A DNA stretch of 62,438 bases, filler included, from Globobulimina sp. (Eukaryota), in NCBI GenBank assembly GCA_003354225.1. It is 37 parts of 37 records of this genome, joined end to end, with 100 filler letters (N's around TTAATTAATTAA, not from the genome) between each part and the next. Parts side by side here need not be neighbours in the genome. Positions count along the whole stretch, not along the records: positions 57,472 to 59,060 come from PIVH01014443.1; 36 more parts are not named here. One strand, written 5' to 3'. The notes below the pieces were generated by a model, which was not told where the DNA came from, ran no database searches, and saw nothing but the letters and a program-made list of their open reading frames with translations. How positions within the stretch are numbered: the first letter of the stretch is position 1; each line of letters opens with the position of its first letter. The position numbers and the translations under genes were made by a program. Positions 1 through 62,438 of this stretch are shown here, in pieces.

Positions 1-1
1 G

Positions 2-1531
2 TATGAGCATGTTGCTGATGTCGATGATGTCGAACAAGAAAGTGAAGGTAGCAATTTTTATCGACTATTGAATGAGAGGTTAGGCGAATATTATAATACA
101 ACAGTTTTATGTGATGATTTTTACCATATTCTCGAGAAACATTGTAATGATATCGATTTTAATATAATATACGATATTATGATCCATATATTTTTGGCGC
201 ATAAAGAATGTGATGCGAGTAAGTGTGATATAATTGAGAGAAATAATCGAATACGAAGCGGTAATGAATATAATGTAGAAAAGAAAAAGAAATTATATGG
301 TATACATATTATAAATAATGCGCAAGAAATGGCAACCAAACAAATATTAGACAAACTACATTGTTTTTTTGTGCATTCCTATGATTGTGGACATCGTATA
401 ATGTATAACCGTCATAGTGAGGAAGACGAGAAAAACGACACTGTGCAAAAAAATAATTATAAACAGCGTGTCCATGGCAGAAGAGTTGTTGGTAATAAAT
501 TCACACTAAATATACAACAAAATGAGCAAGAAAATGAAGCAAATGATGATATTATATATTGCTTTGGATATCAATATTGGTATTGGTCAAATATTGATAA
601 TGCAAATATGCGTGGTGATGCTCTAATAATTCCAATGAAATATAAATCATTAAAACATGAATTACTATGCAATGCGCTCTGTAATATTGACCAACAAACA
701 TGGTGCTAATTATTAATTATATCCGATACCTATCATAAAATGAACAATGTGAAGAAAGTATATGTCGCAGATGTTAACAACCGAGGTATCAAAAACAATG
801 ACATCATAACACAAAGCCATATAATATGTATATTAATGTATTGCAATTTTGATTTATATCAAAGGGAATTTAGTCAAACATATCGTAAAAAAAAAGCGGA
901 AAATGATACGGATTTAATTGGTAGACATTGTAATTTTTATTGGATTGGTAAATTATTATATGAATGCGTCAATATTTATGGACGGAGAGTAGTGGATTAC
1001 GAATCGGAGTGTAATACTTTTTATCATGGCATAAATAAAGAAATGATGTTTACTTCGCCTATGTCGCATATATTTGCCCCATTAAGTACTAGTGATAGAT
1101 TGTCAGTGGCTAAATGTTTTAGCGATGATGGACTAATTATTGTGTTGAAATCTGATAAATATGGTCATAATAAATATTTTAATTGCTCATTTATTAGTGA
1201 TTTTGCGTCTGAATCTGAATTTTTTTTTGTTGGCGGATTATTACCAATGTTATTTTATAATATTTTAAATATTAAAAACGGATTACATTATAAACAATAT
1301 TTAAATAATTTTAGTATTTTATTTAACACTATTTTGAATGGCGTAAAATATAAATTTAAAGATGTAAATAATTCAAAAATTAAGTCTGAAATCATAAAAT
1401 TGATTAATTATAAATTGAATTCTGATGACGTTGGCAATAAAAAACGCAACATCATCATTAGCAGTCCCATCTGTGAACTAGTCCTAATCAGGGGCCCCCT
1501 ATTTTTTCACTACTTACTGCAGGCTGGTTGA
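2..1531 (+). pseudogene. ADP-ribosyltransferase-like protein (R/H-S-E type), 5'-partial, one in-frame TAA at 707-709
   Basis: The frame is open from position 2. ORFs 68-709 and 740-1531 are in the same frame, separated by one TAA. Motifs: FYHG, PLSTSDRLSVAKCF, SESEFFF. Confidence 0.5.
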
Positions 1532-1592
1532 TGAGAGTAGATTGCAATATCCCTACTTATACATGTACTATATAAATGGTAGATTGATAAGG

Positions 1593-1692
1593 NNNNNNNN
1601 NNNNNNNNNNNNNNNNNNNNNNNNNNNNNNNNNNNNTTAATTAATTAANNNNNNNNNNNNNNNNNNNNNNNNNNNNNNNNNNNNNNNNNNNN
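1593..1692. other. Artificial contig linker N44-TTAATTAATTAA-N44 (first of 36, recurring about every 1.69 kb)
   Basis: The same 12-mer, with stops in all six frames and flanked by N runs, recurs throughout. The contigs between linkers are about 1589-1592 bp. ORF-track proteins containing X run into these linkers. Confidence 0.99.
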
Positions 1693-2551
1693 ACGATTTA
1701 ACTGCATTGTTACACTTGTTATGATTTATATCATTTGCTTGATTATCCTTCAGTTTCTCCGGTTTTTTATATATTTCATCGCATAAATGTGGTTCAGCTG
1801 AAATGCCGAATGAAAGCCCAATATCTTCGCCGCATTGCAATGACATAATATCTTTGCCATTGCATTCACAATTTTTTATTTCATGGATGAGAATATTCCT
1901 CCATTTCGATGCAATTTCGATGCTTTTTATCCATTCAACAATATCGTCGTTGCTCCATTTTCGAAGTTTCTTATTTTTCCACGATTTGATATCATTTATA
2001 TTGTGATTCATTTGTTTATTTTCTTCATATTCGCCATTATCCGTCATTGTATTTGTGATATTTTGATTGGAATTATATTTAATTCTGTTTCGTGTCGGTT
2101 TCTCCCATTGCGTTATTTTTGTGATCTCATTTTGATAATAAATACTTCCATTTGCGCCGACACATTGTCTCCATCCTTTTGGTAGTGCTATTCGTACATT
2201 TTTGTCTTGTAATTTTGGTCGGTGCCATTGTGTTTTTTTCGTGACATTGTTTTGGTAATACACTCGACCGTCATTTGCGATGCATTTTTTCCATCCATTT
2301 GGCAGTTTATCAGTGGACGATGTTGCAGTTAATGGATTTTTCCATGAGGTTTTTTTTGTGATATGATTTTTATAAAATAATTTGCCATCATTTGTAAATG
2401 CAACTTGCCAGCCATACGATGACATAATGGACATATAGTCCATCACTTGGTTTATATCGTTTTCATTATTCACATGGTTCATTGCGTCGAGTACCTCATG
2501 CCTTATGTATCCAAATTGCATTAACTGTGTAAGGACCTGTTGATTTGACAT
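1693..2551 (-). CDS. Protein with a UBA-like N-terminus, three WW domains and a SAM-like domain (3'-partial)
   Basis: Three WW repeats (e.g. LPNGWKKC..DGRVYYQN..TKKTQWHRP). WSNDDIVEWIKSI is SAM-like. Confidence 0.85.
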
Positions 2552-2608
2552 GTTTTGCCTGATGTTTTTACTTAAACAAAGTTGCCACTTTAAATCCTCG
2601 TTATCGGC

Positions 2609-3258
2609 ATGCTGTCATTTATTGGTAAAATATTGCGTTTTTCCATCATAATAATCTATGTTGCTCATTCAAACATATTTTTCTGTATTTCATTTGGAAT
2701 AACTGCGTGTATAACAGATGAAAATTTGGTGGAAATAATTGCAACATTATTGAATGCGACCGGACCAATCATAACAACATTAAGTATTGTATTTATAATC
2801 AATTTGGTTGCAAATGTTTACGATGCAATTGAATCATGGGAGATAGCATATATTTTATGGTCGCTTTTTTGTGCGTTTTTATATTATGCTCAAGAAATAT
2901 ATGTTTGTATTAATAAAGGAAAGAGGCGTCGACAAAGCGTAAAAACCTTTGATAAATATTTATTATATCCATTTGGGGTCAAACCATCAGAAACTGGCGA
3001 TTCAGGAATATGGAGCTTACCATTAATAGCCACAGCACCTGCGATTATTGGTGGTTATATGGCAAATTATATTTTAACTCTGCATTATGTGTTGAAGTGT
3101 GATCCACGTGCCAAAAGGGAGTGTGTTGCATAATTATCAAACAAGATCAAAATTGGATGTATTTCCTCACAAACTTAGCCTCGTCAATCTTAGCGGCATG
3201 GGGCTTTGTCAAATCTGTTGAAAGGGAAGAATTCGAACCAACTGAAGCTTTGTTATAA
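2609..3258 (+). CDS. Multi-pass membrane protein fragment with a frameshift near 3120
   Basis: Hydrophobic ORF 2609-3133 continues in a shifted frame (CCIIIKQDQNWMYFLTNLASSILAAWGF...) to TAA 3256-3258. Confidence 0.45.
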
Positions 3259-3384
3259 TGATTTAATTGTTAAATTCAAAAAAANNNNNNNNNNNNNNNN
3301 NNNNNNNNNNNNNNNNNNNNNNNNNNNNTTAATTAATTAANNNNNNNNNNNNNNNNNNNNNNNNNNNNNNNNNNNNNNNNNNNN

Positions 3385-3647
3385 ACCATAACTAGCATCT
3401 CCTTTATATCCGCCAAAATATCCTGAGCCTCTACCAAAACCATAACTTCCTCTGCCATCATATCCATATCGCCTATCACGACCACGATAACCCCCGTAAT
3501 ATCCACCACCACCGTAATATCCACCACCACCGTAATATCCACCACCACCGTAATATCCTCCTCGTCCTCGCCCTCCTCGGTTTCCTCCACCTTCACTGTA
3601 ATATCCTCCATCTCCTCGTCCTCCTACACCTTCACTGTAATATCCAT
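3385..3647 (-). CDS. Gly/Tyr/Arg-rich low-complexity exon (RGG, GGGGYY repeats)
   Basis: An 18-bp repeat encodes YYGGGG, with RGG boxes. An AG acceptor lies near 3648 with an intron upstream. Confidence 0.6.
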
Positions 3648-4285
3648 CTATATAGAAATAAAGCAAATATTTGACTTCTGGATTAGTTACAAAACGTGTA
3701 ATATTTATATTTTATAATACCTCCAGATAATAATAGTCTGCTTTTGGGACTCAATTCGTTGCCTGACGCATTTCTATTTTTTTATTGTAGGTTTTATTAT
3801 TCATACAAATCTATAACAGATATGAACCACTAAACATATTCATTTATTAAAATAATATCCGATATATTCTATTTATTGCCATACGTACCTTTGTCTGCTG
3901 TATATTTTAAATCAATTTGAATTGTTTTCTTATTCCGCTAATAAACGCGAAGAAATATCTTCTTTATGTAAATATACCTAACCAAATGATACCAACATTA
4001 GCAATGTACATATCATTAATTGGTAAAACATGATTATTGTTTTTTGAAGTTTGACTAAGGGGCCAAAGAAGAAAGAAAAAACTTGGATGACGGATCCAAT
4101 AAGACGGATCCAAGAATACTAAATTTGGATCAATAAGACACGTAAAACAAACATGTTCTGCATATTAAGTATAATTAATAAAATGTATACAACAATAAAA
4201 TGTATACAACTTATATTAAAATGTATACATCTTATTTGAGCAAAAAAAAAAAGAAAAAAAGTAAAATTATGATAGCGTTTAGCTC

Positions 4286-4675
4286 TCAAACTTGAGTTGT
4301 ATTAGCACCACAACAGCCACATGCACAGGTACAAAATCTCAAAATACAGCCATTTTTGCATCCATTCCAACAGCCACATCCAAATCCAAAACATGAAGCA
4401 CCGCAATCGTTTCCATGTGATGTGAGCGTAGGACCACAATCACAGCAACCCATTGGATCACATCCTCCGCATTTATTATACCATTGACAACAATACAAAT
4501 CACAGCAACAATGAGGAGGTGAATTGCATGACCAACACGAACAAAAGTTACACCAAAACTTTGTTACCGGCAAAAAAATACTTTTTTTAAGAAATAATAA
4601 TGCGGTAAAACATGCGCCAGAAAATCCAAATAAATGCCACACTCCAATAACATTCTTATCCTCTGTCTCCAACAC
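4286..4675 (-). CDS. Cys-rich small protein or terminal exon with a hydrophobic segment
   Basis: Dense CC, CxC and CxxC clusters follow a hydrophobic stretch. The start is uncertain. Confidence 0.55.
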   Translation of the reverse strand: MLETEDKNVIGVWHLFGFSGACFTALLFLKKSIFLPVTKFWCNFCSCWSCNSPPHCCCDLYCCQWYNKCGGCDPMGCCDCGPTLTSHGNDCGASCFGFGCGCWNGCKNGCILRFCTCACGCCGANTTQV

Positions 4676-5271
4676 TGTTTATTTATACACATAACAACTC
4701 AAATAACGCACATAAATCACATATGAGATATATAAACAAACATTGAACAGAGATTGCAAGATTTGAAATGTTCTGAAACATTAAATTGCATTCATTAAAT
4801 ACTTCCAACATATATGAATTACTTGAATTAATTATTGCCGTTAAATTAGTAACATGCTCATAAATTTGAACAATAAAATGAAATGAGCTGACATTATCGT
4901 CGATATCTTCAAATAATAATTCGTTATCATTTTCTGAATTCGAATATGAATAACTTGTAATATATATATTTTCTATNNNNNNNNNNNNNNNNNNNNNNNN
5001 NNNNNNNNNNNNNNNNNNNNTTAATTAATTAANNNNNNNNNNNNNNNNNNNNNNNNNNNNNNNNNNNNNNNNNNNNCAAACGCACTTAGCTCGAACTAAA
5101 GTTTGATGACGAAGATCGGTCAATTATTGATCAGGCAACAGCACAGATGACAATTTAACGGAAATAATTCACGATTCGGAGGAGGATATTTTAACGCTGG
5201 AAGCCAAAGAACATTATGACAATTTATCAGATTCGCATCAGTCACCAATTGATGATGAAGAAGAAGAGAAA

Positions 5272-6321
5272 ATGGAACAAGAAATCACAAATAGATTATC
5301 GCACCTTAAAATCAATAGAGATATATCTGACAATCACAGTGACAATGTTATCAATAACAATCCCTTTAAGTTTGAACCGTATCACAACAATAAAGCCGAA
5401 AATTGGGATCAGCACTGGAATGACAGCGATAATGACATTAATCATACTATAAATGCGAACGATGACGATATGATTGAACTGTATGATGCGGAGGATATCG
5501 GTGTCGATGTTGGTGACGAACATTATCAATCATTATATGACAAACACGCAGCAATAACAAACACCGATGGTATGCCGTATAAATTTAGTATGAATCGAGA
5601 ATTTTTATCCAATGAAACATTTTTAAAATATGCAATGTTTTATGGTACAATATATTTGTTAGCAAAACATTCATTGCATAAATTGTATAGTTCAAAAGCT
5701 ATAGATATTGACATTGATGCTATAGCACATAAAATGATATTAATTAGCAATGCGATAATAACAATTTTTAAGAATCATGAAATTTGGAATAAACCGCATA
5801 AAGCCATGTTATCTCCGATTAAGGACATGTTGAATGAGAATGAGAGCAATTTTATGGACATTGAGAAGGCGTTTTATTTTGTGATGCTATTTTTGTCGTA
5901 TTTTAGTGGTAAAACGAGATCAAAAAATAAGAGGATATCGCGGTTGTATAATTTCTTGTGTATTGTATGTATTATTTTAATTAAAAAATATCGGAAAATT
6001 GGCGGATTGTACATTTATACATCATATTGGAGTGAATTGTCTTCATTGTTTTTAAATTCATCCAAAATATTAAAATGGTTTGGTGATCGCAATGGATTCT
6101 ATTCAAAGTTAATGAAGAATGGCGGAAAAACATCAGCAATTATTTTTGCGTTAAGTATGGTGTATTCGCGGATATATTTATTTTCAAAAGTGATGATACC
6201 CATAATTCAGCATTATTATAGGAATACTAATCAACACATTGGCAGTGTTGCATCTGTTGCCTTTCTGATCGCTGGTTATTATAAAACCGGTGATGGATTT
6301 ATTAACACTTTTATTCAATAA
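5272..6321 (+). CDS. TLC (TRAM/LAG1/CLN8)-like membrane protein with an acidic N-terminus
   Basis: WSELSSLFLN and FALSMVYSRI resemble TLC motifs. Several TM helices. The frame is open somewhat upstream of the ATG. Confidence 0.55.
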   Translation: MEQEITNRLSHLKINRDISDNHSDNVINNNPFKFEPYHNNKAENWDQHWNDSDNDINHTINANDDDMIELYDAEDIGVDVGDEHYQSLYDKHAAITNTDGMPYKFSMNREFLSNETFLKYAMFYGTIYLLAKHSLHKLYSSKAIDIDIDAIAHKMILISNAIITIFKNHEIWNKPHKAMLSPIKDMLNENESNFMDIEKAFYFVMLFLSYFSGKTRSKNKRISRLYNFLCIVCIILIKKYRKIGGLYIYTSYWSELSSLFLNSSKILKWFGDRNGFYSKLMKNGGKTSAIIFALSMVYSRIYLFSKVMIPIIQHYYRNTNQHIGSVASVAFLIAGYYKTGDGFINTFIQ

Positions 6322-6990
6322 ACAAATGAAATAAGAACAGAGTGCAATGTGTTATTAATTTGTCAATGAAATGCATGTTGTAAAAAGATGAACATTTAAA
6401 AACTTTTGTTATTATTTTCTTGTTCCGTTTGCTGTTTTTGTAAAGTTGAGCAGTTGTATAAATATAATTTATCGATTACTTAGTTTTAATGATCCGACAA
6501 CGTAGTGTTGATGAGGGGATATCACACCTATTTACACGGTGTTGTTACAACTATTTCGAAAACACAATAAGGTGATCACCAGTTCGTGAATACTATGATC
6601 ACCAAACCCGTAACACAATATGTTACAATCGTGAATATGTTAACGTCGATGAATCACCATGTTATGTNNNNNNNNNNNNNNNNNNNNNNNNNNNNNNNNN
6701 NNNNNNNNNNNTTAATTAATTAANNNNNNNNNNNNNNNNNNNNNNNNNNNNNNNNNNNNNNNNNNNNCATTTTGTTGCATTTTCCTAGTGAATCTAGTTG
6801 AAATTAACTGAAAAAAAAAAAGTTATCAAACCAAAGTTTCGATAATTTTGTGTCTGCTCAAAATTAAAGACTGCCTTGTTTTCAACAGAAACGAAATTAC
6901 AAACAGAAAAGAAACGATAAATTCGTTGAAAGGAAATGAGTATTTTAAATAAACCAATACGAAAATATGAGTGCGATCCATACAGTGTTG

Positions 6991-8352
6991 CTATTCAGCA
7001 TCATCCCGCTCACTCTCACTCTCACTCAATACATCATTATCATGTTGATTTCTTTCTGTTTTCATATTACTTTCAGACTCAGTCTGTTCATTATTGTTTT
7101 TATTTTGCTCCGTCTGTGCGAGTTCAATTTGATTTTTTATAGCAACTTCTAAATCTTTTTCAATATAGCAACTTCTAAATCTTTGATGATCAAATGTATC
7201 ATATATATCTTTATCAATATTTTGTTGATTATCTTCATCATAAACATAATGTGAATATTGTTTTTTTAATGTTCTAAATGGAATATCTCGTTTACTAATT
7301 TTATCCTTATTAATCCATTGGATATATTCATGATAATTTATTCCATGTTCATCCGTTCCATCATTCTTATATCTTGGACAAAATATAAATGTCATACATT
7401 TCCAAAAACATATAATACAGCCACAAAATATCCATTTTATACAATTAAAACAGACACATAATAAATTATAACAACATGAATGATCATCATCTATTTTTTC
7501 ATCCTTTTCTATTGTATGAGCTTTCCTCCATTTACGACTAAAATAAATATATAAATGAACAATGTCGATAATAAACCACGCTTGAAATACACCGATAATA
7601 TATTGCAATAAAAATACTCTCCAAAATTCAAATGTGGCCGCACCATAAATTTGTTTAATAGAAATAAAAAAATATATAGAAAAACTTAATGATAATATAG
7701 CAGTTAAAAAAAATGTAATTAATGTCGCTTTTGCTATGCAATAACCACAATATCGACAAGTTTCACAACATCGGTCACAGCACGTACATGTCGAGCAATT
7801 TACAATTAATGTTTGAATAATATATAATAAAAAACCAATAAAAAATGATGCTGTATAATTTACTGCCAATTCGGATGATGTATTCGATGATGATCCAATA
7901 TTTGTGAATGTTAATAAATAAGATACGACTAAAGTTGCTGCAATATCACAAATTATAATTGCTATTAATATTAAACACCGATTAGACCGAGAATAAGGAT
8001 GCATTGAATGAGCACAACATGTCGACAATAATGGATGTTCATTACGTACTAAAAAGGAAAAATCTAATTTATAATTATCAGTCCATATTACTTTTCGTCT
8101 TAAATCTTTCCTTAATATTAATTGCCAAAGTTTTTGGCCTTTATATGGTTTATCTGCATTATAACCACGTTGTTCTAATATTTCTTTATAACATTCTTCC
8201 GAGGATGATTTAAATTTGTTTTTGCGACAATATTTTTGATTACAAATACAGCACGGACATACAAAAAATAATATGATAAACATGACGAGAGCGCAAAAAA
8301 CTAACCATAAGTAATCGAATCCTGATAAAGAGTCACCTATCATTCGTGCCAT
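6991..8352 (-). CDS. Cys-rich multi-pass membrane protein with a polycystin-1-like TM segment
   Basis: 453-aa ORF with several TM helices. NEHPLLSTCC..HPYSRSNRCLIL resembles the PKD1-family post-PLAT segment. Confidence 0.6.
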   Translation of the reverse strand: MARMIGDSLSGFDYLWLVFCALVMFIILFFVCPCCICNQKYCRKNKFKSSSEECYKEILEQRGYNADKPYKGQKLWQLILRKDLRRKVIWTDNYKLDFSFLVRNEHPLLSTCCAHSMHPYSRSNRCLILIAIIICDIAATLVVSYLLTFTNIGSSSNTSSELAVNYTASFFIGFLLYIIQTLIVNCSTCTCCDRCCETCRYCGYCIAKATLITFFLTAILSLSFSIYFFISIKQIYGAATFEFWRVFLLQYIIGVFQAWFIIDIVHLYIYFSRKWRKAHTIEKDEKIDDDHSCCYNLLCVCFNCIKWIFCGCIICFWKCMTFIFCPRYKNDGTDEHGINYHEYIQWINKDKISKRDIPFRTLKKQYSHYVYDEDNQQNIDKDIYDTFDHQRFRSCYIEKDLEVAIKNQIELAQTEQNKNNNEQTESESNMKTERNQHDNDVLSESESERDDAE

Positions 8353-9122
8353 GATTTGNNNNNNNNNNNNNNNNNNNNNNNNNNNNNNNNNNNNNNNNNN
8401 NNTTAATTAATTAANNNNNNNNNNNNNNNNNNNNNNNNNNNNNNNNNNNNNNNNNNNNAATTACTATCAATTATTGCATTTTAAAACGGTATTTGTGGAA
8501 TAAAAATAAATAAAATGACCGAGAAAAAGATTGAATTGATTTTAATGAAATGGATATCATTTTCGATGGATTATAATGCAAAAACAAAAGAGATTTTTAA
8601 CATTAAATTCGAGAAACATTTATCACCAAAATATTCATATAATTTTAGTGAATATTTAATAAATGTGGTATATGAAATTGGTAATTTGCTAAATATTAAA
8701 TCAATAATTAAAAATATATCGAAACTATCTCCAAAATTGTGTGCATAATAGATGGTTTTTTTTTCAATGTATAAAATGAATAAAAAAGTAGAAATTCAAA
8801 CTTATCCAATCAATTTTTAAACTTCACACACAGTTTCTATAGGTTCCAAGGAGTTCAGAATGATTTTTTATAATTTTCTACGACCAATTTAACCTAGATT
8901 TTGAATTTTTTCCATGACCATCTATTCCTGATTTTCTTGATGCGTTAGTCTCGATGTGTATGTCAATTATTAGGGAATAAATTGTCAACAGTTGAATTAG
9001 GCACAAATTTATTGATTCGATGCTTTACTTTGATTCAGAATGAAATGGAACAAATATTAACAAATGAATCAAGCCATAGACATGAATTGTTGTTTTATAC
9101 TTGAATTGTTGTTTTATACTTT

Positions 9123-9764
9123 GTGGCCCGAAGCACTAAGCCAACAATGGAGACTGATTATTTTTCACCATTGTCACCTCGAATGCATCCAATCATTGAA
9201 GAAGTAGAAGTAGAAAACGAATTGATTACCACTCCAAGCTCAGACGCCGCAAATATTGAGAACAACATTACCGACGAACTGCCAACATATCATTCAGATG
9301 AAATATTGCATTCAATACGTTTATTTATTGACAATTTTAAATCTCCACCATCCAAGTTTGGCAATTCACCAATTGTATCATTATTATTATATATCAAACA
9401 ATTAAACGAATCTGTTCGCGATTTATTAAAATACAAAGACATATTCCAACTACTAAACACAAATAAAAATTGCCATCCAATATTATCTTCCTTAAATAAA
9501 TTCAACCAAGACATAATATCGCATATTAACAATCACACCGGTTCCCACAATCAAACCCTATCCAACACATTGGACGCCATCACATATAAAAATTGCATAT
9601 TATCCCCGCAGCATTCAAGCAAAAACAGTGGCAGTGACCAGCAACAGCAACATACTTTGAGTAAGTCGCTGTTGCAATGGTTATATCATTCTTCCTGGTT
9701 GTTTGCCACCATTTCGTGCCGGTGGCAATCATCTCATTGCACACAACTCGATGTACTCTTTTAA
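9123..9764 (+). CDS. Hypothetical protein
   Basis: 213-aa ORF with no recognisable motif, preceded by a 19-bp tandem duplication. Confidence 0.3.
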   Translation: MARSTKPTMETDYFSPLSPRMHPIIEEVEVENELITTPSSDAANIENNITDELPTYHSDEILHSIRLFIDNFKSPPSKFGNSPIVSLLLYIKQLNESVRDLLKYKDIFQLLNTNKNCHPILSSLNKFNQDIISHINNHTGSHNQTLSNTLDAITYKNCILSPQHSSKNSGSDQQQQHTLSKSLLQWLYHSSWLFATISCRWQSSHCTQLDVLF

Positions 9765-10149
9765 CGTTTAGGTAAATGCAAAGCAGTTTTTGGTTGAAAA
9801 ACGTGAGATAAATTAAATTAACAATTATTCAAGTTTATAATTACAGTGATTTGTTTGATCATGTGCCCGCTTTACTTCTGTGAGAAATGGTCGAGCTGCA
9901 ATGTTACCGAATAACAATGCAATTGTGGGTAAATATTGTTTGCCATACAAATACAATAAATATGGATTGACACAAATCCATGATTCAGATAAATTGTATT
10001 TCAATGCAGTGACATATAATTGAGCACTTCTTTTAAGATCCATTATATTNNNNNNNNNNNNNNNNNNNNNNNNNNNNNNNNNNNNNNNNNNNNTTAATTA
10101 ATTAANNNNNNNNNNNNNNNNNNNNNNNNNNNNNNNNNNNNNNNNNNNN

Positions 10150-11708
10150 TGCGTTTAAAGCTTGTAATGACGCGGGAACCGCAGCGTATATGTGTTCTTA
10201 TAATGAGATCAATGGCATTGCGGGCTGTGCGAACAGGGAGTTATTGACGCAAATATTGAGAGAAGAATGGGGCTTTCAAGGATATGTCACATCGTTAGGT
10301 TTTGTTTGGCGCCGGTTTGATTTATAAATTTTATTTCATATATATAGAGATTGTGGAGCTGTAAACGGCATTTTTAGCAAACTACATACAGCGCGGAATG
10401 CAATCGAAGCGGCTCAAATGGCTATAAAAGCTGGATGTGACTGGATTGGGTCTTGTAAAGGTTTGATTTCACATTTCATGATTTGTTGCAAACATTTCTG
10501 TTAATACTACAGGTCCTGATCCAAATTATTTATTTTTGGATTTATACTATGGCATAATTAATGGTACGATGCCTATGCAATATTTAGATAATGCATTAAA
10601 GCGAGTTCTGCCGTTTTGGTTCAGATTAGGTTTGATCGATAAACCAATCAGCAATCCATGGTCAGAGCTGATATTAATTGATGAATATAACAAACACAAA
10701 CCACTTGCTTTTGAGATTGCAGTTAAATCGATGATTTTATTTAAAAACAACAATAAATACTTACCCTTAGATTTCAACAGCTTGCAAGCAAAGAATATTG
10801 CAGTAATTGGGCCATGTGCTGACAATGCAATTTGTTATTGTGGCGATTATGCGGCAGTGCCACTGTCTTCCTTGTCGCCACTCACTGCGTTGCGCAACAA
10901 CTATGGCACTGGAATTAATATACAATATGCCGCTGGCTGTCGAGACCCATCCTGTGAGATACCAGGCGATTGGGTGCGAGTCGCCAACATTGTACAACAA
11001 AGCGATATTGTAATATATGTTGGTGGCATTTCCTACCAACAAGAAACTGAAGGAGGTGATCGAGATTCTATTGAAATGCCCATTGTGCAAAGAGAATTAT
11101 TTAAGGTGGTCTACGATGCGTCAATTAGTGGCGGTGCGGTTGTGCCAATAATATCAGTTTTATGTTATGGAGCTCCAGTAATCGATCACTTTTTATTTGC
11201 AAATTCTGTCTCTGTATTGGGTGCAGGTTATGGTGGAGAACAGATTGGCGATGCCATTGTGGGATTACTTAATGGTTCCTATGTGCCATCGGGCAGAAGC
11301 AGTGTGACTTGGTATAATTCCACCAAACAACTGCCAAATATGACGGATTATGATATGATGAGTAAACCAGGCCGAACATATAAATATTTATCAGAGAAAC
11401 CATTATTTCCATTCGGATTTGGAAGCAGTTATACGGAGTTTGTTTATTCCAATTTAAGTATTATAAATAAGCTTATTTCGCCTTGTGATACAATCCATGT
11501 TCATATTTATTTGAGCAATATTGGCAATTATGTGGGTGATGAGAGTGTATTGTTATATTTGAGTGTATTTAATAAGACCTATCCCGTCGATAATTTGCGT
11601 TTAGTTAATTTTACACGAATTGAAGGGATCAAAGTAGACCTTTGGAATTTATCCGGTCGAATTCGCCTTGAGTTCGAGTGCTTGAAACCTATGGTGGAGT
11701 GTATATGA
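10150..11708 (+). CDS. Glycoside hydrolase family 3 (beta-xylosidase/glucosidase), 5'-partial, intron-containing
   Basis: YMCSYNEING..EEWGFQGYVTS/DCGAV (intron 10294-10347 just before the nucleophile Asp), NIAVIGP, ETEGGDR, GRTYKY, PFGFGSSYT. A second intron lies at about 10461-10512. Confidence 0.95.
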
Positions 11709-11840
11709 TCTCTAAAGGGGTTTGTATGCAAATATATTTCNNNNNNNNNNNNNNNNNNNNNNNNNNNNNNNNNNNNNNNNNNNNTTAATTAATTAANNNN
11801 NNNNNNNNNNNNNNNNNNNNNNNNNNNNNNNNNNNNNNNN

Positions 11841-13431
11841 TTTAGGTTGTAATGTTTGCATAAAATCTTTCCTCCACATTTCAATGAATTCAATTTCTTT
11901 TCCTTGAAACAATTTATATAATTTAAACTCCATTTCTTTTTCTTTACTTTTATTATCTTTTCCCAAATTCAACTCATTTATATAATATTTCATTATTAAA
12001 TAATTATAATCATTTATCAAATACCAGTCAATATCCAATTCCTTATTAATATGACATTCTCTAATCACAAAACCCTGCCTTGCATTCACATGAAAATGTG
12101 CCATAATTTGCTGAATCCATTCATTTTGTGTTTCCACCAACATTTGATATCTTTTTTTTTGTTTCATCAAAGTCAATGCGTATCCCCGCAATCTATTCAA
12201 TTTATCATTCTTTCTCTTATCCAGCACCAATCCATATTTATTTAATAATTTCCGTTCGAATGAATATTTCCAACAATGTACTTTCTGCTGACAATGCCCT
12301 AAACAAACCGGTATGTGATATTCGAACTGATGTGCACAGTTTATATATTTCAGATAATTCTTTGGTATCAACAATGTTCGTGATAAGTTTTCCTTTCTTC
12401 CGCAAACAAAACATTTTAATTCAGGTACATTTATACATCGATAATAAGTTTCTAACTTATTTGCATCCATATTAATGTCAACGATTTCTGGTTTATGTAA
12501 CAATTGAATAATATATTGATTCTCAACAACTTCAACCAATTTCGCCTCGCCATTTTCTAATAAAAAATCTTTTAAAGATAAACAACCCAAAGTCAATACA
12601 TTCCCATCGACACTTAATATCGTACACAAATATCCAAATCGTTCAAATGTCACTTCTCTGCATTTTGATCGTATTACTTTCTTGTCCAGTTTCTTTAACC
12701 TTTGTTTCTGTTTAGTTTTATTAGTAATTGAACAACGATCGATTATTCCATTGTATTTATCGGAATTAATATTGGAATGCTTAATAATTTGGCGCAATAA
12801 TAAATATCGAACGAGTGCATCGTCAGCAGCATAATGTATTTGTTTTAAAGATAAATTTATTGACTCCCACTCACGATGATCAATGCCACAATGTTTGTAT
12901 TTTAGGTCCTTATTTAAAATGCATTTTGACATTCTTTCTAAGGATAAGTAGTCATTATTAGCATCATCTGAATTGCTTAAATTATGTAAATCGTTTAAAT
13001 CAACGCAGCCAAGCATTTCAATGTTATGATCCTTAAATAATTTGCTTTTATCTCCATAAATCCCAACACCACATTTTAAAATGTTGCTGTTATTCAAAAA
13101 TGATATTAACTTCATTGGTAATGGTGATATTAAATGTAAACGTATTAATAATATTAAGTTGCTATTAGCGATTTGCAACAATGATATTTTAGTTCTATCA
13201 CCTTTTTGAGATGATTTCCATTCACAATCAATACCAACAGCCAATGGGGAATATGATAATAACTCATTAATTGCCTGTTTGCATGTCTCTGAATCACGAA
13301 TAACTTTTGTTGCAATTTTTTCGTGAATGACGGTACCGGTTCTTTCTTTACGTTCCAAATAGCCAAAAAACTTAAATACCGCCAAAATACATGGGGGGGA
13401 TAGTATTAATAACAAGAGGAACAAACTGTTC
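11841..13431 (-). CDS. EXD2: EXD2-like 3'-5' exonuclease (DEDDy, WRN-exo type) with a C-terminal HNH-like region
   Basis: VGIDCEW, SLLQIA, KCGVGIYGD, WE..LSLKQIHYAADDA. N-terminal TM segment and CFVCG..IPKNY C-terminal domain. Confidence 0.8.
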
Positions 13432-13531
13432 NNNNNNNNNNNNNNNNNNNNNNNNNNNNNNNNNNNNNNNNNNNNTTAATTAATTAANNNNNNNNNNNNN
13501 NNNNNNNNNNNNNNNNNNNNNNNNNNNNNNN

Positions 13532-13785
13532 GTGTTTTTAACTTGATTGATGCATTCACGCAATGCATTGGCAGTTGTTTTATTTTTTTGTATGTTTTTT
13601 AGCGTGCTTTCTTTCAATCCAATGGACCGAAATAGTTTCTCATCGTTATCCATGGCTGAGGCGATAAAGTGTGTATGAGTGTAATGCCAGTAATGGAGGT
13701 TTGGTAGATTGGCAATTAAGCGAAAGTTCGGGAAAGAATTATTTAAGTTTCTTGTTGCAAATGTTCTTGTAATGTTTTTCAACAT
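13532..13785 (-). CDS. QARS: Glutaminyl-tRNA synthetase, first exon, with a presequence-like extension
   Basis: EKLFRSIGLKESTLKNIQKNKTTANALRECI matches the eukaryotic GlnRS N-terminal domain. It is preceded by an Arg/Thr-rich leader lacking acidic residues. Confidence 0.7.
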
Positions 13786-14022
13786 AAACTCATGTGCTTA
13801 GCTTGTATTTTCAAGATATAGATATAAAAAAAAACTTCCAAACGTTGTTCCGAAACGGCAAGTTATACTTTTCTGAAAGTACAAAAACACTAATTATAAC
13901 ACTCAATGATCCTTGCAAATACACTTAGAGCGACGTGATGCGACGCCATACATTTACGAAAAAAGAAATAAAAAATAAAATTGCTATAAATATTAAATTT
14001 AATTGTATATACTTGCAATAAT

Positions 14023-14862
14023 TTATCTAGCAAACAAAATCGCACCAAAGGCGGCAGCAGTCACACCCCACACAAAATACACACTATCTCCGATTTCCAA
14101 CTCCAACCCATCCTCTCCCAAACACATATTGTCATTTGCCATCCAGACCCAATTGGCACACACTGCCAAAAGCAAAGCAATGACAAAAAAGATTGTTGGA
14201 CATGATTTCTTGCAGCAACATCGTTTCAGAGCCACCATAGGCTGCACTAAACACACTCCAATGCATAGAAATAAACCGCATAATGACAGCATTCCAATCC
14301 AAACCGATGCGGCTATCCAAGTGTCACACCATTGATCATCGTCAGTATCCCACGGAAAGTCCATATCTTCATTCATATCTTCATTCACATCTAAACAGAG
14401 GTCCTTGTAATAATAATGAACATTCTCCTCTGTGTCTAATATGGATTGTATACTGCACTTAAAATAAATGTCATCGTTTTCGCCCGTTGCTAACACATTA
14501 AACTCAGGAATTGCTGCAATTATAATTAAAACTATCGCAGCAACTCCAAATAATGTGGAAACACTACGTTTTTTGGTGTGTGGATTGGATCGACGCTTAT
14601 ATGTAGTGGCTGTCCCTGAATAAATGCCCAATGAGGAGCTAATTAAGGATTGGTGTTCTTCGATTGCTGGGGCGCTGGGAGGGAGAGTGGATTGTTGTGG
14701 TTGGGATTGCGACTGTGGGGGAATTGTGTGATAGCCGGGATGTATTGGTTGTTGCTGTGCGTTTGGGTTGAAGGTGGCGGGTATTATGTTTGGGTCAACA
14801 GACTCACCTTCGGTTTGCTCTGCGCCTGGTTGGGATCCTGCTGTTTGTGAGTCTGGGTACAT
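14023..14862 (-). CDS. Four-TM (claudin/tetraspan-like) membrane protein with a Pro/Gln-rich N-terminus
   Basis: ATG at 14862 (MYPDSQ), four hydrophobic helices and Cys-containing loops. Confidence 0.65.
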   Translation of the reverse strand: MYPDSQTAGSQPGAEQTEGESVDPNIIPATFNPNAQQQPIHPGYHTIPPQSQSQPQQSTLPPSAPAIEEHQSLISSSLGIYSGTATTYKRRSNPHTKKRSVSTLFGVAAIVLIIIAAIPEFNVLATGENDDIYFKCSIQSILDTEENVHYYYKDLCLDVNEDMNEDMDFPWDTDDDQWCDTWIAASVWIGMLSLCGLFLCIGVCLVQPMVALKRCCCKKSCPTIFFVIALLLAVCANWVWMANDNMCLGEDGLELEIGDSVYFVWGVTAAAFGAILFAR

Positions 14863-14974
14863 GATTAACTTAAGTTTGGCTACTTTAAAATATATTTTTA
14901 TATCGTTTCTGGACAAAAATATATTTAAGCGTTACATATTACAATGATTACATGGTATTTCAATGAAAGAAATG

Positions 14975-15110
14975 CATTGAAGTCAGAGGTTTGAGAGGTT
15001 GAGAGGTTCGGAAGTTGAATTATTAATGAAACGAGAATCCACAAACTTCCGATCGAACATCCCAACCTCTCAACGCCTAAACTTCTGAACCTCTCAAATT
15101 CCTTCCAATG
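14975..15110. repeat. Imperfect inverted-repeat (MITE-like) element
   Basis: ttgagaggttcggaagtt (about 14999-15016) pairs with aacttctgaacctctcaa (about 15080-15097). The gagaggtt/aacctctc submotifs are reiterated. Confidence 0.55.
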
Positions 15111-15221
15111 ATATGCGGCAATNNNNNNNNNNNNNNNNNNNNNNNNNNNNNNNNNNNNNNNNNNNNTTAATTAATTAANNNNNNNNNNNNNNNNNNNNNN
15201 NNNNNNNNNNNNNNNNNNNNN

Positions 15222-16813
15222 NTTTCGTTCCATTTGTTACCATCTTTTGCTGTGTAGCCAATACCACCATTAATAGCACAGAAACAAATTAACAAAACAC
15301 ATACACGATGTGGCGTGATTGAAATTAATAAGCAAATTTGGTTTCATTATTTCCAACCATACAGAATCCCATGCTTCTTTTTCATTGGATAGCAATGTCA
15401 ATATATAATTTGTTATCGGAGCTTTATTAATGCTCTCATTCTTAAATATAAATTCAATAAAATCATACGCATAACTCTCAATATTTGTAACTGCTGTGTT
15501 TGGATCTGAATAGGGCGTAATGATAACATCTCCAATCAAAATCGGACCAGTGGTATTCACACGAAATGTTTCTCTTATTCCAGGATCAATATGTTTTGCC
15601 CATTGCTGCGATAATTTTGGTAATAATCCTGTTGTTTGTGATGGATTGCTTAACTTCAATGTAATGGGGGTTTTAATGTGCTTAATAATAGCATGTATTG
15701 GTACAGCTGCAGATGGTACTGTTTGAGGTACAATTTCTGTTAATATTTGACCTAATTGTTTTTCAATTGCATTTCTTTTCATATTAAACTGTTTAAACTC
15801 ATTAAATTTACCAAATAAGCCATACGCAATGACATGCGATCCGGGTTTATTATCAATAGAAACTGTTGGTGCGGTGGTTAAATATTTATCGGATTTATAT
15901 GAATTCCATACATCCAACACCTGATATGTCACAGTAAATACTTTTAATTTTTGTGTGATACAATCACGGCAATCAGATACTTCATATTTGATATAATTAT
16001 CAATAAATGAGATTATATTGAATGTATAATTTGTATCTTTCTCAAATTGGATGTATTGTTCACTGTTTTCATTGCCATTCTCACCATTCTCTTGTGCTTG
16101 CATCTGTGTGCAAAATATAACAACAATCGAATAAACAGTAAACAAAAAGAATAATCCATACCACAAATGAATCGATAGTTTGTTGCAAAAACTGCTGAGA
16201 ATTAGCTTCAACGGATTGGAATATGGTGCCATGAATAGTTGAATGTTGGTTTGATGGCAACAAATTATAAATAATCTTAATTACCGTACTGTCTTTGAAT
16301 TGAATTTTTTTCAGCTCAATATCGGACAAAATATTTAATTCGTTTTTCTCTTTTGTTGCTTTGCTGATTTGGCTGATGTAATAATCATAATCCTTCGAGT
16401 TAGATACCAGTCGCCTTCGTTTATTCTGTTTATGTATTTTATAAACTGCCATTGAATCATGCGAGATTGAGCCACATTGTGCTGTGTCGTCACCAGTACA
16501 CGGATAGTTACATTCCATTGTTAATTGTATTTGTGTTTGCTGCGAGATGTCAATAAATGGTACGTTTGATCCACATTTGCAAATTGTGACTGTTTGTCCA
16601 GATTCTTGATTAATGTCATTATATAATCCAAAATAAGTAAAACCATCTGATACTTGAACGCATTTTTCATTGCATAAAGATGGTCGCATTAACAAAGATG
16701 ATTTAAAATCAAACTTATCCATAATATTTAGATATCCTTCATTGTTTTCTATAGAATAACAGCCTTCAAATCCCTTCTCTGTGCATAAAAACCCAATGTT
16801 TTGTCAAAAACAG
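15222..16813 (-). CDS. WSC-domain extracellular protein fragment (frameshift at about 16150)
   Basis: C..FTYFGL..CKCGSN..CNYPCTGD..QCGS..AVYK is a WSC domain. ORFs 16081-16722 and 15270-16232 overlap in shifted frames. Confidence 0.7.
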
Positions 16814-16913
16814 NNNNNNNNNNNNNNNNNNNNNNNNNNNNNNNNNNNNNNNNNNNNTTAATTAATTAANNNNNNNNNNNNNNNNNNNNNNNNNNNNNNN
16901 NNNNNNNNNNNNN

Positions 16914-17050
16914 ATAGACAATTTGACATACACAGAGCTTATATCATTAATTAATTTCCGTATCATCGCAGATTTAACACCGTGTCTACGTAACCATTCT
17001 ATAAAATCATTCTCGCCGCATCCACTTGTTCCTTCCACTTGTGCTGACAT
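16914..17050 (-). CDS. N-terminal exon of a SAM-like protein (partial)
   Basis: Short ORF with DFIEWLRRHGV, running toward the contig end. Confidence 0.3.
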
Positions 17051-17231
17051 TCTTCGATGACACTACTTGTCTTAGTTAAGAGTTTTAGTCACTTGAAGGT
17101 AGTCATTACAGCATTAAAACCAGTAACATTGCGAACTTTTGCCATTCTGAGACAACAACCCGCAACATTCCATTAAATAATTAGTGTGTGAATCTTTCAC
17201 AATCAAACAAAAAAAAAATAGAGATATCACA

Positions 17232-18221
17232 TCAATCAAGATCTAATTCACTGTCACTATCATTATCATTCTCATTCTCATTCGTAATAACATTGCCCTT
17301 TTTTTTAATATCAGGTATGACAACAATGGGCTGTATCACTTTATTTTCAATCAGAAAGGCTTCGACCTCTTTAACTTGCGGTGGATTACCAATTAAGTGA
17401 TGAACAGCAATATGATTTTGTACTTGTTTGCCATTTTTAAATATAATAAAAGTGGGTAACCCGATTTGAGGATAAGTATCTAATGCTAATCGATCGCTTC
17501 TTGCTCGCAAAAATTTAACATGCGGATAGGATTTCGCTACGCATTGCAGAGCATGGTTCATTCGCACACACCGCTCCAAGTAATCTTGATAAATATGAAT
17601 GACTACACTCACATTCTGCGGTGCGGCCACCACTTCTTTGTCAAAGGTCAAATAAGTTATTTCTTCAACATTGCCGTATCGATTACTGTTCTCGCATAAA
17701 ATCTTCATTTTTTCCAATTTATATTGCAATAAAACCTCTTCATCCAACAAGTCATCAAATTCTTCATCTAATTCGGAATCGGAATTTGCTGTTTTTTCTC
17801 TTTCTGTGCGTAACTGTTTCTTTGTGACTTTGTTTTTTTTCTGATCGATTATCATCAGTTTTGATGCAGTTTCATTTGCATTGCTGCCTATATTCATATA
17901 ATATTTATTTTCACCACGGATTTTCTTTTTAAGTCGGTTTGCTCGCATTTTTAATTTTGCCTCTTCGTAATCAGTCATTACACCTTTGGATCCGGTTCGA
18001 TGTGTTTTTCTCCCTTGTTTTGCTGCGGCACGCGGTTTGTTAAAGGAATGCATTGCTGAAATTTTTGATGACCATTCTAATTCGGCTTCTTTCATTGCCA
18101 TATCGTATTCGATTTTGTTCATGGTTTTATCTGGATACATTTCTTGTATTTCCGACGTTGTCGCTTCATCGCCTGCATCGACTGCTTGCTGTGCTTCTTC
18201 ATAACTCATATCAGACGCCAT
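17232..18221 (-). CDS. Phosducin-like protein
   Basis: TGSKGVMTDYEEA is the phosducin TGPKGV motif. Thioredoxin-like C-terminus with VVIHIY, YPHVKF and LPTFIIFKNG. Confidence 0.9.
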   Translation of the reverse strand: MASDMSYEEAQQAVDAGDEATTSEIQEMYPDKTMNKIEYDMAMKEAELEWSSKISAMHSFNKPRAAAKQGRKTHRTGSKGVMTDYEEAKLKMRANRLKKKIRGENKYYMNIGSNANETASKLMIIDQKKNKVTKKQLRTEREKTANSDSELDEEFDDLLDEEVLLQYKLEKMKILCENSNRYGNVEEITYLTFDKEVVAAPQNVSVVIHIYQDYLERCVRMNHALQCVAKSYPHVKFLRARSDRLALDTYPQIGLPTFIIFKNGKQVQNHIAVHHLIGNPPQVKEVEAFLIENKVIQPIVVIPDIKKKGNVITNENENDNDSDSELDLD

Positions 18222-18818
18222 TAAGCCACACAAGTGTTGAAGAAAATAGGTGAGTAGAAATTACTAATTTAAAACTTTCTTCAAAAACACTAAGAAAACA
18301 ATTATCACAGCAACAAACAATTTCTCTTCTTTTTTCGGAGTTGAATCGCATTGAGTGCAAATCTTATGGCCTGTTCGAATAAATATTTGAGGCCATTCTG
18401 AAACAAAAATGATGAAATTTCAATATATTGCGCTCCACCTAATTGGTGGCATAATTGTTTAGCTTCTTTTTCAGCGAACAAACCACCACATCCCCACCAA
18501 GAATNNNNNNNNNNNNNNNNNNNNNNNNNNNNNNNNNNNNNNNNNNNNTTAATTAATTAANNNNNNNNNNNNNNNNNNNNNNNNNNNNNNNNNNNNNNNN
18601 NNNNCGTTCAATAAGACAAAATTTAAATTATTAGTAAAAAAATCAAATCATCCACAATATGGTTCTTGTGACTCATTTTGTATACATCAACTGCTGTAAA
18701 TAAATAGTTTTTAGCTTTATATTTTGTTGTTTGGCCATCTATACTAAGGAAGCTATACTTAAGGTAATGGAAGATATACTATTTAATAAAAAAAAAGTTT
18801 TACCACATAAAAGATTTA

Positions 18819-20195
18819 TTATTTGTTTTTCCACTGTTCCTCCATTCCCCAATCATGCTTTCCTGCGTTCCACCATCGTGATTCAGGTAATTTTGATGGA
18901 TCACGACTGAATCTCAACATTATTCCATATATTACATATTTATCTGTATCACTTGTGTCCAAAAACCATTCAATTTGATTATGTCCATGTACAGTGCAAG
19001 AAAGACCCATTTTGCCATTATTAAAACTTTTCTTACAATTACATTTCTGACAATCCAATGAATAATTTGCATCAATTTGTGTAATCCTTTTAATTCCCAT
19101 TGTTTCACCACATTGATACATTACAGTTGGATCAATTCGACATTGAAACACCATTTGAACGTATTCTTGTTTATCTTTCATCATTTTTGGCATAGCATAT
19201 CTTGGACACGCTGAGTATACAATTGACGGAGTAAAAAATCTTAAATCACGCGCACTCTGCTGACTGCCAAATATTCCATGAGATAAAATGCTACCAATTG
19301 CTGATGAACTTGAGCCATGATAACATATTGGCCAATTCCCATATTTCTTACCAAAGTCATCCACTTTGACAGCATATCGTTTCCAGCCCGCTGGACAATA
19401 ATATGGATATTTTTGCCATCCTCCTCTATCTCGACCATCATTCAATTCCCCTTTCCAATATGTTTTGCCTTTACCTTCTCCATATTCTCGATCCCATTGC
19501 GGATTCATTATTTCTTTGTATATTGCTTTATTTAAATCGCTTTGCAAAAAGTCACAATCCAATACGTTTTGTCTATGATCTCTTGAATAATGGCTGACGA
19601 TAATTGCCACACATTTTTGCGACGCATATAAAGCCTCCGGGTTTACCTCCGTTGATGTCAATCTCTTTCGTAAATAATTTAAACATCCATTCACCTTCTT
19701 TTCCCATCTATCATTATGATGATATATATCTTCATGTAATAGGTTCAAATCGCTACGAATATCATTGGCATCAAATTCATCATTAATTTTCTTATGAATG
19801 GCGATCATTTTTTGTCTAAATGTTGCGATTATGGAACCTTTTCGTGCTCTTACAAATTCCAATGAGCATGTTTCGAAACCCAATGCCTTTGCTAATTTCT
19901 TTCGTAATCGTAATTGTCTCCTTTTATTCCAATTGCTCCACTTATCATCAATTCTTATCTCAAATTCCAACTGTTCATCATCCAAATCAATATCAGCATA
20001 CTTTTCATCATCATTTGATGTCAAATTTTCTTTTTTTAATATTCTTCTGTTTACCACATCAATTAATAAAGTACTTTGAGCCAATTTTGCAATTTTGGTT
20101 ATTTCATGATCCGATGTTTTTGCCTCTTGCTGCATGTCGCTAATAAATGGACTGTTTTGTAAGTATTTCGCAAATATAATCTTTGAATGCGTGGT
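18819..20195 (-). CDS. NEURL4-like ADP-ribosyltransferase (H-Y-E clade) domain protein, 5'-partial
   Basis: YYCPAGWKRYAVKV, WPICYHGS, FTPSIVYS..YA, VQMVFQCRI, IEW. The frame is open to the contig end. Confidence 0.7.
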   Translation of the reverse strand, partial: TTHSKIIFAKYLQNSPFISDMQQEAKTSDHEITKIAKLAQSTLLIDVVNRRILKKENLTSNDDEKYADIDLDDEQLEFEIRIDDKWSNWNKRRQLRLRKKLAKALGFETCSLEFVRARKGSIIATFRQKMIAIHKKINDEFDANDIRSDLNLLHEDIYHHNDRWEKKVNGCLNYLRKRLTSTEVNPEALYASQKCVAIIVSHYSRDHRQNVLDCDFLQSDLNKAIYKEIMNPQWDREYGEGKGKTYWKGELNDGRDRGGWQKYPYYCPAGWKRYAVKVDDFGKKYGNWPICYHGSSSSAIGSILSHGIFGSQQSARDLRFFTPSIVYSACPRYAMPKMMKDKQEYVQMVFQCRIDPTVMYQCGETMGIKRITQIDANYSLDCQKCNCKKSFNNGKMGLSCTVHGHNQIEWFLDTSDTDKYVIYGIMLRFSRDPSKLPESRWWNAGKHDWGMEEQWKNK

Positions 20196-20295
20196 NNNNN
20201 NNNNNNNNNNNNNNNNNNNNNNNNNNNNNNNNNNNNNNNTTAATTAATTAANNNNNNNNNNNNNNNNNNNNNNNNNNNNNNNNNNNNNNNNNNNN

Positions 20296-21291
20296 GGTAT
20301 TTATGTATTTAGTACGTTTATATGTATACAAATAAAAACAGATTAGAAACATATAAAAACATACTGGTCCTTCGCAAAAAAACGAAGCTGATGATCTGCG
20401 AATAGTATGTCCTGAATATCGCCACCAATGCGCCAAATTTATAGATCTGGCGATTTTCTTCGTGTTTCCATAAAAATATCCACCACCAAGCGGCTGATTA
20501 TGATGCCGATAACGGCCGTTTTTCTGCTCTTTCTTCTTTGCCACAAAAATCGCGTTCCATATTTGCTTCCATTTCTATTCCAATATTTCTTTGTTGCTTT
20601 CATATAACGTAATATCCGAGCCACTGATTTCTTTCTTGTGACCATAAAATTCGTAAACTTCTTCGTCTTCGCCTTCCAATAATAAAACCGAATAACTTTT
20701 CTTTGCTGTTTTTCTGTGTTGTTTATATTTATCGGTGCCTTTTTTACTGTCTTTCCCTCCGAATATCTTTTCAACCATTTGGATTAATATTATATTTTGA
20801 TATCAATATCGATTTAATAGCACTATAATAAGTGTACATCGATGTATGTGCCGCTCCAATCTCACTCATCGACTCAAACCACATCATAACAGTCTCTTCA
20901 TTCATCTCCAAATCATATTGTGTCACAAATCCATTATATTTCGCGAAATGTTTCTCATATGAACCAACACTCGCAGTTGGTAATAAATTCGCTTTTGAGC
21001 GCTCTCGATATCCATTTAATGTTTGATTAATATCTGAATCTTGTCCAATGAGTTATCATCGTTTTCTTGCTTATCCGACAAAGCGTTTTTCAATCCAATA
21101 ATGTCAAAATCTAATAATTCCAATACAGAATGCATAGTATCATTCATAGGACGGATAATATACGGTTTGTTGAATGAAACCAATGGGAATTTCCATACTA
21201 ATAATTGAGGGATTGACTGCGTTGACTGTTGCATATCGATGAATATACAGACTGTGATGACTGTGATGACTGTGAGGACTAACTGTAACAT
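20296..21291 (-). mobile_element. Degenerate Crypton-type tyrosine recombinase (frameshifted, intron-containing)
   Basis: N-terminal NLLPTASVGSYEKHF..YYSAIKSIL, then GKTVKKAP, then PLG..KKIARSINL..YSGHTIRRSSASF (HxxR box), followed by a GTATGT intron donor. Confidence 0.75.
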
Positions 21292-22090
21292 GTTGACATG
21301 TTAAGATGAATCAAATAAAGACTCTAAAGTGGTTTTTTTATTCTGAAGCTGAATTATATAAAAAGCACTAAACGTTGCTGAAGCAGAATGTGTATAAATC
21401 TGGAGCTATTAAGAACGAATCTGGAGATTATTTCGGGGATCAACCAATTTGAAAGTAATGGACAAATGGATATTAATATAAACACACAAAAACAAACACA
21501 ATATCCACATAATAATTAGTATAGATAATAAGTATTATTATATTACAAAGAGAGAGATTATTAATTTGATGGTGATGCACATAATGGATTTAATGATATT
21601 CATTATAAACATGAATGTCATCCACATTCATCACCTTATTATTACTATTTGCAGCGGCGACTGCAGCCGCAGTGGCAGCACGTGCTTTTTCTGCGGCTAA
21701 CTTTGCTTTCATTGGAATCAGTATTAGGAAAAGGTTGAGAATGAGATATGGTTCCATAATTATTAGATTTATCCGTCAAATGCATCAATAATCCTTTTAC
21801 AGATTCATTTGTATAATTTTCATTATTAATATCGTTGAGAGAAGTGCTTGGCATAATTTTCTTTACATCCTTAGAATATCCAAAAANNNNNNNNNNNNNN
21901 NNNNNNNNNNNNNNNNNNNNNNNNNNNNNNTTAATTAATTAANNNNNNNNNNNNNNNNNNNNNNNNNNNNNNNNNNNNNNNNNNNNAATTGTAAAGCAAA
22001 TAACGAAGATGGAAATGATAATTTATGAGTTATTGATTGTTTCATTAAACATTATTTTAAAACTGTTTTTTTTTTTTTACTAAGTCTTAG

Positions 22091-23577
22091 ATGGCTGTTG
22101 GCAATAAGAAATAAGTCAAGAGGGTTAGAGAAATAATAACATTGAGTATTGGTCAAGCTGGTATTCAATTGTCAGAATGTGTTTGGAAACAATATTGTAT
22201 TGAACATAGTATCGGATATGATGGCATTCATCGACCACAAGCATATTATTATAAAAAAGGACCAACAAAGATTTTAACTCAAGACAGCAGCACTTCGTTC
22301 AAAGTATGTTTTGAAGAAACTGAATCCAATCATTTTATGCCAAGATCATTAATGGTTGATTTGGAACCAAATGTTATCGATGATATTAAAACATCAAATA
22401 TTAAACAATTATTTGATACTCAATTTTTATTGTTTGGCAAAGAAGACGCAGCAAATAATTTCGCTCGCGGTCACTATACAGTCGGTAAAGAAATGATGGA
22501 TGAAATCAATGATAAAATAAGGAAAATGGTGGATTATTGTGACAATATACAAGCATTTTTGATAAATCATTCTGTTGGAGGTGGAACAGGTTCAGGTATA
22601 AAAGCAAATATTTGTTCTTCATTCACTTGCAAAGGTTTATATATTCGCTGGCAAATTAAGGTTTAGCTTCTTTAATATTGGAGAGAATTGCTGTGGATTA
22701 CAGAAAAAAATGCAAATTTGGCTTTGAAATGTATCCATCATCGACAATGTCAAATTGTGTGGTTGAACCATATAATGCTTTATTGTCAACCCATTGGTTA
22801 TTGGACCATACTGAAGTTTCATTAATATTCGACAATGAGGCTCTTTATGAAATTTGTCAAACAAAATTGGACATAAATAAACCATCGTATTATGATATAA
22901 ACAGATTGTGTGCTAAATCAATATCAGCAATGACATCACAAGAACGATACGAAGGATGTTTGGGTGTTGATATGAATGAGATGCAAACAAATTTAGTACC
23001 TTTTCCTCGATTACATTTTATGATCAGTTCAATGTCGCCAATCACTACAAAATGGAAAATGAGGAATATTGATACATCTGATTTGAGATCATTGGCTGCA
23101 GAATGTTTTAATATTGGACTTGGCGGAAATTGTTTTGTCAAAATTGATGATTTCAACCCTGAGCAAGATAAATTTATGGCGATACTTTGTGAGTTTTGGA
23201 ATGTTAAATCGAGAGAATGTAATGAGATATGCCAATGGTTAAAGACAACAAAAAAAACAGAGTTTGTCGAATGGTGTCCAACGGGGTTTAAAGTTGGAAT
23301 AAGATCAGAAAAGGGATTGCCTGCAGTGCCTAATGAGGATATCATTGCATATTCAGATCGGAATATAATTATTATTGGAAACAATACAGCGATTTCTCGA
23401 GTATTCAGTCAACGGATAAGTAAGAAATATGATATAATGTATAGTCACAGAGCATTTGTGCATTGGTTTGTTTCTCAGGGAATGGAAGAGGCAGAATTTG
23501 AAGAATCAAGGCAGGATTTAGCATTCTTAGAAAAGGATTATTTGGATGTATTGACTGCACAATTTACCGATGATGAA
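22091..23577 (+). CDS. Divergent alpha-tubulin (foraminiferan-like), intron 22596-22660, in-frame TAA at 22112
   Basis: VREII, GQAGIQ, DLEP, KEDAANNFARGHY, GGGTGSG, VVEPYN, TNLVPFPRLHF, FVEWCPTGFKVG, RAFVHW, LEKDY. Confidence 0.95.
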
Positions 23578-23845
23578 NNNNNNNNNNNNNNNNNNNNNNN
23601 NNNNNNNNNNNNNNNNNNNNNTTAATTAATTAANNNNNNNNNNNNNNNNNNNNNNNNNNNNNNNNNNNNNNNNNNNNATCATATTTAGGATCGCCAATCT
23701 AAAAGACAAGTGTAGACATTGGAGACATGAAATGTAACGGTCTCGAAAATCACTTAGTTGGCCAAAGTCAATTCTAAAGTAAAACAAAAAAAAAAGAAGA
23801 AATTAAACCTAAACTTTTTTGCAGTCGAGTTTGAGTTGAATCATC

Positions 23846-25268
23846 ATGTTACTTTTGGTTACTGTTTCTGCGTTGATAGCAACAGTGTTATCACATTATC
23901 ATTCATATGACCCACCACCTCCACCACAAGATCAATGTAAAGATGTAAATGCCACAGAGCCGAAGGAATGTCCAAACCATATTGGACCACCATGGTACAA
24001 CACACATATATATATATATATATACATTATATTTTAATACAACTCACATTATATTTATATTACTAATTAGCCCACCATGTTATTCAAATTACCGTCCAGA
24101 TTATGAAAAAACTGACTCATTAAATTTCGATGCATCAACAAAACAATCAATTGCGCTTTTTATGCAATGGTATATTAACTGGTGGCCTTTAAATTATCCA
24201 CCATCGAAACGAGCGTCTGGTTATAATGTATTTGTTGGAGCCGCGGGCAGAGGACAGATTCATTTAAAATTATATAATTATACTCAAAATAAAACATATT
24301 TATCCATTGCAAACGCGTATGTTCAAAGTGCATTATCAGAGTTACCAATAAGAGCACCTTACGGCTCGTACATGGTACATATACCAATATACATATTCTA
24401 TATCGATTTCTGTATCAACTACCATATATATAACACATTATAGTTTGGTCCCACAGGCGTTTGGGCCTTGGCCTCCATTATCGAGGGTTTAAATGGCAAC
24501 GCAGCTCAACAACAAAAATATTTCAACGATTTAGTAAATATATTCGAAACTGTGCAAAAAGCAATCATTGCCGGACAGAGTACAGCCAATGGCATTGATT
24601 TAAAGAAATGTGGTTTAGATGAAGGATTAAGCGGAATGTTGTATGGTGCACTATTTTTAAATCACTATTATCAGCGAGATATTATCTCAACGGATATTAT
24701 TTCAACTTTAACTTTTTATATGCTCGATTTTGGTCTAAAAACTGGGGAGAAATTGCACACAAATTATCTTCAATATGAATGTCCATTCATTAAAGATTGC
24801 TATTTATGGGGACCTGGCCATGGCGCAACGGGTGTAATGCATACTGTATATACTGCGTTTGACCGATATCCGACAGAATTAGCAGCGTTGTTTACGGATA
24901 AAAAATACTATGATGCTTTGAAAAATACTTTAGATTTTTATATCAGTATACAGTTAGCTGATGGCAATATGCCCACTGATACGCAGGGAACCTGTCAACA
25001 GAACTATGGCACTGATGACGATGCGCGAGTGCAATGGTGTCATGGTGCTCCGGGTTAAGTGCTTTTGCAGTGTCGAAGTATACAATGTGTTAACGTTTTT
25101 TTTTTCATTTGCAGGATTTTTAAATGTATTTTCTCAATCTGCAGAATTATTTGCTGCCAGTAACGAGAGCGCAGCAGAGATTTATTTAGGTGCAGCCGTC
25201 AGACTTTCAAATGTGACATTTGATCGAGGTTTATTGGTGAAAGGGACTATGTATTGTCATGGCATAGG
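23846..25268 (+). CDS. LanC-like protein with a predicted signal peptide; introns 23995-24070, 24375-24443, 25054-25114; 3'-partial
   Basis: LanC GxxG repeats: VFVGAAG, GLDEGLSG, GPGHGATG, DGNMP, VQWCHGAPG, YCHG. Confidence 0.9.
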
Positions 25269-25404
25269 NNNNNNNNNNNNNNNNNNNNNNNNNNNNNNNN
25301 NNNNNNNNNNNNTTAATTAATTAANNNNNNNNNNNNNNNNNNNNNNNNNNNNNNNNNNNNNNNNNNNNGCAGAATTAAGAGGAATTAAGATGTTAAAAAA
25401 AATA

Positions 25405-26433
25405 TTAGTGATTCTTGTTGATTATTTCCATTCGTTCAAAATATGAGCTATTTTTTGCAGTCAAAGTACGTCTTTTACCCCATACAATAACACTAAATCT
25501 TGGCCCGATTTGAGGACTTGTTTTTAATATCGAATGCTTAAATTTTTTATTTATCAATGATGTAAATGCAAATACATCACAGTTTTTTTGTTTGATTGGA
25601 AATGTTTGTTTTGTATCTTTATGCAAAAATGCTAAATCTCTTTTATTCCCAAATGATGCCCCGATGGTAATATCGCATTCTTCCGTATATTTATCACTGT
25701 GAAATGATGCATAATCTGTCCCATTTCTATATAAATTAATTATTGAATATTTCATATCCACTTCAAAATAATCTGTCAAGCTTTGAGTAATCATCTTAAA
25801 TGTTACAGATATACCTATAACATGAAAAAATTAAGTATAACGAAAGAAAAGTACAAGAAAATAATATTATACCATACCATCCTCAACGCAGTGTCTGTGA
25901 AGTGTGCCATCGGCTTCTTGTTGTTTCTCAAATATCATTAATCGATGAAATCTTTCTGTCATATCGTTTCCTTTTAAGTCTTTGATCAAATAATTAAATA
26001 ATGTAAAATCTTGATTACGGTTATTTTTGTTAAAGAATGATTCGATATAAACACAATTACCATTTAACATATATTTTAAATCATTGTTTAATTTTTGATC
26101 AAACATATTTTCTGGGTTTGATTTTAATAAATTATTTGCAAACATTTTTGCTTGATTCGTTTTCCTTCGCTTTGTTGACGATAATATTGTTTCTAAAATA
26201 GTTTCTTGATTTTGAACAATAATAGGAACCAATGATTTTGTTTTGGATTTTATAGTTACTATTTTCAAATTCTTTCTTTTAATCAATATTCGTTCTTTTG
26301 TTTTGTAGACATATACGGGATATCTATCTTCTTTCCAACGATAACTACCAATGATTTTGCATAACTCGCCATTCATATGACTCATACATATTAAACCTCT
26401 CAACAGACATTTGCTTCCCTTTTCAAGTGCCAT
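25405..26433 (-). CDS. AlkB-like 2OG-Fe(II) dioxygenase, intron 25815-25877
   Basis: NLYRNGTDYASFHSD (HxD), GASFG..R, HSI, GPRFSV. Confidence 0.85.
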
Positions 26434-26489
26434 TTGTTAAATATTTGTTATATCTAAAAAAAACTGTTTAGTGGAAGTGACTAAGATTT

Positions 26490-26840
26490 TCAGATGTTAA
26501 TTTTTGTCACATTTTGAAATGGTTTCTGACATCGCGGACATATTTTTGATGGTAACTTTTGTTGACAGTCACTACATAAATCACAATGTCCACATTCCAA
26601 AATTACGACATTTTTCGCATTTTTTAAACATATTATACAATATAATTTGTTCTCTAACAATCTCTCCTTTGCTTCATTTATCACATTTATTCCAGTTTGA
26701 AGTTTCAAATATAATCCATCCAATTCATCCAAACTGAATGTATTAATAATATCTGATTCACCATGACATAAACTTAATTTTTTATTAATTTCTTCCATTT
26801 CTTGTTTCAATTTTTTATTTTCTTCCATTATATCGGACAC
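26490..26840 (-). CDS. C3HC4 (IAP-type) RING finger protein, C-terminal part
   Basis: CIIC..NVVILECGHCDLCSDC..CPRC follows a coiled coil. Confidence 0.85.
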   Translation of the reverse strand: MSDIMEENKKLKQEMEEINKKLSLCHGESDIINTFSLDELDGLYLKLQTGINVINEAKERLLENKLYCIICLKNAKNVVILECGHCDLCSDCQQKLPSKICPRCQKPFQNVTKINI

Positions 26841-27468
26841 AGCCGTTCATTTTGAAACAACCGGTTCAAAAACACGGTCACAATTTGTAAAATAGCATGA
26901 AAATGTAAGTAGGTGATCCGCTAGAGTGTTTTTTCACGATTTCAAACATGTTGATGATNNNNNNNNNNNNNNNNNNNNNNNNNNNNNNNNNNNNNNNNNN
27001 NNTTAATTAATTAANNNNNNNNNNNNNNNNNNNNNNNNNNNNNNNNNNNNNNNNNNNNTGTTTTGATGGTCTATCTTGTTTTCTAACTTTCGTATTTTAT
27101 CGACGTATTTTGCTCTTTTTTTTTGATCTAACTTTCGACGTATTTTGCTATTTTATGTAATTTGATGATGAAAACTATTTTCAAAAACGATTTTATTGAC
27201 ATTTTGTATACTGATCGTATACTTGAACAGATTGTCGTGTTTCTCTTTAGTTGATTTGAGGTATAGCTATAACATATAATCTACAAACTCAATCCGAAAA
27301 AAAAACTTTTTATTTAGAGTGTGAAAATTGTATTTTTTTTGCCGTTTGAACAGCTAGCATCAAATTAGTAATTATAACATATAAATTAATAAGACATATA
27401 CATAAAGATACATTTAATTTGGTCATATAAAGAAACACCTATATAATTATAAATTGTATGTCATTATG

Positions 27469-28560
27469 TTAATGAGCATGGCCACCCACAGCATTTAACA
27501 GAATATTTGAGATATTAACGACCAAAAAGCCAGCAAATAATAGCATAATTGACACAGTATATATATTTTTATACGTTTTGCTGTTTTGATTCTTATTCAT
27601 ATCACAATGATTTTTCGCTGCAATAATCGCAGTGGGCAATAATTCCACAAATGAAATATATAGCATTATCCCGCCAGTCACACCAAATAAAATGGCCACA
27701 AAAGTATGTATAACTTTTTCCGATGAATAGCGAATGATTAACCAACCAATAAAAGCGCCGCCTGGATACACCGCAGCTGCTATAAAGCACAAAATAAATG
27801 GTTTTATCCTGGACCCCGTGGCGAGATACGTTGGCAGTGCAATACAAATACCACTCGGTATATCATGCAATGCCAAAGCAAAAGCCACCAAAACGCCAAA
27901 TTCCAAATCATGATATAATGAGACAAAGGTCGCGATTCCTTCAGGAAAATGATGCAATATCAAGGCAAAAGCGACAGAATATGAGACATGCGAATAATTT
28001 GTGGATGCTTCGGTAGCTTCTGTAGATTGTGATGTTTTTCTAGCAGATACTGATTCTGATGCTGATGAGTTATAATTTTTCATTGAAAGCTGTTCATTGG
28101 TGGTTGTAGCATCTGGAGAACTGATTGTTTTTGCTCGAACGGCTCCTTTATTAGAATTGGAATGGTTATGTACGTCAACACCAAAATGGTGAAAACATGT
28201 TTCCATCGCTAAGGTAAGGAATACACCGCCGATTACACATAATAAGGCATAGAAATCGGAATCAAACATCGCCACTGATTCAGGGATTAAATTAACGAAA
28301 GATAAATAAATAGTGACTCCCGCTGAGAATGCCAAGGAACATGGCAGGACACCAATTTGTTCTCTTTTTATACAAAATATTGAGAATGCTCCAAGGAAGG
28401 AAGCAAAGCCTGCGCATGTTGTGATTCCTATTGCTCGCCACACATCTTGCGACTCGTCATCGTGCTCATCCGCATCAGATTGTTGCGCAGATACTATGTA
28501 ATTGAAAATAAATATAGCAACAAAAACGTGTGGAATGTATGGCATTCTTTTTGAGCTCAT
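27469..28560 (-). CDS. ZIP-family (ZupT-like) metal transporter
   Basis: LHHFPEG, ALHDIPSG, GIMLYISFVELLP, a His-containing loop and a signal-like N-terminus. Confidence 0.95.
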   Translation of the reverse strand: MSSKRMPYIPHVFVAIFIFNYIVSAQQSDADEHDDESQDVWRAIGITTCAGFASFLGAFSIFCIKREQIGVLPCSLAFSAGVTIYLSFVNLIPESVAMFDSDFYALLCVIGGVFLTLAMETCFHHFGVDVHNHSNSNKGAVRAKTISSPDATTTNEQLSMKNYNSSASESVSARKTSQSTEATEASTNYSHVSYSVAFALILHHFPEGIATFVSLYHDLEFGVLVAFALALHDIPSGICIALPTYLATGSRIKPFILCFIAAAVYPGGAFIGWLIIRYSSEKVIHTFVAILFGVTGGIMLYISFVELLPTAIIAAKNHCDMNKNQNSKTYKNIYTVSIMLLFAGFLVVNISNILLNAVGGHAH

Positions 28561-28748
28561 TTTTTTGATGATTAGTTACTATACTTACTAACAGCTACAG
28601 AAAAAAAGCAAAATCTAAACACTTAATCTAAGAAAAAAGTGCTGATCANNNNNNNNNNNNNNNNNNNNNNNNNNNNNNNNNNNNNNNNNNNNTTAATTAA
28701 TTAANNNNNNNNNNNNNNNNNNNNNNNNNNNNNNNNNNNNNNNNNNNN

Positions 28749-30338
28749 ACTAAACGAACACCTAATGGCCGATATAATTGCCAAAGAGAATAGACTAGAT
28801 TTGCTGATAGCCAAAGAATCTCTTCTAATTGACACTTCTAATTGTATGAACTTTTCGACTGGCTGCGCCAATAGAGACTTAGTCCAGTTGCTCTCTCTTT
28901 CACGACCATAAAACGATTATTGTGTATGCCTGTATTGGTTTTTATCTAAGTTTGTGATATCAGCTGTTTTGAGTTTATACTAAATAGTATTGTGTATGAG
29001 TAAGTGATTTTTTGCTGTTGTGATTTTACCTGTATTGTGTCATAACTTATTACTTTTTAGTGTTCTGAAGTTGGTCCGAGTTTAGGGCCGAAATATAAAC
29101 ATTTTAACATCAAAATTGTCATCGCTGATTCCGTTTATTTAATATATTATGCCTGAAGAACGGCGATCTACATTTGATATAACTCCTTAATAGGTTCTAT
29201 TATATTATAACTCTATTAGGAATATTTGGCTATCTCCTAAATAGGTTGTATTATATGGCATAAATAAACAGAGAAACTATTATAATATAAACTAATGAAT
29301 AAAGATTACCTTTTATTTGTTGACAATTACCAAGTAGAATGCCACATTACTTGGTAAAACCATTATTATTACTTATTATTATTTATATATAAAAACAGTT
29401 TTAGCAATAAGAAAAGAATAAACAATTAAGTTATAAAGTAAACACTTTATTACTTACAGAGGTAACTGGCTCACAAATTAGAAATATTATTTATTATTTT
29501 TAATTACTATTATATTTAAAAACCGGGTGGAAGAATACACAAGAGAAATTAATTATTATAAGAGCAAAACAAGAGAGACAAAACAAGAGAGAAAAGGGCG
29601 GGCAAAACCTGCTCTCAGCACAGGAGAGGAGACTCTGCAATAGACAAGTGAGTGAGCAACCGGTTCTGTGTCAACACAGAAGCCCACTGCTCGGATTTGA
29701 ATTACAAAATACAACTCGGCCGCCAGAGAGGTCCTGCCGAGAGGCTCTACTGCAAGCTACGGTGCGCGCGAATTTAAACGCGGCAAGTAGAGATGTGATT
29801 AGCGATTTACGCTGCAGTAGATACTTAGTGGCGGCAATTATATGGTCGGCACTTTATACTGCTCGACCATTGCTCGCCCAACATAGTATACACAATAATG
29901 ATATAATAATATAAAATACACATAATAATAATACATATTTAATAATAATACACACTTAAATAATACTTACGAGATACAAAGGTACTTACGACATACTATT
30001 ATAATACATATTGATATAAGTACATAACACTCTTGGACTAAGAACGTCTCAAGAGGTTTTTAATAGTTAAACGCATATTATCATAATATGGTTTTTAGCA
30101 CATTTTAATATACATGACAAGATAATGACTGTTATGCGGCAATAAATTGCCTTACACAATACTATAATAATAAAATACACCTATAGCAGAGACAACGCAG
30201 ACAGAAGGGGTTGATGAGTGGAACAAGGTCTTTTTAGCATGACTCTTGAACCACTGATGATCTTCTATTTTTGACGGTTTTGCGACATCCCCAAACTTTG
30301 TGGCGATCCAGTCCCTGGTTCGTCGGTGATATCTTCCT
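28749..30338. other. Largely non-coding contig of different sequence style (possibly another eukaryote)
   Basis: No credible long ORF. TpA-rich tracts surround a GC-richer island at about 29590-29880. A possible minus-strand exon lies at about 30180-30338. Confidence 0.4.
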
Positions 30339-30681
30339 NNNNNNNNNNNNNNNNNNNNNNNNNNNNNNNNNNNNNNNNNNNNTTAATTAATTAANNNNNN
30401 NNNNNNNNNNNNNNNNNNNNNNNNNNNNNNNNNNNNNNAGGATTATTTCTTCGCCCATTATGCGAAACAATATGTGTGTGGAAAGGCTCTGTGAAATTTT
30501 AGATGTTTAAATTTCTGAAAGTTGGTGGATGGCTAGTTCACTTAAAGAAAACTTCAATATCTAACATCAAGGTGGGGCTGGGTAACTTTTGTAATACAAT
30601 ACCGTCCTTTGTTGAATATTATTTACATATAACCGTGTTCGATCTGATTGTGTTTTGAATGAAAATAAACGCGTGTTCTGA

Positions 30682-32028
30682 TTGTGTTTTGAATTATTTT
30701 CAATCCAATATTTATCAAAAAAAAATGCTTGTTCAGAGTTGATTTTACTACAAAACTCTTTGAGCATGTCGTTACTTCTTTTGATTGTATTTCGACATTT
30801 AGACACGCAATTAAGTGATGATGAGTTTTTTAATCAATTTACTAAATCTGTTGGAAGAGAATTAATCACAAAATTATTATTCAATCATTTTAACAGTAAT
30901 CCCAGCCAAATATCAACAATTACAAACATTCAATCCGGTATTATCACAAAAAGAGAAGAAAATCAACAAATATTACCGTATGATTGTATCGATGCATTCC
31001 CATCAGAAATAATTAATGAATGTGGATCGTATTTACATTATAAAGAATATTATCGATTGGCTAAATGCAACAGAAAAACATATATTGCATGTTTTGCATC
31101 TCCTAAAATACAGGAATTAGATTTGAATCTTTTTATTCGGTCTAGATCTGAATCAATCCATTTCAATGCATTTAAAAATATTGGCAAATTATCAATGTAT
31201 ATCAACGTTTTCAATGCTTTATCAGCATCAAAAAAGCGAACATGGTCTAATAATGATTCATTGCATACATTGGAATTACGTAATACCAATAACCATGAAA
31301 CATTATCGTTCATTAATCAACATTTAATTAATTACAATGCCATTACAACATTAATCCTTTATTGCTTCACACCGGAATTAATTCAAGCTTTAGCATCAAA
31401 CTTACAATTTACACAAATTCAAACTTTGGAGCTTCGTGGCATCAAATTAAGTGCCGATTATCATTCAAAGTTAATCGAAAAAACTGAAATAAAAAAATGG
31501 TTTCCATTTGTAAAACGATTAATTATTTATGGCTCCTCCCACAATGCAATATTTCCAGGTATTATTGAAGCATTACATAATGAAATAGAATCATTAAAAG
31601 TTGTTAATATTAACGCAGCAATTCCATCAAATATAACGTATCCAAAATTGCAATCAGTGGAGTTGCGGTATCCAAACGATGTGATTTTTTAAAAAAAAAT
31701 GCCAGAGACACTGCTGAAACATGTTTCACTTATCTGCGATTGTGAGAATATTATAATAACTGCGTTTATTGAGAATACAATCTGTAAACAATTAGCATTG
31801 GAACATGTTACATTTGGTGCAGTTGGGGGTAATCCGCTTTATATTTTACAACAACTCGAAAGTGTATTGATAAGAAACAGAAATAAACCAAAATGTAAAA
31901 GGTTACGTATTGGGGTTCTATGTCATTCTCCTGACGTTTATAAATTCATTCAATCCAATACTCATACCGATGTTTTTGGTGATCATAAGAAGGAATTTGG
32001 AGTGCGCCTATTCAGAGTAAGCAATGCA
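30682..32028 (+). CDS. F-box-like plus LRR-like protein, in-frame TAA at 31690
   Basis: IDAFPSEIINECGSYL..LAKCNR is F-box-like, followed by LxxLxL repeats. ORF 31699 continues in the same frame after a T/A homopolymer junction. Confidence 0.6.
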
Positions 32029-32128
32029 NNNNNNNNNNNNNNNNNNNNNNNNNNNNNNNNNNNNNNNNNNNNTTAATTAATTAANNNNNNNNNNNNNNNN
32101 NNNNNNNNNNNNNNNNNNNNNNNNNNNN

Positions 32129-33690
32129 ACTCGTCATTGCCCTTAATGTAACCTTTGTTCTTCTCTTCGTTATTGCCGTACCATAGCTCGTAATCGTCCT
32201 CGTTATCCACCACAAACTCGTCATAAAACTTAAAAAAAGGGATCGGCGCCAATACACTCAGCACCACCGATGTCCAAAACAAAAAGTGTACCAACAATGC
32301 GTCTTTTATTAGCAACCTGGATTTGAACACAGGCGAATATAATTCGGCAGAGATGATCAATAATTCGATGGTGGACTCGACAAAGCGCGATAAGGTATAG
32401 GTGGTGATGCGAAAGGAAGCGTATTTATCCTTATTCATAGAGATGATTTCCGCATCGATTTTGAGTATTTTATTCACGATCTTCTCCACGATGATAAAGA
32501 TGATAATCAACGGCGCGCCGAATATGATAATGACGGCCAAGTGTAGCTTATGGATGCTGTTTAGATAGGTTTCGGTGAGCGAGATCTTGCCGAATGGGGC
32601 AGAGTAATCGGGGAATATCAGCAGAGATTGATAGATTAAATTAAGTGGCTCCGCGTCGCTGTTACCTAATTGGTACGGTCCGCTGTACGCAATGATGGGG
32701 ATTAACAGTATAAAAAACAACAAATACCATGGAAATAATGCAATTAAAAAGGATAAGATGATGATGCGACTGATGCAGGAAAAGATGCGATAGGCAAAGT
32801 TGGAAATGTATAGAAATGCGCCCAATTTGCCGTCGTCGGTGGCTAAGGTGCGATGGTCGTACAATGAGAGGGAGAACACGATGGTCAGTATGGATATGAA
32901 TAAGGTGACGGTGAAATAGATATGGATGTGTGTGGCGGACGTCTCGTTGTCGATGGCCAACAGGGAGACCACCATAAGAATGGCAAAGGGAAAGGATTGC
33001 AGCAACGTTCTCATCTGTGTATATACACATTTGTGTACGTCTGTATGTACGCAAAATCGCAGTAGAAATTGGCAGCATACCTTGGAGAACCAGGCGAATT
33101 CGGGAAGGATTATTTTGGTGTGTTCCCAGTTCCAGAGCCAAGGCGCTAACTCCATTACGTAGCCGAAGTCAAAAAAGAACTGTAGCCAACAATAGGAGAG
33201 ACAGGAACGGTTATTGCTGGATAGTTGGTCTATGTTATTGTTATGGTGGTGGTCCAGCGTGGTGACGTCCTGACCGTTTTCATTGATGATTTCATTGATG
33301 ATGGGGTTGTTTTGCGCGGATTGTTTGACCGATTTGGAGTAGGAATAGCGAGGTAAGGAGTAGTAGATGGTGAGAAAGGATATGATTCGGTATGATAGCA
33401 ATATAAATAGACATATTAATAGATATTGTTCCTGTAAATTCCAGCGCTGACTGTCTCGAATCATTTCGACCAATAATCCCAAATGAAGACCTTTACGGTG
33501 TACGATATGCGATATATACAATTATGAAGTGCGAGGATAGCAGATAGGATATATTATATATGCATGGCATACCAGCATCGACAGAATGTAATATTGCAAT
33601 AAAACATTCCCAGTTTGAGACGGGTGCTCCATATGGAACGGAGGTATGTAATTGTTGATGAATTTGGGTTAAGTCGACGGATTCGCTCAT
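32129..33690 (-). CDS. XK-related-like multi-pass membrane protein with introns (one is 33015-33080); 3'-partial
   Basis: Many TM helices. TLLQSFPFAILM resembles the XK ESxPQ region. GT-AG introns are visible. Confidence 0.55.
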
Positions 33691-33818
33691 TATATGACTG
33701 CTGCGGCCGTTTGTGTTTNNNNNNNNNNNNNNNNNNNNNNNNNNNNNNNNNNNNNNNNNNNNTTAATTAATTAANNNNNNNNNNNNNNNNNNNNNNNNNN
33801 NNNNNNNNNNNNNNNNNN

Positions 33819-34058
33819 TGAATTATAGATTTCTAATAATAAGCCAGAAGGAATTTGCATGCATAAATAACTAATATACAAACTGGTTGACAGTAATCCA
33901 ATTCCTGAAGACGTTGTATTTAAATCGTTTTGCAATGCATCAGTTATTGGCGACAATGATCCACGATATGTAAAGCCCAATGAATATCCGAACGAACAGA
34001 CAGCAAGAGATATATAGTCAAAATAACTATATTTACTACTTGACATGGAACGTGACAA
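33819..34058 (-). CDS. MFS transporter N-terminus (partial)
   Basis: YRGSLSPITDALQNDL..IGLLST..SYLCMQIPSGLL. Confidence 0.85.
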
Positions 34059-34171
34059 TTATTCTAAGTTTTTTCCTAACTAGACATGAATATATCATGA
34101 TGGATTTGGACAAAATGACAAATACAAGTACAGACAAAAAGAATTTAAAAACTTAAACATATAAATAATAA

Positions 34172-35274
34172 TTAGTTAGGTGACCAATCAAAACATTTGC
34201 TCCACGAATACAATATCAACTGCACACATAAAACCATCACAAAAACAACTGATAAACAAATTGTGCTACAAAACCATAAATTGTTATTAAATTCCTGCAA
34301 CTGACTTTTATTCATAGCCTCAGCCTTTTCATCCATTGTAACATTATGCCGTTGCCACATTTTATCAATCTCTGCCTCCAATTTTCTGTGTTTATCGCGT
34401 GCCAAATCCCGTGACAATGTTTCATTTTGTTTAAATAATTCAAAGTCTCGTGCTAATTCTAATAATTTTTCCTTTTCTTGAACCAATGCACCGATAATAT
34501 TTCTACTTTTTGTTTCATTTTGTTTCAATGATTCCAAGTCTTGTGCTAATTTTTCTTTTTCTTGAACAAATGTACCGATAACATTTCTACTTTTTGTATC
34601 ATATAATTTCACCATAAAATAAAAAAGATTTTGGTCTTCATCATCATCATCAACATCAAAATTGGATAGTTTTACACTTAAATCGAAACCATGGCCATCT
34701 ACTTTCAAATATTTATTACGCGACGATTTAATTAAAATGATATTATTATCAACAACTTCAATGTCAAACATTTCATCCTGTCCCAAATGTCGTGTTAGAA
34801 CAATTTCATCATTTGGATTAGCACTCAAATAAAGTGTTTCATGATCATTGATGATACCTAACGGTACTTCGAATTCAATTGCAACTTTATTGTGATTTTT
34901 ATCGATATCAGAAATATTAATAATTTTAAATTGTTCCCATTGATTACAATGAAATGCGTGCCCAATGATTCCGGTAACATTAGCTGCTACTTCATGATCA
35001 TGGAGGAGTCGTAGTAGTTGGTCTGATATACTTAAATAGGATTGAAAGCCTGTTTCAATGCATACTGGTTTACCAAGAAAGGAATCAGTGAATATTTGCT
35101 GTAGAATATTTTAATTAATTTTGACAATATTTTAGTAATCAGTATAAATGCAATACCTGTTTGGTTGATGTTGTCGTATTTATTGTGAAGACTACGATGA
35201 AGAAACAAAACTTGACCATGTTTATTGCACGCGCTCTTCAAAAACTTTAGATGTTCAGTTTTGTTTTGGCTCAC
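34172..35274 (-). CDS. Fascin-like beta-trefoil, coiled coil and C-terminal TM protein (spliced)
   Basis: The frame is open upstream of the ORF call (QWEQFKII..KVAIE..YLSANP; IKSSRNKYLKV). The coiled-coil unit is duplicated and there is a tail anchor. Confidence 0.5.
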
Positions 35275-35512
35275 AGTAAAAATCAGCTATGATGGCTACT
35301 GACTACTGAAGACAAACAGCATTTGGAATCTGAATTCAGTGAATTGGAGGTAAACATGGAAGAAAAGCATGATGAAAACATGAAAATTGCACAGCTCAAA
35401 CAGGAGAANNNNNNNNNNNNNNNNNNNNNNNNNNNNNNNNNNNNNNNNNNNNTTAATTAATTAANNNNNNNNNNNNNNNNNNNNNNNNNNNNNNNNNNNN
35501 NNNNNNNNTAAT

Positions 35513-35552
<40 letters not shown>

Positions 35553-36025
35553 CGTTATAAATATTAATGCAATCTACTTATTATTTATGTGGATATTTCC
35601 TGTGTGTGTATTATTTGTAACATTACGCTTCTAATTTAAAAATGTTTCATTTTCCATTTTATGCAATTCTTGCGTTGTTATAGCACGTGTTTCTCAAATA
35701 AAAATCATCATTAATGTACCGCTTTTTTTGATATCTGTGACAATTAACTTGTTTTGGTGTAATGTACATGATGCCAGTTAACGCTTCGGTTTTTGGTCAA
35801 GGATTACTCAATCTGTGAGTTTGGAATCGGACTTACATCCTGATTGAATTTTGTACCACTACACTCATTTTTTTGACCATACAATGTACCTAACATTTGC
35901 CATATACATTTCACCTGGATTCGCCATCAAATTCAAAATAAATTCAATGTGCAGCTGCTTAACAATTTTATTATACAAAAAACCTACTCAATCTAGTTTC
36001 TTTATCATCACTTCTTCAAAACAAA

Positions 36026-37098
36026 ATGAGTTTATCTGATTCAGATGGGGCGCTAGCGGTATGATGCTTTTTATTCCATACAGTTCCTGCTGTGCATAGT
36101 CCAGGAACCAACCATGTCAAAATACGAATGCTGTACACAAACCAACACACAAAAAAATAACAGGATGAAGAATTTACAATTTTAGTCGCCTCCCGCGCCG
36201 ATCTCTCATCACCACCACGAAAAAGACGTCGCTTAAACAACAACAAAACCCAAGCACACGAATCCGACGATTCCTCCGCCGAAGACAATCAATCCTCCAC
36301 CGAAGAAAACCAATACTCGGACAAAGAAAATCAAACTCAAATCAACATAAAAAAAAACAACAAAAAACGCCGACGACCATTAAAATCAAGAAACAAACCC
36401 AACGCAAATAGCACAGACAACAACAACACCGATGTAACCTTCAACGATTCAATCCCACCCGGTGCCATCTGCCGGTTACATTTAATAAATTTCCTCTGCC
36501 ACTCCAACTTCTCCATCGAATTCCATCCAAACGTAAACATCATTTACGGCCAAAATGGCAGTGGCAAATCCGCCGTGGAAGCAGGCATTTCCATGGCCTT
36601 AGGCCAAAGCAGCAAAAAAACCGGGCGTGGCAACAACATCACCGATGTCATTAAATTCGGTGCAGATTTCGCTGTCATCCAACTGTATCTCCACAATGGC
36701 GGTCCCGAGAAAATTCCCGAGTTTGGCCGACAAATCCTGATTGAACGCAGACTAACCCGTACCGGCAAGAATGGCGTCTCTAACATCAAAGTAATGGACA
36801 GTGTTACAGGCAAAACCTGTACAAAACTCAGAGGCTTGAAAGCGGTGCGTGCGATTTCGGACCAATTCAATTTAAATGTGGATAATCCGTGCGTTATATT
36901 GAAACAATCGGTGGCCAAAAGGTTCCTAAACTCCACCAAAAACACGGATAAGTTCAAGTTTTTTATGCAAGCCTCCAAATTGCAAAACTACATCGACGCT
37001 TTGAACGAGGCGCGATTTAATGTACGCGAAGCACTGCAACGACAGAAGCAAACCAAAGGGTCATTTACTGCCATTAAAACGAAATATTTTGAGGCAAA
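36026..37098 (+). CDS. SMC6: SMC6-like (SMC5/6) ATPase N-terminus, intron 36059-36163; 3'-partial
   Basis: GAICRLHLINFLCH, Walker A YGQNGSGKSA, NVDNPCVILKQ, KFKFFM. Confidence 0.85.
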
Positions 37099-37198
37099 NN
37101 NNNNNNNNNNNNNNNNNNNNNNNNNNNNNNNNNNNNNNNNNNTTAATTAATTAANNNNNNNNNNNNNNNNNNNNNNNNNNNNNNNNNNNNNNNNNNNN

Positions 37199-38495
37199 TT
37201 CACAACCAATGCCGCAAGAATCCGTACCAGTGCAACATGAATCAGTACCAATGCACCAAGAGGAAAAAGTGCAAGTAATAGAACGGGAAATGCAACCACC
37301 AATTAATGAAAATATTATCTCCCAACAAGAACCAGAACAAGCACCACAACCAAATTTACCACCAGATATCCCCGAAGATTCACCACATGAAAATGAGCAA
37401 AAAAATGTACAACACCAACCAGCACAGCAAGAACAGCAACAGGCAACACATGAAAATGAACGAATGATGGTTGATAATCAACAACAGCCACAATCACAAC
37501 CTCAGCCACAATCACACGCACCACAACAACCACAACGACACATACCAGAACAAGCGGTATATGACAATAAGATGATGCTTGATGAGCGAGAAGAAATTGT
37601 TGTAGAACAACAGGGAAATATCTTCCAAACCCAACCGCCGCCACAAACACAACCACAACCACAACAATTACCTGAACCAATGGAGACCGATGACATCGAA
37701 CCGCCACAACCACCAACACAACAACGATATGTCCCACATCACCTAACACCGACAAATAACAACTCCAATAATCAGAATGCGAACGAAAATCCGAACAATG
37801 TATGTGTCGCATTACATTTATCTAAATCAAATACAAAATACGAACTACGAAAATGCAAACAGATGATACCGGAATTAGTGCAATGTAAGAATTTATTGAA
37901 TGAGTTTATGAAAAGACCGGAGACAGAGCCGTTTAACGAACCCGTTGATTGGAAAGGTTTAAATCTTCCCAATTATCCATTGATAATCACGAGACCGATG
38001 GACTTAGGCAGCATATTACACAAATTAGAGGTGCATAAATATAAAACCGCGGACCAGTTTGCGACCGACGTCCGTTTGGTATTTAAGAATGCAAAGACCT
38101 ACAACCAAGTGGCCAGTGGCATTTATGTGGTGGCCGAGAATTTATTGAAGCAATTTGAGCGGAGATTTGCTCGAATCCGAAAGAACAACGGGAATAAGAA
38201 AAGGAAGTATGCGGAGAAGATCAGCAATGGACAGGAATCGAGTTATAAACAACGGAAGGAATTCACGACATTGATACAGTCGTTGACTCCAAATGAATTG
38301 GGTGGTATCGTCGAATTGATTGATAAGAAATCGCCAATGGCACTCAATGACAGCCCCGGTGATGGCAATGATGAGTTAGAGATTGAGGTGTATCATATTG
38401 ATGGACCGACCTTAACTGATTTGATATTACACATTGAGAAAACCATTGCAAAGAGAGGGAAAAGGAAGAAAAAAGCGTATGATGCGGGGTATTGA
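37199..38495 (+). CDS. Bromodomain plus ET-domain (BET/GTE-like) protein, 5'-partial
   Basis: PFNEPVD, YPLIITRPMDLGSI, VFKNAKTYN. ET domain: LGGIVELI..ELEIEV. Confidence 0.92.
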
Positions 38496-38888
38496 AGACA
38501 TACAACTTAAAAAAAAACAAGTCATAATTTATTGTTTATTTTCATAATTTAATATTTGGTGCTGTGGCAAATTTAAAAAATGTTGCGATTTTCCGTGACC
38601 GTCATCTCATGCTCGAGAGTTTTGCAGTCCTCTTCCGTATTGAGATAAAACAAAATAACTACAACATATAAATTATTTATGGTAATAATATTTACGTATC
38701 AAAACATAAGCAGGGACACCATGTTTTGCAAAGACTCTCACCCTATACTTTTGTTTTAAAAAGACTGTTTTTGTCAAAATCATGTCGTNNNNNNNNNNNN
38801 NNNNNNNNNNNNNNNNNNNNNNNNNNNNNNNNTTAATTAATTAANNNNNNNNNNNNNNNNNNNNNNNNNNNNNNNNNNNNNNNNNNNN

Positions 38889-39313
38889 GCTGGGAAACGT
38901 TATAATTTTTTGTAAGTTTTAGTATAATTTCATTGATGGTGTTGCCACAAATTAAGACATCATAAATGGATTTGGTTAACATTGATCGACTGCATATTTG
39001 ATGTGCGATCTCTTCATTTGGTAATTGTGCAAATATAAATGGATCGTGTAAGTTTTTTTGTTTTTGCGATTTGTTGATTCCGTTTGGAAATGGATTCTTA
39101 TGTCCGTATAAACTGCACAATGATTCAAATTCTTCCAATCTAAAATCCTTTTATTTATTTATTATTTATTTTTGTTTTTATAATTAATAAATTTATGCTG
39201 AAGATTCTATGGAATTTTCTAAATTATAAAGGAAAATAAATGCTGTCAGTTATTTTACTTACTACATATCCATGACGATCAAAATGATAAAATAATACTA
39301 AATAGTTCTTCAT
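38889..39313 (-). CDS. TRM11: tRNA m2G10 methyltransferase TRM11 N-terminus, intron 39148-39262
   Basis: Spliced reading MKNYLVLFYHFDRHGYV/DFRLEEFESL..PFIFAQLPNEEIAHQICSRSMLTKSIY. Confidence 0.75.
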
Positions 39314-39401
39314 TTTAATACAAACTCACAATAGTATTTGTTTGTTGATGTTGATGATGATAGTAGTTGTGTAGTAGTAAAAAACTTTAACCATCCCAAC
39401 C

Positions 39402-40109
39402 ATGTCAGGCATACTAAGCAGTCTGAAATACGCAGTGACGCAAATACTCGGCAGCAATAAATACAAAGGTATGACCACGCATGCGAGCTTTTGTGCGATT
39501 TGGATAAAAGACGAATTTCCGATAAAGGTGGGAGTCATTGGTCCTCCGCAATGGGATTGTTTACAGATTTGGATGCAATGGGTATTGAAGGAGAGATTGT
39601 ATCCTTTCAACAATACCATGGCAGTGTGATATTAGTGACCAATGTTGCTAGCAAATGAGGCGCAACGCAGCGCAGTTATGATGCCATGCAAAATCTAACT
39701 GTGAAATATGCAAATCGAGGATATCAAACTTTTTGTTTCCCCTCAAATCAGTTTGGAGGTCAAGAACCATGGAATCATGCAACAATCAATGAATATGTTA
39801 CTAGAAACTGGCCCAATTTAAACGCAGTGCTATTTGAAAAGATTGAGGTAAACGGAGATAACACACATCCCATTTATATGTATTTGAAGCAGGTTTTTGA
39901 AGGTGACATTAAATGGAATTTTGCGTCAAAGGTATGAACAAAAAATATTATATGTTTCATTTTGTTATATATAATATGCGGTATGCCTTTGACTGATGTT
40001 CTAGTTTGTAATTGGAAGAGATGGTGTGCCATCTGCGCGTTTTGATGGTTCTGAGACATGGGATGATATTGAAAAAGCAATCGAGGAAGAATTGGAAAAA
40101 TTGGAGTAA
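39402..40109 (+). CDS. GPX: Selenocysteine glutathione peroxidase (UGA at 39656-39658); introns end at 39566 and span 39932-40004
   Basis: VTNVASK-TGA-GAT at the catalytic position, FPSNQFGGQEP, KIEVNG..HPIY, IKWNF. Stop TAA 40107-40109. Confidence 0.93.
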
Positions 40110-40160
40110 TACAATTAAGGATATTTTTAGAACTGAATGTTTTATTGAATGAATATGATG

Positions 40161-40245
40161 TTGCAATGCAAAGTGTGTATGTGATAATTTGTGTCATCTG
40201 TAAAAATGACTGAATTTGATTTGAAATAACGCAAAAGCATCGCAA
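40161..40245 (+). promoter_or_regulatory. Candidate SECIS element in the GPx 3' UTR
   Basis: GUGAU (40181-85) and UGAU (40217-20) form the tandem GA quartet above an 11-bp helix II. Lower helices: ttgcaatgc/gcatcgcaa. Confidence 0.7.
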
Positions 40246-40579
40246 AACTAATGTATTGGTTTATAAAATATTCTAACTTTCTCTGCTGAAAAAAACGACG
40301 TATTATGTGCTTCTTCCATTTGTGTAAATGCAATCGCATCGATGTTGTTAAGTTGCGTTTCTCATCACGTTGTATTAAACGGTGTATTCTGGATCTGTTC
40401 ACACCGAAACTTACAACATTAATAAGAAGTTGCTTGTGAATACTTGCTGGAATTGCAACAAATAAACCATTTTCCGATNNNNNNNNNNNNNNNNNNNNNN
40501 NNNNNNNNNNNNNNNNNNNNNNTTAATTAATTAANNNNNNNNNNNNNNNNNNNNNNNNNNNNNNNNNNNNNNNNNNNNC

Positions 40580-41536
40580 ATATATAGACAAGAAGGAGAA
40601 AGAGAAAAATGTGATTATTGTAATAAAAGATTAGAAGTTTCTGATGAAGGTTTTTTAACTTGTCAAAATGAAAATTGTGGAATTATTTACAAAGATAGTT
40701 TAGATACATCTGCAGAATGGAGATATTATGGAGCTGAAGATAATAATAATAGTGATCCAACTAGATGCGGTATGCCAATTAATCCATTATTAAAAGAATC
40801 ATCTTTCGGATGTAAAGTTATTTGTGGAACATCTTGTTCTTATGAAATGAAAAAAATAAGAAGATATACTGAATGGCAATCTATGCCATATAGAGAAAAA
40901 TCACAATATGATGAATTTCAAAGAATTCAGATTATAGCACATAATGCTGGTCTTCCCAAAATGATTATTGATGATGCTATTAGATACCATAAAAATATAT
41001 CAGAAGCAAAAACATTTCGAGGATTAAATAGAGATGGAATTATTGCAGCTTCAATTTATGTTGCTTGCAGAGTTAATCTTTATCCTAGAACAGCAAAAGA
41101 AATAGCTTCTATATTTTATTTAGATAATACAAGTGCGACTAAAGGTTGTAAAAATGCTTTATCAATCATAAATGGATTAGAATTTAATATGGAAAATAAT
41201 GAAAAAATAAATTTAGGAAAAACTACACCTATTTCATTTATTGAGAGATATTGTAGCAAATTAGGAATTAATCTTGAATTAACAAATCTATGTAAATTTA
41301 TTGCCATTAGAATAGAAAAAAATAATTTAATTCCTGAAAATACTCCACATTCAATAGCTGCAGGAATAATTTATTTTATATCAGATATTTGTAATTTAAA
41401 TATTTCCAAAAAAAATATTAGTAATATAAGTGAAATAAGTGAGGTAACAATTAATAAATGTTTTAAAAAATTAGAAGCTCAGAAAGATACACTTATTCCT
41501 TTGAAAATATTAGAAAAATATAGAAATAAAAATTAA
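40580..41536 (+). CDS. Giant-virus (Imitervirales-like) transcription initiation factor TFIIB, 5'-partial
   Basis: Zn ribbon CDYC..CQNENCG, AEWRYYGAED..DPTRCGMPINPLL, FRGLNRDGIIAASIY, ENTPHSIAAG, SEVTINKC. No introns. Confidence 0.9.
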   Translation: MYRQEGEREKCDYCNKRLEVSDEGFLTCQNENCGIIYKDSLDTSAEWRYYGAEDNNNSDPTRCGMPINPLLKESSFGCKVICGTSCSYEMKKIRRYTEWQSMPYREKSQYDEFQRIQIIAHNAGLPKMIIDDAIRYHKNISEAKTFRGLNRDGIIAASIYVACRVNLYPRTAKEIASIFYLDNTSATKGCKNALSIINGLEFNMENNEKINLGKTTPISFIERYCSKLGINLELTNLCKFIAIRIEKNNLIPENTPHSIAAGIIYFISDICNLNISKKNISNISEISEVTINKCFKKLEAQKDTLIPLKILEKYRNKN

Positions 41537-41578
41537 AATTTCGTATATGCTTAAATTATTTTTTATATATATTTTAAA

Positions 41579-42168
41579 ATGAATATTCCTAAAATTATTT
41601 TTATTGTTCCTTACAGAGATAGATTACCACAAAAAACACATTTTACAGTTTATATGAAATACATATTAGAAGATTTAGAAAAAGATAGTTATGAAATTTA
41701 TTTCTCTCATCAAATGGATCAAAGAAGTTTTAATAGAGGTGCAATGAAAAATATTGGATTCTTAGCTATGAAGAATAAATATCCAAATCATTATAAAGAT
41801 ATAACATTTGTGTTTAATGATATTGATACTATCCCATGTATTAAAAATTTAATAAATTATGAAACACAAAAAGGTATAGTTAAACATTTTTATGGTTTTA
41901 AATTTGCATTGGGAGGTATTTTTTCAATTAAAGGTTCAGACTTTGAAAAATGCAAAGGATTTCCTAATTTTTGGGGTTGGGGTTTAGAAGATAATATAAT
42001 AAATAAAAGAGTTATAAATAATAATATCTATATTGATAGATCTAATTTTTTTCCTATTGGTAATATGAATATTATACAAGCTACTGATAGACCAATACGA
42101 TTAATTAATGACAGAGAAACTACTTCACAATTAACAAGCATAGAGGGATATCATCATATTAATCAATT
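41579..42168 (+). CDS. GT7-like galactosyltransferase of giant-virus type, 3'-partial
   Basis: IVPYRDR, FNRGAMKNIGF, VFNDID, GFPNFWGWGLED. Starts 42 bp after TFIIB. Confidence 0.88.
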
Positions 42169-42289
42169 NNNNNNNNNNNNNNNNNNNNNNNNNNNNNNNN
42201 NNNNNNNNNNNNTTAATTAATTAANNNNNNNNNNNNNNNNNNNNNNNNNNNNNNNNNNNNNNNNNNNNCATCAAGGGCATTTTTTAAAT

Positions 42290-42428
42290 CTACTTCGTAT
42301 GGCGTGTGTAGGCATTCCTAATGCTTTCCGGTATCGGAATCGGGCGCTCGTTATTGCGATCAACCCAAACATGAACCCATTTACTCGTGGCACTTGCTTC
42401 GTCTTCGCCTTCAACGAACAAAGCTAAA
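42290..42428 (-). CDS. C-terminus of a bacterial-type 4HBT acyl-CoA thioesterase (chimeric fragment)
   Basis: LALFVEGEDEASA..VHVWVDRNNERPIPIPESIR. GC content is higher than in the rest of the contig. Confidence 0.65.
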
Positions 42429-43604
42429 GAATGTCCACCGCAGTTTCCATCAATAACTGAGCCGTGTTCCATAGATACATGGCGATACTTAAAAGAGCTC
42501 GGTTTATATAAATTTGGTCATTGTGATAGAAATAATTGCTCAGAATGCGTGTCTGCAGATCCTCACAAAATTGCAAAACTATGGAAAACTCGGTATAACG
42601 ACAACAGGCAACAACGACTTGACACATTATCGAAATTAGTGAAAAATAGGCAAACTGTTAATTTGATGGTTGTTAATTCAGGCTTTATGTATTTATTTTT
42701 AAACTGGGTTTGCAGTCTCACAAATAATTTATCTCCGCATGAATATAAATACATATTCCGGCATACATTAATCATTGTGACCAATGAGGAAATGGCAACG
42801 TTTATAAATGAATTGAATTTAGGATTTATGGTACATGAACCGGTGTGGTTAGGCGCCTATATTTTGGAGAAGATGATGACAGACAAAGCAAGTGCCATTT
42901 TCTCGCCTGATTCATTTAAATATTTGGTAAGTCTGCAGGTTATGGTTTGTAAGGATTTAATCGAAATGGATAAACACGTTTTGATTCAGGATGTTGATAT
43001 CATTTGGAAACGAAATGTGTTTGATTATATTTCCAGAAAGTATGTAGATGGAAATACTGAGATTGATGTTTTGATGCAATATGATGCCAGATATGACATA
43101 GTGGGACCTGGTAATTCTGGGTTTATTTTTATAAAAAGTAATTGTTTGACAAAGAGATTTATGCAAAGTATGATTGATTACATTTCAGTGATCTTATATG
43201 GCAGTCACGACCAGGTATTATGGAATTTTTTATTGCATTGGAAGCCTTTTCGGCAAATTAATTTTAACTTATTTGAGGAGGATTTGTTTTTAAATGGTTA
43301 TAAAGTTAATATTCATGGAGGTCGCCATGAGGATATTTTTGAAGAATGGTTTGAATATAAATTAAATGTAGACACTGAACATTATGAAGCTCGGATGGGA
43401 TATTATATGTTTCATGCTTCGTGGACCAATGATCATTTTGAGAAAATATTCAAATTTTATTTAATAAATGAGTGGTATTTTAGTAAAGAAAAATGTTATT
43501 CGTATTTTAATGAGAAATTATTACCAAAATTAAAAGATAGAGATACTCGATTTTTCAATGATTCTGTTCACAAATATCTGGCAAAGCATGTATACCAAAA
43601 ATAA
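42424..43604 (+). CDS. Nucleotide-diphospho-sugar transferase (GT77-like), 5'-partial
   Basis: LFLNWVCSL, VLIQDVDIIW (DxD), NSGFIF, HDQVLWN, HASW. Confidence 0.85.
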
Positions 43605-43958
43605 AGTGCAATATTGCAATATTAATTAAATGTACTGGTGATTATTATTTGTGATAACTTTCGACTCGGATTTTTTGTGTTAGTGTTTTCCCATAAATCA
43701 TTCGCTCCAACCTCCAACCATATGAACGGATAAATCCATGAAACAAATGCTTAATACGTTCACTATCAGTACTAGAACCTTGGAAATCAATCCATTTGCT
43801 TAACGTCCTATTTCCCACTTCCATTGCACCACTGCAGTTACTGCAGACACACACTACANNNNNNNNNNNNNNNNNNNNNNNNNNNNNNNNNNNNNNNNNN
43901 NNTTAATTAATTAANNNNNNNNNNNNNNNNNNNNNNNNNNNNNNNNNNNNNNNNNNNN

Positions 43959-44039
43959 AGTGGTTTTCAACCTAGTATTCGAAGTTGACCTAGTATTCGA
44001 TGACCTAGGTCAACTTCGAATGCTAGGTTCAAAACCACT
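43959..44039. repeat. Near-perfect hairpin with 35-bp arms (hAT/MITE-like termini)
   Basis: Arms 43959-43993 and 44005-44039 are reverse complements with 2 mismatches around an 11-nt loop. Confidence 0.85.
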
Positions 44040-44203
44040 CTAGCTAACCAAAAACTTTTCTAATCGTTGAAATGAAATGAAACGAAACTAAGCCAAAAAA
44101 GTTAAATGGCGATCTGTATATTTTAAATTTATTTTTCGGTTGTTGTTACTAATTATATATTATAAAAAATACTTGAAGTACAAACGCAAAAAGAAATTTC
44201 AAC

Positions 44204-44917
44204 ATGGAAGTATTGATAGCAATGGGATTATTTTACATGTAAGTGGTGCGTAATTAATGTCATACATTCTATTTCATTTATACAGTGATTGTAATCATTC
44301 AACTGCAACTCATTTGAAACAACTATTCATTCAAAAGGGGCTACAAGTTTCGTCAGGACACAGGGAAAGAGCGTGACCAAAGAGACGTCCATGCGGAAGA
44401 CACCAAACAAACTGAAAAGGTTATTAAAGAAACAAAAGTTGCATTGGAAGAAACTAACGTGGCATTGAAAAAAACTAACGTGGCATTGAAAAAAACACAG
44501 AAACAATATATTGAACTAACAATCCGTTTGTCCCGAACACAAATCATCACAGGTTTAATCACTGTTGGATTGCTTGGTATTTTAGATGAAATTTCTATAT
44601 TTTTCCTTGCCAAACATTAACAACAAAAACCATATATTGCAGGAGCAGCATACGGAGCCTACAAAGCATATCAACGGAAAGAAAGTGCTGAGGAAAGAGC
44701 CGAACAAGTATTGAATATGGACAATGCGTGGCAATGTGTAGTGTGTGAAGACAATGAAAAAACAGTTGTCTATCTACCATGCAATCATTTGGCTGTTTGT
44801 AGTCAATGTGATGCTGAAATATCAAAACTATACTTATTGGAAAATAATAACGAGACTGAATCCTGTCCAATTTGTCGGGCACAAATCATAAAAAGAGTAA
44901 ATGTCCATGTTCAATAA
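44204..44917 (+). CDS. Coiled-coil, TM and C3HC4 RING protein (spliced; 5' exon phase unclear)
   Basis: CVVC..VVYLPCNHLAVCSQC..CPICR. Intron at about 44577-44642. A 21-bp heptad duplication is present. Confidence 0.7.
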
Positions 44918-45648
44918 TTTAAATCCTTGCACAACATACATAGAATATGCGGTAATTTAAATAAATATTAAATATGTTTTTTTGCTTTACTTATTCAGTG
45001 CAATTGTTGGAATTATCATTGTTTTCAGTACGAATGTTATTATCTGATATTTTGCCATATGATATTCGCGTTGGTACAATATCCGTTAAAAATGATAATT
45101 TATCTTTGGAGTCAATATACGAGGCAATATTATCATATTCCAAGGTGTTATTAGTTGCATTGGATATTGATTCCTTTAACAATTCATCCATAAAACAATG
45201 CTGTATTATTGGTGCAGTGCGTTAATATTATATAAGAAAAATTTTATTTAATTAACTGTTGCTTTGCCAATAATAGTGGCTGCTTCCGCGGATATTTGCT
45301 GTTTGTAAATATATTAGAATGTGATGAATATTTTTATTTTTAGGTAACTTAACAAAATCATTGAGGGTTTGATCGGCTTTGAGCATTTTTTTGATGCAAT
45401 ACATGGAAAATACATCTTTTTGTTTCTTGTTTTTATTTTTATTATTGTCGATATTGTCATCGTCATCTTTTGAATCAATATCCATTATTTTGCGTTTTTT
45501 TGAATGTGTGTTTTCTGAGCTGGTGTCACTTGAATTATTTGATGTGTCNNNNNNNNNNNNNNNNNNNNNNNNNNNNNNNNNNNNNNNNNNNNTTAATTAA
45601 TTAANNNNNNNNNNNNNNNNNNNNNNNNNNNNNNNNNNNNNNNNNNNN

Positions 45649-47043
45649 ATTGCCAAATTATTTAATCATTTTTGTTTGCCATATCTCATTGTACCAATGC
45701 AGAAAATGAAATGTATTAAAATGATAAAAATAAATGAATCAAACGATGCGTTAATGCATAAATGTGAATATTTCTCATCCAATGAATCATTATTATTACG
45801 AGACAAATGTTATTGTTGTGGCTCAGCTGAAGATATCAATAAATTAATAATCTGTGCTCGCTGCGGTATTACCATTCATTCGTTTTGCATGCGATCAAAC
45901 ATTGATTTTGCCAAAACAGATAATATCGGATATTGTTATCATTGTTTATGGTTTTATCATAAAAATAATAAATTAAATAAAATAAACAAAAGTATTATTC
46001 TCAAACAAACTCAATCTGTAAATAATAATAATAATAACTATGATGATTTTATCATAAATAATAACATTCCATCATGGATTAAACCATTGTTATACGATAT
46101 TATCAATGGTAAGAATATGAATATAGATATTAAACAAAGACGAACCACGAAAGCTAACACAAAAACAATATTAAAACCATTGAAAATAAACACGGAAAAT
46201 GAATATAAATCGTCATTATATCTGTCATTAAATAATGTGGATAATAAAAACATATTGAATGAAGACAGTAAATGTGAAATATGTCATTATTATTTAAATA
46301 AAAGCTGTGGCCGATTATTACCAATTAAAGGTGGCTGTAAATGGATGCATACAAAATGTGTGTTATCCTCCACTGATGGAATAAATGTAAATTATAATCA
46401 TAAATATGGTACAAATATAATTGAGATTGATGTCACAAAGCTAGTGAGCCTTTGTCCAAAACATAAATGTCATATTTGTAATAAATTTGGCGCAGCAATA
46501 CATTGTTCAATATCTGACTGTGCATTTTCTTATCATTATCCATGTATTGTTGATACACAAATGTACGATGATTGGCAGTATAATCTACGGCCATTCTTTT
46601 GTAATATGCATAAAATACATTATAATAATCATAAAAATATTCTTCATTCTATTGTAAATCAACAAAATTTATTTGATGAATGTTGCATAATATTATATAA
46701 TACAAATAATAGTAATAATAATATTGACAATAATGTGTTTAAGGTGAAAGGGAATATAATAATTAAACAATTGAAAGATAGCAATAATAATATTATTTTA
46801 TATCAAATCTATGATATTTTTTGGAGTTATTGTAATTGTGGTAAAAGAACACAATTTATTTATGAATCATATGGGAATAACAATAATAAATATAAATATA
46901 AGCTAATTGTGGCGGATGATCCTCTGTCATATAACATATTTTCTGCAAATGATTCAAGCCAAATATTCCAAACACTTATTCAAAAATATCCAAACGGATT
47001 TGATAAATCCTTATTTGACAACAAATATTCGTTTTTCTTGTAA
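45649..47043 (+). CDS. Trithorax/MLL-like fragment: PHD, extended PHD and FYR-like region
   Basis: CYCCG..CARCGITIHSFC; CEIC..GRLLP..WMHTKC..CHIC..GAAIHC..YHYPC; IFWSY..KRT. Confidence 0.75.
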   Translation: MAKLFNHFCLPYLIVPMQKMKCIKMIKINESNDALMHKCEYFSSNESLLLRDKCYCCGSAEDINKLIICARCGITIHSFCMRSNIDFAKTDNIGYCYHCLWFYHKNNKLNKINKSIILKQTQSVNNNNNNYDDFIINNNIPSWIKPLLYDIINGKNMNIDIKQRRTTKANTKTILKPLKINTENEYKSSLYLSLNNVDNKNILNEDSKCEICHYYLNKSCGRLLPIKGGCKWMHTKCVLSSTDGINVNYNHKYGTNIIEIDVTKLVSLCPKHKCHICNKFGAAIHCSISDCAFSYHYPCIVDTQMYDDWQYNLRPFFCNMHKIHYNNHKNILHSIVNQQNLFDECCIILYNTNNSNNNIDNNVFKVKGNIIIKQLKDSNNNIILYQIYDIFWSYCNCGKRTQFIYESYGNNNNKYKYKLIVADDPLSYNIFSANDSSQIFQTLIQKYPNGFDKSLFDNKYSFFL

Positions 47044-47337
47044 AATTAGAAAATTTCAATCGTTATTTAATTATTCTTTTTGTCACAGTCTTAGTTAAAA
47101 CATGTCGATCGTACAACATCTGATAACCAATACGTCGTCAAGTCATGCAATGAGAAATAGCAACACCAAGCACAATTGCGCATTATTGTTGCTGTTACCA
47201 TCAGTTGCAATCGTTTGTATGCTAGCAGCGATGATCANNNNNNNNNNNNNNNNNNNNNNNNNNNNNNNNNNNNNNNNNNNNTTAATTAATTAANNNNNNN
47301 NNNNNNNNNNNNNNNNNNNNNNNNNNNNNNNNNNNNN

Positions 47338-47736
47338 TTTGGATATGGAAGCAGCGATGGTGAAATTAAAGAATTTAAAACGTCGACAATTGACGGTTCA
47401 GATACACCGGAATGGAATGAAGAATTTATATTTGATGAAGCGAATGATGATATTACTGCATATAGCAAATTTTTATTCAAATTGTATGATAGCGACACGG
47501 TGTTTGGCCTTGAAACAGGGGCTGATTATTTGGGTGAAACTTGCTTTTTTGAGACATCGGTTGTTACGGATTGTGATGAAATCTTTTCTGAGAATATGGT
47601 GGTTTCTCGGGATGAGAAGGAAGAAGGTTCAGTTTTCATTGAAGTGACTAAAGATGGCTGTGAGCCGTCCGCATCATCAGAATCAGCGGGCAAAAGCGGT
47701 GGCGGCGAAGGTAAACCTAAACGATTGTTGTTATAA
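47338..47736 (+). CDS. C2-domain protein, C-terminal part
   Basis: KTSTIDGSDTPEWNEEFIF..FKLYDSD..DYLGE. Confidence 0.75.
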   Translation, partial: FGYGSSDGEIKEFKTSTIDGSDTPEWNEEFIFDEANDDITAYSKFLFKLYDSDTVFGLETGADYLGETCFFETSVVTDCDEIFSENMVVSRDEKEEGSVFIEVTKDGCEPSASSESAGKSGGGEGKPKRLLL

Positions 47737-47916
47737 ATTAAATAAACCTAAAAAATTAAATTTGTTTTTGTTTTTGTATTATATATTTTGCATTTTATTA
47801 TTTATAGTTTTTGGTATAATCATGCATGAAATTAATGAAATGAAATGAGTGTTTTTGTGTGTTTTCACAGAGCAGCGGAGATTTAATAGTGTTTTTGAGT
47901 GAAACCAAAGCAAAGC

Positions 47917-48546
47917 ATGGCAGCCCCAGCCACCCCTCAAATGGTACAGAAGCCAATGAAACAAGCCAAAAAAGCTGGTGCCATTGCAAAAAAAAATAAT
48001 TTAAACAATTCCATTAAAACCATACGAGTTTTAAATCGAAGTGATGAGCAGTCAACAATTTCAGACAAAGCCTTTGGTGCAAATACCAAACCAAATAAAT
48101 ATGACTATATCATATCTGATGCAGATGAGGAATTATTAATTTTGGTCGAATTTCGAGAAGATGTGGATTTAGAATCAATTTCCATTCATGCATGCATCGA
48201 AAAGAAAGAAAAAGATGAAGATATCGAGTATTCAGCACCAAAACAAGTATTTATTTATAAAATCGATAGTTTGAATTTAGATTTTGATGATGCGCTACGA
48301 ATGAAAGCTGATGTTAAATTAGTTTGTGACTCCAACAGATTGCGTTCAAAACAAGGACACATTTTAAAATTGAAAAAAAAGGCAAAATCATCCATCAAAT
48401 TTGGTAAAATGGACAAGATTATGATTTATATCGCATCGAATCAAGACACAACGGAGCAAACATATATTTGTGGCATTAAATTCGAAGGCAATTCATCGGC
48501 AAAAACTGATATGAGCCGATGGAACGATGTGAAATGCAAATCTTGA
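47917..48546 (+). CDS. PITH-domain protein
   Basis: IISDADEELLILVEF, SAPKQVFIY, LDFDDA, IYIASNQ..EQTYI. Confidence 0.85.
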   Translation: MAAPATPQMVQKPMKQAKKAGAIAKKNNLNNSIKTIRVLNRSDEQSTISDKAFGANTKPNKYDYIISDADEELLILVEFREDVDLESISIHACIEKKEKDEDIEYSAPKQVFIYKIDSLNLDFDDALRMKADVKLVCDSNRLRSKQGHILKLKKKAKSSIKFGKMDKIMIYIASNQDTTEQTYICGIKFEGNSSAKTDMSRWNDVKCKS

Positions 48547-49087
48547 GGATAAATTGTCTGGTCCTTTCTTCTTTTTTTTTCCACGGATCAGACAGTGTCA
48601 CTTATTCTAATCTAATTACATCATTTATATTTTTATGGACAATCCAAGTCGTGATTAATATGACAATTCAATTTCAATTTAATTGTTGTGTTTTGAAATT
48701 TTCATTTAATTTAATTTAAATTATTTTATGTGTTTGTCTTATTTACAAAGGTAACAAATATAAAATCATTACAGTTTACTTTGTCTTTTTTTACTCAATT
48801 TCATTAATTTATTCCTCCAAACAGCGCCATGTGGAAATTGAAGCGCGTTTATCGATGACATTTTCATCCTTATAAATCCAGGTTGCTTTTGTGGATAATA
48901 TTTGCCATTTTGATGCTCACATTCTTNNNNNNNNNNNNNNNNNNNNNNNNNNNNNNNNNNNNNNNNNNNNTTAATTAATTAANNNNNNNNNNNNNNNNNN
49001 NNNNNNNNNNNNNNNNNNNNNNNNNNATATAGCTACTAATCACACATAATAATAATAATAATTTGTACAAGTTACATTGTCATTTTC

Positions 49088-50615
49088 TTACATTACATTT
49101 ACTTTTGTTTGAGGACTCATCTCAGCCACAACAGTATCATTAGCATCATCGCTTGACATTGATTTAGCGACTTCCTTCATTACATTTACTTTGGTTTGAG
49201 GACTCATCTCAACCACAACAGCATCATTAGCATCATCGCTTGACATTGATGCGACTTCCCTCATCGTAGTCATATCACGGGTATAATGTCTGATATTCTT
49301 CGATTCGATTGTGTCAACTTGAATATTTTCAATATTAATTTTAATTAAATTTGGCTCATTTTGTGTATTCCAGAAAATTTTGATTTGTCAAGCCAACTCA
49401 CCGTTTGATCGTGCCTCATTTATTAATGTCTCATATCTTTGACTTTGAGTTTCTGATTCATCATTTTCGTCATCGCAATATATTCTTATGCTTAATTGTA
49501 ATCCTTTTGTAATGGGCAATGGTTTTAACACTTCCATCAAATGTTTATCAACAACGAATAAATCAAAATAAAAATATGTCTTTAATCCTGCAATAATTCA
49601 TTTACATTTTCGTCGGTCAAATTTGCCAATAACATCCATTTTTATCTCTACATAACTCTGAGCGTTAATAATTTGTTTTTGCCCTACAAATGATAAAAAG
49701 GCAATGATTATCGACATAAATGAGAAGATCAACGATGTGATCGCAATGTAATTGGTGTTTGCACCCTCTTCATTATAATTATAAGCAATATACCAACATT
49801 GGATGACAGCCTGAGGCAAATTCTCGGCAATAATCACCGAATAAACACGTTTGATGGAGAAAGTGATCACATCGCGTTCACTCAAACCCATACAAAACAA
49901 ACTCCATCCAAATAATTCAGAATTCAATAATGAGACCGCAGTGAAAGAGCTTCCGGTCGCAAATGAAAAGAAATATAAATATTTAGTATTCTTAGCCAAC
50001 CAACCTGTTATTCTGCTATCTGAGGACCAATGTTTTCGCGAATAAAGAAATAACTGAATAATACTGATACCAATTGGGATAATTATAAATAGAGCGGATA
50101 ATGTTAAAGGAATTAATGTAACAGACGTTGGACTGTCCGTTGGTGCACTTGTCGGAATGTTTGCTATTTAAAAACAAAATTACATTTAAGCTGTTAACGT
50201 TACTGTCAACATTTCCGTATATTAAAAATAAAGACTAAACTTAAACTATTTACAGGGACAATATATATATTTGAGGGAGAGTCCCCGCCAGATTGTGAAG
50301 TGCAAGAAAAATAGTGATCAACGCCAGCATCCATATTTCGAGCACGATTACTATTCGTGCAACGCAACTCTAACGATTTCATATTAATACTGTCGGAAGC
50401 GAGCATGGAAATGGTTGAGGCTGCCTCATAAATCCGAAAAATACAATCGCTTGAAAATGTGGTGAGATGATGAAGTCCATTTCCTAGCGTTCTGCCCATA
50501 TATGTGGGTATGCCTCCATCGTCCCAATAAAATGATATTTATTTATTAAACCAGTCGCAAAATTATCAGCAGCCATTGTGGGCCCAACCAATGAAAATAA
50601 CCACATCAAGCAATT
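49088..50615 (-). pseudogene. Multi-pass membrane protein gene with two in-frame TGAs (49598, 49388), an upstream frameshift and a C-terminal ~29-aa tandem duplication
   Basis: ORFs 49598-49999 and 49088-49273 share a frame across two TGA codons. Also present: ENLPQAVIQ motif, PTSAPTDSPT linker and an intron at about 50165-50250. Confidence 0.65.
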
Positions 50616-51073
50616 NNNNNNNNNNNNNNNNNNNNNNNNNNNNNNNNNNNNNNNNNNNNTTAATTAATTAANNNNNNNNNNNNNNNNNNNNNNNNNNNNN
50701 NNNNNNNNNNNNNNNATTTGTCTGAGATTTAAGAATGGCCATAAATCACCCAATTCCGGTAATATACATTTTTTGTGCTTGCAAAAATTGATTTGATTTT
50801 TCATAATATCTCGCTTGTTCAATATATTTAAATGCTGTCTCATATAACAAACGCAAGTTAATTTCCACGCAACTTCCTGGTGTCAACGAAGAGCTCATGC
50901 TTTTAATTGTTTTTTGTAAAGTTTTGAACTGAATATTGTCAAATAATTCAGAAAAACTTTCGTTCCGCGAGGCAGACTCAGAAAACTACATTTTTTGTTG
51001 TTTTTAATTTATCCTCACACTCGTTTTGTAATCGAAAATAAAATTGGTACAATAATTACAATATAAAACGCGA

Positions 51074-51990
51074 TTAAGTTAAATCAATGATATCATCCAT
51101 ATCATTATGATTAGCTCCCTTTTGACGCCTTTCTCTTCTTTGCATTAAGTCCAATGGCGGTGCTTTTCCCTCATTACCATTCACAATATTTTCATTTTCA
51201 CTCTCCGTCTCAGCACCATCCTCCTCCATTGCCATCAATCCATTATGTTTATTTTCTGAAACCTTATCATCATTAACTCCCTCCTTAACATACCAGGATA
51301 TCGTATCGCCATCACCCACACCACAATCACCAATGTCTTCATCCTCCACCAAACTTTTATCCCCAAACTGCAAACCCAACGCTGCAGTATCAATGTCATT
51401 ATATTTCATTTTTAATTGACGCATAATCGCCTTTACTTTCTCATTTGTATGCACTTGAATCGTATCAGTCCGATCCGTTCCAAGTTGCAGCATTTTCACT
51501 GAAATTCTACACTTTTCAATGATTTCAATACTCGAATCACTGCCATACTCCGCATTGTTTGTATTTGTATTCGAATTAGTTTGCATATCGATTCTCTGTC
51601 TTTTATTTGGTTGACCTATATTAAAAGAACTATTATTATATTTATTATGTGTATCATGTCGTTTTCTTTTTTTTCTGTATTTTTTACTCGCATTTTTATT
51701 ATGGTTTTTGTGGTTTTTATGCACATTCAAAGTGGGATAATAATTGTTTGTGGGATGGTAATAGGGACAGTTCATATGTTGGTATTGGCAGTTATTATTA
51801 CGGCAAATGGTAAAGGTTTGGTGGTGGAAATCATTAATTACAAAATCAACGTTGTTGGATAGGTTTGGGTTAACAGATTGGTCTTTGTTTAACAAAATGA
51901 GCAATGAATGCGAGATTGGCTGTTCTTTGTGAATGCGCGACAATAAATGACCAAAATCTTTGTCGCCCGAAATGAGTGCGATCGCATTGG
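51074..51990 (-). CDS. NYN-domain C-terminus, CCCH finger and ubiquitin-like domain
   Basis: IALISGDKDFGHLL (NYN/PIN), CRNNNCQYQHMNCPYYH, LQFGDKSLVEDEDIGDCGVGDGDTI (Ubl). Confidence 0.7.
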
Positions 51991-52304
51991 ATTTTTTGCA
52001 CACTACCACCGTGAGTGTCGACTTTCGAGAGCGGGTCTCGCCGCGGCATCAAAGTCGATGATATTTTATCCAAAGCTTCCAAACCAAACCCGAATTTCGC
52101 AGAAGACATGACGAGACCAGGCGTGCAGACACCAAACGAATGCACGCTAGTACCTAGATAAGCAGGGTATTCCTGCTCCAACCACTCATACAAATTGGCC
52201 GCAACAATGTCACCAATTGCACCGCCCAGTGAATGACCAAGGAAATGAATATCTGCAGACGTATTCGCATCTTCAAGTCCGAACTTGTATCTCATGATCA
52301 ATTT
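51985..52304 (-). CDS. Class 3 lipase fragment (chimerically joined to the NYN gene)
   Basis: HFLGHSLGGAI nucleophile elbow, RRDPLSKVD. Confidence 0.75.
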
Positions 52305-52463
52305 NNNNNNNNNNNNNNNNNNNNNNNNNNNNNNNNNNNNNNNNNNNNTTAATTAATTAANNNNNNNNNNNNNNNNNNNNNNNNNNNNNNNNNNNNNNNN
52401 NNNNATCTTCGCATTTCCAGTCTTAGCCTTGTACAAAACATTGGTGCTCGAGCCAGGAGAAAA

Positions 52464-53513
52464 TTGACCAACACCACACCAACCGCTGAACCCGATGATA
52501 TCGTGCACTCCAAAGCAATATTAAAATCCACCAAAAACTTCACCACAGACATTGAACAAATTGCAAACAGTTTATATTTGTCACAAATTGAACAAGCAAC
52601 CATTCTGCGGACATTCTCCAACAAATTAAGCCATATAGCAGTTCAACACTCATCTGATCATTTTTCTATTTTGCTGAATAAAATGGGCAGAGTTCATGCA
52701 AATATCCAAGAAATCTACGAGATGCATTTGGTAAATATGAAGGATGAATTAGTGAAACCATTGAAGGAGTTTAATAGGAACGAAATTGAGCAATGTCAGG
52801 CATGCAAATTGCACTTAAAAACAGTCAAAGCGCAGTATGATGTACAGAAACAAAATGAAGACAAAATAAAAAAAATGTTGGATGAACGGTTCCCGACAGA
52901 CCCGTCGCCAAATAATAGCAACAGGAAAGGCTCAAAATCTAATGCAGACATAAAATCCGTCGAATTGGAACTAGCTAGAATCGATTTTATTAAATCTGTG
53001 GTGACTATGAATGGCAAAAAAATGCAGCTAATGCAGAGCATGAAACATTACATGTCTTCATTTGAAGCATACTCAGCAATGAATTGTCAAAATATTAATA
53101 TTCAAAATGAAAATGTTGAACACAAAATGATGGAAAATATTTCAGTGGTTGTTAAAGAAGGATATTTTAAGAAAAATGGAAGGAGGAAATATTTCAAATT
53201 GTTTACAAATAAAAAACTAGTGTATATGGCGGGAGATGGACCAAATGGTGTTATCAAAGGATACATTGATTTGAATAAAATATTGGATGTAAACAAAAAT
53301 GGTAAGGATTTAATCGAAATACAAACTGTAGCAAAGAGGTATTCGTTTCAATTTGATAATTTAACCAATGTTCGAGACGAATGGTTTGCAATCATCCAAG
53401 AAAGTGTTGGTAATAAAAAAGTTACCATATTACAGATGAAAAAGAGTTTCGAGGAAACATTTTATAGTGTTGATACAAGCTATGATACCGCACAATCAAT
53501 AGATTTGGTGTAG
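52464..53513 (+). CDS. BAR-like plus PH domain protein (probably 5'-partial)
   Basis: Helical LVKPLKEF region, then VKEGYFKK..RRKYFKL..KGYIDL..RDEWFAII (PH). Confidence 0.8.
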   Translation: MTNTTPTAEPDDIVHSKAILKSTKNFTTDIEQIANSLYLSQIEQATILRTFSNKLSHIAVQHSSDHFSILLNKMGRVHANIQEIYEMHLVNMKDELVKPLKEFNRNEIEQCQACKLHLKTVKAQYDVQKQNEDKIKKMLDERFPTDPSPNNSNRKGSKSNADIKSVELELARIDFIKSVVTMNGKKMQLMQSMKHYMSSFEAYSAMNCQNINIQNENVEHKMMENISVVVKEGYFKKNGRRKYFKLFTNKKLVYMAGDGPNGVIKGYIDLNKILDVNKNGKDLIEIQTVAKRYSFQFDNLTNVRDEWFAIIQESVGNKKVTILQMKKSFEETFYSVDTSYDTAQSIDLV

Positions 53514-53879
53514 GTTTGAAGGGATTCTATCGTCTTTGATTGGTTTTTATATTCTATATATAGCTAACTTGTTTTTGTAATCTGTCAGTTGGACTCATAG
53601 GGTTTTATATCTATATATAAATGGGAAATTTACTTTTGATTATTTTGTATATATTGGCAGAATGAACATATTTTGAATAGATATGACTCAGATCTTGTAC
53701 ATCTTTAACTGTATTCATACAGTCAAGTAACCAGCCTTATGATTTTAGTCATTTTACAATGGGAAACAAACAAACAAACAAGAAGCTTGATTTTACCATA
53801 TTTAAAACAAACACAACACGATGTCATACTCAACAGAATGGAGAAGAAGACGAAATAATCAAAAAGAGCATCCGGTTTT

Positions 53880-53993
53880 CAGCGTCAGATTTTTATTGTT
53901 TCTGAGAAACGAAGGCAAACCTATATTGTTTTTACCTTTATCAGTCACCAGAAACGGTTTGCTTATACTCGCCCCAATAAAAATCTGACGCTG
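53880..53993. repeat. 114-bp element bounded by perfect 19-bp inverted repeats (MITE-like)
   Basis: cagcgtcagatttttattg (53880-98) and caataaaaatctgacgctg (53975-93). Confidence 0.75.
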
Positions 53994-54093
53994 NNNNNNN
54001 NNNNNNNNNNNNNNNNNNNNNNNNNNNNNNNNNNNNNTTAATTAATTAANNNNNNNNNNNNNNNNNNNNNNNNNNNNNNNNNNNNNNNNNNNN

Positions 54094-54934
54094 TTTAAAA
54101 CATTATTTAATTTCCCAGATCCATTTAATGAATTAATTGCATTGATGCACATTTCTTGAGCAATACATATTTGTTCAATAAAATTCGAAACGTTTATAGA
54201 TTGCATGCCCATTTTTTCAAATATTTTATGTTTATTATCATACATTGACTCAATATATCTCTGGTTATTATTTAATTTTTTATTTGATTTTGATGATTTG
54301 GTGATTTTTGTAAATTGATTTTTTGCCAATTCAACATTATTTGTATTTAAATAATATGAGGTATAATTACAAATATATTTAAACAAATACCAATCCTGAA
54401 ATTGTTGCTGCTCTTTATGCCTTTTAATATCATCCAAAATAAGTTTAATAGTTTCTTTATACATATTATGTACTTTATTTCTTCTGTAGTTTGTGTATAA
54501 ATATATAAATGTGCAAAATTTGTGTATACACAGTCAGAAAAACGTAACTTCGAAGCGTAGAGTCTAGAATCAAATTTTTTATATGCATATTTATCCAAAT
54601 CTTCGCCAACATAAAATTTAACCCACCTAAATTCTCTCCCACCTACCATATTATGCATATTATCATCATGGAACTTTACCATCCAACCTTTCATTGTGAT
54701 TGATTCATTATATTTTATTTTTAGTTTTCTTTCTAAATCTTCAACAGAATTGATATATGTAATCACATTCAAATCATCCCTTTCTGACCCAACTTGCCAA
54801 CTTTCTGCAATGCATGACATTAAATCTTCTGCAGCGTAAACAATTAAATGAGACTCTAACTCATCAACATATTCCGTAAATCTCTCAATCTTATCTGTGA
54901 CACCTTGCACAAAATCCTTTGTACTTTTAGCCAA
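54094..54934 (-). CDS. Hypothetical spliced protein (PH-like start KGWMVK..FRWV)
   Basis: Two overlapping ORFs, probably joined by an intron at about 54490-54540. Confidence 0.4.
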
Positions 54935-55118
54935 AACAACATCTTTTTTTTTGACTAAAAACTTTAGTGTTCCTTTATAATTTATTTTCCATGCCTTTAT
55001 GTTTTTTTATCAGCTTATTTTGTTTATGATGACTTCTTTTTCTTCCTTGCAATCCTAGATTTAAGAATTTTCGAATGTCCATAGTAGATTGTTAGTCAAG
55101 ATGCAGCTATTAGAGTAT

Positions 55119-55682
55119 TTAAGATGTTTTCAGTGAAAATTGTTGCTTCATACTAGCTTTCTCAGCATTTTGGAGCAATGGTTGCTTTTTGCCTAGAGGT
55201 TTGTCAAAAGTAGTTCTTAAAAAAAAAATCCATAGTGTACAATTTACTGCATCATATATTGCTTGTTCAGTGATATGAATATCCGATGTTTCATGTAATA
55301 AATTTTGTATTTCATAAATTTTAGCAAGAGTCCATTGTTCCCTATGGTTGAATTCCAATGCAACCAATGCCACATTTTGTTGATTATAATCAGTATTTGG
55401 ATCAAGTCTCTCCAGTGAACATTGCCAATTAGAAAATTTCTGGAGATTTAACAGAATACCGGAATAATAACATTTTCCTTGTTGCTGCTCATATAAACTC
55501 AATAAAAATTGTACATCAATGTTCTGTTTCTACATAATTTACCGAGATACTTGTGAGGAGTGTTGAATTCTGTTTCGTGTCTACATAGTTTACACCGGAA
55601 CCAATATCCATCATTTGTATGACAATTTCTATGAAACTCTGTTAAAGGTAATATTCTTGCGCAGCGAGAACAATATTTGTTT
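55119..55682 (-). pseudogene. Degenerate viral-type Zn-finger plus HNH-like endonuclease
   Basis: KYCSRC..LTEFH..DGY..RCKLC, then after a frameshift LYEQQQGKCYYSG..WQCSLERLD..Y..NVALVALEFN. Confidence 0.7.
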
Positions 55683-55877
55683 NNNNNNNNNNNNNNNNNN
55701 NNNNNNNNNNNNNNNNNNNNNNNNNNTTAATTAATTAANNNNNNNNNNNNNNNNNNNNNNNNNNNNNNNNNNNNNNNNNNNNCCAAATAATAACCAATGT
55801 AAATAAAAAAAAATGCATTTAACTCTATTTTGTATCCTTGCACATTATCAAAAAAAAAATACAAAAAAACACATTAA

Positions 55878-57371
55878 GATTTATCGTTTAACAATGAATT
55901 ACTATTCAACGATGAAAACAATTTGGAAGAATCACTCGATCCATTTCTAGATTGGCAAGGCTCCAAACACCGCAATGATTTATTAAAATGGGTGCAATCC
56001 TTAAACTTTTTATACGTACAAAGCAATAACAACAAAGGCAAAACCATCAAACGTCTCAACGAGGACAAAAAGGAGAAAAAGACCATCGAAATCATCACCA
56101 CCTTCCAAGAAAATGGCATATGCTCCATCTCCGACTTATTGCTCTGCGGCACCGAGAAAATGAAACAACTCTTAAACGAGTGGCAAATTCGCGGGCAACA
56201 AAAGAAACAATTTCTGTTTGCCCTGAAATCGTTAAAAAACGTCTACGCAGAGAAAAAATCCAAACTCTCCACCGACACTGCCATCGCCCAAGCATTCATG
56301 CAGCGAAACAGCAAAAACCTCAGCAACAAAGACATCAAAATGGATAAATACAACCTGAATCTCGAAGAAAAAAGCAATTCCAACGCCAGCAAGCAAAATA
56401 TAAAAATCATCAATGGCAGCAAGATAATGCAACAAATCACGCATTTAATGGACATCCAGCACTTCGAAGATGCCATTTTTTTGACTGAAAAGGCGCTCAA
56501 AATCATGGACCAGCAGTTTGGTTACAACCTCATCGAGAAAACGCACTCTTTGCTGTCACTGCCAATGTATTATCTGCCTCAGAATGCGGACAAAAACCAA
56601 AACGTTTCCTGTCTAAAAAGCAACTCGCAATCCACTGAAAACGTCACTGTCAACGTCAACTACAACATCAACATCAACATCAACATAAACGGCACCGGCT
56701 CCGGCAATATCAATCAAAGCCAAACCAACAACAACGAGAGCCACACTTGGCTGCCCACGGCGCCTTCCATCACGCAGTCGTTCAACACCTTATTATCGCA
56801 GTTCAAGTTCAACAACAAATTGTCGTCCTTGTTCGACGAGGACAGCGCCGAAATGGCCACGGCGACGGCCACGGCCACGGCCACGCCGCCCAACAAAATC
56901 ACCAACATCGAGAACATTTTGCCGATGGTGCGCAGCAAGAAAGAGTCGGCCACTTCGTGCGACATCATCCGGTTGGAGGCGCGGGGCACTTTGATGGATT
57001 TGTCGCCCACCAACGCCGACTTGGTGCCCTTGGGCCTCTTACGCAGAATGTACCCGCTCGTGTTGTGGCAGTCCGGCCGCAGCCGGCATGGCCTGGTCGC
57101 CATCGGCGAGATATTGTCGGAGCAGGGCTTCAACAGGGAATGCCATGCCATCCACCCCGCGCTCTTATACCAAGTGCAAAAGTACGAGCTGTGCAAGTCT
57201 GCGGTGTTGAAGTCGCTCAACCTGTCGCATAACAAGTGCGTCTTGGCGCGTTTGGTGGACATTTGGTTGGACCGCAACAAGAAGTTCAAGTACAACAAAG
57301 TGTGCGTGTTGTTGCAGTACCTGACGGACAGCAATGCGCACATCGAGTACTTCAACCGCTTCGGCCATAAC
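55878..57371 (+). CDS. Hypothetical protein with a SAM-like N-terminal region (partial at both ends)
   Basis: About 498-aa open frame. FQENGICSISDLL..LNEWQI is SAM-like. Confidence 0.6.
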
Positions 57372-57536
57372 NNNNNNNNNNNNNNNNNNNNNNNNNNNNN
57401 NNNNNNNNNNNNNNNTTAATTAATTAANNNNNNNNNNNNNNNNNNNNNNNNNNNNNNNNNNNNNNNNNNNNTTTTTCACTGTTAAAAAACTTTAGGGAGA
57501 GGTGAGGCACTCAAACAATGAATTAAATTTATACTG

Positions 57537-59060
57537 TTAATAATAATCATTACAGGAACATTTGCCATTTTTAAAAATATGAACTCTGTTTGTATCCGTA
57601 ATAATGAATTTTCTATCTTCAATCAAAGATAATACTTTCATAAAATGATGACAATCTTGACATATTCTTAAATTTTTATTTATTACAATATCATAATCTT
57701 TATTTTTTTCAGTCATTATTAATGCAAATAATACCGCTAATTTTTCACTGTGTTTATAAATTGTATTTTGTGCTTTTTTATTGTTATTTATTTGCCGCGT
57801 TAAAACATTCAAATTAGGACAATATCCATAATTTATTAATTTTAATTGAAACGATTTATCATTTAATTTAGTATCAATACATTTATATTCATTTTTAGAT
57901 TTATATGAATTTCCTGCAACAAATTCATATATTTTACTATTAATTTGAATTGATGCGATTGCTTTGATTTTGCATTTATTCCATTTATTCAATACCATGT
58001 TATTTCGAATCTGTTTAACTTTATCAAAATCATTATGAAAAGCATAAATATTTGACAATAAAATAGATGAAGAAGCCATTATTCTACAATTCTCTGAATA
58101 TCGTTTTTTTATTTCATTATAAATTATTTCACCAATTTCTAAATTGTAAAATTTTTTAGCTCCACTTAATATTGACATCCATTGTTCAATGCATTCTCCA
58201 TCATCATCAGTGTCACTATCAGCAGCAGCACCATATGACAATAATAATTTATACGCTTTATTTAAATCACCATTTCGTGACAAACAATCAATTAAAGCGG
58301 ATAATGTGTATTTGTTATATTGTAATCCATCACCACATTCTTGTAATTCTTGCCATAAATCTAAGGCCGCTTTTACATTTCCACAATGATTAAATGCATT
58401 AATTAATGATGTATGTATTTTATATAAATCCAAATTATTTGAGTTGTAAACATTTGAGTCAGTTTTCATTTTTTCATAGATATTTATGGCATTTTCAATT
58501 TGTCCATTTCTACCCAGCGAATGAATGATACTATTCCAAACATCCAAATTATTACAATATTCATAATAATTTACAAAATAAATCTCATCAAATATCTGTT
58601 TACAAATTGATAATTTACCACATTTTCCATAAAAATAAATTAAATTAATTTGAATTGAAATATTTTGCAAAATATGTTTATTTTTGTTGTAATCATTTAA
58701 TAAATGCGAATGGATATTTTTACCAAAGTGATATATCGTTGCTTGTGTACATACTTTAAAAATAATACAATAACTTATTTCATTTAAATTAATTTCATTC
58801 TCTAAATACTCACAAAACATTTTAATACATTTAATATGTTCACATTCATTGTCTAAATAAACAGTTAACATTGAATTTATTGTAATAATATCTCTGTTGT
58901 TCATACAATTATATACATTTAATGCGGATGAAACATCTCCAATTTTGCCATAAAACGAAATAATCGCATTGTTTAGATTTATATTATTATTGTTATTATT
59001 GTTCAACAACAAATTAGATATAATTTCTTTTCCTTTTCTTATATTTTTTATATTTGTGCA
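57537..59060 (-). CDS. PLS-class PPR protein with E1/E2 and DYW cytidine-deaminase domain (ends DYY), 5'-partial
   Basis: L-S-P-L-S-P2-L2-S2 motifs, E1 (WMSILSGA), E2 (ILLSNIYA), GYCPN, HSEKLA, KNLRICQDCH, RVHIFKNGKCSCNDYY. Confidence 0.96.
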   Translation of the reverse strand, partial: CTNIKNIRKGKEIISNLLLNNNNNNNINLNNAIISFYGKIGDVSSALNVYNCMNNRDIITINSMLTVYLDNECEHIKCIKMFCEYLENEINLNEISYCIIFKVCTQATIYHFGKNIHSHLLNDYNKNKHILQNISIQINLIYFYGKCGKLSICKQIFDEIYFVNYYEYCNNLDVWNSIIHSLGRNGQIENAINIYEKMKTDSNVYNSNNLDLYKIHTSLINAFNHCGNVKAALDLWQELQECGDGLQYNKYTLSALIDCLSRNGDLNKAYKLLLSYGAAADSDTDDDGECIEQWMSILSGAKKFYNLEIGEIIYNEIKKRYSENCRIMASSSILLSNIYAFHNDFDKVKQIRNNMVLNKWNKCKIKAIASIQINSKIYEFVAGNSYKSKNEYKCIDTKLNDKSFQLKLINYGYCPNLNVLTRQINNNKKAQNTIYKHSEKLAVLFALIMTEKNKDYDIVINKNLRICQDCHHFMKVLSLIEDRKFIITDTNRVHIFKNGKCSCNDYY

Positions 59061-59226
59061 NNNNNNNNNNNNNNNNNNNNNNNNNNNNNNNNNNNNNNNN
59101 NNNNTTAATTAATTAANNNNNNNNNNNNNNNNNNNNNNNNNNNNNNNNNNNNNNNNNNNNCTATATGATGCACAGTAAATTAGTCACTGGGTTTTCATGT
59201 GGAGTCTTCAGGAGTAAGTTTAAAAA

Positions 59227-59499
59227 ATGGCGTCATGGTTTGGTCCCACAAAACAACAAAAAGAAGAGGAATTGAAAATGGCTAAAATGGAGTATGAAGG
59301 AATGACAGTGACATTGCATAGAATCACATCAAAATGTTTCAAGAGATGTGCAAAAAACGTAAATGACTCTGACTTATCCACCACAGAAATGCTCTGTTTA
59401 GACAGATGCACTCAAAACTATTTAACTACGATAAACCTGGTCGGTATCCGCACAGAGGAAATTTCACGAAAATTCGTTCAGCAGTTTAAAAATCCATAA
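59227..59499 (+). CDS. TIM10: Small Tim chaperone (Tim10-like)
   Basis: Twin CX3C motifs (KCFKRC, LCLDRC), EYEGM and LSTTE. Confidence 0.85.
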   Translation: MASWFGPTKQQKEEELKMAKMEYEGMTVTLHRITSKCFKRCAKNVNDSDLSTTEMLCLDRCTQNYLTTINLVGIRTEEISRKFVQQFKNP

Positions 59500-59695
59500 A
59501 TATAAAAAATACAAGAAATAAATTGCTCATGACAAGAAAGAGTGCTTTTACACAAAAAATAAATTGTGCACGGCATAAACTTTTTTGAATAAGAGATGAA
59601 GGCAAGACATAAATTGCTTAATACAAAAAAACAATTGAATGGATGCAACGACAATAAACAACGTATTATAAAATTGTGTCCGTTCATTCTTTCAC

Positions 59696-60749
59696 TCAGT
59701 GTTTCCAAATAGATAAAAACTTCGGAATCCATGGATCACACTTTTCAACTTTTGCGTGATAACAGACCTCCTCTGTTTTTGCAATATCTATTTCCAATTC
59801 CAAGTCCACATTGCAATGAGCGAACAATTTCAAATTCCGAAAATTCCGATTTGAGCCAGTAAACAATAACGGACTGCTCCAACCTGTAAATGTATCCTTG
59901 CAATCTTCATCGTGTATGACCTGATTATAACTCACAATGTTGCACCGTGGCAACAGTTGATTCTTTCCCACCGCATACATTCCATACCATCCCCACGAAT
60001 ATATAGATTTCATATACAATTTCACAAAAATATCTATTTGAATTATATAATAGAAACACGTTGCAATTTCATATTGTTTCACAACATACATTTTGGGAAA
60101 ATTGTTGGTTGTTTGAAAATGTCGGCCACTACAAACCCTTTGCTGCTCCACAATGCGCAGTTGCCTCTTTCATATGCTTTCGTGAAGAACGGTATTCGAA
60201 TCCAGCCCGGCAAGCCAAGCAAATTAAATGTGACTTCTTTTTTGTTGAGTTCCCGTTGCTGCAAAGTCAAGAAATATTCGTGTAGCTGATCAATTTTGTC
60301 CGTGGGATAATTTTCCAAACGGAATCCGATGATGCTTCTATTAAAAACACCGCCCTGTTCGCTGCCTAACTCGCAAGTTACGCACGGGTCACCAAACAAA
60401 TAGTCCGTGGGCTCCAGGAAGTTCACCATTCGCGCACCTGGTTTGCCGACGATATTCATGATATGTTGCGTCCCATCACTTGTGGTGTAACGTACTGCAG
60501 AGTGGCCATATGGATTTGAGGATGAATATACTCCTTTTCCTAGGAACCATATTCTAGCCAATGACATGGATACAACTGGGACAACATATAGGTATTCCAG
60601 CGATGGTGGTGTTTTCACACCTAATTTGCTGTCGATTTCATTTAAAACAGATTTGATGTTAACAACAGGTCGGTAATTTGTCGCAACGTTCAGTTTCTTT
60701 TGTAATTTCTGTGTGCTGTTGACTGGGTGTTTGCGTTTGTTTTGGTTTG
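59696..60749 (-). CDS. Hypothetical spliced protein (intron at about 60035-60089), 5'-partial
   Basis: ORFs 60079-60618 and 59696-60151 can be joined through a GTATGT..TAG intron. YGHSAV and GNCALW motifs are present. Confidence 0.5.
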
Positions 60750-60849
60750 NNNNNNNNNNNNNNNNNNNNNNNNNNNNNNNNNNNNNNNNNNNNTTAATTA
60801 ATTAANNNNNNNNNNNNNNNNNNNNNNNNNNNNNNNNNNNNNNNNNNNN

Positions 60850-62414
60850 TATTTTTTGAATTAAATCAATCAATGCTTTCAACTCATTTTTAGTATCACC
60901 CAATCCATCCACCAATTTTCTTTTTTCCTGACTTGAATCATCATAATCATTTGCTACAATTCCTACCAATTCCCTCCAATCATTATTATTACTCACCAAA
61001 TTATCCCGAATCGCTCTCACTTTCTCCGTATTCCCATCCAATTTCTCCTTCTCTTTACTCTCAATATCATAGCCATCCTCTTCTTCCTCCTCCTTCTTTT
61101 CCAAAACCTCCTTAAATTCCCCCTCAACTTCGCCATGCCGTTGACCCACACTCTTATTCAACGCGTCATAACCTTCAGTTTCGTCCCTTTTATCCACATA
61201 AAATGTATTATTCACCACATTTAAATCCGTGATTCTCGCTTTCAACTCTTTAATATAATAATCATAGATTCCAATCAAGTCATTGAATAACTCTCCATTT
61301 TTAGCCATGGCTCCCGATAAATTATTGAGCCACAACATCCATCGGTCATTATTCGCTTTCATCTGATCAATATCCTCCTGTTCTGCATGCAATTCATCCT
61401 CTAATTTATTCACAATATCTTCGCCTCGTCGCCCGATATTTAATATAAATTGTTTCACTTCAGACACCGGGTCGGGATATTTATCGCCATCGCTTACAAT
61501 CTCTTTCATTCTCTCAATGTCGTCCGTCCGATCATCCATTTCCTTCTTCAAATAAACTAATTGTGCCGCCAATGCCGCATCATCTGCCCCATCAATACTG
61601 TCTTGTGTAGGCAGTCCCAAATAGTCCGATTTGGGTGTTTTCCCACCGGATTTAGTCGGCGTTTTACCACCGGACTTTTTCCCACTTTTCCCACTCGATT
61701 TATCAGTCAGTTTTGGTGTTTTCCCACCCGCACTTCTCGGCGTTTTACCACTCGCACTGTCACTGGAAACATTGCTAGATTTTGAATCCAGTGCTAATTG
61801 CTCCAATGAATAATCTCCATCCACGTCACCGACATCTTCATCCATATCAAAAGCATCGTCATCGCTGTCCATATCCTTATAATCATCGCCTGTACCCAAC
61901 GCATTTTGATCCGCTTCAAATTCTGCCTGCAACTCTTGCATAAACGCCTCCATTTCATCCAACTGATCGCCTTTGGATTTCTTTCCTTTTTTCCTCTTTT
62001 TCCCACCATCATCGTCATCGTCATCCTCCTCATTGTCTAACACCACAATTTCCACGTCTTTCAACACAATGACGCCGCCATCGCGCGACTTGACTTTGAT
62101 TTTCTTTTTAAATTTCAATTTGCCTTTTTTCCCACCGCCCTCTCGATACTGTTTAATCTGTTTCACGTCGTCTAAGAATACGTATTTTATCAAAAGCCTT
62201 TCTTTTTAAGTGCGTCTTCCTGTTTTTTGATCCATTTCTGCCGCGAGGACCGAAACGATTTAATACATCGTTGAAACCATCGCCGTTTTTTATTTAATTC
62301 AATCATTAACATTTTGATCTGCTTTTTGAGCATTTTATTCTCGCGAAGAAGGTTTCGAATACGTGGATCTTCGCCTTTTTCCTTGCGACCTATGTCAATG
62401 TGCAGTGATTGCAA
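60850..62414 (-). CDS. Acidic coiled-coil protein with SGGKTP repeats (homopolymer frameshift at about 62205)
   Basis: 463-aa ORF plus an upstream 74-aa ORF overlapping at an A-run. GKTP occurs four times, with heptad repeats. Confidence 0.65.
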
Positions 62415-62438
62415 TTATGCATTGCGCAAAATAGCAAT

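Follow-up and report, generated by a model that had tools for sequence, protein, structure and literature searches.

PPR-DYW editing factors in land plants and beyond

The closest described counterparts of the gene reported here are the PLS-class PPR-E1-E2-DYW factors of land plants, such as: Arabidopsis OTP86 and OTP82, Physcomitrium PPR56 and PPR65, and the consensus protein 9kfx. In these proteins triplets of P, L and S motifs lead into a P2-L2-S2 triplet, followed by E1, E2 and a DYW domain with the deaminase fold and its gating insertion. The DYW-PPRs of the heteroloboseans Naegleria gruberi and Willaertia magna provide a non-plant mitochondrial precedent: in Naegleria the genes were found first and mitochondrial C-to-U editing afterwards, according to the accessible text of PMC4758236. 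Within Rhizaria, the supergroup to which our organism also belongs, the paradinids (Ascetosporea) possess PPR-DYW proteins and edit their mitochondrial RNA both from C to U and from A to I, and the link drawn there between DYW proteins and mitochondrial C-to-U editing is the same that we propose below. Their DYWs are reported to group with fungal DYWs, with which they have a 2-residue deletion in common (PMC11946409, accessible parts). A survey published in 2026 gives the figure '31 DYW in Rhizaria' (PMC13386178, accessible parts). Rotifers and fungi carry DYW-PPR genes with no editing reported, as far as the accessible text of PMC11946409 and PMC13386178 goes.

It was not until 2023 that foraminiferan mitochondrial genomes were described (PMC10127745). 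A term search of the accessible text of that retarian paper returns no mention of C-to-U editing or PPR, and its mitochondrial gene models are therefore taken directly from the DNA. Literature on DYW or pentatricopeptide proteins together with foraminifera, Reticulomyxa or Nonionella yielded no description of the proteins discussed here; Table S10 of PMC13386178, with its 31 rhizarian domains, may include foraminiferan entries. The original prediction had seen in this gene the best candidate for a novel system in the window (the whole stretch of Globobulimina sp. DNA that was analysed, 62,438 nucleotides). This claims too much, DYW-PPRs being already on record in Rhizaria in the accessible parts of PMC11946409 and PMC13386178: the system is an established one, met here in a lineage for which it lacks an explicit description.

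A PPR-DYW gene on a Globobulimina contig

The window consists of 37 unrelated contigs of 1589-1592 nt each, with spacers of the form N44+TTAATTAATTAA+N44 between them. Because these are separate contigs joined by artificial spacers, the adjoining contigs are uninformative on linkage. The gene occupies the place given by the original prediction, as a minus-strand ORF:

57472 to 59060, no strand: gene-bearing contig, 1589 nt, GC 0.232, artificial N spacers on both sides
57537 to 59060, minus strand: partial CDS, 507 codons plus a TAA stop (57537-57539)

The ORF runs without an intron across 1.5 kb, from the contig edge at 59060 to a terminal DYY and the TAA, and the 5' end of the gene is cut by the contig end. 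An estimated ~377 N-terminal residues are absent from this copy, judging from the 885-aa Nonionella relative P0001, of which residues 378-885 are matched. The copy would represent about the 3' half to two-thirds of a nuclear, intron-less foraminiferan gene. A tblastn search of the protein against its own window (59 kb of unrelated contigs) for a second DYW-PPR copy recovered only the gene itself, the six other matches all having E 2.3 or worse, and an Rfam profile search of the whole window gave 0 matches, hence no rRNA. The window contains no organelle sequence.

The PPR array and the probable E motifs

The ORF encodes tandem PPRs in which P, L and S variants alternate and a P2-L2-S2 triplet closes the array; probable E1 and E2 motifs and DYW follow. 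The Pfam PPR profiles are all matched above their cut-offs (PF01535, E 2.6e-22; PPR_2 PF13041, 3e-17; PPR_1 PF12854, 1.4e-15). The motif order L(partial)-S-P-L-S-P2-L2-S2-E1-E2-DYW was assigned manually, with the aid of an alignment to the designed PLS-DYW protein 9kfx and of the helix pairs of an AlphaFold model; the names P, L and S rest on alignment to 9kfx and plant PLS proteins. The motifs, with the basis of each assignment, are:

58983 to 59060, minus strand: partial L-type PPR motif, residues 1-26, with a seven-Asn run at its end (manual; helix 7-20)
58890 to 58982, minus strand: S-type PPR motif, residues 27-57, 31 aa (alignments; helices 27-39, 43-52)
58782 to 58889, minus strand: P-type PPR motif, residues 58-93, 36 aa (alignments; helices 58-70, 75-87)
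58662 to 58781, minus strand: L-type PPR motif, residues 94-133, 40 aa (alignments; helices 94-107, 110-131)
58548 to 58661, minus strand: S-type PPR motif, residues 134-171 (alignment, model helices)
58440 to 58547, minus strand: P2 motif, residues 172-207 (alignment; helices 172-184, 188-201)
58311 to 58439, minus strand: L2 motif, residues 208-250 (alignment; helices 210-226, 229-241)
58191 to 58310, minus strand: S2 motif, residues 251-290 (alignment, model helices)
58089 to 58190, minus strand: E1 motif, residues 291-324 (weak E_motif match 290-340; helices 291-303, 307-321)
57984 to 58088, minus strand: E2 motif, residues 325-359 (9kfx alignment; helices 325-341, 345-357)

By this manual assignment the complete motifs ahead of P2-L2-S2 measure 31 (S), 36 (P), 40 (L) and 38 (S) residues. 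Within the second S motif lie the conserved QINLIYFYGKCG stretch and, ahead of P2, an insertion of 7 residues; a 5-residue insertion, common to the window protein and P0001, leaves the P2/L2 boundary uncertain; and S2 carries an acidic insertion, with pLDDT falling to 68 in the block 281-290. These insertions before P2, before L2 and in S2 set the protein apart from the land-plant factors, as does a host without a plastid of its own. Canonical pairs at position 5 and the last position are found in three visible motifs only: N/D in the S motif 27-57, N/N in the P motif 58-93 and N/S in P2, where the boundary is uncertain.

The model has nine helix pairs ahead of E1 and two further pairs, at 291-321 and 325-357, between S2 and DYW. 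The Pfam E_motif profile (PF20431) reaches E 0.001 and 19.7 bits over the window protein, under its cut-off of 27.3, and this shortfall counts against reading the protein as an editor. Residues 327-507 align to the E2 and DYW of 9kfx (441-612).

Foraminiferan relatives and phylogeny

The best five matches are 35-48% identical to the window protein, and those that are named come from Nonionella stella and Bolivina argentea, the foraminifera in which its nearest relatives (37-49%) are found. The EukProt relatives from these two species (P0001, P0003, P0246, P0254, P0271, P0004) have no functional name in their sources. Six distinct Nonionella stella proteins stand among the best matches (P0001, P0003, P0246, P0247, P0254/P0412 and P0271), and several paralogs accordingly exist in this related foraminiferan. 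P0001 is 49% identical to the window protein overall and 61% over E2 and DYW, has insertions in common with it, and agrees in the position-5 and last residues of the aligned S and P motifs; it is likely the ortholog of the window gene. The window copy is far more AT-biased than P0001 (14% Asn versus 7%) and is truncated by the contig end.

We computed an IQ-TREE phylogeny on E2 and DYW, with 59 rows and 172 columns; it is unrooted and partly sampled, and its sampling does not extend to named sequences of Physarum, Acanthamoeba, Malawimonas, fungi or paradinids. In this tree the window protein pairs with Nonionella P0001 (98/98) inside a 13-row clade of the window, 5 Nonionella and 7 unnamed sequences (100/100). 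All named members of the foraminiferan clade are foraminiferan, namely six Nonionella proteins and a single Bolivina protein, and identity within the clade over E2 and DYW is 36-61%. The clade has heterolobosean and rotifer DYWs as its neighbours. A 98/98 split parts it, together with the heteroloboseans, from 40 mostly plant rows. The heteroloboseans also resemble it in a C-terminus without Trp (DFF in P0329), whereas Naegleria differs from the window protein in having a PG box (IPGIT) and 'CH.A.K', and is 26-28% identical to it.

The gene recurs as real DNA in independent data: run contigs from two studies (X1, X2) include pieces that are 100% identical to it, and two others (X6, X7) include pieces at 96-99% identity. 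None of the runs listed with matches is on record as RNA; X6 and X7 might be. Longer contigs from the same runs match 33-36 nt only, at 58612-58655 in the S motif 134-171, and then diverge; at two junctions the diverging ends hand-translate in frame as PPR-like sequence (FLNDCIIQVS..., ...KHLLNDTS). We take these partly matching contigs as a hint of paralogs.

A complete but remodelled DYW domain

The Pfam DYW_deaminase profile (PF14432) is matched over positions 1-93 of 93, with E 3.7e-27 and 94.4 bits against a cut-off of 24. Sequence matches extend to the synthetic PPR-DYW 9kfx (3.3e-61), the DYW domain of DYW1 (7w86, 1.4e-21) and that of OTP86 (7o4e, 6.1e-18), in which chain residues 8-137 are matched by residues 371-506 of the window protein. 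The features of the domain are:

57540 to 57983, minus strand: DYW cytidine-deaminase domain including the gating insertion, residues 360-507 (Pfam, 7w86, 7o4e)
57744 to 57752, minus strand: H437-S438-E439, first Zn1 ligand and catalytic Glu; H437 and E439 invariant in 59/59 rows
57648 to 57662, minus strand: C467-Q-D-C470-H471, two Zn1 ligands and first Zn2 ligand; C467, C470 and H471 invariant in 59/59 rows
57540 to 57581, minus strand: Zn2 ligands H494, C501 and C503 and the terminal D505-Y506-Y507 (alignment rows); C-S-C at 57552-57560, DYY at 57540-57548

The HxE(x)nCxxC catalytic signature, comprising the Zn1 ligands and the proton-shuttle Glu, is complete, and so is the second, structural zinc site formed by the H after CxxC, the H of HxF and the C-terminal CxC; conservation of H494, C501 and C503 is 90% or higher across the 59 aligned rows. 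In the accessible description of OTP86, H437 and E439 correspond to H892 and E894, and C467, C470 and H471 to C920, C923 and H924; the Zn2 spacing is that of H924/H947/C954/C956, and the C-terminal spacing is likewise the same up to W960. Ligands and spacing of both sites, Zn1 (HxE...CxxC) and Zn2 (H, H, C, C), are identical to those of the land-plant factors. The architecture of the original prediction, with E1 and E2 as probable motifs, is supported by Pfam, the 9kfx alignment and the AlphaFold helix pairs, and each element of the zinc site that it had named (HSE, CxxC and the terminal CSC), together with the DYY end, could be located and aligned with OTP86.

The AlphaFold2 model of the window protein has a mean pLDDT of 93.1 and a pTM of 0.93. 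Its best Foldseek match is 9kfx_A (E 2.8e-21), a solved PPR-DYW/RNA complex, and the DYW domain superimposes on 7w86 (TMt 0.88, rmsd 2.1 A) and 7o4f (TMt 0.75). The deaminase fold is confidently predicted for this domain.

One variant of the domain, DYW:KP, has been proposed to edit U to C in hornworts, lycophytes and ferns. The window DYW carries the canonical HSEKLA and CxDCH motifs, and we know of nothing in its sequence that points to this variant.

Against this conserved core stand several departures from the plant factors. The PG box is missing, with KAIASIQI at the position of the plant PGxSWIE, and the PG dipeptide is found in 0/14 foraminiferan-clade rows versus 13/19 of the other rows displayed; the beta-hairpin of this region is still predicted in the model (strands 368-373, 376-381). 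The protein terminates in D-Y-Y instead of the DYW tripeptide, as do few others (119 DYW and 7 DYY ends among 209 full E2-DYW matches), and Tyr replaces the terminal Trp in 12 of the 13 clade rows having a C-terminus. 'RVHIF' takes the place of 'RFHHF', and of the five PPR-DYW interface residues described as conserved in plants in the accessible literature, three are replaced (R591, F596 and H598 by T488, V493 and I495). In the accessible accounts of DYW1 and PpPPR65 the terminal Trp, which covers Zn2, is described as essential; in the accessible text of the survey PMC13386178 the PG box and the DYW tripeptide are variable in non-plant DYWs.

That the clade lacks the PG dipeptide, the terminal Trp and three interface residues important in plant factors counts against reading the protein as an editor. 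The same changes would suit a foraminiferan PPR-DYW whose deaminase domain has diverged and which no longer edits, serving instead in the binding, stabilisation or processing of RNA, or in an accessory role beside a partner. We consider this unlikely. None of the seven zinc ligands is lost in this divergent clade, nor is the catalytic Glu, and such strict retention speaks for selection on catalysis. The changes peculiar to the clade are conserved as well, so that they look like co-adapted variants, not decay. Moreover, P0329 of Naegleria gruberi terminates in DFF, yet Naegleria edits, as the accessible literature has it.

Composition and the owner of the gene

The original prediction had also matched the AT-rich, Asn-rich composition of the gene to host contigs. 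This stands in part: the DYW ORF and the ORF of contig 45649-47237 both have 14% Asn, with GC3 of 0.158 and 0.209, and of the window ORFs other than the DYW ORF three have GC3 of 0.21 or less. The DYW contig is, however, the most AT-rich of the 37, a point that counts against the editor reading, and GC3 ranges from 0.07 to 0.70 among the window's 24 long ORFs; composition is for these reasons weak evidence of a common host.

Two other ORFs of the window were compared with databases. A tubulin-like ORF (22660-23577) has best matches of at most 64% identity, all unnamed, and is uninformative on the host. An exonuclease ORF on contig 11841-13430 has 12 matches, four of them EukProt entries at 30-39% identity; these four are named in the record style of the Nonionella and Bolivina entries ('number_1'), which is suggestive.

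The named foraminiferan relatives presumably derive from transcriptomes of cells taken in the field, in which case an organism associated with all of these data sets might be the owner of the gene, which would then be real and eukaryotic, from a prey, parasite or symbiont travelling with the foraminifera rather than from the foraminiferan nucleus. The extreme composition of the contig, a GC3 spread compatible with a mixed assembly, and the near-identical sequence in runs labelled with three different coded organisms would fit such an origin. We nevertheless judge it distinctly unlikely: the named clade members are foraminiferan without exception, the clade is set apart with full support (100/100) from the sampled heteroloboseans, rotifers and plants, the DYW ORF shares its low GC3 with those three other ORFs, and contig 11841-13430 is likewise best matched by EukProt records styled like the Nonionella and Bolivina entries.

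That the gene was recently transferred from a land plant or alga, or is a contaminant from one, is very improbable: the architecture is of the plant PLS-E1-E2-DYW type and published surveys, in their accessible parts, take non-plant DYWs as transfers from plants, but named land-plant proteins are only 22-30% identical among the 120 matches listed, the 98/98 split lies between the window and the 40 mostly plant rows, and codon usage is extremely AT-biased. The gene is, as had been predicted, not a land-plant gene; the DYW phylogeny that had been suggested as a check leaves it within the foraminiferan clade and not nested among the sampled plants.

A candidate mitochondrial C-to-U editor

We regard it as probable that the window gene is a nuclear, intron-less foraminiferan PPR-DYW gene whose product is an organellar C-to-U editor of a lineage-specific family. 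The occurrence of a DYW-PPR with foraminiferan relatives suggests C-to-U editing of foraminiferan mitochondrial RNA, and we infer that the protein is probably targeted to mitochondria and enzymatically active, and that it would have editing sites of its own. The protein would be a PLS-class PPR-E1-E2-DYW member of a multigene family specific to foraminifera. If land plants and Naegleria are a guide, mitochondria would import the complete protein. Its PPR array would read a short RNA sequence, one base per motif; the E1-E2-DYW module would then set a cytidine ~4 nt downstream of the sequence read into the zinc-dependent deaminase site, where this C would be converted to U.

On import, the N-termini of five of the 13 relatives listed (P0003, P0005, P0090, P0245 and P0246) have 6-9 Lys/Arg in their first 40 residues and at least 29 initial residues without an acidic one. 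Judged by eye, they are suggestive of a mitochondrial presequence.

Some foraminifera, including Nonionella stella, keep diatom chloroplasts. As plant DYW-PPRs edit in both organelles, the protein might act on the plastid transcripts of such sequestered chloroplasts instead of mitochondrial ones, which we find hardly credible, given that to have a stolen plastid take up a product of the nuclear genome asks for far more than import into mitochondria does, and that the non-plant precedents are all mitochondrial (PMC4758236 and PMC11946409, accessible parts).

Implications for foraminiferan mitochondria and DYW evolution

Extending the mitochondrial-editor reading, we put forward a broader proposition with slightly more doubt than belief: foraminifera may possess an old family of PLS-type PPR-E-DYW proteins of their own that expanded independently, with a remodelled DYW (PG box lost, terminal Tyr, changed PPR-DYW interface) and maybe also DYW-less E-class members needing a deaminase in trans, which would edit the highly divergent retarian mitochondrial transcripts site-specifically from C to U, a type of editing so far unreported in foraminifera. 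If true, this would make it harder to regard each non-plant DYW as recently received from land plants, since the clade falls with heterolobosean and rotifer DYWs, outside any sampled plant subclade. The foraminiferan clade in any case brings another well-supported lineage into the discussion of whether non-plant DYW-PPRs are ancient or horizontally acquired.

There is a precedent, in Naegleria, for organellar C-to-U editing being predicted by the discovery of PPR genes of the DYW type. If the foraminiferan family is active, some of the foraminiferan mitochondrial protein sequences and barcodes (cox1) deduced from DNA would contain errors where codons are edited, and a new, experimentally approachable editing system would be at hand in an ecologically important group. 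The changes of the clade, namely the lost PG box, the Trp-to-Tyr replacement and the altered interface, are natural variants that could help to show which DYW residues are truly required, and they could inform the engineering of compact PPR-DYW editors.

Gene and motif architecture

The DYW gene is a minus-strand ORF open at the contig edge (59060) and closed by ...CSCNDYY and a TAA stop (57537-57539), with 507 uninterrupted codons; its 5' end is cut off by the contig end. About 377 N-terminal residues are probably missing, because the ORF matches residues 378-885 of its closest full-length relative, the 885-residue Nonionella protein P0001. The Pfam DYW_deaminase profile (PF14432) is matched over its entire length (positions 1-93 of 93; E 3.7e-27; 94.4 bits, cut-off 24). 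The repeat profiles PPR (2.6e-22), PPR_2 (3e-17) and PPR_1 (1.4e-15) also match. The E motif profile falls under its cut-off (E 0.001; 19.7 bits, cut-off 27.3). We assigned the motifs by hand, using the alignment to the designed PLS-DYW protein PDB 9kfx, plant PLS alignments and the helix pairs of a structural model. This assignment gives the same motif order as the original prediction had read from the sequence, and the coordinates stated there are correct.

Motifs and signature residues of the window protein
Residues 1-26: L motif, partial
Residues 27-57: S motif, 31 aa
Residues 58-93: P motif, 36 aa
Residues 94-133: second L motif, 40 aa
Residues 134-171: second S motif, with a 7-residue insertion
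Residues 172-207: P2 motif, boundary with L2 uncertain
Residues 208-250: L2 motif
Residues 251-290: S2 motif, with an acidic insertion
Residues 291-324: E1 motif
Residues 325-359: E2 motif
Residues 360-507: DYW domain
57744-57752, minus strand: H437-S438-E439
57648-57662, minus strand: C467-x-x-C470-H471
57552-57560, minus strand: C501-S-C503
57540-57548, minus strand: terminal D-Y-Y

Fold and catalytic residues

A confident AlphaFold2 model was built on a 59-sequence alignment (mean pLDDT 93.1, pTM 0.93, no segment below 50); in it the helical repeats lead into a beta hairpin, then a helical insertion and an alpha/beta core. In a Foldseek search of the PDB the RNA-bound synthetic PPR-DYW protein 9kfx_A ranked first (E 2.8e-21), and two isolated DYW domains matched as well, 7w86 (TMt 0.88, rmsd 2.1 A, 38% identity) and 7o4f (TMt 0.75). 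A sequence search of structures recovered 9kfx (3.3e-61), 7w86 (1.4e-21) and 7o4e (6.1e-18). The key residues of OTP86 are named in the available parts of its structure paper (PMC7611903). The window protein matches them at every zinc and catalytic position, with the same spacing throughout, except that the stretch from H437 to C467 is two residues longer; the intact Zn site of the original prediction thus stands.

Key residues of OTP86 and their equivalents in the window protein
Zn1 ligands: OTP86 H892, C920, C923; window H437, C467, C470
Catalytic residue: OTP86 E894; window E439
Zn2 ligands: OTP86 H924, H947, C954, C956; window H471, H494, C501, C503
Terminal residue flanking Zn2: OTP86 W960; window Y507

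Five of these residues (H437, E439, C467, C470, H471) do not vary in any row of the 59-row alignment, and conservation is 90% or more at H494, C501 and C503. The DYW observation is real and the family assignment is secure.

Relatives and phylogeny

A word-indexed search of 5.8 billion proteins scored 8000 candidates, of which 176 matched at E <=0.001. Identity is 35-48% for the best five, versus 22-30% for every named land-plant protein among the 120 matches listed; cluster look-ups identify the best matches as EukProt entries from Nonionella stella (P0001, P0003) and Bolivina argentea (P0004). HMMER, run exhaustively over 1.84 billion representatives, gave 7877 proteins at E <=0.001, 4159 at 1e-10 and 756 at 1e-30. 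The top matches include further Nonionella stella proteins (P0246, P0247, P0254/P0412, P0271), the heteroloboseans Naegleria gruberi (P0329) and Willaertia magna (P0276), the rotifer Rotaria magnacalcarata (P0323, P0086) and the lycophyte Diphasiastrum (P0249, P0301).

From 292 pooled proteins, 223 had a match to the E2 and DYW regions (residues 327-507 of the window protein), 209 of them full; removal of 20 near-identical cluster members left 190 rows. FastTree placed the window protein within a 16-row clade with local support of 100. For IQ-TREE (LG+C20+F+G4 PMSF, 172 columns) we used 59 of these rows, namely the clade, the six rows closest to it and another 40 spread over the remainder, leaving out 131. 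The window protein pairs with P0001 (98/98) inside a 100/100 clade of 13 rows: the window protein, five Nonionella proteins and seven from ENA, Logan or MERC. A 98/98 split groups this clade with two heteroloboseans, two rotifers and two further proteins, apart from the 40 mostly plant rows. The DYW phylogeny, which the original prediction had suggested as a check, shows that the gene does not stem from plant contamination and belongs with foraminiferan sequences. The tree is unrooted, was built without named Physarum, Acanthamoeba, Malawimonas, fungal or paradinid sequences, and would fit ancient vertical descent or an old horizontal transfer alike.

Four close relatives (P0247 from Nonionella stella, P0244, P0245 and P0090) match only over PPR-E1-E2 (query 1 to ~340) and stop approximately 5-20 residues past E2, without a DYW domain. 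Plants have such DYW-less 'E-class' members. If these four are complete, foraminifera have them too, and such proteins would depend on a deaminase supplied in trans; alternatively, the transcripts may be truncated at the 3' end.

Composition of the window

The 62,438 bases are not one genome stretch: they comprise 37 contigs of 1589-1592 nt each, apparently ordered by length, with 72 runs of 44 N, each spacer being 44 N, the fixed 12-base linker TTAATTAATTAA and 44 N. Neighbouring contigs hence carry no linkage information, and the surroundings serve only to show what the assembly is like in composition and gene content. The GC3 of the DYW ORF (0.158) is the second lowest among the 24 ORFs of at least 300 codons (range 0.072-0.705), its contig (57472-59060) is the most AT-rich of the 37, and Asn makes up 14% of the protein versus 7% of P0001. 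Composition is weak evidence for a resident gene, although so extreme a bias towards AT and Asn speaks against recent acquisition from a plant. The GC3 spread over the 24 ORFs may reflect an assembly of mixed composition or more than one organism.

Other contigs of the window hold the following. The lowest GC3 (0.072; contig GC 0.24) belongs to a TFIIB-like ORF (40580-41533, plus strand, contig 40579-42168; PF00382 E 1.1e-25 and Cyclin_C), with an AT bias exceeding that of the DYW gene. Contig 21987-23577 carries a divergent alpha-tubulin-like gene in two overlapping plus-strand frames (22115-22666 and 22660-23577), split by a short intron or a frameshift; among 4213 matching proteins, none exceeds 64% identity to its C-terminal part of 306 aa. 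The most GC-rich contig (55783-57371; 0.456) has a plus-strand ORF (55878-57371, 498 codons, GC3 0.705) without a Pfam match, with Asn-Ile and Ala-Thr dipeptide runs and a composition unlike most of the window. A minus-strand ORF of 530 codons (11841-13430), open over nearly the whole of contig 11841-13431, encodes a 3'-5' exonuclease domain (PF01612). Only 12 relatives were found: the best, EukProt or ENA entries, are 30-34% identical and include EukProt ones with names styled like Nonionella and Bolivina records, and the closest named ones are bivalve EXD2-like proteins (23%).

Independent sequencing runs

Two separate studies have public runs with contigs that hold pieces 100% identical to the DYW contig (X1, covering all 30 depth bins, and X2, covering 28 of 30); in two further runs (X6, X7) the pieces are 96-99% identical. 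Other, longer contigs (up to 2601 nt) from these four runs match just 33-36 nt with 2 mismatches at 58612-58655, the stretch coding for the conserved QINLIYFYGKCG in the second S motif. To either side of it they diverge, and the same loose ends turn up in different runs. Translated by hand at junctions 58644 and 58655, these ends are PPR-like and in the frame of the gene: FLNDCIIQVS and ...KHLLNDTS, the peptides they encode, are similar to ILHDSIIQSS in P0003 and ILNDTN in P0005, two related proteins. This is a hint, not proof, of several paralogous PPR genes in the same organism or organisms.

Departures from plant editing factors

The PG dipeptide with which the plant DYW domain opens is found in none of 14 rows of the window protein's clade versus 13 of 19 other printed rows; the window protein reads KAIASIQI here. 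Tyr replaces the terminal Trp in 12 of the 13 clade rows having a C-terminus (P0290 ends differently; P0004 is truncated). The 209 pooled proteins that match E2-DYW in full include 119 ending in DYW and 7 in DYY. In the available text of the respective papers, the terminal Trp is essential in DYW1 and PpPPR65 (PMC7611903), and alanine in its place lowers editing (PMC13324415). The latter also describes five plant-conserved DYW residues at the PPR-DYW interface: R568, R591, R595, F596 and H598. Mapped through the window-9kfx alignment (chain numbering offset by 2 from that paper's), two are kept (R465, R492) and three replaced (T488, V493 and I495 for R591, F596 and H598), and the replacements recur through the clade ('RVH.F'). 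The replacements have the look of co-adaptation within the domain, not of decay, but give real grounds for caution on activity.

Proposed function and significance

In the established mechanism of the family, as described in the available parts of PMC13324415 and PMC7611903, a single base is contacted by residues 2, 5 and last of each P, L or S motif, and nucleotides -3 to +1 lie in a tunnel made by P2-L2-S2-E1-E2 together with the DYW domain. Counting from the base that S2 reads, the cytidine four nucleotides downstream reaches the Zn1 site, where deamination turns it into uridine. Apart from the clade-specific changes, every sequence-visible element of this machine is retained in the window protein, which is hence predicted to edit C to U at specific sites, most likely in mitochondria. 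Its PPR motifs would each read one RNA base, and the cytidine four nucleotides past the S2-read base would enter its Zn1 site and leave as uridine. Canonical position-5/last pairs occur in only three visible motifs, most of the PPR array lying beyond the contig end. A mitochondrial site is likelier because foraminifera are not known to have a plastid genome of their own, because the non-plant precedents are all mitochondrial in the accounts covered, and because the N-termini of 5 of the 13 relatives listed are basic (6-9 Lys/Arg in the first 40 residues, no acidic residue in at least the first 29).

The original prediction had further proposed a candidate for a novel system. What we find is a known protein family: DYW-PPRs outside plants are, in the portions of the literature covered, well documented in Naegleria, Malawimonas, Acrasis, diplonemids, rotifers, fungi and Physarum (16 genes, mostly 'LS-type'). 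In Rhizaria, paradinids have PPR-DYW transcripts with mitochondrial C-to-U and A-to-I editing, the former never earlier reported in rhizarians according to the available text (PMC11946409), and a survey from 2026 gives a tally of '31 DYW in Rhizaria', with species not named in its main text (PMC13386178). Literature searches on DYW or pentatricopeptide with foraminifera, Reticulomyxa or Nonionella found no paper describing these proteins. A term search of the retarian mitochondrial genome paper found no mention of PPR or C-to-U editing; the same paper reports a conserved cox1 frameshift in Miliolida, which implies some post-transcriptional fix (PMC10127745). The gene belongs to a well-supported foraminiferan clade of a known family, with conserved peculiarities of its own, and its main value lies in a concrete prediction: plant-type C-to-U editing in foraminiferan mitochondria.
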